Part shown: one piece after another, positions 1-32,000 of the stretch
How positions within the stretch are numbered: position 1 is the stretch's first letter
How the letters are laid out: the number at the start of each line of letters is the position of its first letter
Source: an uncultured Chloroflexota bacterium
GTDB lineage: Bacteria > Chloroflexota > UBA4733
Direction of reading: 5' to 3'
Length of the DNA: 32,000 nt
Assembly (NCBI GenBank): GCA_937967325.1
Contig: CALBSQ010000213.1
Coordinates: 18,634 to 50,633, forward strand
The notes under the pieces: generated by a model
Databases searched by the model: none
Told to the model about the DNA's origin: nothing
Seen by the model: only the letters and a program-made list of their open reading frames with translations
Position numbers and translations under genes: made by a program

Positions 1-533
1 CCCCCGACGGACACAAAGGTGTGGCCGATCTCGCCGGCCGCGGAATGAGCGCCGCGGTAGATCTGGCCGTCGACGACCAGGCCGCCACCGAGCCCGGTGC
101 CGACGAAGAATGTCACGACCCTCGCACGGCCTTTGCCCGCGCCGAGTCGGTGTTCGGCCAGGGTCGCCACGCGGACGTCGTTGTCCACAACTACCGGAAT
201 GCCCAACGAATCCTGAAGCAAGTCCCTCACGGGAACATCCCGCCAGCCGAGATTCGGCGCGGTCTTCACGATGCCCGTGTCCGGATCGACCGGCCCCGGA
301 ACGCCGATGCCCACGGCCCGTACCGCGCTAAGCTCGAGGTCCGCGGCCCTGACCGCCGTGCGGGCGGCGGTCGCGACATCAGCCAACAACGCCTTGGCGT
401 CGTCGCGCTGTCGCGTGGAAACCTTGCTCTGGCCCCTGATGCTGCCGTCCCGGGTTACCACGCCGGCGAGCGCCTTCGTGCCGCCCAGGTCAATGCCGAT
501 GACGATATCCTCGCCGTGAGCTAACTCCGCCAT
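1..533 (-). CDS. ROK-family sugar kinase (glucokinase-like), partial; the 3' end runs off the window
   Basis: Absent from the ORF track because it has no in-window stop. My reverse-strand translation from ATG 533-531 reads MAELAHGEDIVIGIDLGGTKALAGVV...GIGVPGPVDPDTGIVKTAPNLGWRDVPV...VVVDNDVRVATLAEHRLGAG...FFVGTGLGGGLVVDGQIYRGAHSAAGEIGH. This shows the DxGGT phosphate motif and the ROK signature region. The + ORF 21..524 is its antisense shadow. Confidence 0.8.
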   Translation of the reverse strand, partial: MAELAHGEDIVIGIDLGGTKALAGVVTRDGSIRGQSKVSTRQRDDAKALLADVATAARTAVRAADLELSAVRAVGIGVPGPVDPDTGIVKTAPNLGWRDVPVRDLLQDSLGIPVVVDNDVRVATLAEHRLGAGKGRARVVTFFVGTGLGGGLVVDGQIYRGAHSAAGEIGHTFVSVG

Positions 534-863
534 CCCGTTTCCCCATTCCGCGTGCCTGGCCTGCACCAGGAGTCTCTCATGTCGATGTTGTCGAAGTGTA
601 AACCAGCCATCCTATTCTGGCGAAGCGCGTGTCCGCGGCGGACGATGACGGCGTCATCTCGAAAACAACCCGCCGGCTGTCCGCGCGCTCCATGTTTCTA
701 GTCGTAGATCATGGCGGATAACGAGCGCTCGGGAAAGGCTTGAACGTCTGGCGGCGCCAGGCGCCGTGTGTGGCCTATTCGGGGCACACGGCCATGCCGG
801 TAATCGACGTATGCCCATACTGGAGCGGGCAGTTTCTTAGCATGAGGGGAGGCCGGTGCATCT

Positions 864-3524
864 ATGCGATCTCGGACAGGTTTGCTGAGGCGATGGCTCG
901 TTGCCCAGTCGGTACGTTCCAGGAGGATGGTGCTCGCGGTGCTCAGCGTCGCGCTGGCGCTGCAAGGCAACCTGCTGATCGCCGCACCCGCGCACGCGGC
1001 CGGGGATGGCGCCATTACCTCAGTCGGTGTGGTGGACGTGCGGACCCTACCGGCCGGGACCCCCGGCGGGACGGCGGGCGCCGACTCCGATACCTTTAGT
1101 CCCGCGCCGACCATTCCCCAGCCACCCATCGGGCCACCATCCGTCCCGGTCAGTACCGGCGAGGTGACGCCTCCGCCGAGTAACCCAACCATCGGAGCGC
1201 CTACTCGGCCCGGCTTTGCTCCTTCGTCCGCTGTCCTGGAGCAGCTCACGGAGTTTACCGGCGTCCAGCAGGATGGTAAAGTGCCGTCCGACGTGCAGAT
1301 GGCAGCCGGACCATCACACGTGGTGGAGATGGTCAACATCACCGGCCTTATCACCGACAAGTCCGGTACCTCCCTCAAGACGTTTGATCTAGGCCAATTC
1401 TACGGTGTGACCAAGGGACAGGGGACCGACCCGCGGGTGTATTACGATGCCGAAAGCAGTCGGTTCTTCTCGGCGTATGAACTGCTGAGTGCTGGCGGAG
1501 ACGAGATTCGTATCGCGGTCAGCTCAACGACTGATCCCCTCAATGGTTCCTGGACATTGTACTCTGTCGAAAGCAACACTTCCGGCACGTTCTACGACCA
1601 ACCAAAGCTCGGTTTCAACAGCGACAAAGTGACAGTGAGCTGGAACGACTACAATCCGAACCTTGCCGGGAAGAATTTCAAAGGGGTCGAGACCGTCGTG
1701 ATCCAAAAGGCCGGCGTCCTGGCAGCCAACAACTCCGTGCCCGCCACGTTCTTCGGAGCCGACACCAACCATTTCCAGGTTGTTCCCGTCGTGTCACTGT
1801 CACCGACCACGACACAGTTCATGGTGGAGCACAACAGCGACCGGCTCAAGGTTTTTGCCATCACGGGTGTGCCGGGCATCAGCACCGTCAATAGCCCCAG
1901 TCCCACGGACGTGTCCATCGGCTCGGTCACCGGCCCACCGGCCGCCGCCCAACCTACTGGTGGAGACGCCACCATCACGACCAATGACGCCCGCATGCTT
2001 TCGGCCGTGTGGCAGAATGGTCACCTTTGGAGCTCCTTCAACGATCAGTGTACGCCGCCGGGGGACAGCACCACGCGCGCCTGCCTGCGCTTCAACCAGA
2101 TCTCGACGGCGGGCAGCCCCAGCCTGACGACCAACTTTGATCTGGGCTTCAAGGGTGGCGACATCTACTTTGCCGCCGTCTCACTCGACAGCGACGGCGA
2201 CCTGTTCGCCGGCTTCACCGCGTCATCCACGTCCCTGGACCCCACGGCCGTGGCCATCGGCGAACCCGGCGGCAACTTCCCCGCCGTGACCATCGGCGCC
2301 TTCTACGCCTCGGGCACGACCGCCTATAGCGGCGGACGCTGGGGTGACTACACGGCGGCGGCGCTGGACCCGAGCAACCCGACTGACGTCTGGGTGGCGC
2401 AACAGCTCGGTGGCCTGAATCTGGGGCCCGGCTGCACGCAGTGCTGGAGCACGGCCATCGGCCGCTTCACGTTGACGGGGCCGACGGTCAGTGGCATCAA
2501 CCCGACGACCGGCCCGGCGCTGTCAACCTGCAATCCATCGGTGACGGTCACCGGAACTGACTTTGTGTCAGGCGGCACGAGCGTCAACTTCGGCACAGTG
2601 TCGGCGGCTGGGGTTACCGTCAACACGCCAAACCAGTTGACGGCGCTCGCTCCCACGAACCAGCCAGCCGGGACCGTCCATGTGACGGCAATAACAGGTG
2701 ACGGCACGAGCGCAACTTCGAGCGCCGACCAGTTCACGTACGCCTTGAACACCATACCGCCCACCACGACCGCGGCGCTCAGCCCGATCGCCAATGGCGC
2801 CGGCTGGAACAACACCAACGTGCAGGTGACGCTTACAGCGGTCGACAAGTCGTGCGGCTCGGGGGTGAAGAGCATCACCTATTCGGCCACCGGGGATCAG
2901 ACGATTCCCAGCACGACCGTAGCCGGAGCGACGGCCTCGTTCATGCTCAGCAACGAGGGTGTCACCACGGTCAGCTTCTTCTCCACCGACAACGCCAATG
3001 ATGTGGAGGCGACGAAGACGCAGACCGTCCGCATCGACAAGACGCTGCCGATCGTGACCTACACCGGCAATGCCGGCACGTACACGGTTGACCAGACGGT
3101 CAGCATCACCTGCGCGGCGAGCGATCCGGTCGACGCCGACGGCGCGGCCGCGTCCGGCCTGGCCTCGACCACCTGCCAGAATATCGTCGGTCCGGCCTAC
3201 TCCTTCACCTTGGGGTCCAACTCGTTCTCCGCGACGGCCACCGATGTGGCGGGTAACGTCGGGAGCGGCTCGACCAGCTTCGTGGTGAAGGTTACATTCG
3301 ATAGCCTCTGCACCCTGACCAGGCGGTTCGATACCAATGTGGCCAATGGGAATGGACTGTGCGCCAACCTTCAGGCGGCGCAGCTCTATCAGCAGCAGGG
3401 GAACGCCCACGGGAAAGCCGCGCAGATCTCAGCCTACCAGCGCGCCTTGACGGGCGCGGTGCGCAGCGGCTATCTGACCAATGCGCAGGCGACCATACTC
3501 GGATCGCTGGCCGCTTCATTGTAG
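864..3524 (+). CDS. Secreted multi-domain protein: signal peptide, Pro-rich linker, propeller-like N-domain, IPT/TIG domain, Ig-like domains, helical C-terminal domain
   Basis: 886-aa ORF. The N-terminus MRSRTGLLRRW...LALQGNLLIAAPAHAAGDG looks like a signal peptide. The segment GPTVSGINPTTGP...VTVTGTDFVSGGTSVNFG...VHVTAITGDGTS matches the IPT/TIG pattern. The following segments (NGAGWNNTNVQVTLTAVDKSCGSGVKSITY..., ATATDVAGNVGSGSTSF) look like bacterial Ig-like/HYR-like modules. The GRWGDYTAAALDP motif is typical of sialidase-like propellers. Function is unknown. Confidence 0.75.
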   Translation: MRSRTGLLRRWLVAQSVRSRRMVLAVLSVALALQGNLLIAAPAHAAGDGAITSVGVVDVRTLPAGTPGGTAGADSDTFSPAPTIPQPPIGPPSVPVSTGEVTPPPSNPTIGAPTRPGFAPSSAVLEQLTEFTGVQQDGKVPSDVQMAAGPSHVVEMVNITGLITDKSGTSLKTFDLGQFYGVTKGQGTDPRVYYDAESSRFFSAYELLSAGGDEIRIAVSSTTDPLNGSWTLYSVESNTSGTFYDQPKLGFNSDKVTVSWNDYNPNLAGKNFKGVETVVIQKAGVLAANNSVPATFFGADTNHFQVVPVVSLSPTTTQFMVEHNSDRLKVFAITGVPGISTVNSPSPTDVSIGSVTGPPAAAQPTGGDATITTNDARMLSAVWQNGHLWSSFNDQCTPPGDSTTRACLRFNQISTAGSPSLTTNFDLGFKGGDIYFAAVSLDSDGDLFAGFTASSTSLDPTAVAIGEPGGNFPAVTIGAFYASGTTAYSGGRWGDYTAAALDPSNPTDVWVAQQLGGLNLGPGCTQCWSTAIGRFTLTGPTVSGINPTTGPALSTCNPSVTVTGTDFVSGGTSVNFGTVSAAGVTVNTPNQLTALAPTNQPAGTVHVTAITGDGTSATSSADQFTYALNTIPPTTTAALSPIANGAGWNNTNVQVTLTAVDKSCGSGVKSITYSATGDQTIPSTTVAGATASFMLSNEGVTTVSFFSTDNANDVEATKTQTVRIDKTLPIVTYTGNAGTYTVDQTVSITCAASDPVDADGAAASGLASTTCQNIVGPAYSFTLGSNSFSATATDVAGNVGSGSTSFVVKVTFDSLCTLTRRFDTNVANGNGLCANLQAAQLYQQQGNAHGKAAQISAYQRALTGAVRSGYLTNAQATILGSLAASL

Positions 3525-3544
3525 CGCGGCGCTCGACCGCAAAG

Positions 3545-3588
3545 CGGCTCGTGGACGGGCTGGCCTCGTGCCTGTCCCTCCACGAGCC
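3545..3588. terminator. Stem-loop between convergent genes (candidate bidirectional terminator)
   Basis: GGCTCGTGGA (3545-3554) and TCCACGAGCC (3579-3588) form a perfect 10-bp inverted repeat with a 24-nt loop. It lies between the stop of the 864..3524 gene and the stop of the 3624..4577 gene. There is no clear U-tract. Confidence 0.3.
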
Positions 3589-3623
3589 GCGGTCCTTGTG
3601 GCAGACAGTTCCGGCCGATCTCG

Positions 3624-4577
3624 TCACGAGATTCCGCTGTCGCTGACAGCAAGCTGCCAGCCGTTTGGATCGGCGACGGCCGCGCGAACGATTCCTTCGC
3701 GCAGACCATTGGTGCTCACCCTCCAGGCAGCGGCAGTGGACCAGTCGATCAGTCGCCGGATTACCAGACAGCCGGCATACACGATGCGCGCTCGCTGGTG
3801 ATCCATGCCGTGACGCAACGACAGCGTGGCGCTGGATTGGCCCCTCAGTATCGACTCCGCCGCGGCGAGGCAACCGGGCGTCAGCTCGGCTGGGGAACAG
3901 CCGCCCAGGCCGGCATACACTATTGTGGTTGCCGTGCCGCCGGTGATGACGGGCAGCCAACAGCCGATGCCGGGCGGTGGGGGGAGCATGTCGATTGCCC
4001 CCTCAATCGCTCGGATCGCCTGTGCTTCCTGGGTCGGTGTGGCCGGATCGTCGAGCAGGAAAGTACCGGTGAGGCTGCTGGCGCCTACTGGTAGGGACCG
4101 CTGCCAGGTTACACGCCCCGCCTCGACAGCGGCGACTTGGGTGCTGGCGCCGCCAGAGTCCGCGAACAGGCCGGCTGGCGGCAACTGCCCGCCGTAGGCG
4201 CCGAGCAGGGCCAAACGCGTCTCCTGCTCCGGCGAGATAATGACAACGGGCTGGTTCAGGGCAGCCTGGAGCCGGCGTATCATCGCGACGCCGTTCGATG
4301 CCTGCCGGACTGCCTGCGTGGCAACAATCAGGAGCGTCGCAGCGCCCAACTGGAGCGCTGCCGCTTGGTAGCGCCGCAGCGCGGCCAGCACGTCGGCCTC
4401 AGCATCCGGAGGGATGCTGCCGGTGGCCGCGGCGCGGGCTCCCAGGAGCGGGCGCACGCTCTCGTCCAGCAGCGCCTGCAGGGCGCCATCCGGTCCGAGT
4501 CGCGCCACCAGCAGGTGGACGGTAGAGCTGCCGATGTCGGCCACGGCGACGATGGTGTCAGCCATAGGGTACGTCAC
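3624..4577 (-). CDS. Ppx/GppA-family phosphatase (exopolyphosphatase-like)
   Basis: 317-aa [20 protein letters not shown] is an ASKHA phosphate-1 motif, followed by [15 protein letters not shown] and [10 protein letters not shown], which are typical of Ppx/GppA. The start is ambiguous between GTG 4577 and ATG 4565. Confidence 0.8.
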
Positions 4578-4712
4578 GCTCCCTTTGTGCCGGCAAGTCG
4601 ATCCCGGTGGTTACCGCGGTGTTAAATAGCGCTTGCTTCTCCTTGACACTGATCCGCGCCGCGCCATATAGTAAAGGAAGAAGTTCAGAGAAAGCTAGGA
4701 GGCGACGCACCA

Positions 4713-5210
4713 GTGCACACCCGTGTACTAGTGTTGAACGCCTCGTACGAACCTCTCAGTGTAGTTCCGGTACGTCGGGCCGTTTCCCTGCTGCTGCGGA
4801 ACAAGGCGGAGATCGTCGAGGCGGCCGAGCGCGCGCTGCGCTCGATGCACTTGTCCATCGATTGGCCGTTGGTCATTCGATTGGTCTACTACGTCCGCAT
4901 CGGCACGCTGACGCGTCCGGCGCCGTTCACCCGGCGCGGCGTCATCATGCGCGACCGTATCTGCCAGTACTGCGGCGGGACGAACGATCTGACCATCGAT
5001 CACGTCAAGCCGTTGTCTCGTGGCGGCGCCTCCGACTGGACGAACTGCGTGGCGGCCTGCGGCCCCTGCAACCGCCGCAAGGGCAACCGGATGCCGGATG
5101 AGGCGAAAATGCCGCTGCGCCACCAGCCCTATCAGCCGCGCTATCTGGCCTTCGCGCTCGTATCGGCCAACCCGGCCGAGGAGGCCTGGCGCAAGTACCT
5201 GGCGAGCTGA
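4713..5210 (+). CDS. HNH endonuclease family protein
   Basis: GTG start preceded by AGGAGG (4697-4702). The CQYCGG...[13 protein letters not shown]...[15 protein letters not shown] block is a classic HNH/CxxC zinc-finger nuclease motif. The gene ends in TGA. Confidence 0.85.
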
Positions 5211-5301
5211 CCTAAGTGGCCGGGCCTAGCATTGGCCAACCGTCGTCTCTCCGCGAGAGGGATCGGGCAACGCCGCGAATGTGCGCGATACAAATCGTCC
5301 G

Positions 5302-5490
5302 TCAGGCGAGCGCGCCCTCAGCCATGGCGTCGTCGATGGCCTGGTCAAGGTCCATCACCTGGCCGGCCGCGTGGGCGGCCGAATAGGCGTCGTCGCCCAG
5401 GGCCTCCCGGACGACCGCCGGCACCCGATCTGGCGCCCGAATTGAGGCGCCGGTCTGGCTGTAGATCAGCTCCGCCGTGCCGAGGAAGCG
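5302..5490 (-). pseudogene. 3'-terminal remnant of a TPR-type (large ATPase/LuxR/SARP-like) regulator
   Basis: The C-terminal ~60 aa of ORF 5302..5553 (LGTAELIYSQTG...ALGDDAYSAAHAAGQVMDLDQAIDDAMAEGALA) are homologous to the C-terminus of ORF 6714..7397 (LGTAHALLASTD...IGEVAFAPAWAAGQTLTVEQAVAEALEGA). No upstream domains are present. Confidence 0.4.
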
Positions 5491-5848
5491 CGGCTTGCTG
5501 GTACTGACCTCGCGCGGCGGCAACAACAACGGCGACGGCGGTGGCATCTTCAACTTCTTCTATATGGCGACCCTGGGCAACACCCTCCTGGCCGGGAACA
5601 CGGCGGGCAGTGTGCAGGCCAGCGGGGCGAGCGCGGTCGCGATCTGCGGCAGCACGCTGCCCGAGCTGGACGTGCGCGGGACCACGGGCTCCCTACTGGT
5701 CGGCAGCGCCGGGGACGACGCGGCCACGCCCTGCGCGGCCAACACCATCAATGGGACAGTCCTATTGGACGGCAATCAGGGTGGGCTGGAGCTGGGCGGC
5801 AACCAGATCGGCGGCAGCGCCCCTACAGGCGGGCGCCGTAGACAATGA
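5477..5848 (+). pseudogene. Fragment of a parallel beta-helix repeat protein
   Basis: NGDGGGIFNFFYMATLGNTLLAGNTAGS and INGTVLLDGNQGGLELGGNQIGG resemble GGxIxN...GNxA beta-helix repeats. The piece is only 123 aa, has no signal peptide, and overlaps the neighbouring remnant. Weak call. Confidence 0.3.
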
Positions 5849-5950
5849 CAATTCGCCTGGCAAACGGCCCGCTAGAGCGACGCGTGCTTGGCCTTATGGC
5901 ATACTGTGCTGACCGCGGGCCGATCCGCGCGGACCGAAGGAGGAGACAGC

Positions 5951-6523
5951 GTGGCGACCGAGCTAGCGGAGACGGTGGCCGGGAAACCCTACTGTTTCAC
6001 CGTCGACGACTATATGCGCATGAGTGAGGCGGGCATCTTTCAAGAAGACGACCCCGTTGAGCTGATTGAAGGGGAGATCCTCCAGATGGCGGCGGTCGGT
6101 GGCGATCACATTGGTTGTGTCAATACCCTGACCGCCCTCCTCGTGCATGGGGTCTACGGTATGGCGACGGTCAGCGTGCAGAATCCCGTCCGCCTTTCCA
6201 ATCACAGCGAGCCGGAGCCGGACGTTGCCTTGCTGCGACCCGATTTGCCAAGAAATGCCAAACCGGGGCCGACCGATGTGCTCCTGCTGATCGAGGTGGC
6301 CGACTCCTCACGCCTCTATGATCGCAGCCGAAAGATTCCGCTGTATGCCCGTTCCGGCATTATCGAAACCTGGCTGGTGGACCTGGTCGCCGGAACCATC
6401 GAGCAGAACACCGAGCCGAGCGCGGAGGGCTATGGCCAGACCACATTGCATCGCCGGGGGGATATCATCACGCCGGCAGCACTGCCGTTCTTGAGCCTTG
6501 ATGTCGGTGAGGTGCTCGGCTAA
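5951..6523 (+). CDS. Uma2-family (DUF820) putative endonuclease
   Basis: FTVDDYMRMSEAGIF...VELIEGEI...EPEPDVAL...LLIEVADSS...DRSRKIPLYARSGIIETWLVDL is the Uma2/PD-(D/E)xK pattern. I place the start at GTG 5951, in frame with track ORF 5888..6523, because GGAGGAG lies at 5938-5944. Confidence 0.8.
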   Translation: MATELAETVAGKPYCFTVDDYMRMSEAGIFQEDDPVELIEGEILQMAAVGGDHIGCVNTLTALLVHGVYGMATVSVQNPVRLSNHSEPEPDVALLRPDLPRNAKPGPTDVLLLIEVADSSRLYDRSRKIPLYARSGIIETWLVDLVAGTIEQNTEPSAEGYGQTTLHRRGDIITPAALPFLSLDVGEVLG

Positions 6524-6713
6524 GCGCGGAGCGACCGCGCGTGGCGCTGGCCGCGTCGGCGTGGGCGCGATTGCGAGCGCGGTTACCCGCTCCAGCGCCG
6601 CACACCGAGACGTGGACGAGGCGTTCTGCGTCCTACCAAGCCGGGGGAGATTCCTGGTCGGCGAGCCGACGATCGTCGCTCCGACCGGGCCCTTCCTCCT
6701 GATTCTGTGCCGG

Positions 6714-7397
6714 CTACGCCCCCTCCAGCGCTTCGGCGACAGCTTGCTCCACTGTCAGCGTCTGGCCCGCCGCCCAGGCAGGGGCGAACGCGACCTCACC
6801 GATGCGCTCCCGCGCCATCTGGAGGGTTTCCGCGCGATCGGAAAGGCCGAGCCAACTGTCGACGAGCGACGAGTCGGTGCTGGCGAGCAAGGCGTGCGCC
6901 GTTCCGAGCAGGCGCAGCGCGCGTTCGGGCTGCTCGCGCGCCGCGCTGATCGAGGCGAGCAACTCCAGGGAGGCGACGACACCCTCGCGGGAACCGTTGT
7001 CGCGGTGGATGGTCAGACTTTGCGCCGCGAGCGTCGTCGATCGCGACAGGTCGCCCTGGCGATAGGCAACCTGTCCCAGCAGGGTGATGCCATAACCCCC
7101 AACGCGCCTGAGACCCATACGCGTCCTCAGCGCGAGACCCTGCTCGAGCCAAGTCGCGGCCGCCGTCAGCTCGCCGCGCTGCAAGGCCACCGCTCCCAGA
7201 CCAACCTGCATCCCATAGAGGTGAATCGGCGAGTCCAGCTCGAGCGCGAGCTCGAGCCCTTCCTCGAACAGCGCCTGGGACCGCTCAAGCTGGCCCTCCA
7301 GCCGAGTGGACTGGCCGAGCTCCATCAGCACCTCCAGCATGAGAAAGCGCTCGCCGACCTGGCGCAGGATCGCCGGCCCCTGCTCCAGCAGTGTCAT
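6714..7397 (-). pseudogene. C-terminal TPR domain remnant of a large regulator (N-terminal ATPase/DNA-binding parts missing)
   Basis: The 227-aa ORF consists of TPR-like helical repeats only (LGQSTRLEGQLERSQALFEEGLELALE..., LLGQVAYRQGDLSRSTTLAAQSL...). An in-frame TGA lies 6 codons upstream of the ATG. On my recollection, full-length relatives are several-fold longer. Confidence 0.55.
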
Positions 7398-7419
7398 CGC
7401 CCGCGCGCGGTCTCACCTG

Positions 7420-8055
7420 GACCGGGCCGCCACGCCAACCATCATAAATCAGCACTCCAACGAAGCGAACGGCTGCGCGCCCGCCGGCCTCGCCGGTAGC
7501 GGGAACAACCTGTTCACCGGCGTGAAGACGCCGGGGGCCTGCAACAACGACATCCTGGTGAGTGTTTCTGGGGACGGAGGCAGCAGCTTCACGGGGACGA
7601 CGACCGACCCGCGGCAGCTCACGACCGTCACCCAGGCGCCCGGCCAGGCGACCACCGACCAGTTCTGGCAGTGGAGCGCCTTCACCAACGATGCCCGGCT
7701 GGTCGTGTCCTATTTCGACCGGCAGTATGGCAAGGATGATGCGACCGGCTTCTCGGACACCAGCCTGTCCAGCTCGGAGGATCTCGACCATTTCGCGGCG
7801 CAGCGAGTCACGATGGGCTCGATGCCGCCGCCGACCGAATTCGGAGGGATGTTCTTCGGCGATTACACCGGGCTAGCGGCCGTGGACGACGCCCACCCGC
7901 TGTGGATGGACACGCGGGATGCGGAGCTGTTCCTGTGTCCCGGCAGCGGCGCGCCCGGGGCACCGCCGGCGCTCTGCACGGCGTCGGCCAGCAACGCCAG
8001 CCGCGCCAACGACCAGGATATCTTTACCCAGTCCATCAATCCGCGGCAGCAGTAG
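7420..8055 (+). pseudogene. C-terminal remnant of a BNR/sialidase-like propeller protein
   Basis: Distal part of ORF 7306..8055. It has an Asp-box-like VSGDGGSSFTG and FFGDYTGLAAVDDAHPLWMDTRD (compare WGDYTAAALDP in the 864..3524 protein). There is no N-terminal domain or signal peptide, and it abuts the truncated TPR remnant on the other strand. Confidence 0.5.
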
Positions 8056-8080
8056 CGCGGCGCCGCGGACCGTCAGCGCC

Positions 8081-8111
8081 GGCCCCACTCCCGACAGGCG
8101 GGAGCGGGGCC
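8081..8111 (+). terminator. GC-rich hairpin downstream of the BNR remnant stop
   Basis: GGCCCCACTCCCG-ACAGG-CGGGAGCGGGGCC pairs at 12 of 13 positions, 26 nt after the TAG at 8053-8055. No U-tract. Confidence 0.3.
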
Positions 8112-8347
8112 GGCGCAGCCAGGATGGGATTTGCTCGACGGGCAGACGTCACGCCGCCCAGTCCAACGGTGGAGCGACCGCGCCCAAGTCACCCGATCCT
8201 GTCACGTCGAAGCTCTTTCCGCGCTTTGCCTCGCCGGCAGAAACGCCGCCGGTACGCTGCTCAGTCAGCACATCATGTGGCAAGCAGGATCGTAGACTAG
8301 GGGCACGCTCGGTCACCGGGACCGTTCGGCTGGTCGACCGGCTGAAT

Positions 8348-9358
8348 GTGGCCCGAGACGGCAGCGAGAGTCGTCGCGTGCGCGGGGAGAGTTGGGCGTC
8401 GGATGTGTCCATAGCACGCAAGGATGATCCGTTCGGTACCGCCGCCGGTGATCTCTCCGCTCCCGCTCATCTGGAGTCCGACGGCGTGCTCACCACGGCG
8501 TTCTCGGACCTCGACCTGCGCCGCTGGAAAGAACACGACGTCATCACGGGCTCGCTCTGGCTGCTGGGCGCCCGCGACAAAACGGGTCCCCACGTAGGCG
8601 ACTATTGGGGCAACTTCGTTCCCCAGATAGCTTCCCAGATCCTGAGGCGATTCACCAAAGCTGGTGAGGTCGTCGTCGATCTGTTCACTGGGATGGGCAC
8701 GACCCTGATCGAGTGCCGGCGACTTGGACGGCACGGTATAGGCGCCGAGCTCTTGCCCGACGTGGCCGAGCGCGCTCGACAACGAATTGTCGAGGCGGAG
8801 AATGCCGGTCGCGTCTCCACCGAGGTGCTGGTCGGCGATTCGCGCATGTCCGAAACCGTCTGCCTCGTCCGGGAAAGGATCGCGATGCTGGGCTTCGAGC
8901 ATGCCCACTGCGTGATCCTGCACCCGCCCTATCACGACATCATCAAGTTCAGCGACGACCCGCGCGACCTCTGCAACGCGCCCTCCATCGAGGCATTTCT
9001 CGGGGAATTTGAGAAGGTCGTCCTGAATGCCGTGGGTCTGTTGGAACCGGGGCGCTTTCTGGCGCTCGTGATCGGCGACAAGTATGCCAAGGGGGCATGG
9101 GTGCCGCTGGGTTTCCTCTGCATGGAGGTCTGCCGCACCCACGGTCTGCAACTCAAGTCCATCAACGTGAAGGACATCCAGGGCAACGAGAAGGGCAAGG
9201 GGAAGCTCGAGAATCTCTGGCGCTATCGGGCGCTTCGCCAGGGGAGCTCGGTCTTCAAGCACGAGTACGTGATGGTGTTCCGAAAGGGACCCAGGAAGTC
9301 AAGCCGCGATGCCGGCGGAGCGCCGTCGCGCGTGGTAGCGAGGAGGACCGGCGAGTGA
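8348..9358 (+). CDS. SAM-dependent methyltransferase, N4/N6 DNA-methylase-like with permuted motif order
   Basis: Motif I is VVDLFTGMGTTLIEC, motif IV-like is ILHPPYHDII, and the C-terminus carries HEYVMVFRKG, a hE.i.vf.K-type block as in N4/N6 DNA methylases. The first ~140 codons of track ORF 7919..9358 are Arg/Pro-rich and overlap the BNR remnant, so they are probably not translated. In-frame GTG candidates are at 8348, 8378 and 8405, so the start is uncertain. Confidence 0.65.
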   Translation: MARDGSESRRVRGESWASDVSIARKDDPFGTAAGDLSAPAHLESDGVLTTAFSDLDLRRWKEHDVITGSLWLLGARDKTGPHVGDYWGNFVPQIASQILRRFTKAGEVVVDLFTGMGTTLIECRRLGRHGIGAELLPDVAERARQRIVEAENAGRVSTEVLVGDSRMSETVCLVRERIAMLGFEHAHCVILHPPYHDIIKFSDDPRDLCNAPSIEAFLGEFEKVVLNAVGLLEPGRFLALVIGDKYAKGAWVPLGFLCMEVCRTHGLQLKSINVKDIQGNEKGKGKLENLWRYRALRQGSSVFKHEYVMVFRKGPRKSSRDAGGAPSRVVARRTGE

Positions 9359-10173
9359 AGATGAAGATCACCGACATCAAGGCGACGAATCTCGATATCC
9401 CGTACGAGGCTCCCTACCGGCCGGCCTGGCAGCCGGGGCTGGTGCGGAACTCCCGTGATTTCACCTTCGTTCGCGTCTACACGGACGCCGGAATTGTCGG
9501 GTATGCCGGGACTGACGGTCAGCACGCCGGGACGATCGCGCGAAGCGTTGCCCCGTACCTGATCGGGCAGGACGCCTTCGCTACCGAGCAACACGCCCGC
9601 GTGTTGCGCCACGCTGGTGGCATGTGGTGCGTGGACCTGGCCCTTTGGGACATCATCGGCAAGGCCGCTGGGCTGCCACTGTATCAACTGTGGGGAGCGG
9701 CGCGGGACAAGGTGCAGGCCTACGCCAGTGCCGCCGAGCTCGGGACGCCGGAGAATCGCGCCGAACTGGCTGTCCGCTATCGCGCCGAGGGATTCCGCGC
9801 CATGAAGCTCCGCTTCCATCAGGATCAGATGAAGGACGACCTGGCGCTATTCGATCGGGTCCACGCGGCGGCTCCGGACCTGACGATCATGATCGACGCC
9901 AATCAGGCCACCACCTTGCCGTCGCCGGAGCCCGGACCCATCTGGGACTACCAACGCGCCTTGCAGACGGCCCGCGAGCTCGAGCAGCGCGGCGCGTACT
10001 GGCTGGAGATGATGTACGAGCCGCCGACGCGCACCATCGAGGTCTACCAGCAACTGGGCGGCATCCTGGAAAGCACCCTCTGGATCGACGAGGACGGCTT
10101 TGTGCGGCCACCGGCGGGGCCGGGCCTCGGCGTCAGTGTGAATGAGGAGCGCATTGCGCGGTTCGCGGTTTAG
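9355..10173 (+). CDS. Mandelate racemase/muconate lactonizing enzyme (enolase superfamily) protein, apparently internally truncated
   Basis: GTG 9355 lies 7 nt after AGGAGGA and overlaps the upstream stop (GTGA). The capping domain and the early barrel motifs are present (FRAMKLRF, IMIDANQA, YWLE). The sequence then jumps straight to the C-terminal tail ...GFVRPPAGPGLGVSVNEERI. At 272 aa it is about 100 aa shorter than typical family members as I recall them. Confidence 0.6.
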   Translation: MKMKITDIKATNLDIPYEAPYRPAWQPGLVRNSRDFTFVRVYTDAGIVGYAGTDGQHAGTIARSVAPYLIGQDAFATEQHARVLRHAGGMWCVDLALWDIIGKAAGLPLYQLWGAARDKVQAYASAAELGTPENRAELAVRYRAEGFRAMKLRFHQDQMKDDLALFDRVHAAAPDLTIMIDANQATTLPSPEPGPIWDYQRALQTARELEQRGAYWLEMMYEPPTRTIEVYQQLGGILESTLWIDEDGFVRPPAGPGLGVSVNEERIARFAV

Positions 10174-10189
10174 AACCTCTAGCCGGGAA

Positions 10190-10443
10190 CCTCCATCCGG
10201 CGGCCTGAGAGCCCGGGTACCCCCTGGGTGCTTTCCCCTAAAGAGGGAAAGGACCATGCATCGGAAACGCTCAGGTGAGAAACGGGTGCTCCGCATGGGA
10301 TTGTTAGGAGGGATCTCCTGGTACTCGCCTTGCCGCCACGGATGCCGCCTCCCGCGCGAAAGACATCGGCAGGTGAACATCCTTTCCCTCTTTACGGGAA
10401 AGGGCCCAGAGGGCGCCCCGCGTCTCAGCGCGCCGGATAGAGG
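10190..10443. repeat. 254-bp element with 63-bp imperfect terminal inverted repeats (MITE-like or giant intergenic hairpin)
   Basis: Arm 10190-10252 matches the reverse complement of arm 10381-10443 at 51 of 63 positions by hand alignment. The innermost 13 bp are identical (TAAAGAGGGAAAGG core). The spacer is 128 bp. The right arm overlaps the last codons and stop of the ABC ATPase gene. Confidence 0.6.
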
Positions 10444-11495
10444 TTCGTCCCCACCAACACTCCATCCTGATAGACCTGATAGCGCCGGAACTCCAGCGCC
10501 ACCGGCGTACCCGGCTCGAGTGCCGCCTCGCGCGGGACGGTCGCCCTGATGCCGGTCACCTGGCCGGCATCGACGGTGAGAAGCTTGTGGGCGCCCAGGT
10601 TGGTGCTGCGCTGCACCACGCCGCGGAAATGGTCGGAGGCGCCGCCGTCGACGACGTGGGCGTCCTCTGGGCGAATCGCCACGGTCACCGGTCTGCCGTC
10701 CGCAATGCGAGCCGCCGGTGGAAGCGATAGCGAGAGCTCACCAAGGAGAACTTGACCATCCCGCACCGTTCCCTCCAGCAGATTCATGCTGCCGATGAAT
10801 CCGGCAACGAACAGCGTGGAGGGATAGGCGTAGAGCTCATCGGGACTGGCAAGCTGCTCGAGATGCCCCGCGTTCATCACGCCGATTCGATCGGCGATTG
10901 CCAAAGCCTCTTCCTGGTCGTGCGTGACGAAGACGGTGGTGATGCCGACGCGCTGCTGGATGTTGCGTACTTCCTCACGCATGCGCACCCGCAACTGGGC
11001 GTCAAGGTTGGACAGCGGCTCATCCAACAGGAGCAGCCGCGGCTGCAAGACGAGCGCGCGGGCCAGCGCGACGCGTTGCTGCTCCCCGCCGGAGAGCTGG
11101 TGTGGGTAGCGCCTGGCCTTCCCCGGCAAGCCCACGAGCTGGAGCGCATCGTCGACCGTCTTCCCGATCTGTGCCCGCCTCATCCGGCGGAGCTGCAGCC
11201 CGAAGGCGATGTTGTCGTACACGGTCATGTGCGGCCACAGGGCGTGTCGCTGGAAGACCATAGCCGTCGGACGTCGCTCCGGCGGCAGGTGGACGATGCT
11301 CTGGCCGTCGATCCGAATGTCGCCGTCGTCCGGCTCGATGAACCCACCGATCATGCGTAGCGTCGTCGTCTTCCCGCATCCGGACGGGCCGAGGAGACAT
11401 AACAACTCGCCGTCACCCAGCTCGAAGGACACGTCATTTACCGCGGTGGTTTGGCCGTAGCGGCGAGTGACGTTGGATAAGGTCAGTCGCGCCAT
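10425..11495 (-). CDS. ABC transporter ATP-binding protein (PotA/MalK-type importer ATPase)
   Basis: Walker A is GPSGCGKTT, the signature is LSGGEQQRVALARAL, and Walker B is LLLLDEPLSNLD. A C-terminal TOBE-like regulatory domain is present. Confidence 0.9.
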   Translation of the reverse strand: MARLTLSNVTRRYGQTTAVNDVSFELGDGELLCLLGPSGCGKTTTLRMIGGFIEPDDGDIRIDGQSIVHLPPERRPTAMVFQRHALWPHMTVYDNIAFGLQLRRMRRAQIGKTVDDALQLVGLPGKARRYPHQLSGGEQQRVALARALVLQPRLLLLDEPLSNLDAQLRVRMREEVRNIQQRVGITTVFVTHDQEEALAIADRIGVMNAGHLEQLASPDELYAYPSTLFVAGFIGSMNLLEGTVRDGQVLLGELSLSLPPAARIADGRPVTVAIRPEDAHVVDGGASDHFRGVVQRSTNLGAHKLLTVDAGQVTGIRATVPREAALEPGTPVALEFRRYQVYQDGVLVGTNLYPAR

Positions 11496-11526
11496 GGCTC
11501 GCTCCGCTCGTGGGGCACGCGGCGAT

Positions 11527-11676
11527 GAGGCGAGGGGGCGATGAGGCGAGGGGGCGACCGGGGACGGAGCGGACGGAAGCGCGACGGCTCGATCTCCCAG
11601 TCAGGCAGGCCGGACTTCGCTTCCCCGATTCGCCCCTGCGCCGAGTCGCCCCCTCGCCTCATCGCCCCCTCGCCTC
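11527..11676. repeat. Intra-operon hairpin element: perfect 32-bp inverted repeat flanking an 86-nt core
   Basis: GAGGCGAGGGGGCGATGAGGCGAGGGGGCGAC (11527-11558) is exactly complementary to 11645-11676. Each arm is itself an internal tandem repeat. The element sits between the permease stop (TAG 11676-11678) and the ATPase start (11495). Confidence 0.8.
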
Positions 11677-12506
11677 TACCGGACCCGGAACCCGGCGGCC
11701 AGGTAGCCGGCCATGAGATAACGTCGTGCCGCCAACAGCAGGATGAGCGAAGGCAGTGACAAGAGGATAGAGAAGACGGCCCCTACCGGTTGTGGGTAGT
11801 TGGCCACCAGCACGTACATGATGACCGGCATGGTGATGTGCGTCGGCGTGCCGACGACGAGGGTGCCTTGCGCTTCGTCCAGCGAGGCGAGGAAGGCGAG
11901 GATGGCGGCGACGACGATGCCGGGCATGGCCAGTGGCAGGGTGACCTTCCAGAACACCATTAAGCTGCGCGCGCCGACATCGCGCGCCGCCTCTTCCAGC
12001 TCGCCGGGCACCGCATTGAAGGCGGCGGTGGGGATCCAGGTCATGAAGACGAGGGTGTTTATCATCTGGATGAGGACCACGCCGAGGAACGTATCGATCA
12101 GGTTGAGCCGGTAGTAGAGCGCGGCGATGCTGATGTAGAGGCCGATCTTGGGAAAGGCGTTGACGGCGAGCATGGAAACGAAGAGCGGCCGGCGTAGGGG
12201 GAAGCGGAAGCGGGAGAAGGCGTAGGCCGCCGGCAGGCAAACGACCGCCGAGGCCAAGGTGACGACTGGCGCGAACTCGAAGCTGAGCTTGATCGCGTTG
12301 CCGAGGTCGTTGTTCTGGAAGACCCACTGCCACCAGTGGAAGCCGAACTGCTGGGGGAGCACGGCCGGGTACTGCCACTGGTTGGCGAAAGCCCACAGCA
12401 GCAGGGTGAACAGCGGCAGCAGGAGGAAGCAGCTCAGGGCGCCCACCAACACCAGCGCCAGCGCCTGGCGCATCGCGCCGACGCGGAGGAACCAGGTGTA
12501 GCTCAT
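11676..12506 (-). CDS. ABC transporter permease (PotC-like)
   Basis: 276-aa multi-pass membrane protein with a binding-protein-dependent transport motif region (EEAARDVGARSLMVFWKVTLPLAMPG). It overlaps the upstream permease gene by 4 nt. Confidence 0.9.
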   Translation of the reverse strand: MSYTWFLRVGAMRQALALVLVGALSCFLLLPLFTLLLWAFANQWQYPAVLPQQFGFHWWQWVFQNNDLGNAIKLSFEFAPVVTLASAVVCLPAAYAFSRFRFPLRRPLFVSMLAVNAFPKIGLYISIAALYYRLNLIDTFLGVVLIQMINTLVFMTWIPTAAFNAVPGELEEAARDVGARSLMVFWKVTLPLAMPGIVVAAILAFLASLDEAQGTLVVGTPTHITMPVIMYVLVANYPQPVGAVFSILLSLPSLILLLAARRYLMAGYLAAGFRVR

Positions 12507-13486
12507 ACGGCGCTGCGCTCCGTGCGCGAGGTACCCCAGACGTACACCGCGCCGGCGAACGCGGCCAGGATGAACGTCATGACGGCCATCGCCACGGCCG
12601 GTTGCGGCCGCTGATAGGCGCCGTTGTAGGCGGTCATGGCCACGCCGAGCATCTGCGGGGCGTTGGGACCGAGCAGGTAGGGGATGGTATAGCTGCCGAG
12701 CACGCCGATGAAGGTGAAGGTGCCGACAATGAGCAACGGGACGGTGACGAGCGGCGTGACGATGCGCCAGAGCAAGCTGACGAAGGAAGCCCCGACGTCC
12801 TGCGCGGCCTCGATCAGCTCCGGCGCCACACCGTCCAGACCGGAGCCGATCAGGAGGACGGCGAAGGGGATATTGACCCAGAGCTGGCCGAGGACGATGC
12901 CGGTGGGCGAATAGATGGGCGACTGATAGCCGTGAATCCCAAGGCGCTCCAGGATGATCTGGAGGAAGCCGTTGGTCACGTAGAACTCGATCAAGGCATA
13001 GGAGGCAATGACCACCGGGATGAACATGGGGACCAGGTAGAGCATGCGCACGATGGCGGGCAGCCGGCCTTGGCCGAAGCGGACGTAGAGGGCGAGGAGG
13101 TAGCTGACGATCAGCACCAGCGCGACCGACGCCACCGTGACGAGGAGCGTGAGCAGCAAGTCTGCCTGGATAAAGGTCGAAGCGAGCAGCCGCTCGTAAA
13201 CGATGAACGTTGGGCTGGCGCTGGAGACCAGATCGACGTCGGCCTTGAACACCACATTGTCGGCCGGCACCTGTCCGACGGAATAGAGCGCTGCCTGCAC
13301 GGTGGGCACGACGATCAGCAACAGCATCAGCAGGAATGGCGGCGACGCCAGCAGCAGCCCGATCAGGCCGTGACGCCAGCGCGGTGGACGGCGGCGCACC
13401 GGAGCCAATCGCCCGGGCGGTCCAGCGAGCGCCGCGCCCGGCGCTACGACTTCGGTTGCGGTGTTCCCGCGACCTTCTCGTACCAC
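12503..13486 (-). CDS. ABC transporter permease (PotB-like)
   Basis: 327-aa multi-pass membrane protein with an EAA-loop-like segment (IEAAQDVGASFVSLLWRIVTPL). Confidence 0.9.
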   Translation of the reverse strand: MVREGRGNTATEVVAPGAALAGPPGRLAPVRRRPPRWRHGLIGLLLASPPFLLMLLLIVVPTVQAALYSVGQVPADNVVFKADVDLVSSASPTFIVYERLLASTFIQADLLLTLLVTVASVALVLIVSYLLALYVRFGQGRLPAIVRMLYLVPMFIPVVIASYALIEFYVTNGFLQIILERLGIHGYQSPIYSPTGIVLGQLWVNIPFAVLLIGSGLDGVAPELIEAAQDVGASFVSLLWRIVTPLVTVPLLIVGTFTFIGVLGSYTIPYLLGPNAPQMLGVAMTAYNGAYQRPQPAVAMAVMTFILAAFAGAVYVWGTSRTERSAV

Positions 13487-14838
13487 AGCTTATTCTTATC
13501 AGCGCTGAACTTGGAGCTGAAGTTGAAGGTATCGAAGCTCTTGGCGACCTCGGCGAACTTCTGCTGCACCTCCGGCGGCATGTATTGCCACTGCACGCCG
13601 GGGTAGCCGTTGATCTTGTCGATGATCACCGACTGCTGGGCCGGCTCCAGCACCCAGTTGAGGAACTGATAGGCCTGGTCCTTGTGCTGGGAGCCGGTGG
13701 GGATGCCGAGATAGGAGGCGCCGCCGCTGAAAGCGGGATTGAGCTGCTCCAGCTTGACGGTGTCGGGCAGCAGCTTCTGCGCCAGGTAGCTCAGACCCTG
13801 ATCCGACCAGACGGGGGCGAGGTAGATGGTCTGCTTGCCGAGCTCCTGGAGCACCTGAACGTTTCCGCCGGGATAGAAGCCGTTGTTGAAGATGGAGGGA
13901 GCGAGACTCTTCAGGAGCGCGAAGCCCTGGTCCCAGGAGGATTCGAGCGTTGCATTGTATTTGCTGTCGGTTTGGAAGGCGTCAAGCTGGTCTTGCGGGA
14001 TGAACTTCTTGAGCGTCGCCTTGACGAAGGCGTCGCCGGAGCCGCCCTTGTCCGGCGGGTTATAGGTGAACTTGCCCTTGTTCGCCTTGACCCAGTCGTA
14101 GGTGGCGTCGAGCGTTGTGGGTGGGGCAGTGACGAACTGGCTGTTGTAGGCCAGGACAACGGAAGAGGCGCGGTAGGGCTCGCCGAATCCGTCGCGCTGC
14201 TTTATGACGTTGGGGTCGCACTTGGCCAGGTTCGGCAGCTTGGTCGCATCCAGCTTGTCGAACAGCCCTTGCTGCCCTCCGGTCTGCACCTCGTCGCCCT
14301 CGTAGAGGTCGATGTCGGTCGGCTTTCCGGCCGCCTTCGCGCCGGCTAGCTTGTCGATAGTGGCGCTGTTGTCCGTGCCGTGCTCGGAGAAGATCAGGTT
14401 GATCTTCATCGTCGGGTTCGCGGCGTTCCAAGTGGGAAGCAGGTTGGTGTTCCAAAGGTCGTGGATGTTGGTATCGCCGTTGGAGTAGAAATTCACCGTC
14501 ACGGGGCCGCCGGCCTTCGCTGGGGCCGATGTGGCGGCAGCGGCCTTCGCTGGGGCCGACGTGGCGGCAGCGGCGCTCACCTTGGCGCTCGCCGCCGTCG
14601 CGGCAGAGCCGGCGGTTGACGGCGCAGACGCGCTGGCAGATGCGGCGCTGGACGCCGGAGCGCTGCTGGAAACGGCAGCCGCCGTTGTCGCTGCCGGTTG
14701 AGACGCCGCTCCCGACGCCGATGACGAGGCAGTGGCGGCGGCGCCGCCGCCACAGGCGGCAAGCAACGCAAGAGCGCCGGCGCTCGCCGTTGTGCTCGCG
14801 AGCTGGTGCAAGAAGCGCCGTCTCGTCGATGGGGTCAT
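13444..14838 (-). CDS. ABC transporter substrate-binding lipoprotein (family-1 extracellular solute-binding protein) with a long Ala/Ser-rich linker
   Basis: It has a Tat-like RRRF, the lipobox LLAAC, then roughly 85 aa of A/S/T-rich low complexity before the globular domain (VTVNFYSNGDTNIHDLW...). The SD GGAGAGGA lies upstream of the ATG. Confidence 0.9.
   Translation of the reverse strand: MTPSTRRRFLHQLASTTASAGALALLAACGGGAAATASSSASGAASQPAATTAAAVSSSAPASSAASASASAPSTAGSAATAASAKVSAAAATSAPAKAAAATSAPAKAGGPVTVNFYSNGDTNIHDLWNTNLLPTWNAANPTMKINLIFSEHGTDNSATIDKLAGAKAAGKPTDIDLYEGDEVQTGGQQGLFDKLDATKLPNLAKCDPNVIKQRDGFGEPYRASSVVLAYNSQFVTAPPTTLDATYDWVKANKGKFTYNPPDKGGSGDAFVKATLKKFIPQDQLDAFQTDSKYNATLESSWDQGFALLKSLAPSIFNNGFYPGGNVQVLQELGKQTIYLAPVWSDQGLSYLAQKLLPDTVKLEQLNPAFSGGASYLGIPTGSQHKDQAYQFLNWVLEPAQQSVIIDKINGYPGVQWQYMPPEVQQKFAEVAKSFDTFNFSSKFSADKNKLWYEKVAGTPQPKS
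14511..14570. repeat. 30-bp tandem duplication inside the binding-protein linker
   Basis: Copies at 14511-14540 and 14541-14570 differ at one base. They encode the repeated AAATSAPAKA segment. Confidence 0.85.
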
Positions 14839-15012
14839 TCAATCGTCCTCTCCTGGACCTATCGCAGCCATTAGTCATCGAGCACCGGCACACCCGCCCG
14901 GCGCTGCAGCGTACGACAATGAAGGATGCAGCATCAATATTAAACAGATGGCGCCGCGCCGTCAAGCCTTCGTCGAAACACGGGTGCGCCATGCCGGCTG
15001 GTAGGCTGCCGC

Positions 15013-16017
15013 TCAGGGCGCCACAGCGACGCGCCTACCAGTCGCGGCAGCTTGCTTCGCCGCGAGGGCGATGGCCAGCGCGCGGATGCCGTCCTCAGCG
15101 GTGACGGCCGGCGGCTGGTCGCCGAGCATCCGGCGTGCCCAGTCGCGCAGCTCCAGCTCGTAGGCGGCAGCGAAGCGCTCCAGGTAGCCGCCGACAAAGT
15201 CCACCGTCACGCCGTCGGGCCGGAGCAGTGAGAACGGCCGGTCCTGCCCTTGTCCGACCTGGATCGTTCCTTCGCTGCCGACCACTTCGGTGCGTATGTC
15301 GTAACCATACCGGGCCTGGGTATACACTTCGACGGCGCCCGCGGTCCCTCGCTTGAAACGCAGGTTGACCAGGCCGGTATCCGGATCGTTCGCCGGCCCG
15401 GTCGCGTCGGACAGGGAGGCGGTAAGCGCCGAGACCTCGCTCACCTCATCGGCCATCAGCCAGCGCGCCAGGTCGAAATCATGGACGGCCGAGTCGACGA
15501 AGATGCCACCGCTGCTGGGCGCGCCGGGCGCCGACGGCGGGCCGGGATCGCGGTCGCGGGCGATGGCCTTGAAGATGAGCGGCCTGCCGATACGGCCGGC
15601 GTCGATGGCCTGTTTGGCCGCCGCGTAGCCGCGATCGTAGCGACGCATGAAGCCGACTTGCAACCGGATGTGCGCCGCCTCCGCGGCATGCAGGGCGCGC
15701 TGGGCATCTTCAATAGACAGGGTGATGGGCTTCTCGCACAGCACGTCGCGACGACGCCCCGCTGCCAGCTCGATGAGGTCCGCGTGCGTTCCGGCCGAGG
15801 TGGCGATAATGGCGGCTTGGCAGTCGGGATGGCCCAGCGCCGCGTCCGGATCGGTGGTCCAAAAGGGGCATCCCAACTCATCGGCCACGGAGCGGGCCGT
15901 GTCCGGTCTGGCGTCGGCGACGGCAACCAGGCGGAGCTCGGGGAATTTCCGGACATTCTCGGCGTGCCGGCGTCCCATGCTTCCCACGCCGACCACGGCT
16001 ACGCCCAGTCTCGCCAC
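15013..16017 (-). CDS. Gfo/Idh/MocA-family NAD(P)-dependent oxidoreductase
   Basis: The N-terminal Rossmann motif is GVAVVGVGSMGRRHAENV, followed by the family motif EKP (LCEKPITL) and a C-terminal alpha/beta domain. Confidence 0.9.
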   Translation of the reverse strand: MARLGVAVVGVGSMGRRHAENVRKFPELRLVAVADARPDTARSVADELGCPFWTTDPDAALGHPDCQAAIIATSAGTHADLIELAAGRRRDVLCEKPITLSIEDAQRALHAAEAAHIRLQVGFMRRYDRGYAAAKQAIDAGRIGRPLIFKAIARDRDPGPPSAPGAPSSGGIFVDSAVHDFDLARWLMADEVSEVSALTASLSDATGPANDPDTGLVNLRFKRGTAGAVEVYTQARYGYDIRTEVVGSEGTIQVGQGQDRPFSLLRPDGVTVDFVGGYLERFAAAYELELRDWARRMLGDQPPAVTAEDGIRALAIALAAKQAAATGRRVAVAP

Positions 16018-16090
16018 GCTGCCAGCATCCTTCCAGGGCGCCTCGGCGTCTGCCGCGCCGCGCGGCCGGCGAGATGCCCCGGATAGCGTA

Positions 16091-16768
16091 TCAGACCGTG
16101 CGGATCACCGAAATGACGCGCCCCTGGATGCGCAGGTCGCCCGGCTCCACATAGATCGGCTTCATCTCCGGGTTGCTCGGCTGCAGGCGGACGCGACTGC
16201 CTTCACGGTAGAACCGCTTGAGCGTCGCCTCGCTCTCATGGCCCGGACCCGTGACGGTTGCGACGATACACTCGCCATTGATGGCGGTCTCGCTCTTCTG
16301 GACGATCACATAGTCCCCGTCGTCGATCAGGTCGCCGATCATCGACTTGCCCTTGACGCGCAGCGCAAAGACATCCTCACGAGCGAAGGCGGCGGAAAGG
16401 TCGAGCATGTCGTCATACTGCCGGCTGATCTCCAGCGGAATACCCGCCGCGATCTTGCCGAAGACCGGCACGCGCAGCGGTCCGAAGGAGGGAGACGGCG
16501 CTACCTCCGCGTCTTCGCCGGTGGAGATGCCCAGTACCTCCAGGGCCTTGGGGAGCAATCGCAGCGCCCGACTCTTGCGGGCGTCGCGCTCCAGGAAGCC
16601 CTTCTTCTCCAGTTGGGCGAGGTGGTAGTCGACGTGACCGGTCGAGTGGATGCCGACCTCCTGGCCGATCTCGCGGTTGGTGGGTGGCATCTCGTGCTCG
16701 CGGGCAAAGTTGGCGATGCACAGCAGGATGCGTCGTTGCACGTCGCTCAATTCGTGCCGCATCGGCAT
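16091..16768 (-). CDS. lexA: LexA repressor (SOS regulator, S24 autopeptidase)
   Basis: The N-terminal wHTH is REIGQEVGIHSTGHVDYHLAQLEKKGFLER. It has a VFGKIAAG cleavage region, the Ser nucleophile in VKGKSMIGDLI, and the catalytic Lys in ATLKRF. Confidence 0.95.
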   Translation of the reverse strand: MPMRHELSDVQRRILLCIANFAREHEMPPTNREIGQEVGIHSTGHVDYHLAQLEKKGFLERDARKSRALRLLPKALEVLGISTGEDAEVAPSPSFGPLRVPVFGKIAAGIPLEISRQYDDMLDLSAAFAREDVFALRVKGKSMIGDLIDDGDYVIVQKSETAINGECIVATVTGPGHESEATLKRFYREGSRVRLQPSNPEMKPIYVEPGDLRIQGRVISVIRTV

Positions 16769-16813
16769 ACTCCTTACTATCGGTGTACGGGAATCAGCAT
16801 CGCCGTTCCCCGT

Positions 16814-16827
16814 AGAACGTGCGTTCT
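16814..16827. promoter_or_regulatory. SOS box (LexA operator) upstream of lexA
   Basis: AGAAC-GTGC-GTTCT has perfect palindromic arms of GAAC-N4-GTTC type, 46 nt upstream of the lexA start codon. Confidence 0.7.
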
Positions 16828-16914
16828 ATCGCCATCGTACCAAAAGAATCATGCCGTTGTCAAGACCTATGGGCTATTTCTTTTGCCTGGCAGGGATCAG
16901 GAGGTATGGGCGTC

Positions 16915-17418
16915 CTATCGCCGCGCCGACGGCGGGTCGATGAACAGGATACGGATCAGGCGGGTCACCAGCAGGCCCAGCAGGAAGTAGATGACAATCG
17001 CCAGCAAGGCGGGAATCTCAAACACGAACTGCCGGAACGCCGGCGAAGCGACGACACCGACGAAGGGGCCGACAAACGGTGCCGTGAGCGTGTACATGAG
17101 CGTCGTGAAGGGGGCGCTGCCGCTGGCCCCTACCGCCTTGAGCACGAAGCGAATGGCGATGAGCGCTTCCAGCACCGCGAACAGCAGCCGGATCACCCCA
17201 TGAAGGCGCGCAGCAGCAATCGCCCGCTCGTTCGATGGGGTGTTGAAGCCGCCTGGGGTCGGGTTGACGTTGGTCGGACGACTGGGATAGACGGCGGGGG
17301 GCATCGGCTCGATCACGATGGGCTCCTCGGGTGGCGACTGCCGGATCGGCTGGTAGAGTCGAGTCTCCGCCTCGTGTCGCTCCGCGTCATCCGGTCGCTG
17401 ATCCCGCGCAAAATGCAC
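16915..17418 (-). CDS. YggT-family-like membrane protein with a Pro-rich N-terminal extension
   Basis: The C-terminal ~95 aa have two TM segments with a YggT-like pattern (IRLLFAVLEALIAIRFVLKAV...FEIPALLAIVIYFLLGLLVTRLIRIL). Confidence 0.6.
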   Translation of the reverse strand: MHFARDQRPDDAERHEAETRLYQPIRQSPPEEPIVIEPMPPAVYPSRPTNVNPTPGGFNTPSNERAIAAARLHGVIRLLFAVLEALIAIRFVLKAVGASGSAPFTTLMYTLTAPFVGPFVGVVASPAFRQFVFEIPALLAIVIYFLLGLLVTRLIRILFIDPPSARR

Positions 17419-17455
17419 CGCTCAGCCTCCTCTTCTTGCCATGCATGATACGACT

Positions 17456-18259
17456 CTATGACGGTCGTTGTTCCGCCACCGCCTCAAGTCCGGTTGCCAG
17501 CCAGGTAGTGGCAAGCACGACCAGCACGATGGACAGCGCGGGGGGAAGTGCCCACCAGAGCCAGGCACGCCCGGCGAACAACAGCGGATAGGCAAAGGCC
17601 CACCCGAGCATGGCGCCCCAGCTCTGTATGGAAGGATCGCCCAGTCCCAGGAAGGCGAGCGTCGCCTCGGCGAAGATGGCAAAGCGGACCGTGAGCACGA
17701 TCTTCGCCGGCAGCAGTCCTACCGTGCCGGGAAACACGTGTACCCAGGCGATGCGGTACGCGGTCGCGCCTAGCGCCCGCGCCGACTCGATGTGCGTGCG
17801 TCCGCGGATGGCAATCACCTGCGCGCGGACAATGCGAGCGAAGGCCGGCCAGGAGAGCAGGCCCAGGGTCAGCGCGACGTGCCGCTGGCTCGGCCCGATC
17901 AGCGTCACCACCAGCAGGTAGAGGAGGAGGCTGGGGATAGCCAGCAAGAGGTCGGCGAGTGCCATGAGCGGTCCCTCCGCCTGCCTCCAGACGCCCGCGA
18001 CCATGCCGACGCTCCAGGACAAGATGGTTGACAGCGCCGTGATGAGCGCGGCCACGAGCAGTGAAGCGCGCGCGGCCCAGAGCCACTCGCTCAGGACATC
18101 CTGGCCGATGTCGTTGGTCCCCAAGAGATGGGCACGGTCAGGTGGCAAGAGCGGCATGCCGGTGACAAGTTTCGGGTCGTAGGGAGCAAGCGCAGGCCCG
18201 AGTAGGGCGAGTATCGCCGCCGTCGTGAGGAGCGCGGCTCCGAGCAAAGGGAACCTCAT
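17456..18259 (-). CDS. ABC transporter permease, peptide/nickel type (DppC/NikC-like)
   Basis: 267-aa membrane protein with LGTNDIGQDVLS and an EAA-loop-like HIESARALGATAYRIAWVHVFP. It overlaps the upstream permease gene by 4 nt. Confidence 0.9.
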   Translation of the reverse strand: MRFPLLGAALLTTAAILALLGPALAPYDPKLVTGMPLLPPDRAHLLGTNDIGQDVLSEWLWAARASLLVAALITALSTILSWSVGMVAGVWRQAEGPLMALADLLLAIPSLLLYLLVVTLIGPSQRHVALTLGLLSWPAFARIVRAQVIAIRGRTHIESARALGATAYRIAWVHVFPGTVGLLPAKIVLTVRFAIFAEATLAFLGLGDPSIQSWGAMLGWAFAYPLLFAGRAWLWWALPPALSIVLVVLATTWLATGLEAVAEQRPS

Positions 18260-19233
18260 CCGACCCGCCGTTCCAGGCGGCGATAGGCGAGCTCCAAGCC
18301 GAAGTTTACTGTCGGCACGCCCAGGCTGCCGAGCAAGAACACCGCTTGCAGCACCGGGTAGTCGCGGGCGGCGATGGACTGATAAGCGAGCAGACCGAGT
18401 CCCGGCACTGCGAAGACGCGCTCGACCACGATGGCGCCACCGAGGACCTGGCCGAGCCGGAGGCCAAACAGGGTCATCACCGGCAGCAAGGCATTGGGCG
18501 CGGCGTGGCGGGAGGCGACCTGAGTTTCCGAGAGGCCTTTGGCGCGGGCGGTGGTGAGGTAGGTCTCGGTCAGAACCGAACGCACGGCGCCACGTGCCAC
18601 CAGTACGAAGGCGGCGCTGGTGGCCAGCACCAGCGTCAGCGCCGGCAGGGTCAAGTGCCAGGCGACGTCGACGAGAGCGTGCGGCCAGTCGGGGTTGCGT
18701 CCTGGATCAGACGCGAAGACGGTCTGCCCTCCGTGAAGCGGAAACCAGCGTAGGGCGACGGCGAATCCAAGCAGCAGCGCTATCGCGGTAAGGAACTCCG
18801 GCATTGCAGCCAGGCCGCTAGACAAGGTAAGCACAGTTTGGTCGAGTTGCCCGCCTCGCCAGGCGGCGAGCAACCCCAAGAGCGAGCCGGCGACACTGGA
18901 CACGATCAGCGCGGTCACCAGCAGCCCGAGCGTCCAAGGTAGGCGCTCGCCGACCAGATCGCGCGCCGGCGCTGCCTGACTGATCGACCAGCCGAGGTTG
19001 CCGTGGGCTAGGTCGTTCAAGTAGGACAGGAGCTGGCCGAAGAGCGGCTGATCCAGGTGATAGTAGGCGCGGAGCTGGACGCGGGCTTGCACGGTCAGCG
19101 TCGAGGTTGCGGGGCTTATCCCGTCCGGCGCGGCGGCGGCGAGCGGGTCACCCGGCAGGAGCCGGGGGAGGAGGAAGTTGAGCAGTACCACGGCGACAGC
19201 CAGAGCCAGGTAGCGCCCAATCAGCCGTGCCAT
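18256..19233 (-). CDS. ABC transporter permease, peptide/nickel type (DppB/NikB-like)
   Basis: 325 aa. It shows the family N-terminus (RYLALAVAVVLLNFLLPRLLPGDP) and the motif YLTTARAKGLSETQV. Confidence 0.9.
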   Translation of the reverse strand: MARLIGRYLALAVAVVLLNFLLPRLLPGDPLAAAAPDGISPATSTLTVQARVQLRAYYHLDQPLFGQLLSYLNDLAHGNLGWSISQAAPARDLVGERLPWTLGLLVTALIVSSVAGSLLGLLAAWRGGQLDQTVLTLSSGLAAMPEFLTAIALLLGFAVALRWFPLHGGQTVFASDPGRNPDWPHALVDVAWHLTLPALTLVLATSAAFVLVARGAVRSVLTETYLTTARAKGLSETQVASRHAAPNALLPVMTLFGLRLGQVLGGAIVVERVFAVPGLGLLAYQSIAARDYPVLQAVFLLGSLGVPTVNFGLELAYRRLERRVG

Positions 19234-19239
19234 CCCGAA

Positions 19240-20808
19240 TTACCGGCGGAGGAAGGACAGCTTGTTCTGAACCAGTGGCGCGCCGTCGATCAATCCGCCC
19301 CAGGTGTTCATCGGCGTGTACTTCGTACTGTCGTAGGTCCAGTAGAAGCGGCGGTAATACAACGTGATTGTGGGCAGCTCGTCCGCCAGGATAGCTTGCA
19401 GCTGGTAGACCAGTTGCTTCCGTTTGGCCTCGTCGAGGGTGACAGCCTGCTCGCGGGCAAGCTGACCGAATTGCGCGTTGGAGAAGATGGAGCCCTGGGC
19501 GTAGTCATTCGCTTCCGTGCCGGAGTACCAGCGCCGCAGAAAGTCAGGGTCGCCGCCGATGCCGATGTGTTGGACCAATCCGAGCTGGAAGTTGCCCTCG
19601 CGCAGGAGCTGGGTCCTTGTTGCGCTGTCCACGCGCTTGACGGCCAGAGTGATCCCCACTGCTTGCAGCATTGGCTGCAAGAGCTCGGGCTCGCGGTTGG
19701 CAGGATCGGCGAGCAGCTCGATGGCGTATTGCTTGCCCCGCAGCAGCGCGCGGGCCTTCTCCGCGTCGAAGCTGTAGCTACGCACGCGGGGATCGTACCA
19801 GGGCGTTTCCGGCGGAATGACGCCAGCGCTTCCGACGACGGGCAGACCCTTCGTGATCACCTGGGCGAGACGTGTCCTATCTAGCGCGTACATGATGGCC
19901 TGCCGCGTCACCTTGTTGTCGAGCGGCGCACGCTTCGTGTTGACGGCTAACCGGACCACGGAGAGCGGTGGGGTCGCCAGAACCTTGATTCGCGAGTCGC
20001 CCTTGAAAAGCTCGTTGACCGACGCATCCGTGCCCCAGGAAAGGTCCAATTGCCCCTGTTGCACTGCCTGGACGCTGGTCGCCGCCGGCACATTGAGCTG
20101 CTCATATTGCCGCGTGGTGGGCGAGCCGTGGAAATACCCCGGATTGGCGGTCAGGCGATAGGCGCCCTCCGCCGGACGGTATTCCGCCAGCTTGAACGGG
20201 CCACTACCGACGCTGGCGTCGGCGCCGCCGTACGTACTGGGGTCGGCCACATTCGACCAGACGCGCTTCGGAACAATGGGAACGATGCCGGCAACGTCCT
20301 CCAAGAATGAAGCGTAGGGTTGTCGCAGCCGCAGGCGGATCTGGTCCGTGTCCAGCACCGTGGTGCTCTCCACCATCGTGGTGTCCGTCCAGCGGTAGGG
20401 GTGGCGCCCGTAATAGTCGAAGGAGAACGCCACGTCGTCGGGCGTGAGCGGTTGTCCGTCCTGCCAGCGCACATTGGGCGCCAGCGCGAAGGTGTAGTCG
20501 CGGCCATCCTCGGACGTTGCCCACTTCTTAGCGAGCCACGGAATGATGCCGTGCTCGTCTTTCCAGGTCAGTGTGTCGTAGATCAGCGTCAACAGTACGG
20601 GCCCCCCTGGCCCGGCCGTGGACACTCGGAAAGGGGTGGGCACGCCGACATCCGCCCAGGCGGCACGGATGGTGGGGAGTGGGGGTTGAGGGTTGGGGGA
20701 TAGGGACCGCTGGTCAGGTCTCGGCGACACTACGACGGAATCGGCGCCGCAGGCGGCGAGGAGTCCTAGAACTCCGGTGACTACGCCACCCTTGATGAAT
20801 AGGTGCAG
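19240..20808 (-). CDS. ABC transporter substrate-binding lipoprotein, family 5 (DppA/OppA/NikA-like)
   Basis: The family-5 core is present (LTWKDEHGIIPWLAKKWATSEDGRDYTFALAPNVRWQDGQPLTPDDV). The track ORF starts at GTG 20730 and has no signal peptide. Extending in frame to CTG 20808 gives (M)HLFIKGGVVTGVLGLLAACGADS, a lipoprotein signal peptide, and AGGAGG lies 6 nt upstream (20815-20820). A start at 20808 is my inference. The conservative coordinates are 19240..20730. Confidence 0.8.
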   Translation of the reverse strand: MHLFIKGGVVTGVLGLLAACGADSVVVSPRPDQRSLSPNPQPPLPTIRAAWADVGVPTPFRVSTAGPGGPVLLTLIYDTLTWKDEHGIIPWLAKKWATSEDGRDYTFALAPNVRWQDGQPLTPDDVAFSFDYYGRHPYRWTDTTMVESTTVLDTDQIRLRLRQPYASFLEDVAGIVPIVPKRVWSNVADPSTYGGADASVGSGPFKLAEYRPAEGAYRLTANPGYFHGSPTTRQYEQLNVPAATSVQAVQQGQLDLSWGTDASVNELFKGDSRIKVLATPPLSVVRLAVNTKRAPLDNKVTRQAIMYALDRTRLAQVITKGLPVVGSAGVIPPETPWYDPRVRSYSFDAEKARALLRGKQYAIELLADPANREPELLQPMLQAVGITLAVKRVDSATRTQLLREGNFQLGLVQHIGIGGDPDFLRRWYSGTEANDYAQGSIFSNAQFGQLAREQAVTLDEAKRKQLVYQLQAILADELPTITLYYRRFYWTYDSTKYTPMNTWGGLIDGAPLVQNKLSFLRR

Positions 20809-20891
20809 GCAACGCCTCCTCGTGGTCTGGGGCGCCGCCCATACAATTCGTCATGGCTCTTCGGTAACCATCCAGCATGCACGCGTCGTAC

Positions 20892-21746
20892 TCAGAAGGT
20901 CTGATTGGCAATTGCCAGGTGATAGCGCGTGTAGCGTTCGAGGTCGGATCGCTGAACCGCGGTGAGCACTTCACAGACCCAGCCCCAGTGCAGCGAGACC
21001 CAATCGCCCGGCTCGGCCGCTTCAGCGAAGCCGCTGCCGTCGATCTGGCGGAGGACCCGCTCCGAACGGGGATTGGCGAGCACGAGCTTTCCCTCCTGAA
21101 TTACCAGTGGCCGCCGCTCGACTACGAGCTCGCCGCCAACGGTCTGGCCGACCTTGCCCCAGCTCACCCGGCAGTTATCCAGCGTGGACAGCGAGTGCTC
21201 CAGCGCGCCGACGCGGCTATGGACGTCCAGCACGTGGAAGTTGTGGTGCGGGTGGGCGCCGGCCGGCGCCTTGCCCAGCACCAGCTCACGGGTCCGGCCC
21301 TGCAGCTGCTTGCCAAACCGCTCCAGGAGCGAGTCGTAGAGCTGCCGCACCTCGACGCCCTTCAGCAGATCGTTGCCGATCCAGTATGCCTCGACCACAC
21401 GGGCGTCGAAGGGGTCGGCGATGCCGTTCGCCCTGGCTATGAGCTGCAGGTAGGGCAGCGCCCCGGTGAATCGACGCAGGAGTGCCGTCAGCCCGCCATC
21501 CACGACTCCGGCCTGCGCATATTGCATCAACGCACGGTTGTCCTCGCCGCCGCAGTATTGGAGCCGGTTGGGCATGAAGCCGTAACGGATGAAACGGAGC
21601 GACCCCGCCAGCGTCTGCGCGGTAGCCTTTGCCGGCAGGATGGAGCGGTCAATCGTCGCGACGCTTCTTGATGGCTGCTCGGTGACGTCTCCGGCCGGCG
21701 TCGCGATCCTGGCCTCTCCCCCCTGCCTGGTTGATGATTGATTCAT
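20892..21746 (-). CDS. Conserved hypothetical protein, last gene of the hydrogenase operon
   Basis: 284-aa ORF with normal composition. It is coupled to hypC by an ATGA overlap. I cannot assign a family with confidence. Confidence 0.6.
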   Translation of the reverse strand: MNQSSTRQGGEARIATPAGDVTEQPSRSVATIDRSILPAKATAQTLAGSLRFIRYGFMPNRLQYCGGEDNRALMQYAQAGVVDGGLTALLRRFTGALPYLQLIARANGIADPFDARVVEAYWIGNDLLKGVEVRQLYDSLLERFGKQLQGRTRELVLGKAPAGAHPHHNFHVLDVHSRVGALEHSLSTLDNCRVSWGKVGQTVGGELVVERRPLVIQEGKLVLANPRSERVLRQIDGSGFAEAAEPGDWVSLHWGWVCEVLTAVQRSDLERYTRYHLAIANQTF

Positions 21747-22036
21747 CGTTGTGCTCCACGACCGCGCTGACCGGCCGGCTCGGCGCCACGCAGCAGGTCG
21801 TCCATCGCGTCTGGGGCGTCCAGCATCGCAGCTATCTCCTCTATGAGCGCCAGGATCTCACGCGCCTCCGTGGCGTCCAGCCGCTCGATGGCGGCGTCGG
21901 CATGCAGCAGCACGTAGTCGCCTGGAGTCAGCTCAGGTAACGCGGCACTCACCACCGACCGGACACGCCCGTCCACCCACACGTCGGCACGGTGACCGAC
22001 AACTCTGACGACCTCACGAGGAACGGCCAGGCACAT
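21743..22036 (-). CDS. hypC: Hydrogenase assembly chaperone HypC/HupF
   Basis: It starts MCLAVPREVVRV..., the invariant MCLxxP N-terminus, and is 97 aa long. The longer track ORF (to 22357) is an out-of-context 5' extension overlapping the protease gene. Confidence 0.85.
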   Translation of the reverse strand: MCLAVPREVVRVVGHRADVWVDGRVRSVVSAALPELTPGDYVLLHADAAIERLDATEAREILALIEEIAAMLDAPDAMDDLLRGAEPAGQRGRGAQR

Positions 22037-22553
22037 CGGCAGTCTCCCCTCCACCCGCCCTGTTGGGCATGGCCTCGATGAGCTCGTGAATCGTCCGTGC
22101 GGCCACCGCCACGGCCGCTTGAACCGGCGGGCTGAGTCCCTCGGAGAGCTCGTCGCAGTCGCGCGGTTGGCAGCCAACGAGAAGCGTGCGCTTGGGTAGC
22201 ACGTCGAGCGCCTTGGCCAGAACGAACACGCGCGACGGCTCGGCGAGATGCAGGTTGGAGAACGTGGACTGCCAATCACCGGCTGAAAGCGCGTGGGGGT
22301 TCGGCACGGACGGTTCCAGCACGAATACCGTCCCCGGCGCCGCGCCGCGATCGACACTGTCGACCACGATCAAGGTCTCGTATCCATCCATCAACTGGTG
22401 TACGATGCTGAGTCCGCCGATACCCGTCTCGATCAGGTCGATAACCGACGGCAGACGATCCTCAGCGGCCAGCCGGCGAGCAACGGCGACGCCGAAGCCG
22501 TCGTCGCCGCGGAGGACATTTCCCACCTCCGCGACGAGTACCCGCCCGCTCAC
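22014..22553 (-). CDS. [NiFe]-hydrogenase maturation endopeptidase (HyaD/HybD family), canonical copy
   Basis: GTG 22553 is preceded by GGAAGGAG and overlaps the upstream stop (GTGA). VLVAEVGNVLRGDDGFG gives the GNxxxGDDGxG motif, and VVDSVD and NLHLAEP supply the Asp and His metal ligands. Confidence 0.85.
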   Translation of the reverse strand: MSGRVLVAEVGNVLRGDDGFGVAVARRLAAEDRLPSVIDLIETGIGGLSIVHQLMDGYETLIVVDSVDRGAAPGTVFVLEPSVPNPHALSAGDWQSTFSNLHLAEPSRVFVLAKALDVLPKRTLLVGCQPRDCDELSEGLSPPVQAAVAVAARTIHELIEAMPNRAGGGETADVPGRSS

Positions 22554-23412
22554 GCCGTGGCTCCTTCCAGGAGGCCGATTCGCACGTCGTCGCCCTCGAC
22601 GGCGATGGGCATGACGCCGAGGCCAGCGCCGGGGCCGTCGAGTCGCTTGCCGCCGCGAAGGTCGAAGCGGCAGCCATGCCAGGGGCACTGGAGCACGGTT
22701 CCCTGTACGCGGCTGCCATCTAAGGGCAAGGGAGAGCCGGGGCAGGCGTTCCGGTAGGCGTACAGCTCACCTGCCAGGTTGGCAATCAACGCTCGCTCCC
22801 CTCCACGTCGAGGCCACGCACGCTGCCTGGCGGTAGCTCGGAGACTCGGAGCACCGTCCTCCAGCTCAGCCGCGGACGCGCCATCGCAACGTTTGAGAGT
22901 GGAATGAAGTTTGCGGGCGGGCTGGGTGGCGGCTCCAGCGCGTCCAGACGGATGAAGTCGGGAAGTCCTTCGTGGAGCGCCTGTTCGATCACGTGGTGAA
23001 GCGTCGCGGCCGAGCCATGGCAGCCATGGCAGGAACCGGACAAGCGCAGCGTCACCACGCCGGCTTCAGCCGCGACGACTTCCAGGCGGCCGCCGTGCGA
23101 CTCGATGTAGGGTCGCACGCCATCCAGTACCGCCTCCGCCCTGATCCGCTCGCCCCCCTCACCGAGGTCGTACATGTCGAACAACAGCCGGACTTCGGGG
23201 TCGTCGAGCGCCCGCCGTTGTAGCCCTGCCATCGTTAGCAGCTCGCCCAGCCGCCGCATTCCGGCGCGATGGACGATGTCGTCACACTGGAGCAGCTCGA
23301 AAGCGCGCTCCTTGACGGCCGCATCGGGGTGCTGCTCGAAGGCATGGACGAGGTCGTCCAGCCGGTCGACGGCAGCGACGAGCTCGGGCGGCAATTCGCG
23401 CTCAGGCTCCAT
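22550..23412 (-). CDS. NifU-like / Rieske-like Fe-S protein (HhyE-like?), split by a 1-nt frame change at 22786-22789
   Basis: ORF 22786..23412 contains a NifU C-terminal-type module (SHGGRLEVV...VTLRLSGSCHGCHGSAATL) and the first strands of a Rieske fold (SWRTVLRVSELPPGSVRGLDVEGSER). ORF 22550..22789 continues that fold (IANLAGELYAYRNACPG...LQCPWHGCRFDL). The junction reads cgTTGAttg. Confidence 0.7.
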
Positions 23413-23430
23413 GTTCCACCTAGACCTCTC

Positions 23431-23823
23431 TCAATGCGGGTGGGTCGGGCAAGGTTCCCCGGCATGCGCCGGGTCGTGGCAGAAGCAGCCCGGCGCGCAC
23501 TCGCCGTGCGCCGGACGGGTGAGCGAGGCGAACTCGTCACGGAAGCTTCGACCTCCCTCGGTCCTCCCCATCTCGGTCAAGCGATAGCGGCAAACCCGTC
23601 CTGGGACGCGCTCCAGGTATCCGCCAACGGCGAGCCGGCTCAGCTGGTGGGCCACCGCGCGGCCTGGTGAGGCGAGGAACTGGGCAAGCTGCGTGCTCCC
23701 GACCGCGTCCGCCAGCCCTTCACCCTGGAGCCAGTACATCGCTTGCAGTATCTCGTCCTGCCAGAAGAGCTCATTGAGCGCCGCGCGTCCGGAAGGCGGG
23801 GCCGGGTGAGAGGATCCGTTCAT
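23431..23823 (-). CDS. Hypothetical protein with a winged-helix-like body and a Cys/His-rich C-terminal tail
   Basis: ATG 23823 overlaps the upstream stop (ATGA). The tail is HGECAPGCFCHDPAHAGEPCPTHPH. The body (LAQFLASPGRAVAHQLSRLAVGGYLERV) looks wHTH-like. The track ORF's extra 26 N-terminal codons are Gly/Arg-rich and probably not translated. Confidence 0.6.
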   Translation of the reverse strand: MNGSSHPAPPSGRAALNELFWQDEILQAMYWLQGEGLADAVGSTQLAQFLASPGRAVAHQLSRLAVGGYLERVPGRVCRYRLTEMGRTEGGRSFRDEFASLTRPAHGECAPGCFCHDPAHAGEPCPTHPH

Positions 23824-24359
23824 ACCCGCACCTCCCGCTGCACCATCGCCTCGACCGCGTCCATGGCTACCGCCACCGGAGGGCTGAAGTCCGGTCCCCA
23901 CTCCTGGTCGCGCGGCTCGATCTCGATGATCTGCACCTGCGCCGGCAGCGCGCGGAAGTAGCCGGCGACCGCGAGCAGGTTGTCCAGGCTCACCACTCCC
24001 GTGACCGCCTCTGCCACCCGCGCCTGCACATCCTCAGCACTCAGAGCATCCGGAGCCCAGGTATAGCGGTCCACGCTGCCAGGCTCGCGACCGCGTGGCA
24101 CTGCCGCGAGAAAGAGCGCAGCGTCAAACGGCCCGTTGGCTTGCAGCCAATGGAGCGCCAGCACCGCGCCCAGGCTCAGATCCTCGACCTCCACGCCCGC
24201 CGGCCACTCCCGCGACCGCAGCCGTTCTGCCAACGCCGGCCCCGCCGACAGGTCGCGCAAGTTACTGTAGCCAATGCCGGCGACGAGCAGGCGCGGCGGC
24301 CGGGGAGCCGGGGAGCCGGGGAGCAAGGGAGACCTGGCGCGGACGGAGCGGCAGAGCAA
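23820..24359 (-). CDS. Divergent hydrogenase maturation protease-like protein (catalytic motifs degenerate); start uncertain
   Basis: LLVAGIGYSNLRDLSAGPALAERL... aligns with the HyaD/HybD N-terminus but lacks GDDG. The usual Asp and His positions are not recognisable. The only in-frame start is TTG 24359, it has no SD, and it lies inside the hairpin element. Confidence 0.55.
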   Translation of the reverse strand: MLCRSVRARSPLLPGSPAPRPPRLLVAGIGYSNLRDLSAGPALAERLRSREWPAGVEVEDLSLGAVLALHWLQANGPFDAALFLAAVPRGREPGSVDRYTWAPDALSAEDVQARVAEAVTGVVSLDNLLAVAGYFRALPAQVQIIEIEPRDQEWGPDFSPPVAVAMDAVEAMVQREVRV

Positions 24360-24451
24360 GCGGATGCCACGATTCCGATTTGCTAACCGTCATCTCCAAC
24401 CGAATTCTCCCCGGCTCCCCGGCCCCTCTGCTCCCCGGCTCCCCGGCCGCC
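24295..24451. repeat. Intra-operon hairpin element, same family as 11527-11676
   Basis: GGCGGCCGGGGAGCCGGGGAGC (24295-24316) is exactly complementary to 24430-24451. Further (GAGCCGG)n register-shifted pairing is possible (24317-24334 with 24407-24422). The core contains GGACGGAGCGG (24341-24351), identical to 11562-11572. Confidence 0.75.
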
Positions 24452-24454
24452 CCG

Positions 24455-26331
24455 TCAGTCGTCCAGCTCGCAGGCGCAGGTGGTCACCTCGCGCGTGATG
24501 GTCCTGGGGCCGGCGTAGACGTGGGTCGTGCAGGGCATGCAAGGGTCGAAGCTGCGGATAGTGCGCAGGATGTCGATGGCCTTGAACTCCTCCGGGCTGT
24601 TGAATTGCTCGAGAATGGGCGTGTTCACGACCGCTTCTTCGTACGGTCCCGGCTGGCCGAAGGGGTCGACGGGAGAGGCGTTGGTGGTGGAGGGCGTGCA
24701 GATTTGGTAGTTTGTTATGACGCCGCGATCCATGGTGAGGTGATGGGCCAGGTAGCCGCGACCGGCGCCCCAGAAGCCCACGCCGATGCGCGGATCTCGC
24801 GGCACCTTGAAGTCGGCCGAGACGGCCGTCTCTCCCCTCTTCATCAAGTTGTAGCCGGCCAGCAGGTTGTTGAGGCAGACCAGCGCGGTGTAGGCCTGCG
24901 CGTAGGCACGGGCGCGGTTGCGCTCGATGGCGTTGCACTCGCTCGGCACCACCCATTCCAGCGTCATCTCCGGCAGCGCGCCCTTCGGCATGACCAGCCG
25001 CAGACTGGTCCCGGTCGACTCGATGAAGGGGTTGGCGGGCAGCTTCTTGGCGACGGCGGTGATCCACATGCGCGCGTAGGCGCCCGCCTCCACCACCTGG
25101 CGGTCCCAGCGCGGCGCCGTGCCCCAGGTGTATTTCTCCTTCCAGCTCCGACCCCCGGCCTGGGGAGCGTCTGCTTGTTCCAGGGATGATGGGGGCTCAG
25201 CGGGCTGCCCAGCGGGTCGGTGCGGTAGGGCGGCGTGCCGCCGGCCCAGCCTTCGTAGTAGGAGTGCTCGACGAACTCCTCCAGTCCCAGGTTGATGCTG
25301 TGCAGGCTCGTGGTCCTCAGCTCGCCGTCGATCATGACGCCCGGAGTCGCCCAGCGCCGCTCTCCCCAGTCGGCGGCGTGCTCGTAGCGGGCGTCGTAGG
25401 CCTCGTGGTGCTCCCAGATGCCGAGGTCGATTAGGTGGCGAGGCCGCACGCCCACGCGGTGGAAGCCGGGATTGGCTTGGTAGAGGAACTCCGAGATGTC
25501 GTCCCAGATGGTCACCATCCGCTTGGCGTGGTCCAGCAGCGTGAACAGGCGGATCTGATACTCGTTGAACGTCTGGGTGCTGATCGTCGTGCTGATGCCG
25601 CCCGGCACGATGGTCTGGGGGTGCGGGTACTTGCCCCAGACCAGGGAACACATCTCGCGCGCTCGGCGGGTGATCTCCAGCGCTTCCAGGTAGAGCGGGC
25701 CGGAGAGCGGATTGAGGGCGGTCATTAGGTCGGCCATGGTCCGGAAGCCGTGGACGGCGGCGTTCGGGGCCGCCGCCTGCTCCGCCTTGCCCCAGATCTC
25801 GGGATTGGTGGACCGGATGATAGCCTCGGAATAGTCGGGGCCGGCCAGCAGGAACAGGTGGAGCGGGTGGTCGTACAGGAACTCGGCCGCCTGCCCCAGG
25901 TTGCGCACCACGATCCCCATGGGCGGCGGCTGCACCCCGAAGGCCATCTCGATCGCTTCGGCGGCGCAGTTGGAGTGGACGCCGCCACAGACGCCGCAGG
26001 CGCGACTGGAGATGTAGATGGCGTCGCGTGGGTCACGTCCTTTCAGGATCACCTCGTAGCCGCGGAACAGCGTGGCCATGGAGTGCGCGTCGTGGACCGT
26101 GCGGTTCTCCAGGTCGACCACGGAGTGGAAGGCCAGGGCGCCGGCCACACGGGTGACCGGGTCGATGCTGACCTCCTTGATGTGGCCGTTCCTGGCCAGC
26201 AGCTCTTCGATGCGCTGCTGGCGGTCCTCCACCGCGCGGGTGCTCGTGTAGGTGTAGGGGTCGGTCGCGCCCTCTTTCAGGTGCGCTCGGCCTTGCTCGT
26301 CGAACTCGATGGGCAGGTTCTTGAAGCACAT
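24455..26331 (-). CDS. [NiFe]-hydrogenase large subunit (group 1h/5-like), with an apparent 1-nt frameshift near 25162-25165
   Basis: The N-terminal ORF 24964..26331 carries the L1 motif SSRACGVCGGVHSNC. The C-terminal ORF 24455..25651, in another frame, carries SFDPCMPCTTHVY plus a cleavable tail. The two frames meet at ...HPWNKQTLP | QAGGRSWKEKYTWGTAPRW. Adding one C to the C4 run of the mRNA gives a continuous 625-aa protein. Confidence 0.85.
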
Positions 26332-26344
26332 GGACCGACCCTCT

Positions 26345-26623
26345 CTACTGCGCCATTTCCGCCAGGCGACGCTCGGCCGAGCCGAGGCTAGCGGCGATCG
26401 CCTCGCCGCCAGCGGCGAGCTGCGTCAGCGCCGCCGCGGTGATCGGCAGCTCGGTCTTGAGGATGGCCGTCTCGCTCTCGATGGCGCGCACCCCCATGGC
26501 GATCTTGGCCAGCGAGCGATTGATCCCCTCCAGGGCGGTACGGATACGGCTCAGCATCGCGACCAGGGCGCCGAGGAAGAGCCAGAGCGCCAGCGTGGAG
26601 AGGATGGTCAGGATTAGCGGCAT
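26345..26623 (-). CDS. Small single-pass membrane protein, type B' of a four-gene paralog array
   Basis: 92 aa with an N-terminal TM (LILTILSTLALWLFLGALVAML) followed by a helical region (INRSLAKIAMGVRAIESETAIL...). It is a paralog of 26956..27261. The TGATG junction gives a 1-nt overlap with the upstream gene, and the gene ends 13 nt before the large-subunit start. Confidence 0.7.
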   Translation of the reverse strand: MPLILTILSTLALWLFLGALVAMLSRIRTALEGINRSLAKIAMGVRAIESETAILKTELPITAAALTQLAAGGEAIAASLGSAERRLAEMAQ

Positions 26624-26943
26624 CAGGGCGCCTCCCCTCTTGGGTTCTTCCGGGCGAGCGCCCGGCCCAGGCCGGCAAGTCGGCCCTCGATCGCCGACGT
26701 CGTACGATCCAGCACCTCCACCGCTTGCAGCAGCCGGCCGGCGGTCTGGAGGACGCCTTCGAGCTGGGCGATCGTCGCGGTGTTGCCGGCGATGCCCTGT
26801 GCCGCCGGGAGCGCCACCTTGGCCAGCCGGTTGATCTCGCGGGCATGACCGATGACGACGACGATGTTGGCGACGGCGATGACCGTGAGGATGAGGGCGA
26901 CGACGAGGGCAATCCAGCCGACGACGATAATGGCCGCGTCCAT
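26623..26943 (-). CDS. Small single-pass membrane protein, type A' of the paralog array
   Basis: 106 aa with an N-terminal TM, then AREINRLAKVALPAAQGIAGNTATIAQLEGVLQTAGRLL. It is a clear paralog of 27263..27574 (ANRIDRHALAVWEAGKGIAANTVQIWQLQ). Confidence 0.7.
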   Translation of the reverse strand: MDAAIIVVGWIALVVALILTVIAVANIVVVIGHAREINRLAKVALPAAQGIAGNTATIAQLEGVLQTAGRLLQAVEVLDRTTSAIEGRLAGLGRALARKNPRGEAP

Positions 26944-26955
26944 GGGCGCCCTCCC

Positions 26956-27261
26956 TCAGGCCACGCGTCTGACAGCGACTGCTTCGCCCATGACGGCCGC
27001 CAGATGCCCGTCGGTTGCTTCCAGGTGATCCGCGGTCGAGCTCAAGCCCCGCGCCACAGCGCCGAGCCCCGTGTTCAGCACGTTGATGTGTTGCGCCAGT
27101 GGGGCCGTCTGCCGCTCGACCAGTTGCACTCCCACTGCGATCCGGCTGAGGGTGCTCCCGATGCTCCAGAGGGCGACGGCGATGATGATCAGGCTCACCG
27201 CCAGCACCACGATCAGGACGACGGCGTAGATAATAGCGACCCAGGTCAAGACGGCGACCAT
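26956..27261 (-). CDS. Small single-pass membrane protein, type B of the paralog array
   Basis: 101 aa with an N-terminal TM (WVAIIYAVVLIVVLAVSLIIIAVAL), then STLSRIAVGVQLVERQTAPLAQHINVL..., paralogous to 26345..26623. Confidence 0.7.
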   Translation of the reverse strand: MVAVLTWVAIIYAVVLIVVLAVSLIIIAVALWSIGSTLSRIAVGVQLVERQTAPLAQHINVLNTGLGAVARGLSSTADHLEATDGHLAAVMGEAVAVRRVA

Positions 27262-27262
27262 G

Positions 27263-27574
27263 CTAGCCCTTTCCCTGGAGGGCCGCGGGCAGCCGCTCCA
27301 GTCGCTGGTCGATCGAGCCGGCCACCGCGGCGATGCCCTGGGCGGTCTGCAGGATCTCCGTGGCCGTGGCGTTGGTCTTCTGGAGCTGCCAGATCTGGAC
27401 GGTGTTGGCGGCGATGCCCTTGCCCGCCTCCCAAACCGCCAGCGCGTGGCGGTCGATGCGATTGGCGGCCGCGGCGATCCAGATCAGCAACAGGGCGACC
27501 ACGACGATGACGATTGCCGCGGCGCCCAGCGTGATCCACCAGACGGTGATAACGTCCATCGGATCATTTCCCAC
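27263..27574 (-). CDS. Small single-pass membrane protein, type A of the paralog array
   Basis: 103 aa from GTG 27574, with an alternative ATG at 27559. It has an N-terminal TM (VWWITLGAAAIVIVVVALLLIWIAAAA) followed by a helical region. It lies 24 nt after the small-subunit stop and 1 nt before the next gene. Confidence 0.7.
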   Translation of the reverse strand: MGNDPMDVITVWWITLGAAAIVIVVVALLLIWIAAAANRIDRHALAVWEAGKGIAANTVQIWQLQKTNATATEILQTAQGIAAVAGSIDQRLERLPAALQGKG

Positions 27575-27598
27575 TTTTGGTGTCCTGCCAGTTACGGC

Positions 27599-28828
27599 CT
27601 ACTGCCTGACCTGCTTCGCAGCGGTGTTGCGCCGCTGCGCCGAATCGTAGCCGCGATGCACCAGCCGGTCGACGAAGGTCGTGCTCGAGGCGGCGCCCCA
27701 GCCGATCGGCGCCTGGCCGGTTTCGTCCCAGCGCACCTCGCGGTTGCGGTCGCGCTGGGTGATCCGGCGCAGCGGCCGAACGAAAGAGCCCACCAGGCGC
27801 GAGGCCGTGCCGGACACCATCGTGCCCGGCGGGGCCGTGTAGAAGGGCGCAAACTTATCGGGGAAGCCGGGCATGGTACAGCCGATGCAGGGAGCGCCGG
27901 TATTCATTCAACCGCCGACGTGGTTGATGGCGCCGCGGCTGGTGATGTTGCAGTTGACCACGGGTCCCCAGCAGCCGATCTCCACCAGGCACTCCTTGTC
28001 GCCGTACTCCTTGGCGAAGGAGCCCTCCTCGTAGTAGCCGGCGCGCAGGCACTGGCGGTGGACGGTCTCGCCGAAGAGCCAGGCCGGCCGCCCCAGGTCG
28101 TCGAACTCCGGCGAGGGGCCGATGCCTTGCAGGAAGAGCAGGATGGCGGCGACCGTTTCGGTGAAGTTGTCGCCGATGGGCGAGCAGCCGGGCACGTTCA
28201 CCACCGGCAGCCCCAGCGCCGAGCGGTAATCCCGTCCCAGGAAGTCCATCATGCTCATGGCACCGGTGGGATTGCCGTAGGCTGCCGGGACGCCGCCCCA
28301 GGTAGCGCAGGTGCCGATGGCGATCACGGCAGCCGCGCCGGGCGCCAGACGCTGGACCCATTCCGCGGACGGGATCTGGCGCTTCCCGCCGGTTGCCGGG
28401 TTCTCCTCCTCGCCCACCGCCGACCAGTAGCCGCCCTGTGGCCCGGCCTTGCTCTCGTCGGCGATGGAGCCCTCGTAGACGATGACGTAGGGGTCTCCCA
28501 GCTCACCGCGCCAGGCCCGGCGCATCGGCTCGACGAAGGCGTCGCCGGCCTCGAGCTGGATGGCGGTGTGATGCAGGTAGACGATCGGCACGCCGGGGAT
28601 GGAGCCGGTGAGCAGGCTCTCCACGGACGGCTGTGTGGCGCTCAGCACGGCGATGGAGCAACCGTCACAGCTCATGCCGGCCAGCCAGAAGACGTGTACG
28701 CGCTCGAACGGACCCAGCTTCGTCGCCGGACCTGCCTTGGCGGCGACGATATTGGCCCATTCCTCCTGACTGATGCCGGCCACGTTGCCGGCCTGGGAGA
28801 TCGGGGGCATCGGCTCAGCAACGGTCAT
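27599..28828 (-). CDS. [NiFe]-hydrogenase small subunit (no Tat signal), interrupted by one in-frame TGA at 27908-27910
   Basis: ORF 27908..28828 carries the proximal-cluster region (FWLAGMSCDGCS, GTCATWGG, PGCSP) and the distal/medial region (HRQCLRAG...ECLVEIGCWGPVVNCN...HVGG). After the TGA, ORF 27599..27907 continues in the same frame with MNTGAPCIGCTMPGFPDKFAPFY, which is the conserved CIGC end of the same domain. The SD AAGGAGGG precedes ATG 28828. Confidence 0.85.
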
Positions 28829-28861
28829 TCTCGCCCTCCTTTTCTCCTGATCGGGACACCA

Positions 28862-29665
28862 TCACACGCCGGCGGGGATCGGAAGCCCTAGCCGCTCGAC
28901 CAGTTGGTCGGCGAGGTCCTGGACTGCTGCCACCGCCGGCGCGTTGGCGTCGTGGTCGATGATCGCCCGGCCGAGGTGGTCCGCCTCGGTGACGCGCTCA
29001 TCAAATGGCACTTGTCCGACGATGTCGAAGCCGCGGCGCGCGCAGTACTCGCGGAGCGCCGCCTCATCGCGGCCGTCGCGCACCTTATTGGCAACGACCC
29101 AGACCCGCTCCAGACCGAGCTCTTGAGCAAGGGGCACCATGCGCCCTGCCGTTTCCAGCGAGCGGTAGTAGGGCTCGGTCACGACCAGCAGCACGCCGAC
29201 GTTGCGCACCGTGCCGCGCGTGAGGTGTTCGATCGAGGCTTCCATATCGAGGATGGTGACGTCGCTGGGCCGCTGTGCCGGCAGCTCACCCATGACGCCG
29301 CGTACCGCGGCGTGCTGTCCGCAGAGTCAACCCTTGCCCGCGCCGAGCAGGCCCGTCATCATGAGCACGCCGACGTTATCGGGTCCGTGGGTCCCGTACT
29401 CTCCCAGCACTTCCTCGAACGGCCTGGTGAGGTGCAGCGCGTGATGCCCATCGGCGTCGGCGCGCTCCTCCAGGATGTCGTCCCGGGGTACCCGCTTGAG
29501 GCTATGCAGTTGGTCGGGTGTCAGGCCGAGCGCCGTGGCAAGGTTCGGGTTCGGGTCGTCGTCCAGGGCGTTGACGCAGTAGCCGCGGCGGGCGAGCACA
29601 CGGGCCAGCCTCGCCGCGACGGTCGTCTTTCCCGAGCCGCCTTTGCCGGAGAGTCCAATGCGCAC
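28862..29665 (-). CDS. CooC-type (MinD/ParA-family) nickel-insertion ATPase, interrupted by one in-frame TGA at 29327-29329
   Basis: GTG 29665 is preceded by GAAGGAAG. The deviant Walker A is GLSGKGGSGKTT. After the TGA the same frame continues LCGQHAAVRGVMGEL...ILDMEASIEHLTRGT...VVANKVRD, matching the CooC pattern on both sides of the stop. Track ORFs 29327..29710 and 28862..29293 are the two halves. Confidence 0.8.
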
Positions 29666-29911
29666 TAGTTCACTTCCTTCGCTGACGCTGTGGAGTCCGG
29701 TCGACCACATCTTGGCCGGCTGCGGACCCGTGGCGATCGCGCGCCTGGCCAGACGCTCCTTCCTCGACGACGACGGAGGGCAGGCCGCAAGTGCTCAGCC
29801 CTTAGTACATCGGAACGAACAGCAGGGCAAGGTAAACGCTCTTGGCGGGAGCACCATGGATCTCCGTGACATGCCCGGTAGCAGACCATCTAGGGCGACC
29901 GTACGGCCAGC

Positions 29912-30943
29912 CTACGGCAGCGCCGCTTCAAAGTTGAACACCGCCAACGAAACCTGCTGCTCGGCTTTGATGACCTGATTGGGGTCCGTGCCGGTGGACA
30001 TAATGGCGACCACGTAGGTTCGCGTCGGCGTGGTCACGACGCCAGCGTCGTTGACAACGCCGTTGGCCTCGGTGCCAATCTTGTGTGAGACGACGGCATA
30101 GGTCGGGAGTAGCGCCGGCAGGCGGTCTTCGAAGTCGGTGTCGGTCAGGAGGCCCAGCAGGTCGAGCGCCTGCTGGGGAGGCAGGAGCTGACGGGAGGTG
30201 ACCTTCGCAAAGAGCAAGCCCACATCGGCGGGAGTGGTGCGATCATCGGCGATGGACGTGTCGGCACAGCCCCAGGCGCGGGTCTGATCCTGGACATATT
30301 GCTGACCGAGTCGCTTCTCGATTAGGAAGGCCGCCGTGTTGTCGCTCTGCTTGGCGGCGCGGCGTGCCAGCTCGGCCAAGGTATAGGATGTGCCGACGGG
30401 ATCGTAGCGGATGCTGCCGGTGCCGAAATTCTGGATATCTGACGCCGTGGTCGTGATGGTCTCGTCGAGCGACACATGGCCGGCAGCAGCTTGTTGGTAC
30501 AGCGCGACAAGGATGAAAAACTTGATGACGCTCGCCGCGACGAACTGTTGGCGCTGGTGCTGGCCGAAGCGGGCGCCGGTTGGCAGGTCGTCGACCCAGA
30601 CCCCGTAGGAACCTTGGAGCGGCGCTGTCATGCCGGCGATCTTTGCAACGATGGCGGCGGTATCGACGGCCGTCGCGGTTGGTGATGGCGTTGCCGTTGG
30701 TGGAGGGGCGGGACTCGGCGGCAGGGCAGCGGCCGTGGCTATTGGGACCGGAGGTGGGGTCGAGACACCGTGCGAACGGCGAACCGCGACAACAAGTCCG
30801 ACCACAACGACGAGACAAAGCACGAACAATTGGACGGTAGGTGGGCGAAGGCGTACCTCCTGCCCGGCCGGGCGGCGGACAGGACGCGCGGGAGGCCGGC
30901 GCTCGGGCGATGGCGAGGGGACACGTTCCGGCCGCTGGGTCAA
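29912..30943 (-). CDS. Membrane-anchored class-A beta-lactamase-related serine hydrolase
   Basis: It has an N-terminal Arg/Pro-rich region, a TM segment (LFVLCLVVVVGLVVAV) and a Pro-rich linker. The catalytic motifs are SVIK (SxxK), SDN and HKIG (KTG-like). Confidence 0.8.
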   Translation of the reverse strand: MTQRPERVPSPSPERRPPARPVRRPAGQEVRLRPPTVQLFVLCLVVVVGLVVAVRRSHGVSTPPPVPIATAAALPPSPAPPPTATPSPTATAVDTAAIVAKIAGMTAPLQGSYGVWVDDLPTGARFGQHQRQQFVAASVIKFFILVALYQQAAAGHVSLDETITTTASDIQNFGTGSIRYDPVGTSYTLAELARRAAKQSDNTAAFLIEKRLGQQYVQDQTRAWGCADTSIADDRTTPADVGLLFAKVTSRQLLPPQQALDLLGLLTDTDFEDRLPALLPTYAVVSHKIGTEANGVVNDAGVVTTPTRTYVVAIMSTGTDPNQVIKAEQQVSLAVFNFEAALP

Positions 30944-31181
30944 ACCCGTCCTCGACCCCCACTCTGCGATGGCGGCCGTCCGGCCGACCTCGGAGCGAGT
31001 CGACTCTGGCCAAGAGGCTGGCTGCTCCGCGCCACGATAGTGTCGCTGCCGCTATGGCTAGACTCCCCGGGTCATGGCCCATTGGTCCAGCACTGATTGG
31101 CGAGGAGGTGATCATTGGGCCCGGATGGATCCCGATGCCGAGCGCCGCCACCGCGCAGCGTTCCGTAGCCCGGAACCAAAA

Positions 31182-31224
31182 ACGGGAACGCCCCCGCGAT
31201 GATTCATCGCGGGGGCGTTCCCGT
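31182..31224 (-). terminator. Rho-independent terminator of tatA
   Basis: A perfect 21-bp inverted repeat (ACGGGAACGCCCCCGCGATGA / TCATCGCGGGGGCGTTCCCGT) with a 1-nt centre lies 22 nt after the tatA stop. On the minus-strand transcript it is followed by UUUUUGGUU. Confidence 0.85.
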
Positions 31225-31245
31225 GGAGGATCGAAGCCTGACGGT

Positions 31246-31491
31246 CTACTTATCTTCTGACTTTGGAGCGGCCGCGACGCTCGCCGCTGGGGCAGTGGTT
31301 GCCGTACCCGAGGCAGCCGTCTCTTGCTTGGCAGCGGCATCTTCGTCGGCTTCCTGTGCTCCCTTGCGGAACTCGCGGATGGTCTTGCCGACCGCGCTGC
31401 CGACCTGGGGTAGCTTACCGGGGCCAAGAATGATGAGGCCCAGTATCAGGATGATGATGAGCTCTGGCAAGTGGCCAGCAGAGCCAAACAT
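31246..31491 (-). CDS. tatA: Twin-arginine translocase subunit TatA/E
   Basis: MFGSAGHLPELIIILILGLIILGPGKLPQVGSAVGKTIREFRKG is the canonical TatA TM segment, hinge and amphipathic helix. The C-terminal tail is acidic and Ala-rich. Confidence 0.9.
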   Translation of the reverse strand: MFGSAGHLPELIIILILGLIILGPGKLPQVGSAVGKTIREFRKGAQEADEDAAAKQETAASGTATTAPAASVAAAPKSEDK

Positions 31492-31643
31492 GGGCTATCC
31501 CTCTGTTTCTTCGGTGTTCAATGGCGGCGGCTCGTTGCCGGCCGCTCCACGTGGCGAACCGTTCGGGTTCTTGCTGCCGCCTCATCCACTAGGATACCCG
31601 ATGACCGTCTCCTGTCAACCGCCGGGATAAGGGCGACATCGTA

Positions 31644-32000
31644 CTAGCGCGACATTCCGACGGCCGTGAGCGTGCCGTTGGCGGCTGGCCGGACGCTCCG
31701 AGTTGGCGCCGCGTTGACCGCGTGCGACGAGCTGATGGCGTGCGTTCGCGGGCGCTCGGCGGACTGCCAGCGGATGGCGATGGTCTCCACCACGGCGCGG
31801 AAGTCGGCTCGCGCCTCGGGCGACAGCCGGTCGTTGGTGAGGAGTCGCGTGACCGCCGCGACCGTCGAATCGGCGGGACCCAGCTTCTGCAAGCTTGGCG
31901 GCACGTGGCCGGCGGAGAAGAGGAGCCGGTCGACCTCCTCGGTAGAGAGCGACAGCGCGCGAGCCAGCGCCTGGGCCACTTCGCGTGTCGGCGCCTCGCG
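31644..32000 (-). CDS. Probable XRE-type HTH regulator, partial; the 5' end lies outside the window
   Basis: The frame stays open to the window edge (…REAPTREVAQALARALSLSTEEVDRLLFSAGHVP…). This resembles the end of an XRE HTH (recognition helix plus the L..AL.LS..E...LL.AAG tail), followed by a helical domain. Confidence 0.55.
   Translation of the reverse strand, partial: REAPTREVAQALARALSLSTEEVDRLLFSAGHVPPSLQKLGPADSTVAAVTRLLTNDRLSPEARADFRAVVETIAIRWQSAERPRTHAISSSHAVNAAPTRSVRPAANGTLTAVGMSR

Follow-up and report, generated by a model that had tools for sequence, protein, structure and literature searches.

The stretch of DNA analysed here, which we call the window, is 32,000 nucleotides long and comes from an uncultured member of the Chloroflexota. 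On its minus strand lies a [NiFe]-hydrogenase operon in which a gene for a CooC/CbiA-like maturation ATPase (28862..29710) precedes those for a HylS-like small subunit (28828..27599) and a HylL-like large subunit (24455..26331, read from 26331). The 1277-nt gap between hylS and hylL is filled by four short open reading frames on the same strand, in the order A (27263..27574; 103 residues when read from the GTG at 27574), B (26956..27261; 101 residues), A' (26623..26943; 106 residues) and B' (26345..26623; 92 residues). Downstream of hylL, again on the minus strand, is an accessory block (22014..23412) which specifies a NifU-like protein (23412..22786), a Rieske protein resembling HylE (22789..22550) [PF00355, E=1e-8] and a HycI/HupD-type maturation protease (22553..22014) [PF01750 HycI, E=8.9e-15].

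From the small-subunit gene through A, B, A' and B' to the large-subunit gene the successive spacers are 24, 1, 12, -1 and 13 nt, and a purine-rich motif resembling GGAGG or GAGGG is found a few bases 5' of B, A', B' and the large-subunit gene. An earlier note on this DNA had given these coordinates and spacings for the four ORFs, and both are exact, apart from some doubt about where A starts. Its homologues and the public gene calls begin at an ATG at 27559 (MDVITVWW; 98 residues) and not at the GTG, which makes this ATG the more likely true start. The hydrogenase had also been described as lacking a Tat signal, and the N-terminus of the small subunit, as read from its translation, indeed carries no twin-arginine motif.

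All four proteins possess an N-terminal hydrophobic stretch, for which the maximal mean Kyte-Doolittle hydropathy over 19 residues is 2.4–3.4. It is preceded by a tail of 2–10 residues containing neither Lys nor Arg and followed directly by one to three Lys or Arg residues; based upon the positive-inside rule this pattern of charges suggests an N-out, C-in topology, which would place the C-terminal part of each protein in the cytoplasm. Past the membrane segment the hydropathy of both families described below varies with a period of 3.4–3.5 residues at four to five times the median power, which is a heptad signature, as predicted for helices that pack into bundles. An AlphaFold2 monomer model of A, calculated with a 50-sequence alignment, consists of a single continuous helix (residues 5–100, pLDDT 91), while that of B' has helices at residues 2–52 and 59–91 with a break at a conserved proline between them (pLDDT 82). 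Hydropathy, charge pattern and structure prediction agree in showing each of the four as one predicted N-terminal membrane helix followed by a predicted heptad-periodic cytoplasmic helix of about 65 residues, much as the single hydrophobic helix and helix-forming tail had been read at the outset. The profile searches which the earlier note had proposed as a check placed none of the four proteins above the cut-off of any Pfam or NCBIfam family, the only matches being weak ones to DUF948, RDD and similar entries. In a profile search of all PDB chains (E<=10) the best matches of the four were designed coiled coils and adhesin fragments, and Foldseek with the B' model returned generic or designed coiled coils only, all with E>3, and no solved homologue.

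The four ORFs are genuine genes. Close homologues of A (97) and B' (34) are present in the protein collection, all of them unnamed or annotated as "hypothetical," and a profile of A retrieved 525 representative clusters (E<=1e-3) among 1.84 billion proteins, nearly all of 90–120 residues. A profile of a related subfamily bearing three cysteines retrieved at least 1631 clusters, and among the best 120 of these the named ones were all Gemmatimonadota-like. Synteny of the cassette is kept in dozens of genomes, and the dN/dS ratios of the four genes are 0.08–0.26 in the closest genome pairs and below 1 in all comparisons. The conservation upon which the earlier note had made its proposal depend is thus evident in homologues, in synteny and in selection.

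The alternation of two types which that note had perceived is also borne out. A and A' are 34% identical over their full length [BLASTP E=4e-9], B and B' are less closely related [E=2e-5], and pairwise BLASTP between A and B was not significant. When four-, five- and two-gene cassettes (F4, F5 and F2, with p denoting the position within the cassette) were compared by hhalign, F4p1, F4p3, F5p1, F5p2, F5p4 and F2p1 grouped as the A family at 96–99.8% probability, and F4p2, F4p4, F5p3, F5p5 and F2p2 as the B family at 97–99.3%. Similarity between A and B profiles is weaker, yet it extends from end to end of the proteins (up to 95% probability, E=2e-8), a resemblance which hints at one ancient ancestor for both families and to which compositional bias could contribute.

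GTDB species genomes were scanned with the large subunit, at least 551 of them containing relatives, and the best 80 loci were analysed. In the window and 12 other Chloroflexota loci the distance between the small- and large-subunit genes is about 1.25–1.36 kb and is occupied by four genes in the order A-B-A'-B'. In three Thermomicrobiales/Chloroflexia loci it is about 0.7–0.9 kb and holds a single A-B pair, and in 28 loci it is about 1.5–2.2 kb and holds five genes in the order A-A-B-A-B; the hosts of these five-gene loci are Gemmatimonadota, Planctomycetota, Armatimonadota, Acidimicrobiia, Polyangiaceae and other Chloroflexota. In the Acidobacteriota hylS and hylL are adjacent, and the four-gene cassette, arranged as in the window, is found upstream of hylS. 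A cassette of two, four or five genes was present in every locus with enough upstream DNA, the loci lacking one being on truncated contigs, and its synteny with HylS and HylL spans at least eight phyla among the best 80 loci. In the survey of gene neighbourhoods that had been recommended for this DNA, A/B cassettes of two, four or five genes thus co-occur strictly with this type of hydrogenase, and the four genes are shown to be passed on as a unit with those for HylS and HylL.

Each position of the four-gene cassette is homologous to a position of the five-gene cassettes (hhalign probability 98–99.8%). The best matches pair A with position 2 [F4p1–F5p2, E=1.6e-27], B with position 5 [F4p2–F5p5, E=3.5e-20], A' with position 4 [F4p3–F5p4, E=3.4e-16] and B' with position 3 [F4p4–F5p3, E=3.9e-20], so that the B-type genes have exchanged places between the two forms. 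The earlier suggestion that an A-B pair had been duplicated is right as to paralogy, while a single duplication is an oversimplification, since the interchange of B and B' and the existence of two- and five-gene forms imply a more complex history. Nor is a fixed stoichiometry implied, for the number of genes varies (two, four or five) and the order of B and B' is swapped.

A module of this kind has been described before, although the earlier note knew of no such description. The group 1l [NiFe]-hydrogenase (Hyl) was defined in a preprint by Ortiz et al. (bioRxiv 10.1101/2020.08.06.239558), of which Supplementary Note 1 describes five short single-pass proteins, HylTM1-5, encoded between HylS and HylL and proposed to act as a membrane anchor. 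PMC9561532 repeats this description, and PMC13554262 presents an AlphaFold3 model with tube-like HylTM scaffolds. The HylTM1-5 proteins treated in these three sources are those of Hymenobacter roseosalivarius and of Antarctic soil MAGs. According to the preprint, all MAG hydrogenases of the Mackay Glacier study belong to group 1h or 1l; the group 1l small subunit is there said to have a four-Cys proximal cluster where group 1h has Asp, and a C-terminal extension of HylS by about 100 residues relative to group 1h has been reported.

Several features of the window fit group 1l. Its large subunit is 61–78% identical to relatives among the best 80 loci, which include the Mackay Glacier MAGs MGR_bin229, 109, 96, 9 and 15, and it possesses the conserved N-terminal MCFKNLPI extension. 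For both subunits the closest solved structure is a group 1h enzyme, 5AA5, and in the phmmer alignment the proximal motif of the small subunit reads CDGCS versus CDGDS in 5AA5. The downstream block includes, as Hyl clusters do, genes for a Rieske protein and a HycI-type protease. HylS of the window is 409 residues long versus 351 for 5AA5, and about 30 of its C-terminal residues extend past the aligned region, versus the approximately 100 reported. We consider it likely that the four ORFs encode the HylTM subunits of a group 1l hydrogenase in an A-B-A'-B' form, and that they would form a bundled stalk upon which HylSL docks. The link to HylTM1-5 is indirect, being drawn from the MAG relatives, the tri-cysteine motif discussed below and gene order.

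The module is, then, one already published as HylTM1-5, and the window holds a four-gene, cysteine-free case of it. Both sets consist of short single-pass proteins whose genes accompany those for HylS, HylL, a Rieske protein and an endopeptidase, the hydrogenase being in either case cytosolic and 5AA5-like, and the anchor or scaffold role proposed for both is the same. They differ in that the window has four genes and not five, the additional leading A-type paralogue being absent, that it has no CPGCPxC motif, and that the orthologues of B and B' stand in swapped positions. The division into A and B families, the two-gene form and the placement upstream of HylS were not found in the accessible text, figures (e.g. 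Fig. S5) aside, of bioRxiv 10.1101/2020.08.06.239558, PMC9561532 or PMC13554262. What is added here is thus the recognition of the two families, of cassettes of two, four and five genes, of their location either between the subunit genes or upstream of that for the small subunit, and of the cysteine-free four-gene form.

Two other hydrogenases invite comparison. HucM is a helical oligomeric stalk which links the cytosolic, high-affinity group 2a enzyme Huc to the membrane and quinone (PDB 7UTD, 7UUR, 7UUS, 8DQV). It is a single protein, whereas the window encodes a set of N-terminally anchored paralogues. The two had been thought unrelated in sequence, and in agreement with this no Huc chain appeared among the PDB profile matches of the four proteins even at E<=10; the analogy would be functional only. 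In the group 1e (Isp-type) hydrogenases the genes for Isp1 and Isp2 are also situated between those for the small and large subunits, and their products, a multi-helix haem-b protein (Isp1) and an Hdr-like Fe-S protein (Isp2), connect the enzyme to the membrane. Nothing haem- or Hdr-like was detected by Pfam or NCBIfam in the ORFs of the window.

Both hydrogenase subunit genes of the window carry disabling lesions, which the earlier note had not mentioned; the four genes between them are intact. HylS is interrupted by an in-frame TGA (27910..27908) at a conserved Cys ligand of an Fe-S cluster, a codon which is TGC or TGT in 49 of 50 homologous loci. In HylL a 1-nt deletion shifts the frame, one more base being needed in a run of five G residues (25156..25152). 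Identical DNA with both lesions is present in three public assemblies, so that an isolated error of assembly is not the explanation, though the samples may be related to one another. With both subunits affected the function of the hydrogenase in this strain is uncertain, and the enzyme may be inactive here, perhaps having been inactivated recently. Insertion of selenocysteine at the TGA of HylS is unlikely, as this codon was found in only one of the 50 loci and is followed by no SECIS-like hairpin. The gene for the CooC-like ATPase also possesses an in-frame TGA (29329..29327), at the first Cys of a CxC motif, with a hairpin after it (29311..29297), and its product looks like a candidate selenoprotein.

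Several other explanations of the four genes were weighed. At about 68% G+C many long spurious ORFs arise, as is seen in the window, and the four might have been chance open frames in the spacer; this reading, which we would grant practically no probability, is refuted by conservation and selection, that is, by the numbers of homologues and clusters given above, by the gene order kept across phyla, by dN/dS ratios well below 1 and also by confident AlphaFold2 models. We think it very improbable that they are generic small membrane proteins of the DUF948 type which came to lie in this operon by chance and have no tie to the hydrogenase. The earlier note had, with low confidence, been reminded of DUF948, and there is a likeness, in that an Ala/Leu/Gln-rich helical region also follows an N-terminal membrane helix in that family. 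Weak matches to it (PF06103) do recur: B scored E=0.0023, and among relatives 12 of 57 of the B type and 3 of 71 of the A type reached E<0.01, the best with E=6.7e-4, matches about as weak as that of B. The score of B, however, was 18.5 bits as against a gathering cut-off of 37.2 bits, and A, A' and B' gave no match to the family in the Pfam scan. No protein reached the cut-off, so that membership was rejected and only a resemblance is left, and the genomic context of the window's cassette is, in contrast to that of DUF948 proteins, specific to hydrogenase, with strict HylS/HylL synteny over at least eight phyla.

More weight is due to two proposals that concern the hydrogenase itself. The proteins might be redox-active, passing electrons by way of an Fe-S cluster or other cofactor, or forming a site of quinone reduction, instead of being a passive tether. 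The preprint (bioRxiv 10.1101/2020.08.06.239558) speculates that a tri-cysteine motif in one HylTM binds an Fe-S cluster, and a CPGCPxC sequence does end the position-2 protein in 20 of the 28 five-gene cassettes; this protein matches the published tri-cysteine HylTM, and with numbering begun at hylL it would be "HylTM4." Furthermore, polar Asn/Thr pairs (IA.NT, L..TN) are invariant in the A-type helices and could line a binding site. Against this, A, B, A' and B' contain not one cysteine, cysteine is likewise missing from every two-gene cassette and from nearly all of the 13 four-gene ones, no conserved pair of His residues was seen in the proteins of either form, and no cofactor-binding family was detected in the four proteins by Pfam or NCBIfam. 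The tri-cysteine motif is evidently dispensable in the lineage of the window, to judge from these proteins, and the lack of cysteine and of a detectable cofactor motif makes a passive tether or conduit likelier than an Fe-S relay; a redox role seems to us improbable. Only slightly less so is the idea that the four are factors of assembly or maturation, or membrane-targeting chaperones, which act transiently in biogenesis and form no part of the finished enzyme. Maturation genes abound in the operon (those for the CooC-like ATPase, the NifU-like protein, HycI and HypC), the cassette lies outside the pair of subunit genes in the Acidobacteriota, and the number of its genes is flexible, all of which would suit such factors. 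Four or five paralogous long helices with heptad periodicity, however, are better suited to a stable bundle, and the position of the cassette and its translational coupling (a 1-nt gap and a 1-nt overlap) suggest an output matched to that of the structural subunits. The AlphaFold3 model of PMC13554262 likewise has HylTM as a scaffold, and we regard an assembly role as unlikely.

The best reading of these models and comparisons is that HylTM would serve as a membrane anchor or stalk of the mature complex. The earlier note had arrived at a hetero-oligomeric helical anchor for a cytosolic, Tat-less hydrogenase, and the literature proposes the same. The A and B helices would together form a hetero-oligomeric bundle, a coiled-coil stalk or tube, in line with the AlphaFold3 model of the five-gene form. 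Upon this the cytosolic, Tat-less HylSL would dock at the membrane, probably by way of a region close to the C-terminal part of HylS and the distal cluster, and in this way electrons derived from H2 could be delivered to the quinone pool or to a partner in the membrane.

A broader picture can be put forward only tentatively, and taken as a whole it is less likely than not to be right. HylTM might be a modular stalk built of two families, A and B, the copy number of which has been reset repeatedly (A-B, A-B-A'-B' and A0-A-B'-A'-B), in a cassette that is mobile with respect to hylS and hylL and for which the tri-cysteine motif is dispensable. It would then act as a HucM-like structural tether or as a conduit for quinone and not as an Fe-S relay, and would be an independently evolved means of wiring a cytosolic oxidiser of atmospheric H2 to the respiratory chain. 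Group 1l hydrogenases have been reported as the dominant oxidisers of atmospheric H2 in Antarctic desert soils. The comparative picture of HylTM given here could guide structural and genetic work, for which the A-B pair and the cysteine-less four-gene set, as the simplest natural versions of the module, are attractive candidates for reconstitution.

Upstream of hylS, the gene for the hydrogenase small subunit, lies a gene on the minus strand specifying a CooC/CbiA-like ATPase (29710..28862), the open reading frame of which is divided by an in-frame TGA (29329..29327) where the CxC metal motif of the protein has its first cysteine ('GAGKG-TGA-LCGQH'). Among the homologous hydrogenase loci compared (handles beginning with L) the same codon is TGA in the Chloroflexota loci L004, L007, L008, L009, L013 and L018 and in the Gemmatimonadota loci L044 and L076; it is TGC in L010, L011, L012, L015 and L064. 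All of the TGA loci possess a stable hairpin (29311..29297 in the window; −9 to −19 kcal/mol) starting approximately 17 nt 3' of the TGA, and among them one compensatory change, G:C to A:T, is seen in the hairpin. Of the five TGC loci, four have no such hairpin (−3 to −5 kcal/mol); the fifth, L064, folds at −10.9 kcal/mol, but through another stem, which lies at the 5' end of the folded segment. Based upon this alternation of selenocysteine and cysteine codons, together with the SECIS-like element, the sequences suggest a selenoprotein form of the hydrogenase maturation ATPase, for which no description was found in a literature search.

The small subunit gene itself contains an in-frame TGA (27910..27908, minus strand), which takes the place of a conserved Cys that ligates an Fe-S cluster ('INHVGG*MNTGAPCIGC'); this codon is TGC or TGT in 49 of 50 homologous loci. 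One might read this TGA, too, as selenocysteine, a reading that we regard as less likely than a nonsense mutation. Since no SECIS-like hairpin was found 3' of it, the hylS TGA is probably a nonsense mutation.

The large subunit gene, hylL, carries a 1-nt deletion (25164..25145, minus strand, with a run of five G at 25156..25152) at the junction of 'HPWNKQTLPRPG' and 'GRSWKEKYTW', which breaks the gene up into two ORFs, 26331..24964 and 25651..24455. Identical DNA, bearing both the hylL deletion and the hylS TGA, is found in three public assemblies (JGI 3300022557, JGI 3300007982 and ENA ERZ27245795). HylL also possesses an N-terminal extension (26331..26190, minus strand) of about 45 aa past the region aligned with the group 1h [NiFe]-hydrogenase structure 5AA5, beginning 'MCFKNLPIEFD'. 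The patterns MCFKNLPI and WKEKYTW jointly matched some 600 stretches across GTDB genomes, both patterns pooled. Directly 3' of hylL are two ORFs (24359..23431, minus strand) of approximately 168 and 130 aa as called in locus L001, or 179 and 156 aa as longest ORFs; neither has a Pfam match, and their position is conserved in L004.

The cassette of small single-pass membrane (TM) protein genes accompanying hylS and hylL comprises two, four or five genes. At position 2 of the five-gene cassettes a C-terminal tri-cysteine tail, 'HAExCPGCPxCVLGPxW', occurs in 20 of 28 loci (L041–L085), being missing in L052, L053, L057, L060, L069, L071, L077 and L085; it was seen in no four-gene or two-gene cassette among the loci compared. 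The cassettes of L057, L060 and L075 contain extra DNA. In L057 and L060 the second and third TM genes are 400–550 nt apart, a gap that may hold a sixth ORF, and in L075 approximately 3 kb separates the last TM gene from hylL.

In the Acidobacteriota loci L020–L031, L038–L040 and L051, hylS adjoins hylL and the four-gene A-B-A'-B' cassette is located upstream of hylS, in several cases with 0.9–2 kb of other genes between the two. Judged from this gene order, the finding of A-B-A'-B' upstream of hylS indicates that the cassette moves as a unit.

Follow-up and report, generated by a model that had tools for sequence, protein, structure and literature searches.

A probable nonsense mutation at an iron–sulfur ligand codon of a Chloroflexota [NiFe]-hydrogenase small subunit, beside a probable selenoprotein gene for a CooC-like ATPase

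The window analysed here is the whole 32,000-nucleotide stretch of DNA from an uncultured Chloroflexota bacterium; all coordinates are positions within it, and the operon genes and sites described lie on the minus strand. A [NiFe]-hydrogenase operon could be recognized in which the small-subunit gene (27599..28828) lies directly downstream of a gene for a CooC-like P-loop ATPase of the CO-dehydrogenase maturation factor family (28862..29710) and upstream of the large-subunit gene (24455..26331), with a gene for a NifU–Rieske fusion protein at 22550..23412. The small-subunit gene is a 409-codon frame with a single interruption, a TGA at 27910–27908, which cuts it into ORFs of 306 and 102 aa. 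Across this site the frame 28828..27599 translates as ...ECLVEIGCWGPVVNCNITSRGAINHVGG*MNTGAPCIGCTMPGFPDKF..., with an ATG directly after the stop, and the position of the TGA within one continuous frame, as given in the original prediction, was confirmed from the sequence. The 102-aa ORF (27599..27907) begins at a conserved Met and encodes the CIGC ligands together with the C-terminal extension. The frame of the CooC-like gene also reads through one UGA, at 29327..29329.

Identification of the interrupted gene as a hydrogenase small subunit, first proposed from the letters alone, was borne out by database searches. The best solved homologue was HofK from Ralstonia eutropha (PDB 5AA5; actinobacterial-type, group 5/1h), with which the product is co-linear over residues 41–369 (5AA5_A, E = 3.7e-104), and both PF01058 and PF14720 were matched. 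Homology to 5AA5_A, a ligand pattern for three clusters, a large subunit encoded downstream and the lack of a Tat signal (no RRxF motif was seen on inspection of the N-terminus by eye) place the protein in group 1h/5, a label assigned by homology to the solved structure. The window and HofK have in common the VGGC-xN-xG-x-CIGCTMPGFPDKF segment and an adjoining large subunit. The window differs in having TGA in place of Cys within the GGC motif, in a proximal-cluster motif that reads CDGC where HofK has CDGD, and in four small single-TM paralogue genes that lie between the small- and large-subunit genes.

More than 7,000 proteins were matched by the small subunit, with a top identity of 85%. 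Every one of the 119 full-length homologues carried Cys at the column of the TGA, within the motif GG-C-MNxGxxCIGC. Among solved structures, this column aligned with Cys in 5AA5_A, the small subunit of group 1h/5, and in two small subunits of [NiFeSe] enzymes, 1CC1_S and 4KL8_S. These alignments uphold the earlier assignment of the codon to the fourth Cys ligand of the medial [4Fe–4S] cluster. The [NiFeSe] hydrogenases, among them those of Desulfomicrobium baculatum (1CC1) and D. vulgaris (2WPN), whose small subunits have Cys at this position and an all-[4Fe–4S] chain, are the precedent for Sec in hydrogenases, but their Sec lies in the DPUxxC motif of the large subunit, where it ligates Ni. 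The codon at this classical position in the window is TGC (24541–24539, within DPCMPCTTH), as originally read. Sec in [NiFe] hydrogenases is documented for large subunits only, in groups 1 and 3 and, since 2026, in group 4 (PMC13582414), which agrees with the statement in the original prediction.

To find the same interruption in relatives, genomes and metagenomes were scanned for the pattern GGN TGA ATG AAY NNN GGN N6 TGY ATH GGN TGY. No match was returned from 185,579 genomes (one per species) and no true match from 241 million metagenome records, neither set including the window's own contig. The sole metagenome pattern match (L004) was not a hydrogenase and was rejected as a chance match. 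Among approximately 15 billion proteins, the 306-aa and 102-aa products each formed single-member clusters at 90%, and neither these clusters nor the genome and metagenome pattern scans yielded a second split small subunit. All 11 orthologous small subunits encoded beside Sec-type CooC genes (described below) were uninterrupted, and in each of the 9 with DNA over the TGA site the sequence was GGC TGC, whereas the window has GGT TGA. The TGA is thus a single base away from the TGC found in orthologues, as had been supposed. Of the one-step routes to a stop codon in the small-subunit gene, 11 of 109 (approximately 10%) begin at Cys codons, so a nonsense mutation at a Cys is in itself unremarkable.

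Identical split genes were found in three metagenome assemblies (JGI 3300022557, JGI 3300007982 and ENA ERZ27245795) with 99.99–100% identity to the window. These three represent one population and not independent lineages. As the TGA is common to three metagenome assemblies, it is not a one-off assembly error.

Two further lesions were noted in the operon. The original prediction had overlooked both, as well as the conserved UGA and hairpin of the CooC-like gene and the fact that the ATG after the small-subunit TGA is a conserved Met codon. The large subunit is called as separate products of 455 and 178 aa, which become a single protein of 625 aa once the frame is corrected at 25152..25156 (CCG GGG GTC). 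The orthologues all encode P-x-G-R-x-W at this site, so the window is one base short, a 1-nt deletion relative to them. The large subunits of related loci were unbroken wherever complete (5 of 5), and 116 of the 120 best-matching proteins were 621–640 aa long, the other four being shorter entries. The NifU–Rieske gene is likewise split, into ORFs of 208 and 79 aa, at a G run that is one base short (GAG GGG AGC, 22798..22801), whereas in loci L005 and L012 it is one ORF of 277–290 aa. None of the three lesions, the TGA and the two G-run frameshifts, was present in any relative compared. Programmed −1 frameshifting at G GGG N was considered for both frameshift sites and rejected, the orthologues being unshifted and the sites not being canonical slippery heptamers. 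As a separate observation, an MR/MLE gene was found to have lost an internal segment, and a TPR fragment was also present; genome-wide pseudogenization on the basis of these two is only suggestive.

The proteins of the operon were otherwise well preserved. When conserved columns were defined as those with the same residue in at least 97% of homologues, deviations were found at 1 of 154 such columns in the small subunit (0 of 30 after the TGA), 0 of 211 in the frame-corrected large subunit and 0 of 55 in the CooC-like protein, counts that fall within the range of intact homologues for all three. Of the two signs by which a pseudogene was to be recognized, additional lesions without counterpart in orthologues were found, and an excess of change at conserved positions was not. 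Since the proteins are pristine apart from the three lesions, inactivation would have to be very recent. Alternatively, the lengths of the G runs may be polymorphic or wrong in the assemblies.

That the TGA, the frameshifts, or both are errors of sequencing or assembly and the genes are in fact intact would suit the pristine state of the remaining coding sequence and the location of both frameshifts at G runs, and the three assemblies may share reads or derive from one site. However, the TGA and the large-subunit frameshift are identical in three assemblies from different pipelines, one of them a MEGAHIT short-read assembly, a C-to-A consensus mistake is unlikely from short reads, and inspection of ORFs and Pfam matches revealed no further frameshift in the rest of the window's genes. 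Error is accordingly regarded as extremely unlikely.

The original prediction had also pointed to a hairpin downstream of the TGA, GCAUCG-GCUGUA-CCAUGC with a C–C mismatch (27871..27888), as a possible SECIS element. Such a hairpin does exist, but it is weak (−3.6 kcal/mol), and its counterpart in Cys orthologues with ACG as the Thr codon is perfectly paired and stronger (−8.5 kcal/mol). This marks the structure as a by-product of the codons for C-I-G-C-T-M and not an adaptation; the hairpin is ancestral and is weaker in the window than in the Cys orthologues. The 60 nucleotides 3′ of the TGA fold no better than shuffled sequences (−10.8 kcal/mol against a shuffle mean of −12.75), and the first 50 have the least structure among 10 orthologues (−10.8 against −14.9 to −24.7 kcal/mol). 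No stem of at least 6 bp starts within 5–25 nucleotides 3′ of the TGA, and no Rfam family was matched at the gathering threshold. Permissive Rfam matches were to eukaryotic miRNA and snoRNA families below threshold and were taken as chance. The hairpin does satisfy permissive bSECISearch-style criteria in the position of its loop (nucleotide 29) and in having G as the first base of the loop, and a TGT among the local T-ending codons places GU within the loop.

A different picture emerged for the CooC-like gene, whose UGA lies 1.4 kb upstream of the small-subunit TGA. The best PDB match of its product was CooC1, the nickel-insertion ATPase of Carboxydothermus hydrogenoformans (3KJE, E = 3e-30), to which it aligns end to end. 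In this alignment the UGA takes the place of the first Cys in the CxC metal-binding motif (G-U-L-C-G-Q-H-A-A-V-R-G, here in the context GKG-U-LCGQHAAVRG), and 115 of the 116 Cys-type homologues have Cys at this column. Unlike CooC1, the CooC-like gene is attached to a hydrogenase operon and not to a CODH operon, and in at least 27 species a UGA, presumably encoding Sec, stands in for the first Cys. A pattern scan of species-representative genomes returned 27 true loci with the TGA, in addition to L005 and to L007, a 3.19-Mb Chloroflexota MAG contig; a 28th pattern match (L013) was rejected as a chance match. Genes of this Sec type range across Thermomicrobiales, Ktedonobacterales, other Chloroflexota, Rubrobacter, other Actinomycetota, Armatimonadota and the bacteria HR26 and HR28. 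L005 carries the TGA in two CooC-like paralogues, one of which reads U-P-U-C. In nine of the scan loci, and likewise in L007, a small-subunit gene starts approximately 0.5 kb downstream of the CooC TGA.

Thirteen nucleotides after the CooC-like UGA lies a SECIS-like hairpin, ACGCCGCG-GUA-CGCGGCGU (29295..29313, −13.6 kcal/mol), with 8 bp and a GUA loop in the window copy and the consensus (AC)GCC-RCN-GUN-CGY-GGC(GU). The hairpin is conserved and covaries in 29 sequences. As the search pattern itself dictates most of the helix, the pair at columns 22 and 30 (alignment A1) provides the sole independent test of covariation, and there GC was found 17 times, AU 11 times, GU once and an unpaired state never. 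Through this pair, Ala GCN goes with Arg CGC, whereas Thr ACN goes with Arg CGT, and switches between GC and AU also occur between near-identical protein contexts. The segment that forms the hairpin is variable among Cys-type homologues, and the Cys-type CooC copy in L005 lacks both the motif and the hairpin. When built into a CooC-SECIS covariance model, the element was matched in the window at the CooC site only (69.8 bits, E = 3e-15); with the filters off and a threshold of E ≤ 10, the small-subunit TGA still gave no match.

Synonymous variation together with an invariant peptide across the CooC-like UGA shows that this UGA is translated. A UGA at a Cys column, conservation across the UGA and a covarying hairpin, the three features looked for in a selenoprotein, were all found, and by comparison of these sequences the CooC-like ATPase is probably a genuine selenoprotein family. 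The residue inserted may be Sec or, by recoding of the tRNAReC type, Cys, as the present data fit both; Cys recoding via tRNAReC has been described (PMC13582414). No CooC-, ParA- or MinD-type selenoprotein was found in the 2026 prokaryotic selenoproteome review (PMC13188914) or in the text of the BSepDB paper, and NCBIfam has no specific model for the Sec-type ATPase, which would thus be a new selenoprotein family, although it may be listed in a database. PMC5424206 was discarded as a source on CooC, the matched word being "cooccurrence". The conserved UGA also accounts for the annotation of these genes as split ORFs.

The CooC-like UGA and its SECIS-like hairpin make it very probable that UGA is read as Sec in this organism. 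A search with ARAGORN returned no tRNA-Sec in the window or in 31 loci, and no sel genes were found in approximately 41.5 kb of the contig (the window and 9.5 kb beyond one end). A candidate third read-through gene on the contig (L036, 6220–7449) matched no Pfam family. An argument that two TGAs at metal-ligand Cys codons exceed chance was dropped, since the CooC-like TGA is old and conserved.

Sec decoding, as implied by the neighbouring gene, keeps alive the reading in which the small-subunit UGA is translated as Sec, or as Cys via a tRNAReC/SelB-type system, to yield a full-length small subunit with Sec or Cys as the fourth ligand. The TGA falls exactly on the codon of an invariant Cys ligand, and the sequence 3′ of it is fully conserved. 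It is preceded by GGT, a rare Gly codon, where the orthologues all have GGC; the same GGT-TGA is found in the CooC-like gene, and GGT precedes 10 of 29 Sec-type CooC UGAs, whereas in the hydrogenase genes of the window it makes up approximately 8% of Gly codons. T-ending codons are packed most densely in the small-subunit gene within a run (6 of 21, including the TGT noted above) that begins exactly at the TGA. The weak hairpin passes permissive criteria for loop position and first loop base, and in another Sec-type CooC paralogue a single hairpin starts as far as 18 nucleotides after the first of two UGAs. Like the UGA of bacterial selenoprotein genes, in which a SECIS element bound by SelB follows directly downstream, the small-subunit TGA aligns with Cys, but it has neither the stable hairpin nor the conservation in other lineages, both of which the CooC-like TGA has. 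SelB-dependent insertion needs a local hairpin, and no stable one is present; the TGA stands alone among thousands of relatives, a dozen of which also have the Sec-type CooC gene, and occurs in no orthologue found; and two frameshifts in the same operon speak against current function, although under this reading the Sec codon could predate both. A natural [NiFe] small subunit containing Sec is not known to us, and none is described in the 2026 sources searched. The selenocysteine option of the original prediction, faced with a TGA that is not conserved, no SECIS element and an ancestral by-product hairpin, is therefore quite improbable. It is very unlikely that the small-subunit UGA is served by the Sec machinery of the CooC gene (as Sec, or as Cys via a tRNAReC-like system) and has been caught just as a switch from Cys to Sec arose.

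Another possibility raised at the outset was that translation ends at the UGA and resumes at the overlapping AUG (UGAAUG), giving a two-piece subunit that lacks the fourth ligand and has, for example, a [3Fe–4S]-like medial cluster. Stop and start codons are indeed adjacent, both pieces are called by gene callers and both are conserved. Standard group 1 hydrogenases tolerate Pro at this column, with a [3Fe–4S] cluster. However, the ATG encodes the Met of C-M-N that is conserved in all homologues and so is no adaptation, which weakens this reading. No other split small subunit was found, no clear Shine–Dalgarno sequence is present, and with the large subunit frameshifted there would be no partner enzyme. 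A functional two-piece subunit is hence considered highly improbable.

The explanation we favour, with a probability of roughly 80%, is that the small-subunit TGA is a lineage-specific nonsense mutation of TGC to TGA in a recently inactivated operon. This was the nonsense option of the original prediction, now favoured by the uniqueness of the TGA, the absence of a SECIS element and the two additional lesions. A recent change of TGC to TGA would have abolished the codon that specifies the medial [4Fe–4S] cluster's fourth Cys ligand in a cytosolic small subunit of group 1h/5 type, as one of three disabling lesions that are limited to the hydrogenase operon of one population. In the other two, single-base losses at G runs shift the frames of the large subunit and of the NifU–Rieske accessory gene. 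Translation most likely stops at the UGA to give a 306-aa product without the CIGC ligands, and restart at the AUG next to it, or near-cognate read-through, would be incidental if it occurred. As the large subunit is broken, a functional enzyme is not expected, and the operon is probably being lost. A counterpoint to decay is that no relaxed selection is seen outside the three lesions, which is the reason that it would have to be very recent. On balance, ordinary gene decay is the best description of the flagged small-subunit TGA.

The locus is thus best read as an atmospheric-H2-type hydrogenase in the course of being lost from one Chloroflexota population, and it illustrates that alignment of a TGA with a Cys does not suffice for calling Sec, even in an organism that decodes Sec. 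Were the small-subunit Sec true, an iron–sulfur cluster ligated by selenium would be seen for the first time in a [NiFe]-hydrogenase small subunit; such a ligand would be new and is not supported by the evidence here. The CooC-like ATPase is the more valuable result of this locus and deserves follow-up. If its Sec is confirmed, it would add a selenoprotein family and place selenium in the nickel- or other metal-handling site of a hydrogenase maturation factor.

The minus-strand gene for a CooC-like ATPase (28862-29710), which immediately precedes that of the hydrogenase small subunit, carries an in-frame TGA (29327-29329) that is conserved and replaces the first Cys of the CxC metal motif. A covarying hairpin (29295-29313) lies 13 nt 3' of this UGA. 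Further UGA-containing copies were found at two related loci, L005 (1-623 and 1339-2112) and L007 (9032-9952), and among the pattern-scan matches from species genomes (L008-L035, of which L013 is a chance match). The UGA-type gene is present in at least 27 species of Chloroflexota, Actinomycetota, and Armatimonadota, usually directly 5' of the hydrogenase small subunit gene. Gene callers break it into ORFs of approximately 100-155 and 144 aa.

The paralogue at L005 1339-2112 contains two in-frame TGAs, reading G-U-P-U-C-G (TGA CCT TGA TGT). Its 7-bp hairpin (CCUGAGC-AGUU-GCUCGGG, -10.6 kcal/mol) begins 12 nt past the second UGA and differs from that of the other CooC-like UGA genes; a single SECIS, the hairpin that directs Sec insertion, may serve both codons. 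A further read-through gene is possible on the same contig approximately 3 kb past window position 32000 (L036 6220-7449), where ORFs of 69 and 336 aa are joined in one frame by a TGA in a C-x-U-like context (...NPLGCT-TGA-NNGVAG...). Pfam gave no match for this gene, and the fold downstream of its TGA was no better than shuffles.

Two frameshifts were also seen in the hydrogenase operon, each at a G run that is one base short: one in the large subunit gene (CCG GGG GTC, 25152-25156) and one in the NifU-Rieske gene (GAG GGG AGC, 22798-22801). Neither is present in any orthologue, and the coding sequence past both is still perfectly conserved. Comparison of the window with L003, an independently assembled metagenome contig, revealed a sole difference, C versus A at 29437, which gives Leu or Met at a non-conserved site of the CooC-like protein.

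The minus-strand interval that separates the genes of the two hydrogenase subunits (26345-27574) contains four paralogous genes in tandem, which encode small proteins of 92-106 aa with a single TM segment; none has a Pfam family. They are arranged in the same way in L007. In L005 a similar set of four is found approximately 4 kb downstream of the large subunit gene on the opposite strand. Elsewhere in the window, a mandelate racemase/muconate-lactonizing enzyme family gene (9330-10173, plus strand) has an apparent internal deletion, in that the WLE motif is followed at once by the C-terminal PGLGV segment; its Pfam MR_MLE_C match is limited to positions 3-78 of 219, which suggests another gene remnant in the genome. 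A gene cluster at 4713-9358, possibly a patch that is mobile or has a role in defence, encodes an HNH endonuclease, a Uma2-family endonuclease-like protein, a TPR fragment, and a DNA methyltransferase.

No description of the UGA-type CooC-like ATPase as a selenoprotein family was found in the literature and database sources searched; it probably constitutes such a family.

Follow-up and report, generated by a model that had tools for sequence, protein, structure and literature searches.

An in-frame TGA with a conserved downstream hairpin as a very likely selenocysteine codon in a CooC-type ATPase linked to [NiFe]-hydrogenases

CooC1 of Carboxydothermus hydrogenoformans (PDB 3kje) is the ATP-dependent nickel-insertion factor of the Ni,Fe-CO dehydrogenase, and its C-x-C motif chelates metal at the dimer interface (PMC3792862). 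A comparable function is known from Thermococcus kodakarensis, in which the Mrp/MinD-type 'HypB' (3vx3, 5aun-5auq), a MinD-family ATPase and not the usual GTPase, serves nickel insertion into the [NiFe]-hydrogenase. To our knowledge, this protein has neither a C-x-C nor a U-x-C motif at the matching column. The replacement of a nickel-ligating Cys by selenocysteine (Sec) is a feature of the [NiFeSe] hydrogenases of groups 1 and 3 and, as of 2026, group 4, which carry Sec in the catalytic large subunit. Their UGA is followed by a bacterial SECIS with G at loop position 1 or 2 (PMC13582414). A further point of comparison is provided by the HesB-like (IscA-type) selenoproteins, which are among the 25 families listed in PMC1794560. 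In these cofactor-assembly proteins, the Cys exchanged for Sec binds a metal or a cluster and is not the redox-active Cys of an oxidoreductase.

The gene described here encodes a CooC/MinD-type P-loop ATPase and lies on the minus strand (28862..29665) of a 32,000-nucleotide stretch of DNA from an uncultured Chloroflexota bacterium, referred to below in its entirety as the window. It comprises 267 codons when its internal TGA is decoded. Translation of minus-strand positions 28862..29710 yields a single frame whose sole internal stop is the TGA at 29329-29327, and the read-through product, counted from the GTG at 29665, consists of 112 amino acids, the TGA-encoded residue (U) and a further 154 amino acids, ending at a terminal TGA (28864-28862). 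The GTG is the most likely start, in preference to the ATG at 29710, because a Shine-Dalgarno-like box read from the sequence (GAAGGAAG, minus strand, 29673..29680) lies 7 nt upstream of it and all homologues begin with MRI or VRI; the gene caller also begins the 112-aa product (P0121) at this codon.

The translation contains the deviant Walker A motif GKGGSGKTT (29621..29647, minus strand), whose residues G-K-G-G-x-G-K-T-T are invariant in the homologue alignment. Pfam matches are to CbiA/ParA/AAA_31, and the best PDB match is CooC1 (3kje, E 3e-30, 252 residues, 17-268); the T. kodakarensis 'HypB' is far more distant (E 2.9e-5). Homologues of 262-281 aa can be aligned from end to end. JGI labels homologues 'CO dehydrogenase maturation factor', and no NCBIfam model scores above its cut-off for the ATPase. 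The ATPase thus has in common with CooC1 the deviant Walker A, membership of the MinD/SIMIBI fold family and the C-x-C column, but differs from it in that the first Cys of this motif is replaced by TGA and in that its neighbour is the small subunit of a [NiFe]-hydrogenase rather than a Ni-CODH. The hosts of the TGA form, unlike the CooC1 setting, belong mostly to aerobic soil and desert lineages. The archaeal 'HypB' is not a selenoprotein, and it provides a precedent for the role proposed for the ATPase.

The TGA (29327..29329, minus strand), proposed here as the Sec codon, corresponds to residue 113. It stands between GGT (Gly) and CTC TGC (Leu-Cys), so that the second Cys of the U-x-C motif (TGC, 29321..29323, minus strand) lies two codons 3' of it. 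In the alignment from the PDB search, the TGA is placed opposite the first Cys of the CooC1 'CYC', and its column is occupied by Cys in all 29 of 29 full-length homologues. The second Cys is retained in each of 120 unique TGA-type sequences (TGC in 104, TGT in 16) and sits 5' of any possible restart codon. The metal-bridging C-x-C motif of the ATPase is complete only if Sec or Cys is inserted at the TGA. The location of residue 113 at a dimer interface is inferred by analogy with CooC1. Apart from the TGA position, the gene contains exactly three Cys codons. Many high-GC3 ORFs of the window terminate in TGA, as does the ATPase gene itself, and TGA is therefore an ordinary stop codon here. In these respects the initial annotation, which was prepared without database searches, was confirmed: the TGA, the coordinates of the hairpin discussed below, the single reading frame, the match to the first Cys of the CooC1 motif (3kje alignment), the count of three other Cys codons (translation) and the ordinary use of TGA elsewhere in the window (many high-GC3 ORFs) all held.

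Directly downstream of the ATPase gene, on the same strand, lies the gene for the [NiFe]-hydrogenase small subunit (27599..28828, minus strand; Pfam Oxidored_q6 and NiFe_hyd_SSU_C). It is followed by four short ORFs (26345..27574, minus strand), whose products of 92-106 aa have hydrophobic N-termini, and by the large subunit (24455..26331, minus strand), which is divided between ORFs of 455 and 178 aa that overlap and match NiFeSe_Hases. Small ORFs between the subunit genes are the group-1l arrangement (bioRxiv 10.1101/2020.08.06.239558); Rubrobacter indicoceani has five of them at this place. Genes for a Rieske protein (PF00355) and HycI (PF01750) are found downstream in the cluster. The designation group-1l-like rests on this gene arrangement, without phylogenetic placement of the large subunit. 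Genomic linkage of the ATPase gene to hydrogenase clusters is shown: in the window, as in most of the loci whose flanks are long enough, its neighbour is a hydrogenase small subunit, and no Ni-CODH gene was seen in these surroundings. Consequently, the protein is better termed a member of a hydrogenase-linked CooC-like clade. The 1.5 Mb surrounding the ATPase genes contain HypC, HypD and HypE; neither HypA nor HypB was detected there.

Both structural genes of the hydrogenase are disrupted in this strain. A 1-nt deletion in the G run 25152-25156, unique among 43 homologues, breaks the large-subunit gene in two, and the small subunit contains a TGA (27910-27908, minus strand) outside the Sec element, at a codon that specifies Cys in 77/77 homologues and is TGA in this strain alone. 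The initial annotation had counted this second codon, at 27908, as a further coincidence in support of Sec. That argument failed: no hairpin was found in the RNA 3' of the small-subunit TGA, whose fold is weaker than that of the homologues (-10.8 vs a homologue mean of -18.2 kcal/mol). The small-subunit TGA was rejected as a second Sec codon on the basis of the Cys in all 77 homologues and the weaker RNA structure downstream. Cys codons are the source of 10 of the 108 nonsense routes in this gene and of 10 of the 23 (~43%) single-base routes to TGA; a change from Cys to nonsense is not rare there. The small-subunit TGA and the large-subunit frameshift look like strain-specific decay, and since both structural genes are disrupted, the ATPase gene may no longer matter in this strain.

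These lesions raise the possibility that the TGA of the ATPase is itself a nonsense mutation or a sequencing error in a pseudogene. In favour of this explanation are the two strain-unique lesions in the same operon (the small-subunit TGA and the large-subunit frameshift) and the origin of the window in a metagenome contig. The comparative data speak against it. Of 158 homologous genes fetched (DNA of 155 loci), 137 carry the TGA and 21 carry TGC or TGT, so that the Cys/Sec pairs sought at this column do exist. The carriers of the TGA form belong to five phyla and comprise Chloroflexota, Rubrobacter/Rubrobacteraceae (Rubrobacteria), Pyrinomonadaceae/Blastocatellia (Acidobacteriota), Armatimonadota and Vulcanimicrobiota. 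All of the best 120 database matches to the N-terminal 112 aa (71-99% identity) stop at the TGA site, nearly all being exactly 112 aa long; a Rubrobacter-type query gives the same pattern, and many cluster representatives at 50% identity terminate at this site as well. Verification of the TGA was also successful. A second, independent assembly is identical in sequence, including the TGA, and the codon is present in the complete genome of a cultured isolate, Rubrobacter indicoceani (CP031115.1). A further complete genome with the TGA form is the 3.39-Mb Rubrobacteraceae MAG CBDCNI010000001.1. Furthermore, selection is as strong downstream as upstream of the TGA (dN/dS 0.089 and 0.095, respectively, over 751 pairs), and the window gene retains the homologue-invariant residues 3' of the stop. 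Given the conservation in homologues, the second assembly and the isolate genome, the TGA is not a lesion or artefact, and a pseudogene or sequencing error is all but excluded. In the phylogeny, the U forms occupy the hydrogenase-linked clade, and the Cys forms make up an anaerobe outgroup and small nested groups.

A different possibility is that of a conserved split gene, in which the TGA terminates translation, an internal start gives rise to the C-terminal 143-155 aa and the two chains assemble. Gene callers and RefSeq do annotate two ORFs (112/110 aa and 143/155 aa), and a GTG is present at position +8 in 90 of 120 sequences. However, the seven codons directly 3' of the TGA (+1 to +7), which precede any possible restart codon, vary synonymously: Leu is encoded by five different codons, Cys is invariant (TGC/TGT) and His is invariant (CAC/CAT). 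This stretch is thus under protein-level selection before any restart could occur. Moreover, no start codon exists at +8 in the remaining 30 of the 120 sequences, which have GTA, GTC, GTT or another non-start codon there and include the window gene, and a split would cost the active motif itself one of its metal ligands. The split-gene explanation is consequently very unlikely. It is shown that the UGA is conserved, that the sequence beyond it has the selection pattern of translated coding sequence and that homologues have Cys at this column.

Downstream of the TGA, the mRNA can form a SECIS-like hairpin (29295..29313, minus strand) with an 8-bp stem (ACGCCGCG/CGCGGCGU) and the loop GUA, beginning 13 nt after the UGA. 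At the DNA level, it reads ACGCCGCG-GTA-CGCGGCGT (29313-29295) with eight perfect base pairs. Counted from the U of the UGA, it spans +17..+35, with the loop G-U at +25/+26. The apical loop of a bacterial SECIS typically lies about 16-37 nt from the UGA, and the consensus calls for G as the first or second loop nucleotide (PMC13582414). On single-sequence evidence, the hairpin is only mildly unusual, as the 76-nt fold in the window has z = -1.4 and is equalled by 19 of 200 shuffles, and the window contains 17 perfect 8-bp hairpins where ~6 are expected. Its significance comes from comparative data.

Among 28 orthologues, 92% of the hairpin cells are paired, vs 20-58% in slid controls, and the covariation score is reached by none of 500 shuffles. 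A compensatory change from GC to AU occurs in 10 of the 28 sequences and couples a non-synonymous substitution (Ala to Thr) with a synonymous one (CGC to CGT). In 100 sequences, pair (21,31) is CG in 58, UA in 37 and UG in 4, and pair (22,30) is GC in 70, AU in 26, UA in 2 and GU in 2. Conservation of the hairpin by compensatory change is thus shown. Over the 12 codons after the UGA, dS is depressed to 0.33, vs ~1 in example gene pairs. The mean minimum free energy is -19.4 kcal/mol for TGA forms vs -13.6 kcal/mol for Cys forms (p = 2e-7), and z against synonymous recoding is -0.83 and -0.06, respectively. The hairpin was not found in most Cys forms. Those of the Dormibacterota specify an identical peptide, HATVRGL, but lack the hairpin; in Ktedonobacteria-like loci, a Cys-type paralogue also forms a hairpin at the same place. 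Of 120 sequences, 100 share a GUN or NGUNC loop. The Rubrobacter type, about one-sixth of the sequences, uses a different register with a shifted stem and a loop that begins with G. The expectation of the initial annotation that the hairpin would be conserved in TGA-bearing orthologues was therefore met, with covariation in addition and with absence from most Cys forms.

It should be mentioned that the conservation of the hairpin is partly forced by the conserved peptide A-[AT]-V-R-[GS], the loop GU being part of an invariant Val codon. No Rfam family matches the hairpin at gathering thresholds, and a permissive scan returned only a meaningless miRNA match. The SECIS of E. coli fdhF resembles the ATPase hairpin in beginning 11-13 nt after the UGA and in the position of the loop G-U (+23/+24 vs +25/+26). 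In contrast to fdhF, the ATPase hairpin lacks the bulged U; its simple stem is GC-rich and perfectly paired over 5-8 bp, and its loop has 3-5 nt. The two sequences are unrelated.

The TGA at 29329-29327 is very likely a Sec codon read by means of a bacterial SECIS. This is the most likely interpretation because the TGA occupies the same metal-binding Cys position in more than 100 genes of five phyla and is accompanied by a conserved hairpin; protein-level evidence is lacking, and the Sec machinery is unverified in the carriers. The main remaining rival is the decoding of UGA as a standard amino acid (Cys, Trp, Gly or Arg) by a near-cognate or suppressor tRNA, or by a SelB-like factor with Cys-tRNA, the hairpin merely stimulating read-through. 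In its favour, the data show translation through the UGA and a conserved hairpin but not which residue is inserted, and the Sec machinery has not been verified. Against it, every non-TGA homologue has Cys at this column, and the spacing and loop G of the hairpin are the standard signature of Sec. In addition, a plain TGC would be simpler than a leaky stop maintained in five phyla, and TGA is a normal terminator in these genomes, the ATPase gene included. Decoding as a standard amino acid is thus considered unlikely.

As regards the Sec machinery, no selA, selB, selD or tRNASec is present in the window, and the sel genes are also absent from a 7.6-kb rightward extension of the contig. ARAGORN detected no tRNASec in the window and 60 loci, and tblastn searches with E. 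coli SelA, SelB and SelD gave no match in 1.5 Mb of related loci. These null results are uninformative, because only 10-20 kb per genome was covered and absence is expected by chance. Rubrobacter xylanophilus has a tRNASec and five selenoproteins, and Sec-containing hydrogenases have been reported in metagenome-assembled genomes of Chloroflexota, Acidobacteriota and Armatimonadota (PMC13582414). The existence of Sec decoding in the carrier lineages is accordingly supported at the lineage level only.

Under the Sec interpretation, the following mechanism may be proposed. With a ribosome at the UGA, the hairpin that follows 13 nt further along the mRNA would serve as a bacterial SECIS and bring in SelB-GTP-Sec-tRNASec, so that Sec would be inserted without termination. 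The full product would be one 267-residue CooC/MinD-type ATPase with Sec in place of the first Cys of C-x-C. ATP would cause the ATPase to form a dimer, in which two U-x-C motifs would coordinate Ni(II) with two Se and two S ligands. The recipient of the nickel would be the neighbouring group-1l-like [NiFe]-hydrogenase, specifically its large subunit, and the ATPase would thereby perform the task that falls to HypB elsewhere. The Sec identity of the inserted residue, the involvement of SelB, the binding of nickel and the replacement of HypB are all inferred. The same applies to the selenium dependence of hydrogenase maturation suggested by the initial annotation, which remains an inference only, both structural genes looking broken in this strain. 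Compared with the [NiFeSe] hydrogenases, the ATPase likewise would have Sec for a nickel-ligating Cys, but in an accessory maturation protein instead of the catalytic subunit; in homologous clusters, the large-subunit genes use normal codons for Cys, without any in-frame TGA having been noticed. The HesB-like selenoproteins have an unrelated fold and handle Fe-S clusters, not nickel.

The TGA-type ATPase is not described in selenoprotein lists, NCBIfam models or the papers searched, and no CooC, MinD, ParA or AAA ATPase family appears in the literature examined, including the selenoprotein-family reviews of 2006, 2022, 2025 and 2026. Within the literature searched, it is therefore likely a new, apparently undescribed selenoprotein family. 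Literature matches for 'CooC' together with selenocysteine mostly proved to be the word 'cooccurrence'. The core claim of the initial annotation, a Sec codon with a hairpin in a CooC-type ATPase of a family unknown as a selenoprotein, was supported by all checks run.

A bolder reading, which appears likely, is that a large selenoprotein family has been systematically mis-annotated as truncated ORFs, that Sec is its nickel ligand and that Sec is the ancestral state, the Cys forms in the hydrogenase-linked clade being later reversions. According to this reading, the maturation ATPase would be tied to the high-affinity (group-1l-like) [NiFe]-hydrogenases of aerobic members of the five carrier phyla. 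Hundreds of database entries, including RefSeq WP_162924435.1, are labelled as 'AAA family ATPase' fragments of 110-112 aa, and their merging across the TGA is warranted; selenoprotein catalogues and NCBIfam have no model for the family. Should the Sec interpretation hold, Sec decoding would be present in many aerobic soil lineages, in which it is rarely considered. The bacterial selenoproteins known so far are overwhelmingly redox enzymes, and a metallochaperone ATPase in which Sec binds the metal would represent a different use of selenium. The oxidation of atmospheric H2 in cold and hot deserts is attributed to the carrier lineages. Because the family is common in atmospheric-H2-oxidising lineages, selenium availability would be linked to trace-gas scavenging, and if the bolder reading is true, a supply of selenium would be needed for atmospheric H2 to be scavenged in desert and polar soils.

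The CooC-like gene lies in a single open frame (28862..29710, minus strand) whose translation contains one internal stop, a TGA at 29329-29327 on the same strand, preceded by GGT (Gly) and followed by CTC TGC (Leu-Cys). Its real start is most probably the GTG at 29665 (minus strand), supported by a GAAGGAAG box 7 nt upstream and by the MRI/VRI N-terminus found in all homologues; the gene therefore comprises 112 codons, the TGA and 154 further codons. The protein belongs to the CbiA/ParA/MinD P-loop group of Pfam, and no NCBIfam model scores above its cut-off for it. The best match among solved structures is CooC1 of Carboxydothermus (3kje, E 3e-30, residues 17-268), and in this alignment the stop falls on the first Cys of "CYC". 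The C-x-C motif of CooC1 is responsible for metal chelation at the dimer interface (PMC3792862). Many high-GC3 ORFs of the window, including the CooC-like gene itself, terminate with TGA, which marks this codon as an ordinary terminator here. JGI metagenome contig Ga0212123_10001195 (75 kb) matches the window at 100% identity, and a second assembly (ENA ERZ27245795 k141_271812) is identical to it across 6.9 kb, so the features cannot be put down to a single assembler. Among GTDB species representatives, the best CooC match reaches 73%.

Full-length homologues, with identities of at most 69%, carry Cys at the TGA column in all 29 cases examined. With a query confined to the N-terminal 112 residues, the top 120 matches are 71-99% identical and nearly all exactly 112 residues long, meaning that the nearest relatives all terminate at the same site. 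A Rubrobacter-type query gives the same picture, with products of 110 residues, and among 1.84 billion cluster representatives searched, many 50%-identity clusters terminate at the TGA site. In a codon census based on the DNA of 155 related loci, the first position of C-x-C is TGA in 137 genes versus TGC/TGT in 21. The TGA carriers include Thermomicrobiales, Limnocylindria, Chloroflexia and Tepidiformaceae within Chloroflexota and, beyond that phylum, Rubrobacter/Rubrobacteraceae, Pyrinomonadaceae/Blastocatellia, Armatimonadota and Vulcanimicrobiota. Cys is found instead in the canonical CooC genes of anaerobes, in Dormibacterota, in two small groups of Chloroflexota and in a paralogue from Ktedonobacteria-like loci that adjoins a TGA-type copy. 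A cultured isolate, Rubrobacter indicoceani, also has the TGA in its complete genome (CP031115.1, 867579-868400; locus L160, 10001-10822), where RefSeq covers the N-terminal part with a 110-residue "AAA family ATPase" (WP_162924435.1) and the gene caller gives a separate 155-residue ORF. Such truncated annotation is general in NCBI, JGI and ENA records of the family. In a neighbour-joining tree, the hydrogenase-linked clade is filled by TGA forms, while the Cys forms constitute the outgroup and four or five small nested clusters. The tree suggests that selenocysteine (Sec) is old in this clade and has now and then been replaced by Cys. A second, more divergent CooC-like paralogue also has TGA at this column (L014, position 59; L083, position 7658; L139, position 8503), within the motif G-U-T-C-G-x-H-A-T-V-R-G-L-L ... 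MEAGLEH and with its own hairpin GCCAC/GUGGC; in the latter two loci the main TGA-type gene is a few kb away.

Selection on the coding sequence extends across the TGA. For 751 pairs of TGA-type genes, the median dN/dS is 0.095 before the TGA and 0.089 after it. The seven codons immediately following lie before the first codon at which translation could restart, and they are under selection at the protein level while synonymous change is free: in 120 sequences the Leu is encoded by CTC, CTG, CTA, CTT and TTG, whereas the motif's second Cys never varies (TGC 104, TGT 16), nor does a His (CAC 74, CAT 46). Codon +8 is not a start codon in 30 of the 120, the window included. A pseudogene is excluded by these data. 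A split gene, in which translation would re-initiate after the TGA, is strongly disfavoured, because codons +1 to +7 are constrained although they lie upstream of any restart, and because the start at +8 is missing from a quarter of the sequences. It can thus be inferred with considerable confidence, albeit from sequence alone, that ribosomes translate through the TGA.

Beginning 13 nt beyond the TGA, the transcript contains a perfect hairpin, ACGCCGCG-GTA-CGCGGCGT (29313-29295, minus strand). Taken alone it is only mildly unusual (fold z-score -1.4), and the window holds 17 perfect 8-bp hairpins versus about 6 expected. Pairing of the 8-bp helix holds in 92% of cells across 28 orthologues, versus 20-58% with the partner slid, and its covariation score is reached by none of 500 shuffles. 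Alignment pair 31/39 is G-C in 17 of these orthologues and A-U in 10, an exchange that couples a non-synonymous change from Ala to Thr with a synonymous one from CGC to CGT. The same register recurs in 100 of 120 unique sequences, where, counting from the U of UGA, pair (+21,+31) is C-G in 58, U-A in 37 and U-G in 4; pair (+22,+30) is G-C in 70, A-U in 26, U-A in 2 and G-U in 2; and pair (+23,+29) is always C-G. The loop is GUN, or NGUNC if the closing pair is open. The other 20, almost all Rubrobacter-type (L041-L051, L096-L105, L160), have an invariant stem GCGCAC/GUGCGC about 4 nt nearer the UGA and a 6-nt loop that opens with G and contains an Arg codon free to vary (CGC, CGT, CGA, CGG, AGA, AGG). 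In the 12 codons after the UGA, dS is lowered to 0.33, compared with about 1 in example gene pairs. The 48 nt after the codon fold with a mean of -19.4 kcal/mol in TGA forms versus -13.6 in Cys forms (p = 2e-7); relative to their own synonymous recodings, TGA forms are more stable (mean z -0.83) and Cys forms are not (-0.06). A natural control is provided by the Dormibacterota Cys forms, which encode the same peptide, HATVRGL, with non-pairing codons. The hairpin has very probably been selected as RNA. Its geometry matches that of a textbook bacterial SECIS, a hairpin that directs Sec insertion and whose consensus has G as the first or second base of the loop (PMC13582414); the loop G-U lies at +25/+26, as compared with +23/+24 in folded E. 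coli fdhF. No Rfam family matches the hairpin, and such absence is usual for bacterial SECIS elements. The initial annotation had described the frame, the TGA and its first-Cys position, the hairpin and the normal use of TGA elsewhere, and this description is accurate; the Cys/Sec pairs and the hairpin conservation in TGA orthologues that it had proposed to look for were also found, the latter with covarying pairs.

In Ktedonobacteria-like loci (L032, L034, L036-L038, L054, L056, L063), the Cys-type paralogue lies 1.4-1.7 kb away from the TGA-type gene and has a hairpin of its own, CAUAUCAC-NGUGC-GUGAUAUG, at the equivalent site. The structure may be a relic of a SECIS or may simply follow from the I-T-V-R-D codons.

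The residue inserted at the TGA is likely Sec. This identity remains an inference: searches found no tRNASec, selA, selB or selD in the window or in 1.5 Mb of related loci, a scope of only 10-20 kb per genome that includes no whole carrier genome. Rubrobacter xylanophilus possesses tRNASec and five selenoproteins (PMC5330540, PMC1794560), and Sec has recently been reported in group 4 hydrogenases encoded by MAGs of Chloroflexota, Acidobacteriota and Armatimonadota (PMC13582414). These reports support Sec decoding at the level of lineages.

The initial annotation had also cited a TGA in the adjoining hydrogenase small subunit (27910-27908, minus strand; context "NHVGG*MNTGAPCIGC") as a second coincidence favouring Sec. 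This argument failed, and the codon was rejected as a second Sec site. The position is TGC/TGT in 77 of 77 homologues, the nearest being 77-78% identical; no hairpin follows the TGA, the RNA after it is less structured (-10.8 versus a homologue mean of -18.2 kcal/mol), and, of the 23 single-base changes that would create a TGA in this gene, 10 start at Cys codons. It is likely a strain-specific nonsense mutation. The large subunit (24455..26331, minus strand) carries a 1-nt deletion at the G run 25152-25156, in the Gln codon of PxPQGRSWKEKYTW, which yields ORFs of 455 and 178 residues and is unique among 43 homologues. The second assembly shows both lesions in identical form, and the hydrogenase of this strain appears to be decaying. 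They weaken any claim on function in this organism, while the family-wide signal is not weakened. The left part of the window (4713-9358), encoding an HNH endonuclease, a Uma2-family putative restriction endonuclease, a TPR protein and an N6/N4 DNA methylase, could be a small mobile or defence-related patch and is unrelated to the CooC-like gene.

The CooC-like gene is situated directly upstream of the [NiFe]-hydrogenase small subunit, which is followed by four small ORFs with hydrophobic N-termini, the large subunit and, further downstream, NifU-like, Rieske, HycI-type protease, HypC and DUF6390 genes. The gene order is the same in R. indicoceani, where the small ORFs number five and the subunits are intact. 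The order of small subunit, small ORFs and large subunit has been described for group 1l hydrogenases in a preprint that mentions neither a CooC-like gene nor selenium use (bioRxiv 10.1101/2020.08.06.239558). In most loci with enough flank, the small subunit lies within 1.5-2.7 kb after the CooC-like gene; in the window's nearest relatives (L002, L003, L007), the large subunit is upstream instead. Searches of L001-L155 (1.5 Mb) by tblastn with E. coli queries recovered HypC, HypD and HypE in 11-15 loci, and HypA and HypB in none, although HypA is short and divergent and may be missed. The missing HypB is compatible with a CooC-like ATPase in its place, a possibility inferred only from gene content. 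Structure-search matches include the MinD-type ATPase of Thermococcus (PDB 3vx3). The Thermococcus enzyme replaces HypB. By analogy with it and with CooC1, the CooC-like protein would be the nickel-delivery NTPase of the adjoining hydrogenase. More speculatively, Sec may serve aerobes as a nickel ligand that is softer, more acidic and reversibly oxidised.

No selenoprotein of the CooC/MinD/ParA/AAA ATPase type appears in the 25-family list of 2006 (PMC1794560), the prokaryotic selenoprotein reviews of 2022 and 2026 (PMC9312934, PMC13188914), the deep-Sep paper and its supplements, the main text of the BSepDB paper, Haft's 2022 preprint or NCBIfam release 20, and targeted literature searches for a CooC-type selenoprotein found nothing. 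Within the literature and databases searched, the TGA-containing CooC-like genes likely represent a new selenoprotein family using the known bacterial Sec mechanism. The family has many members across several phyla, and they are consistently annotated as truncated ORFs.
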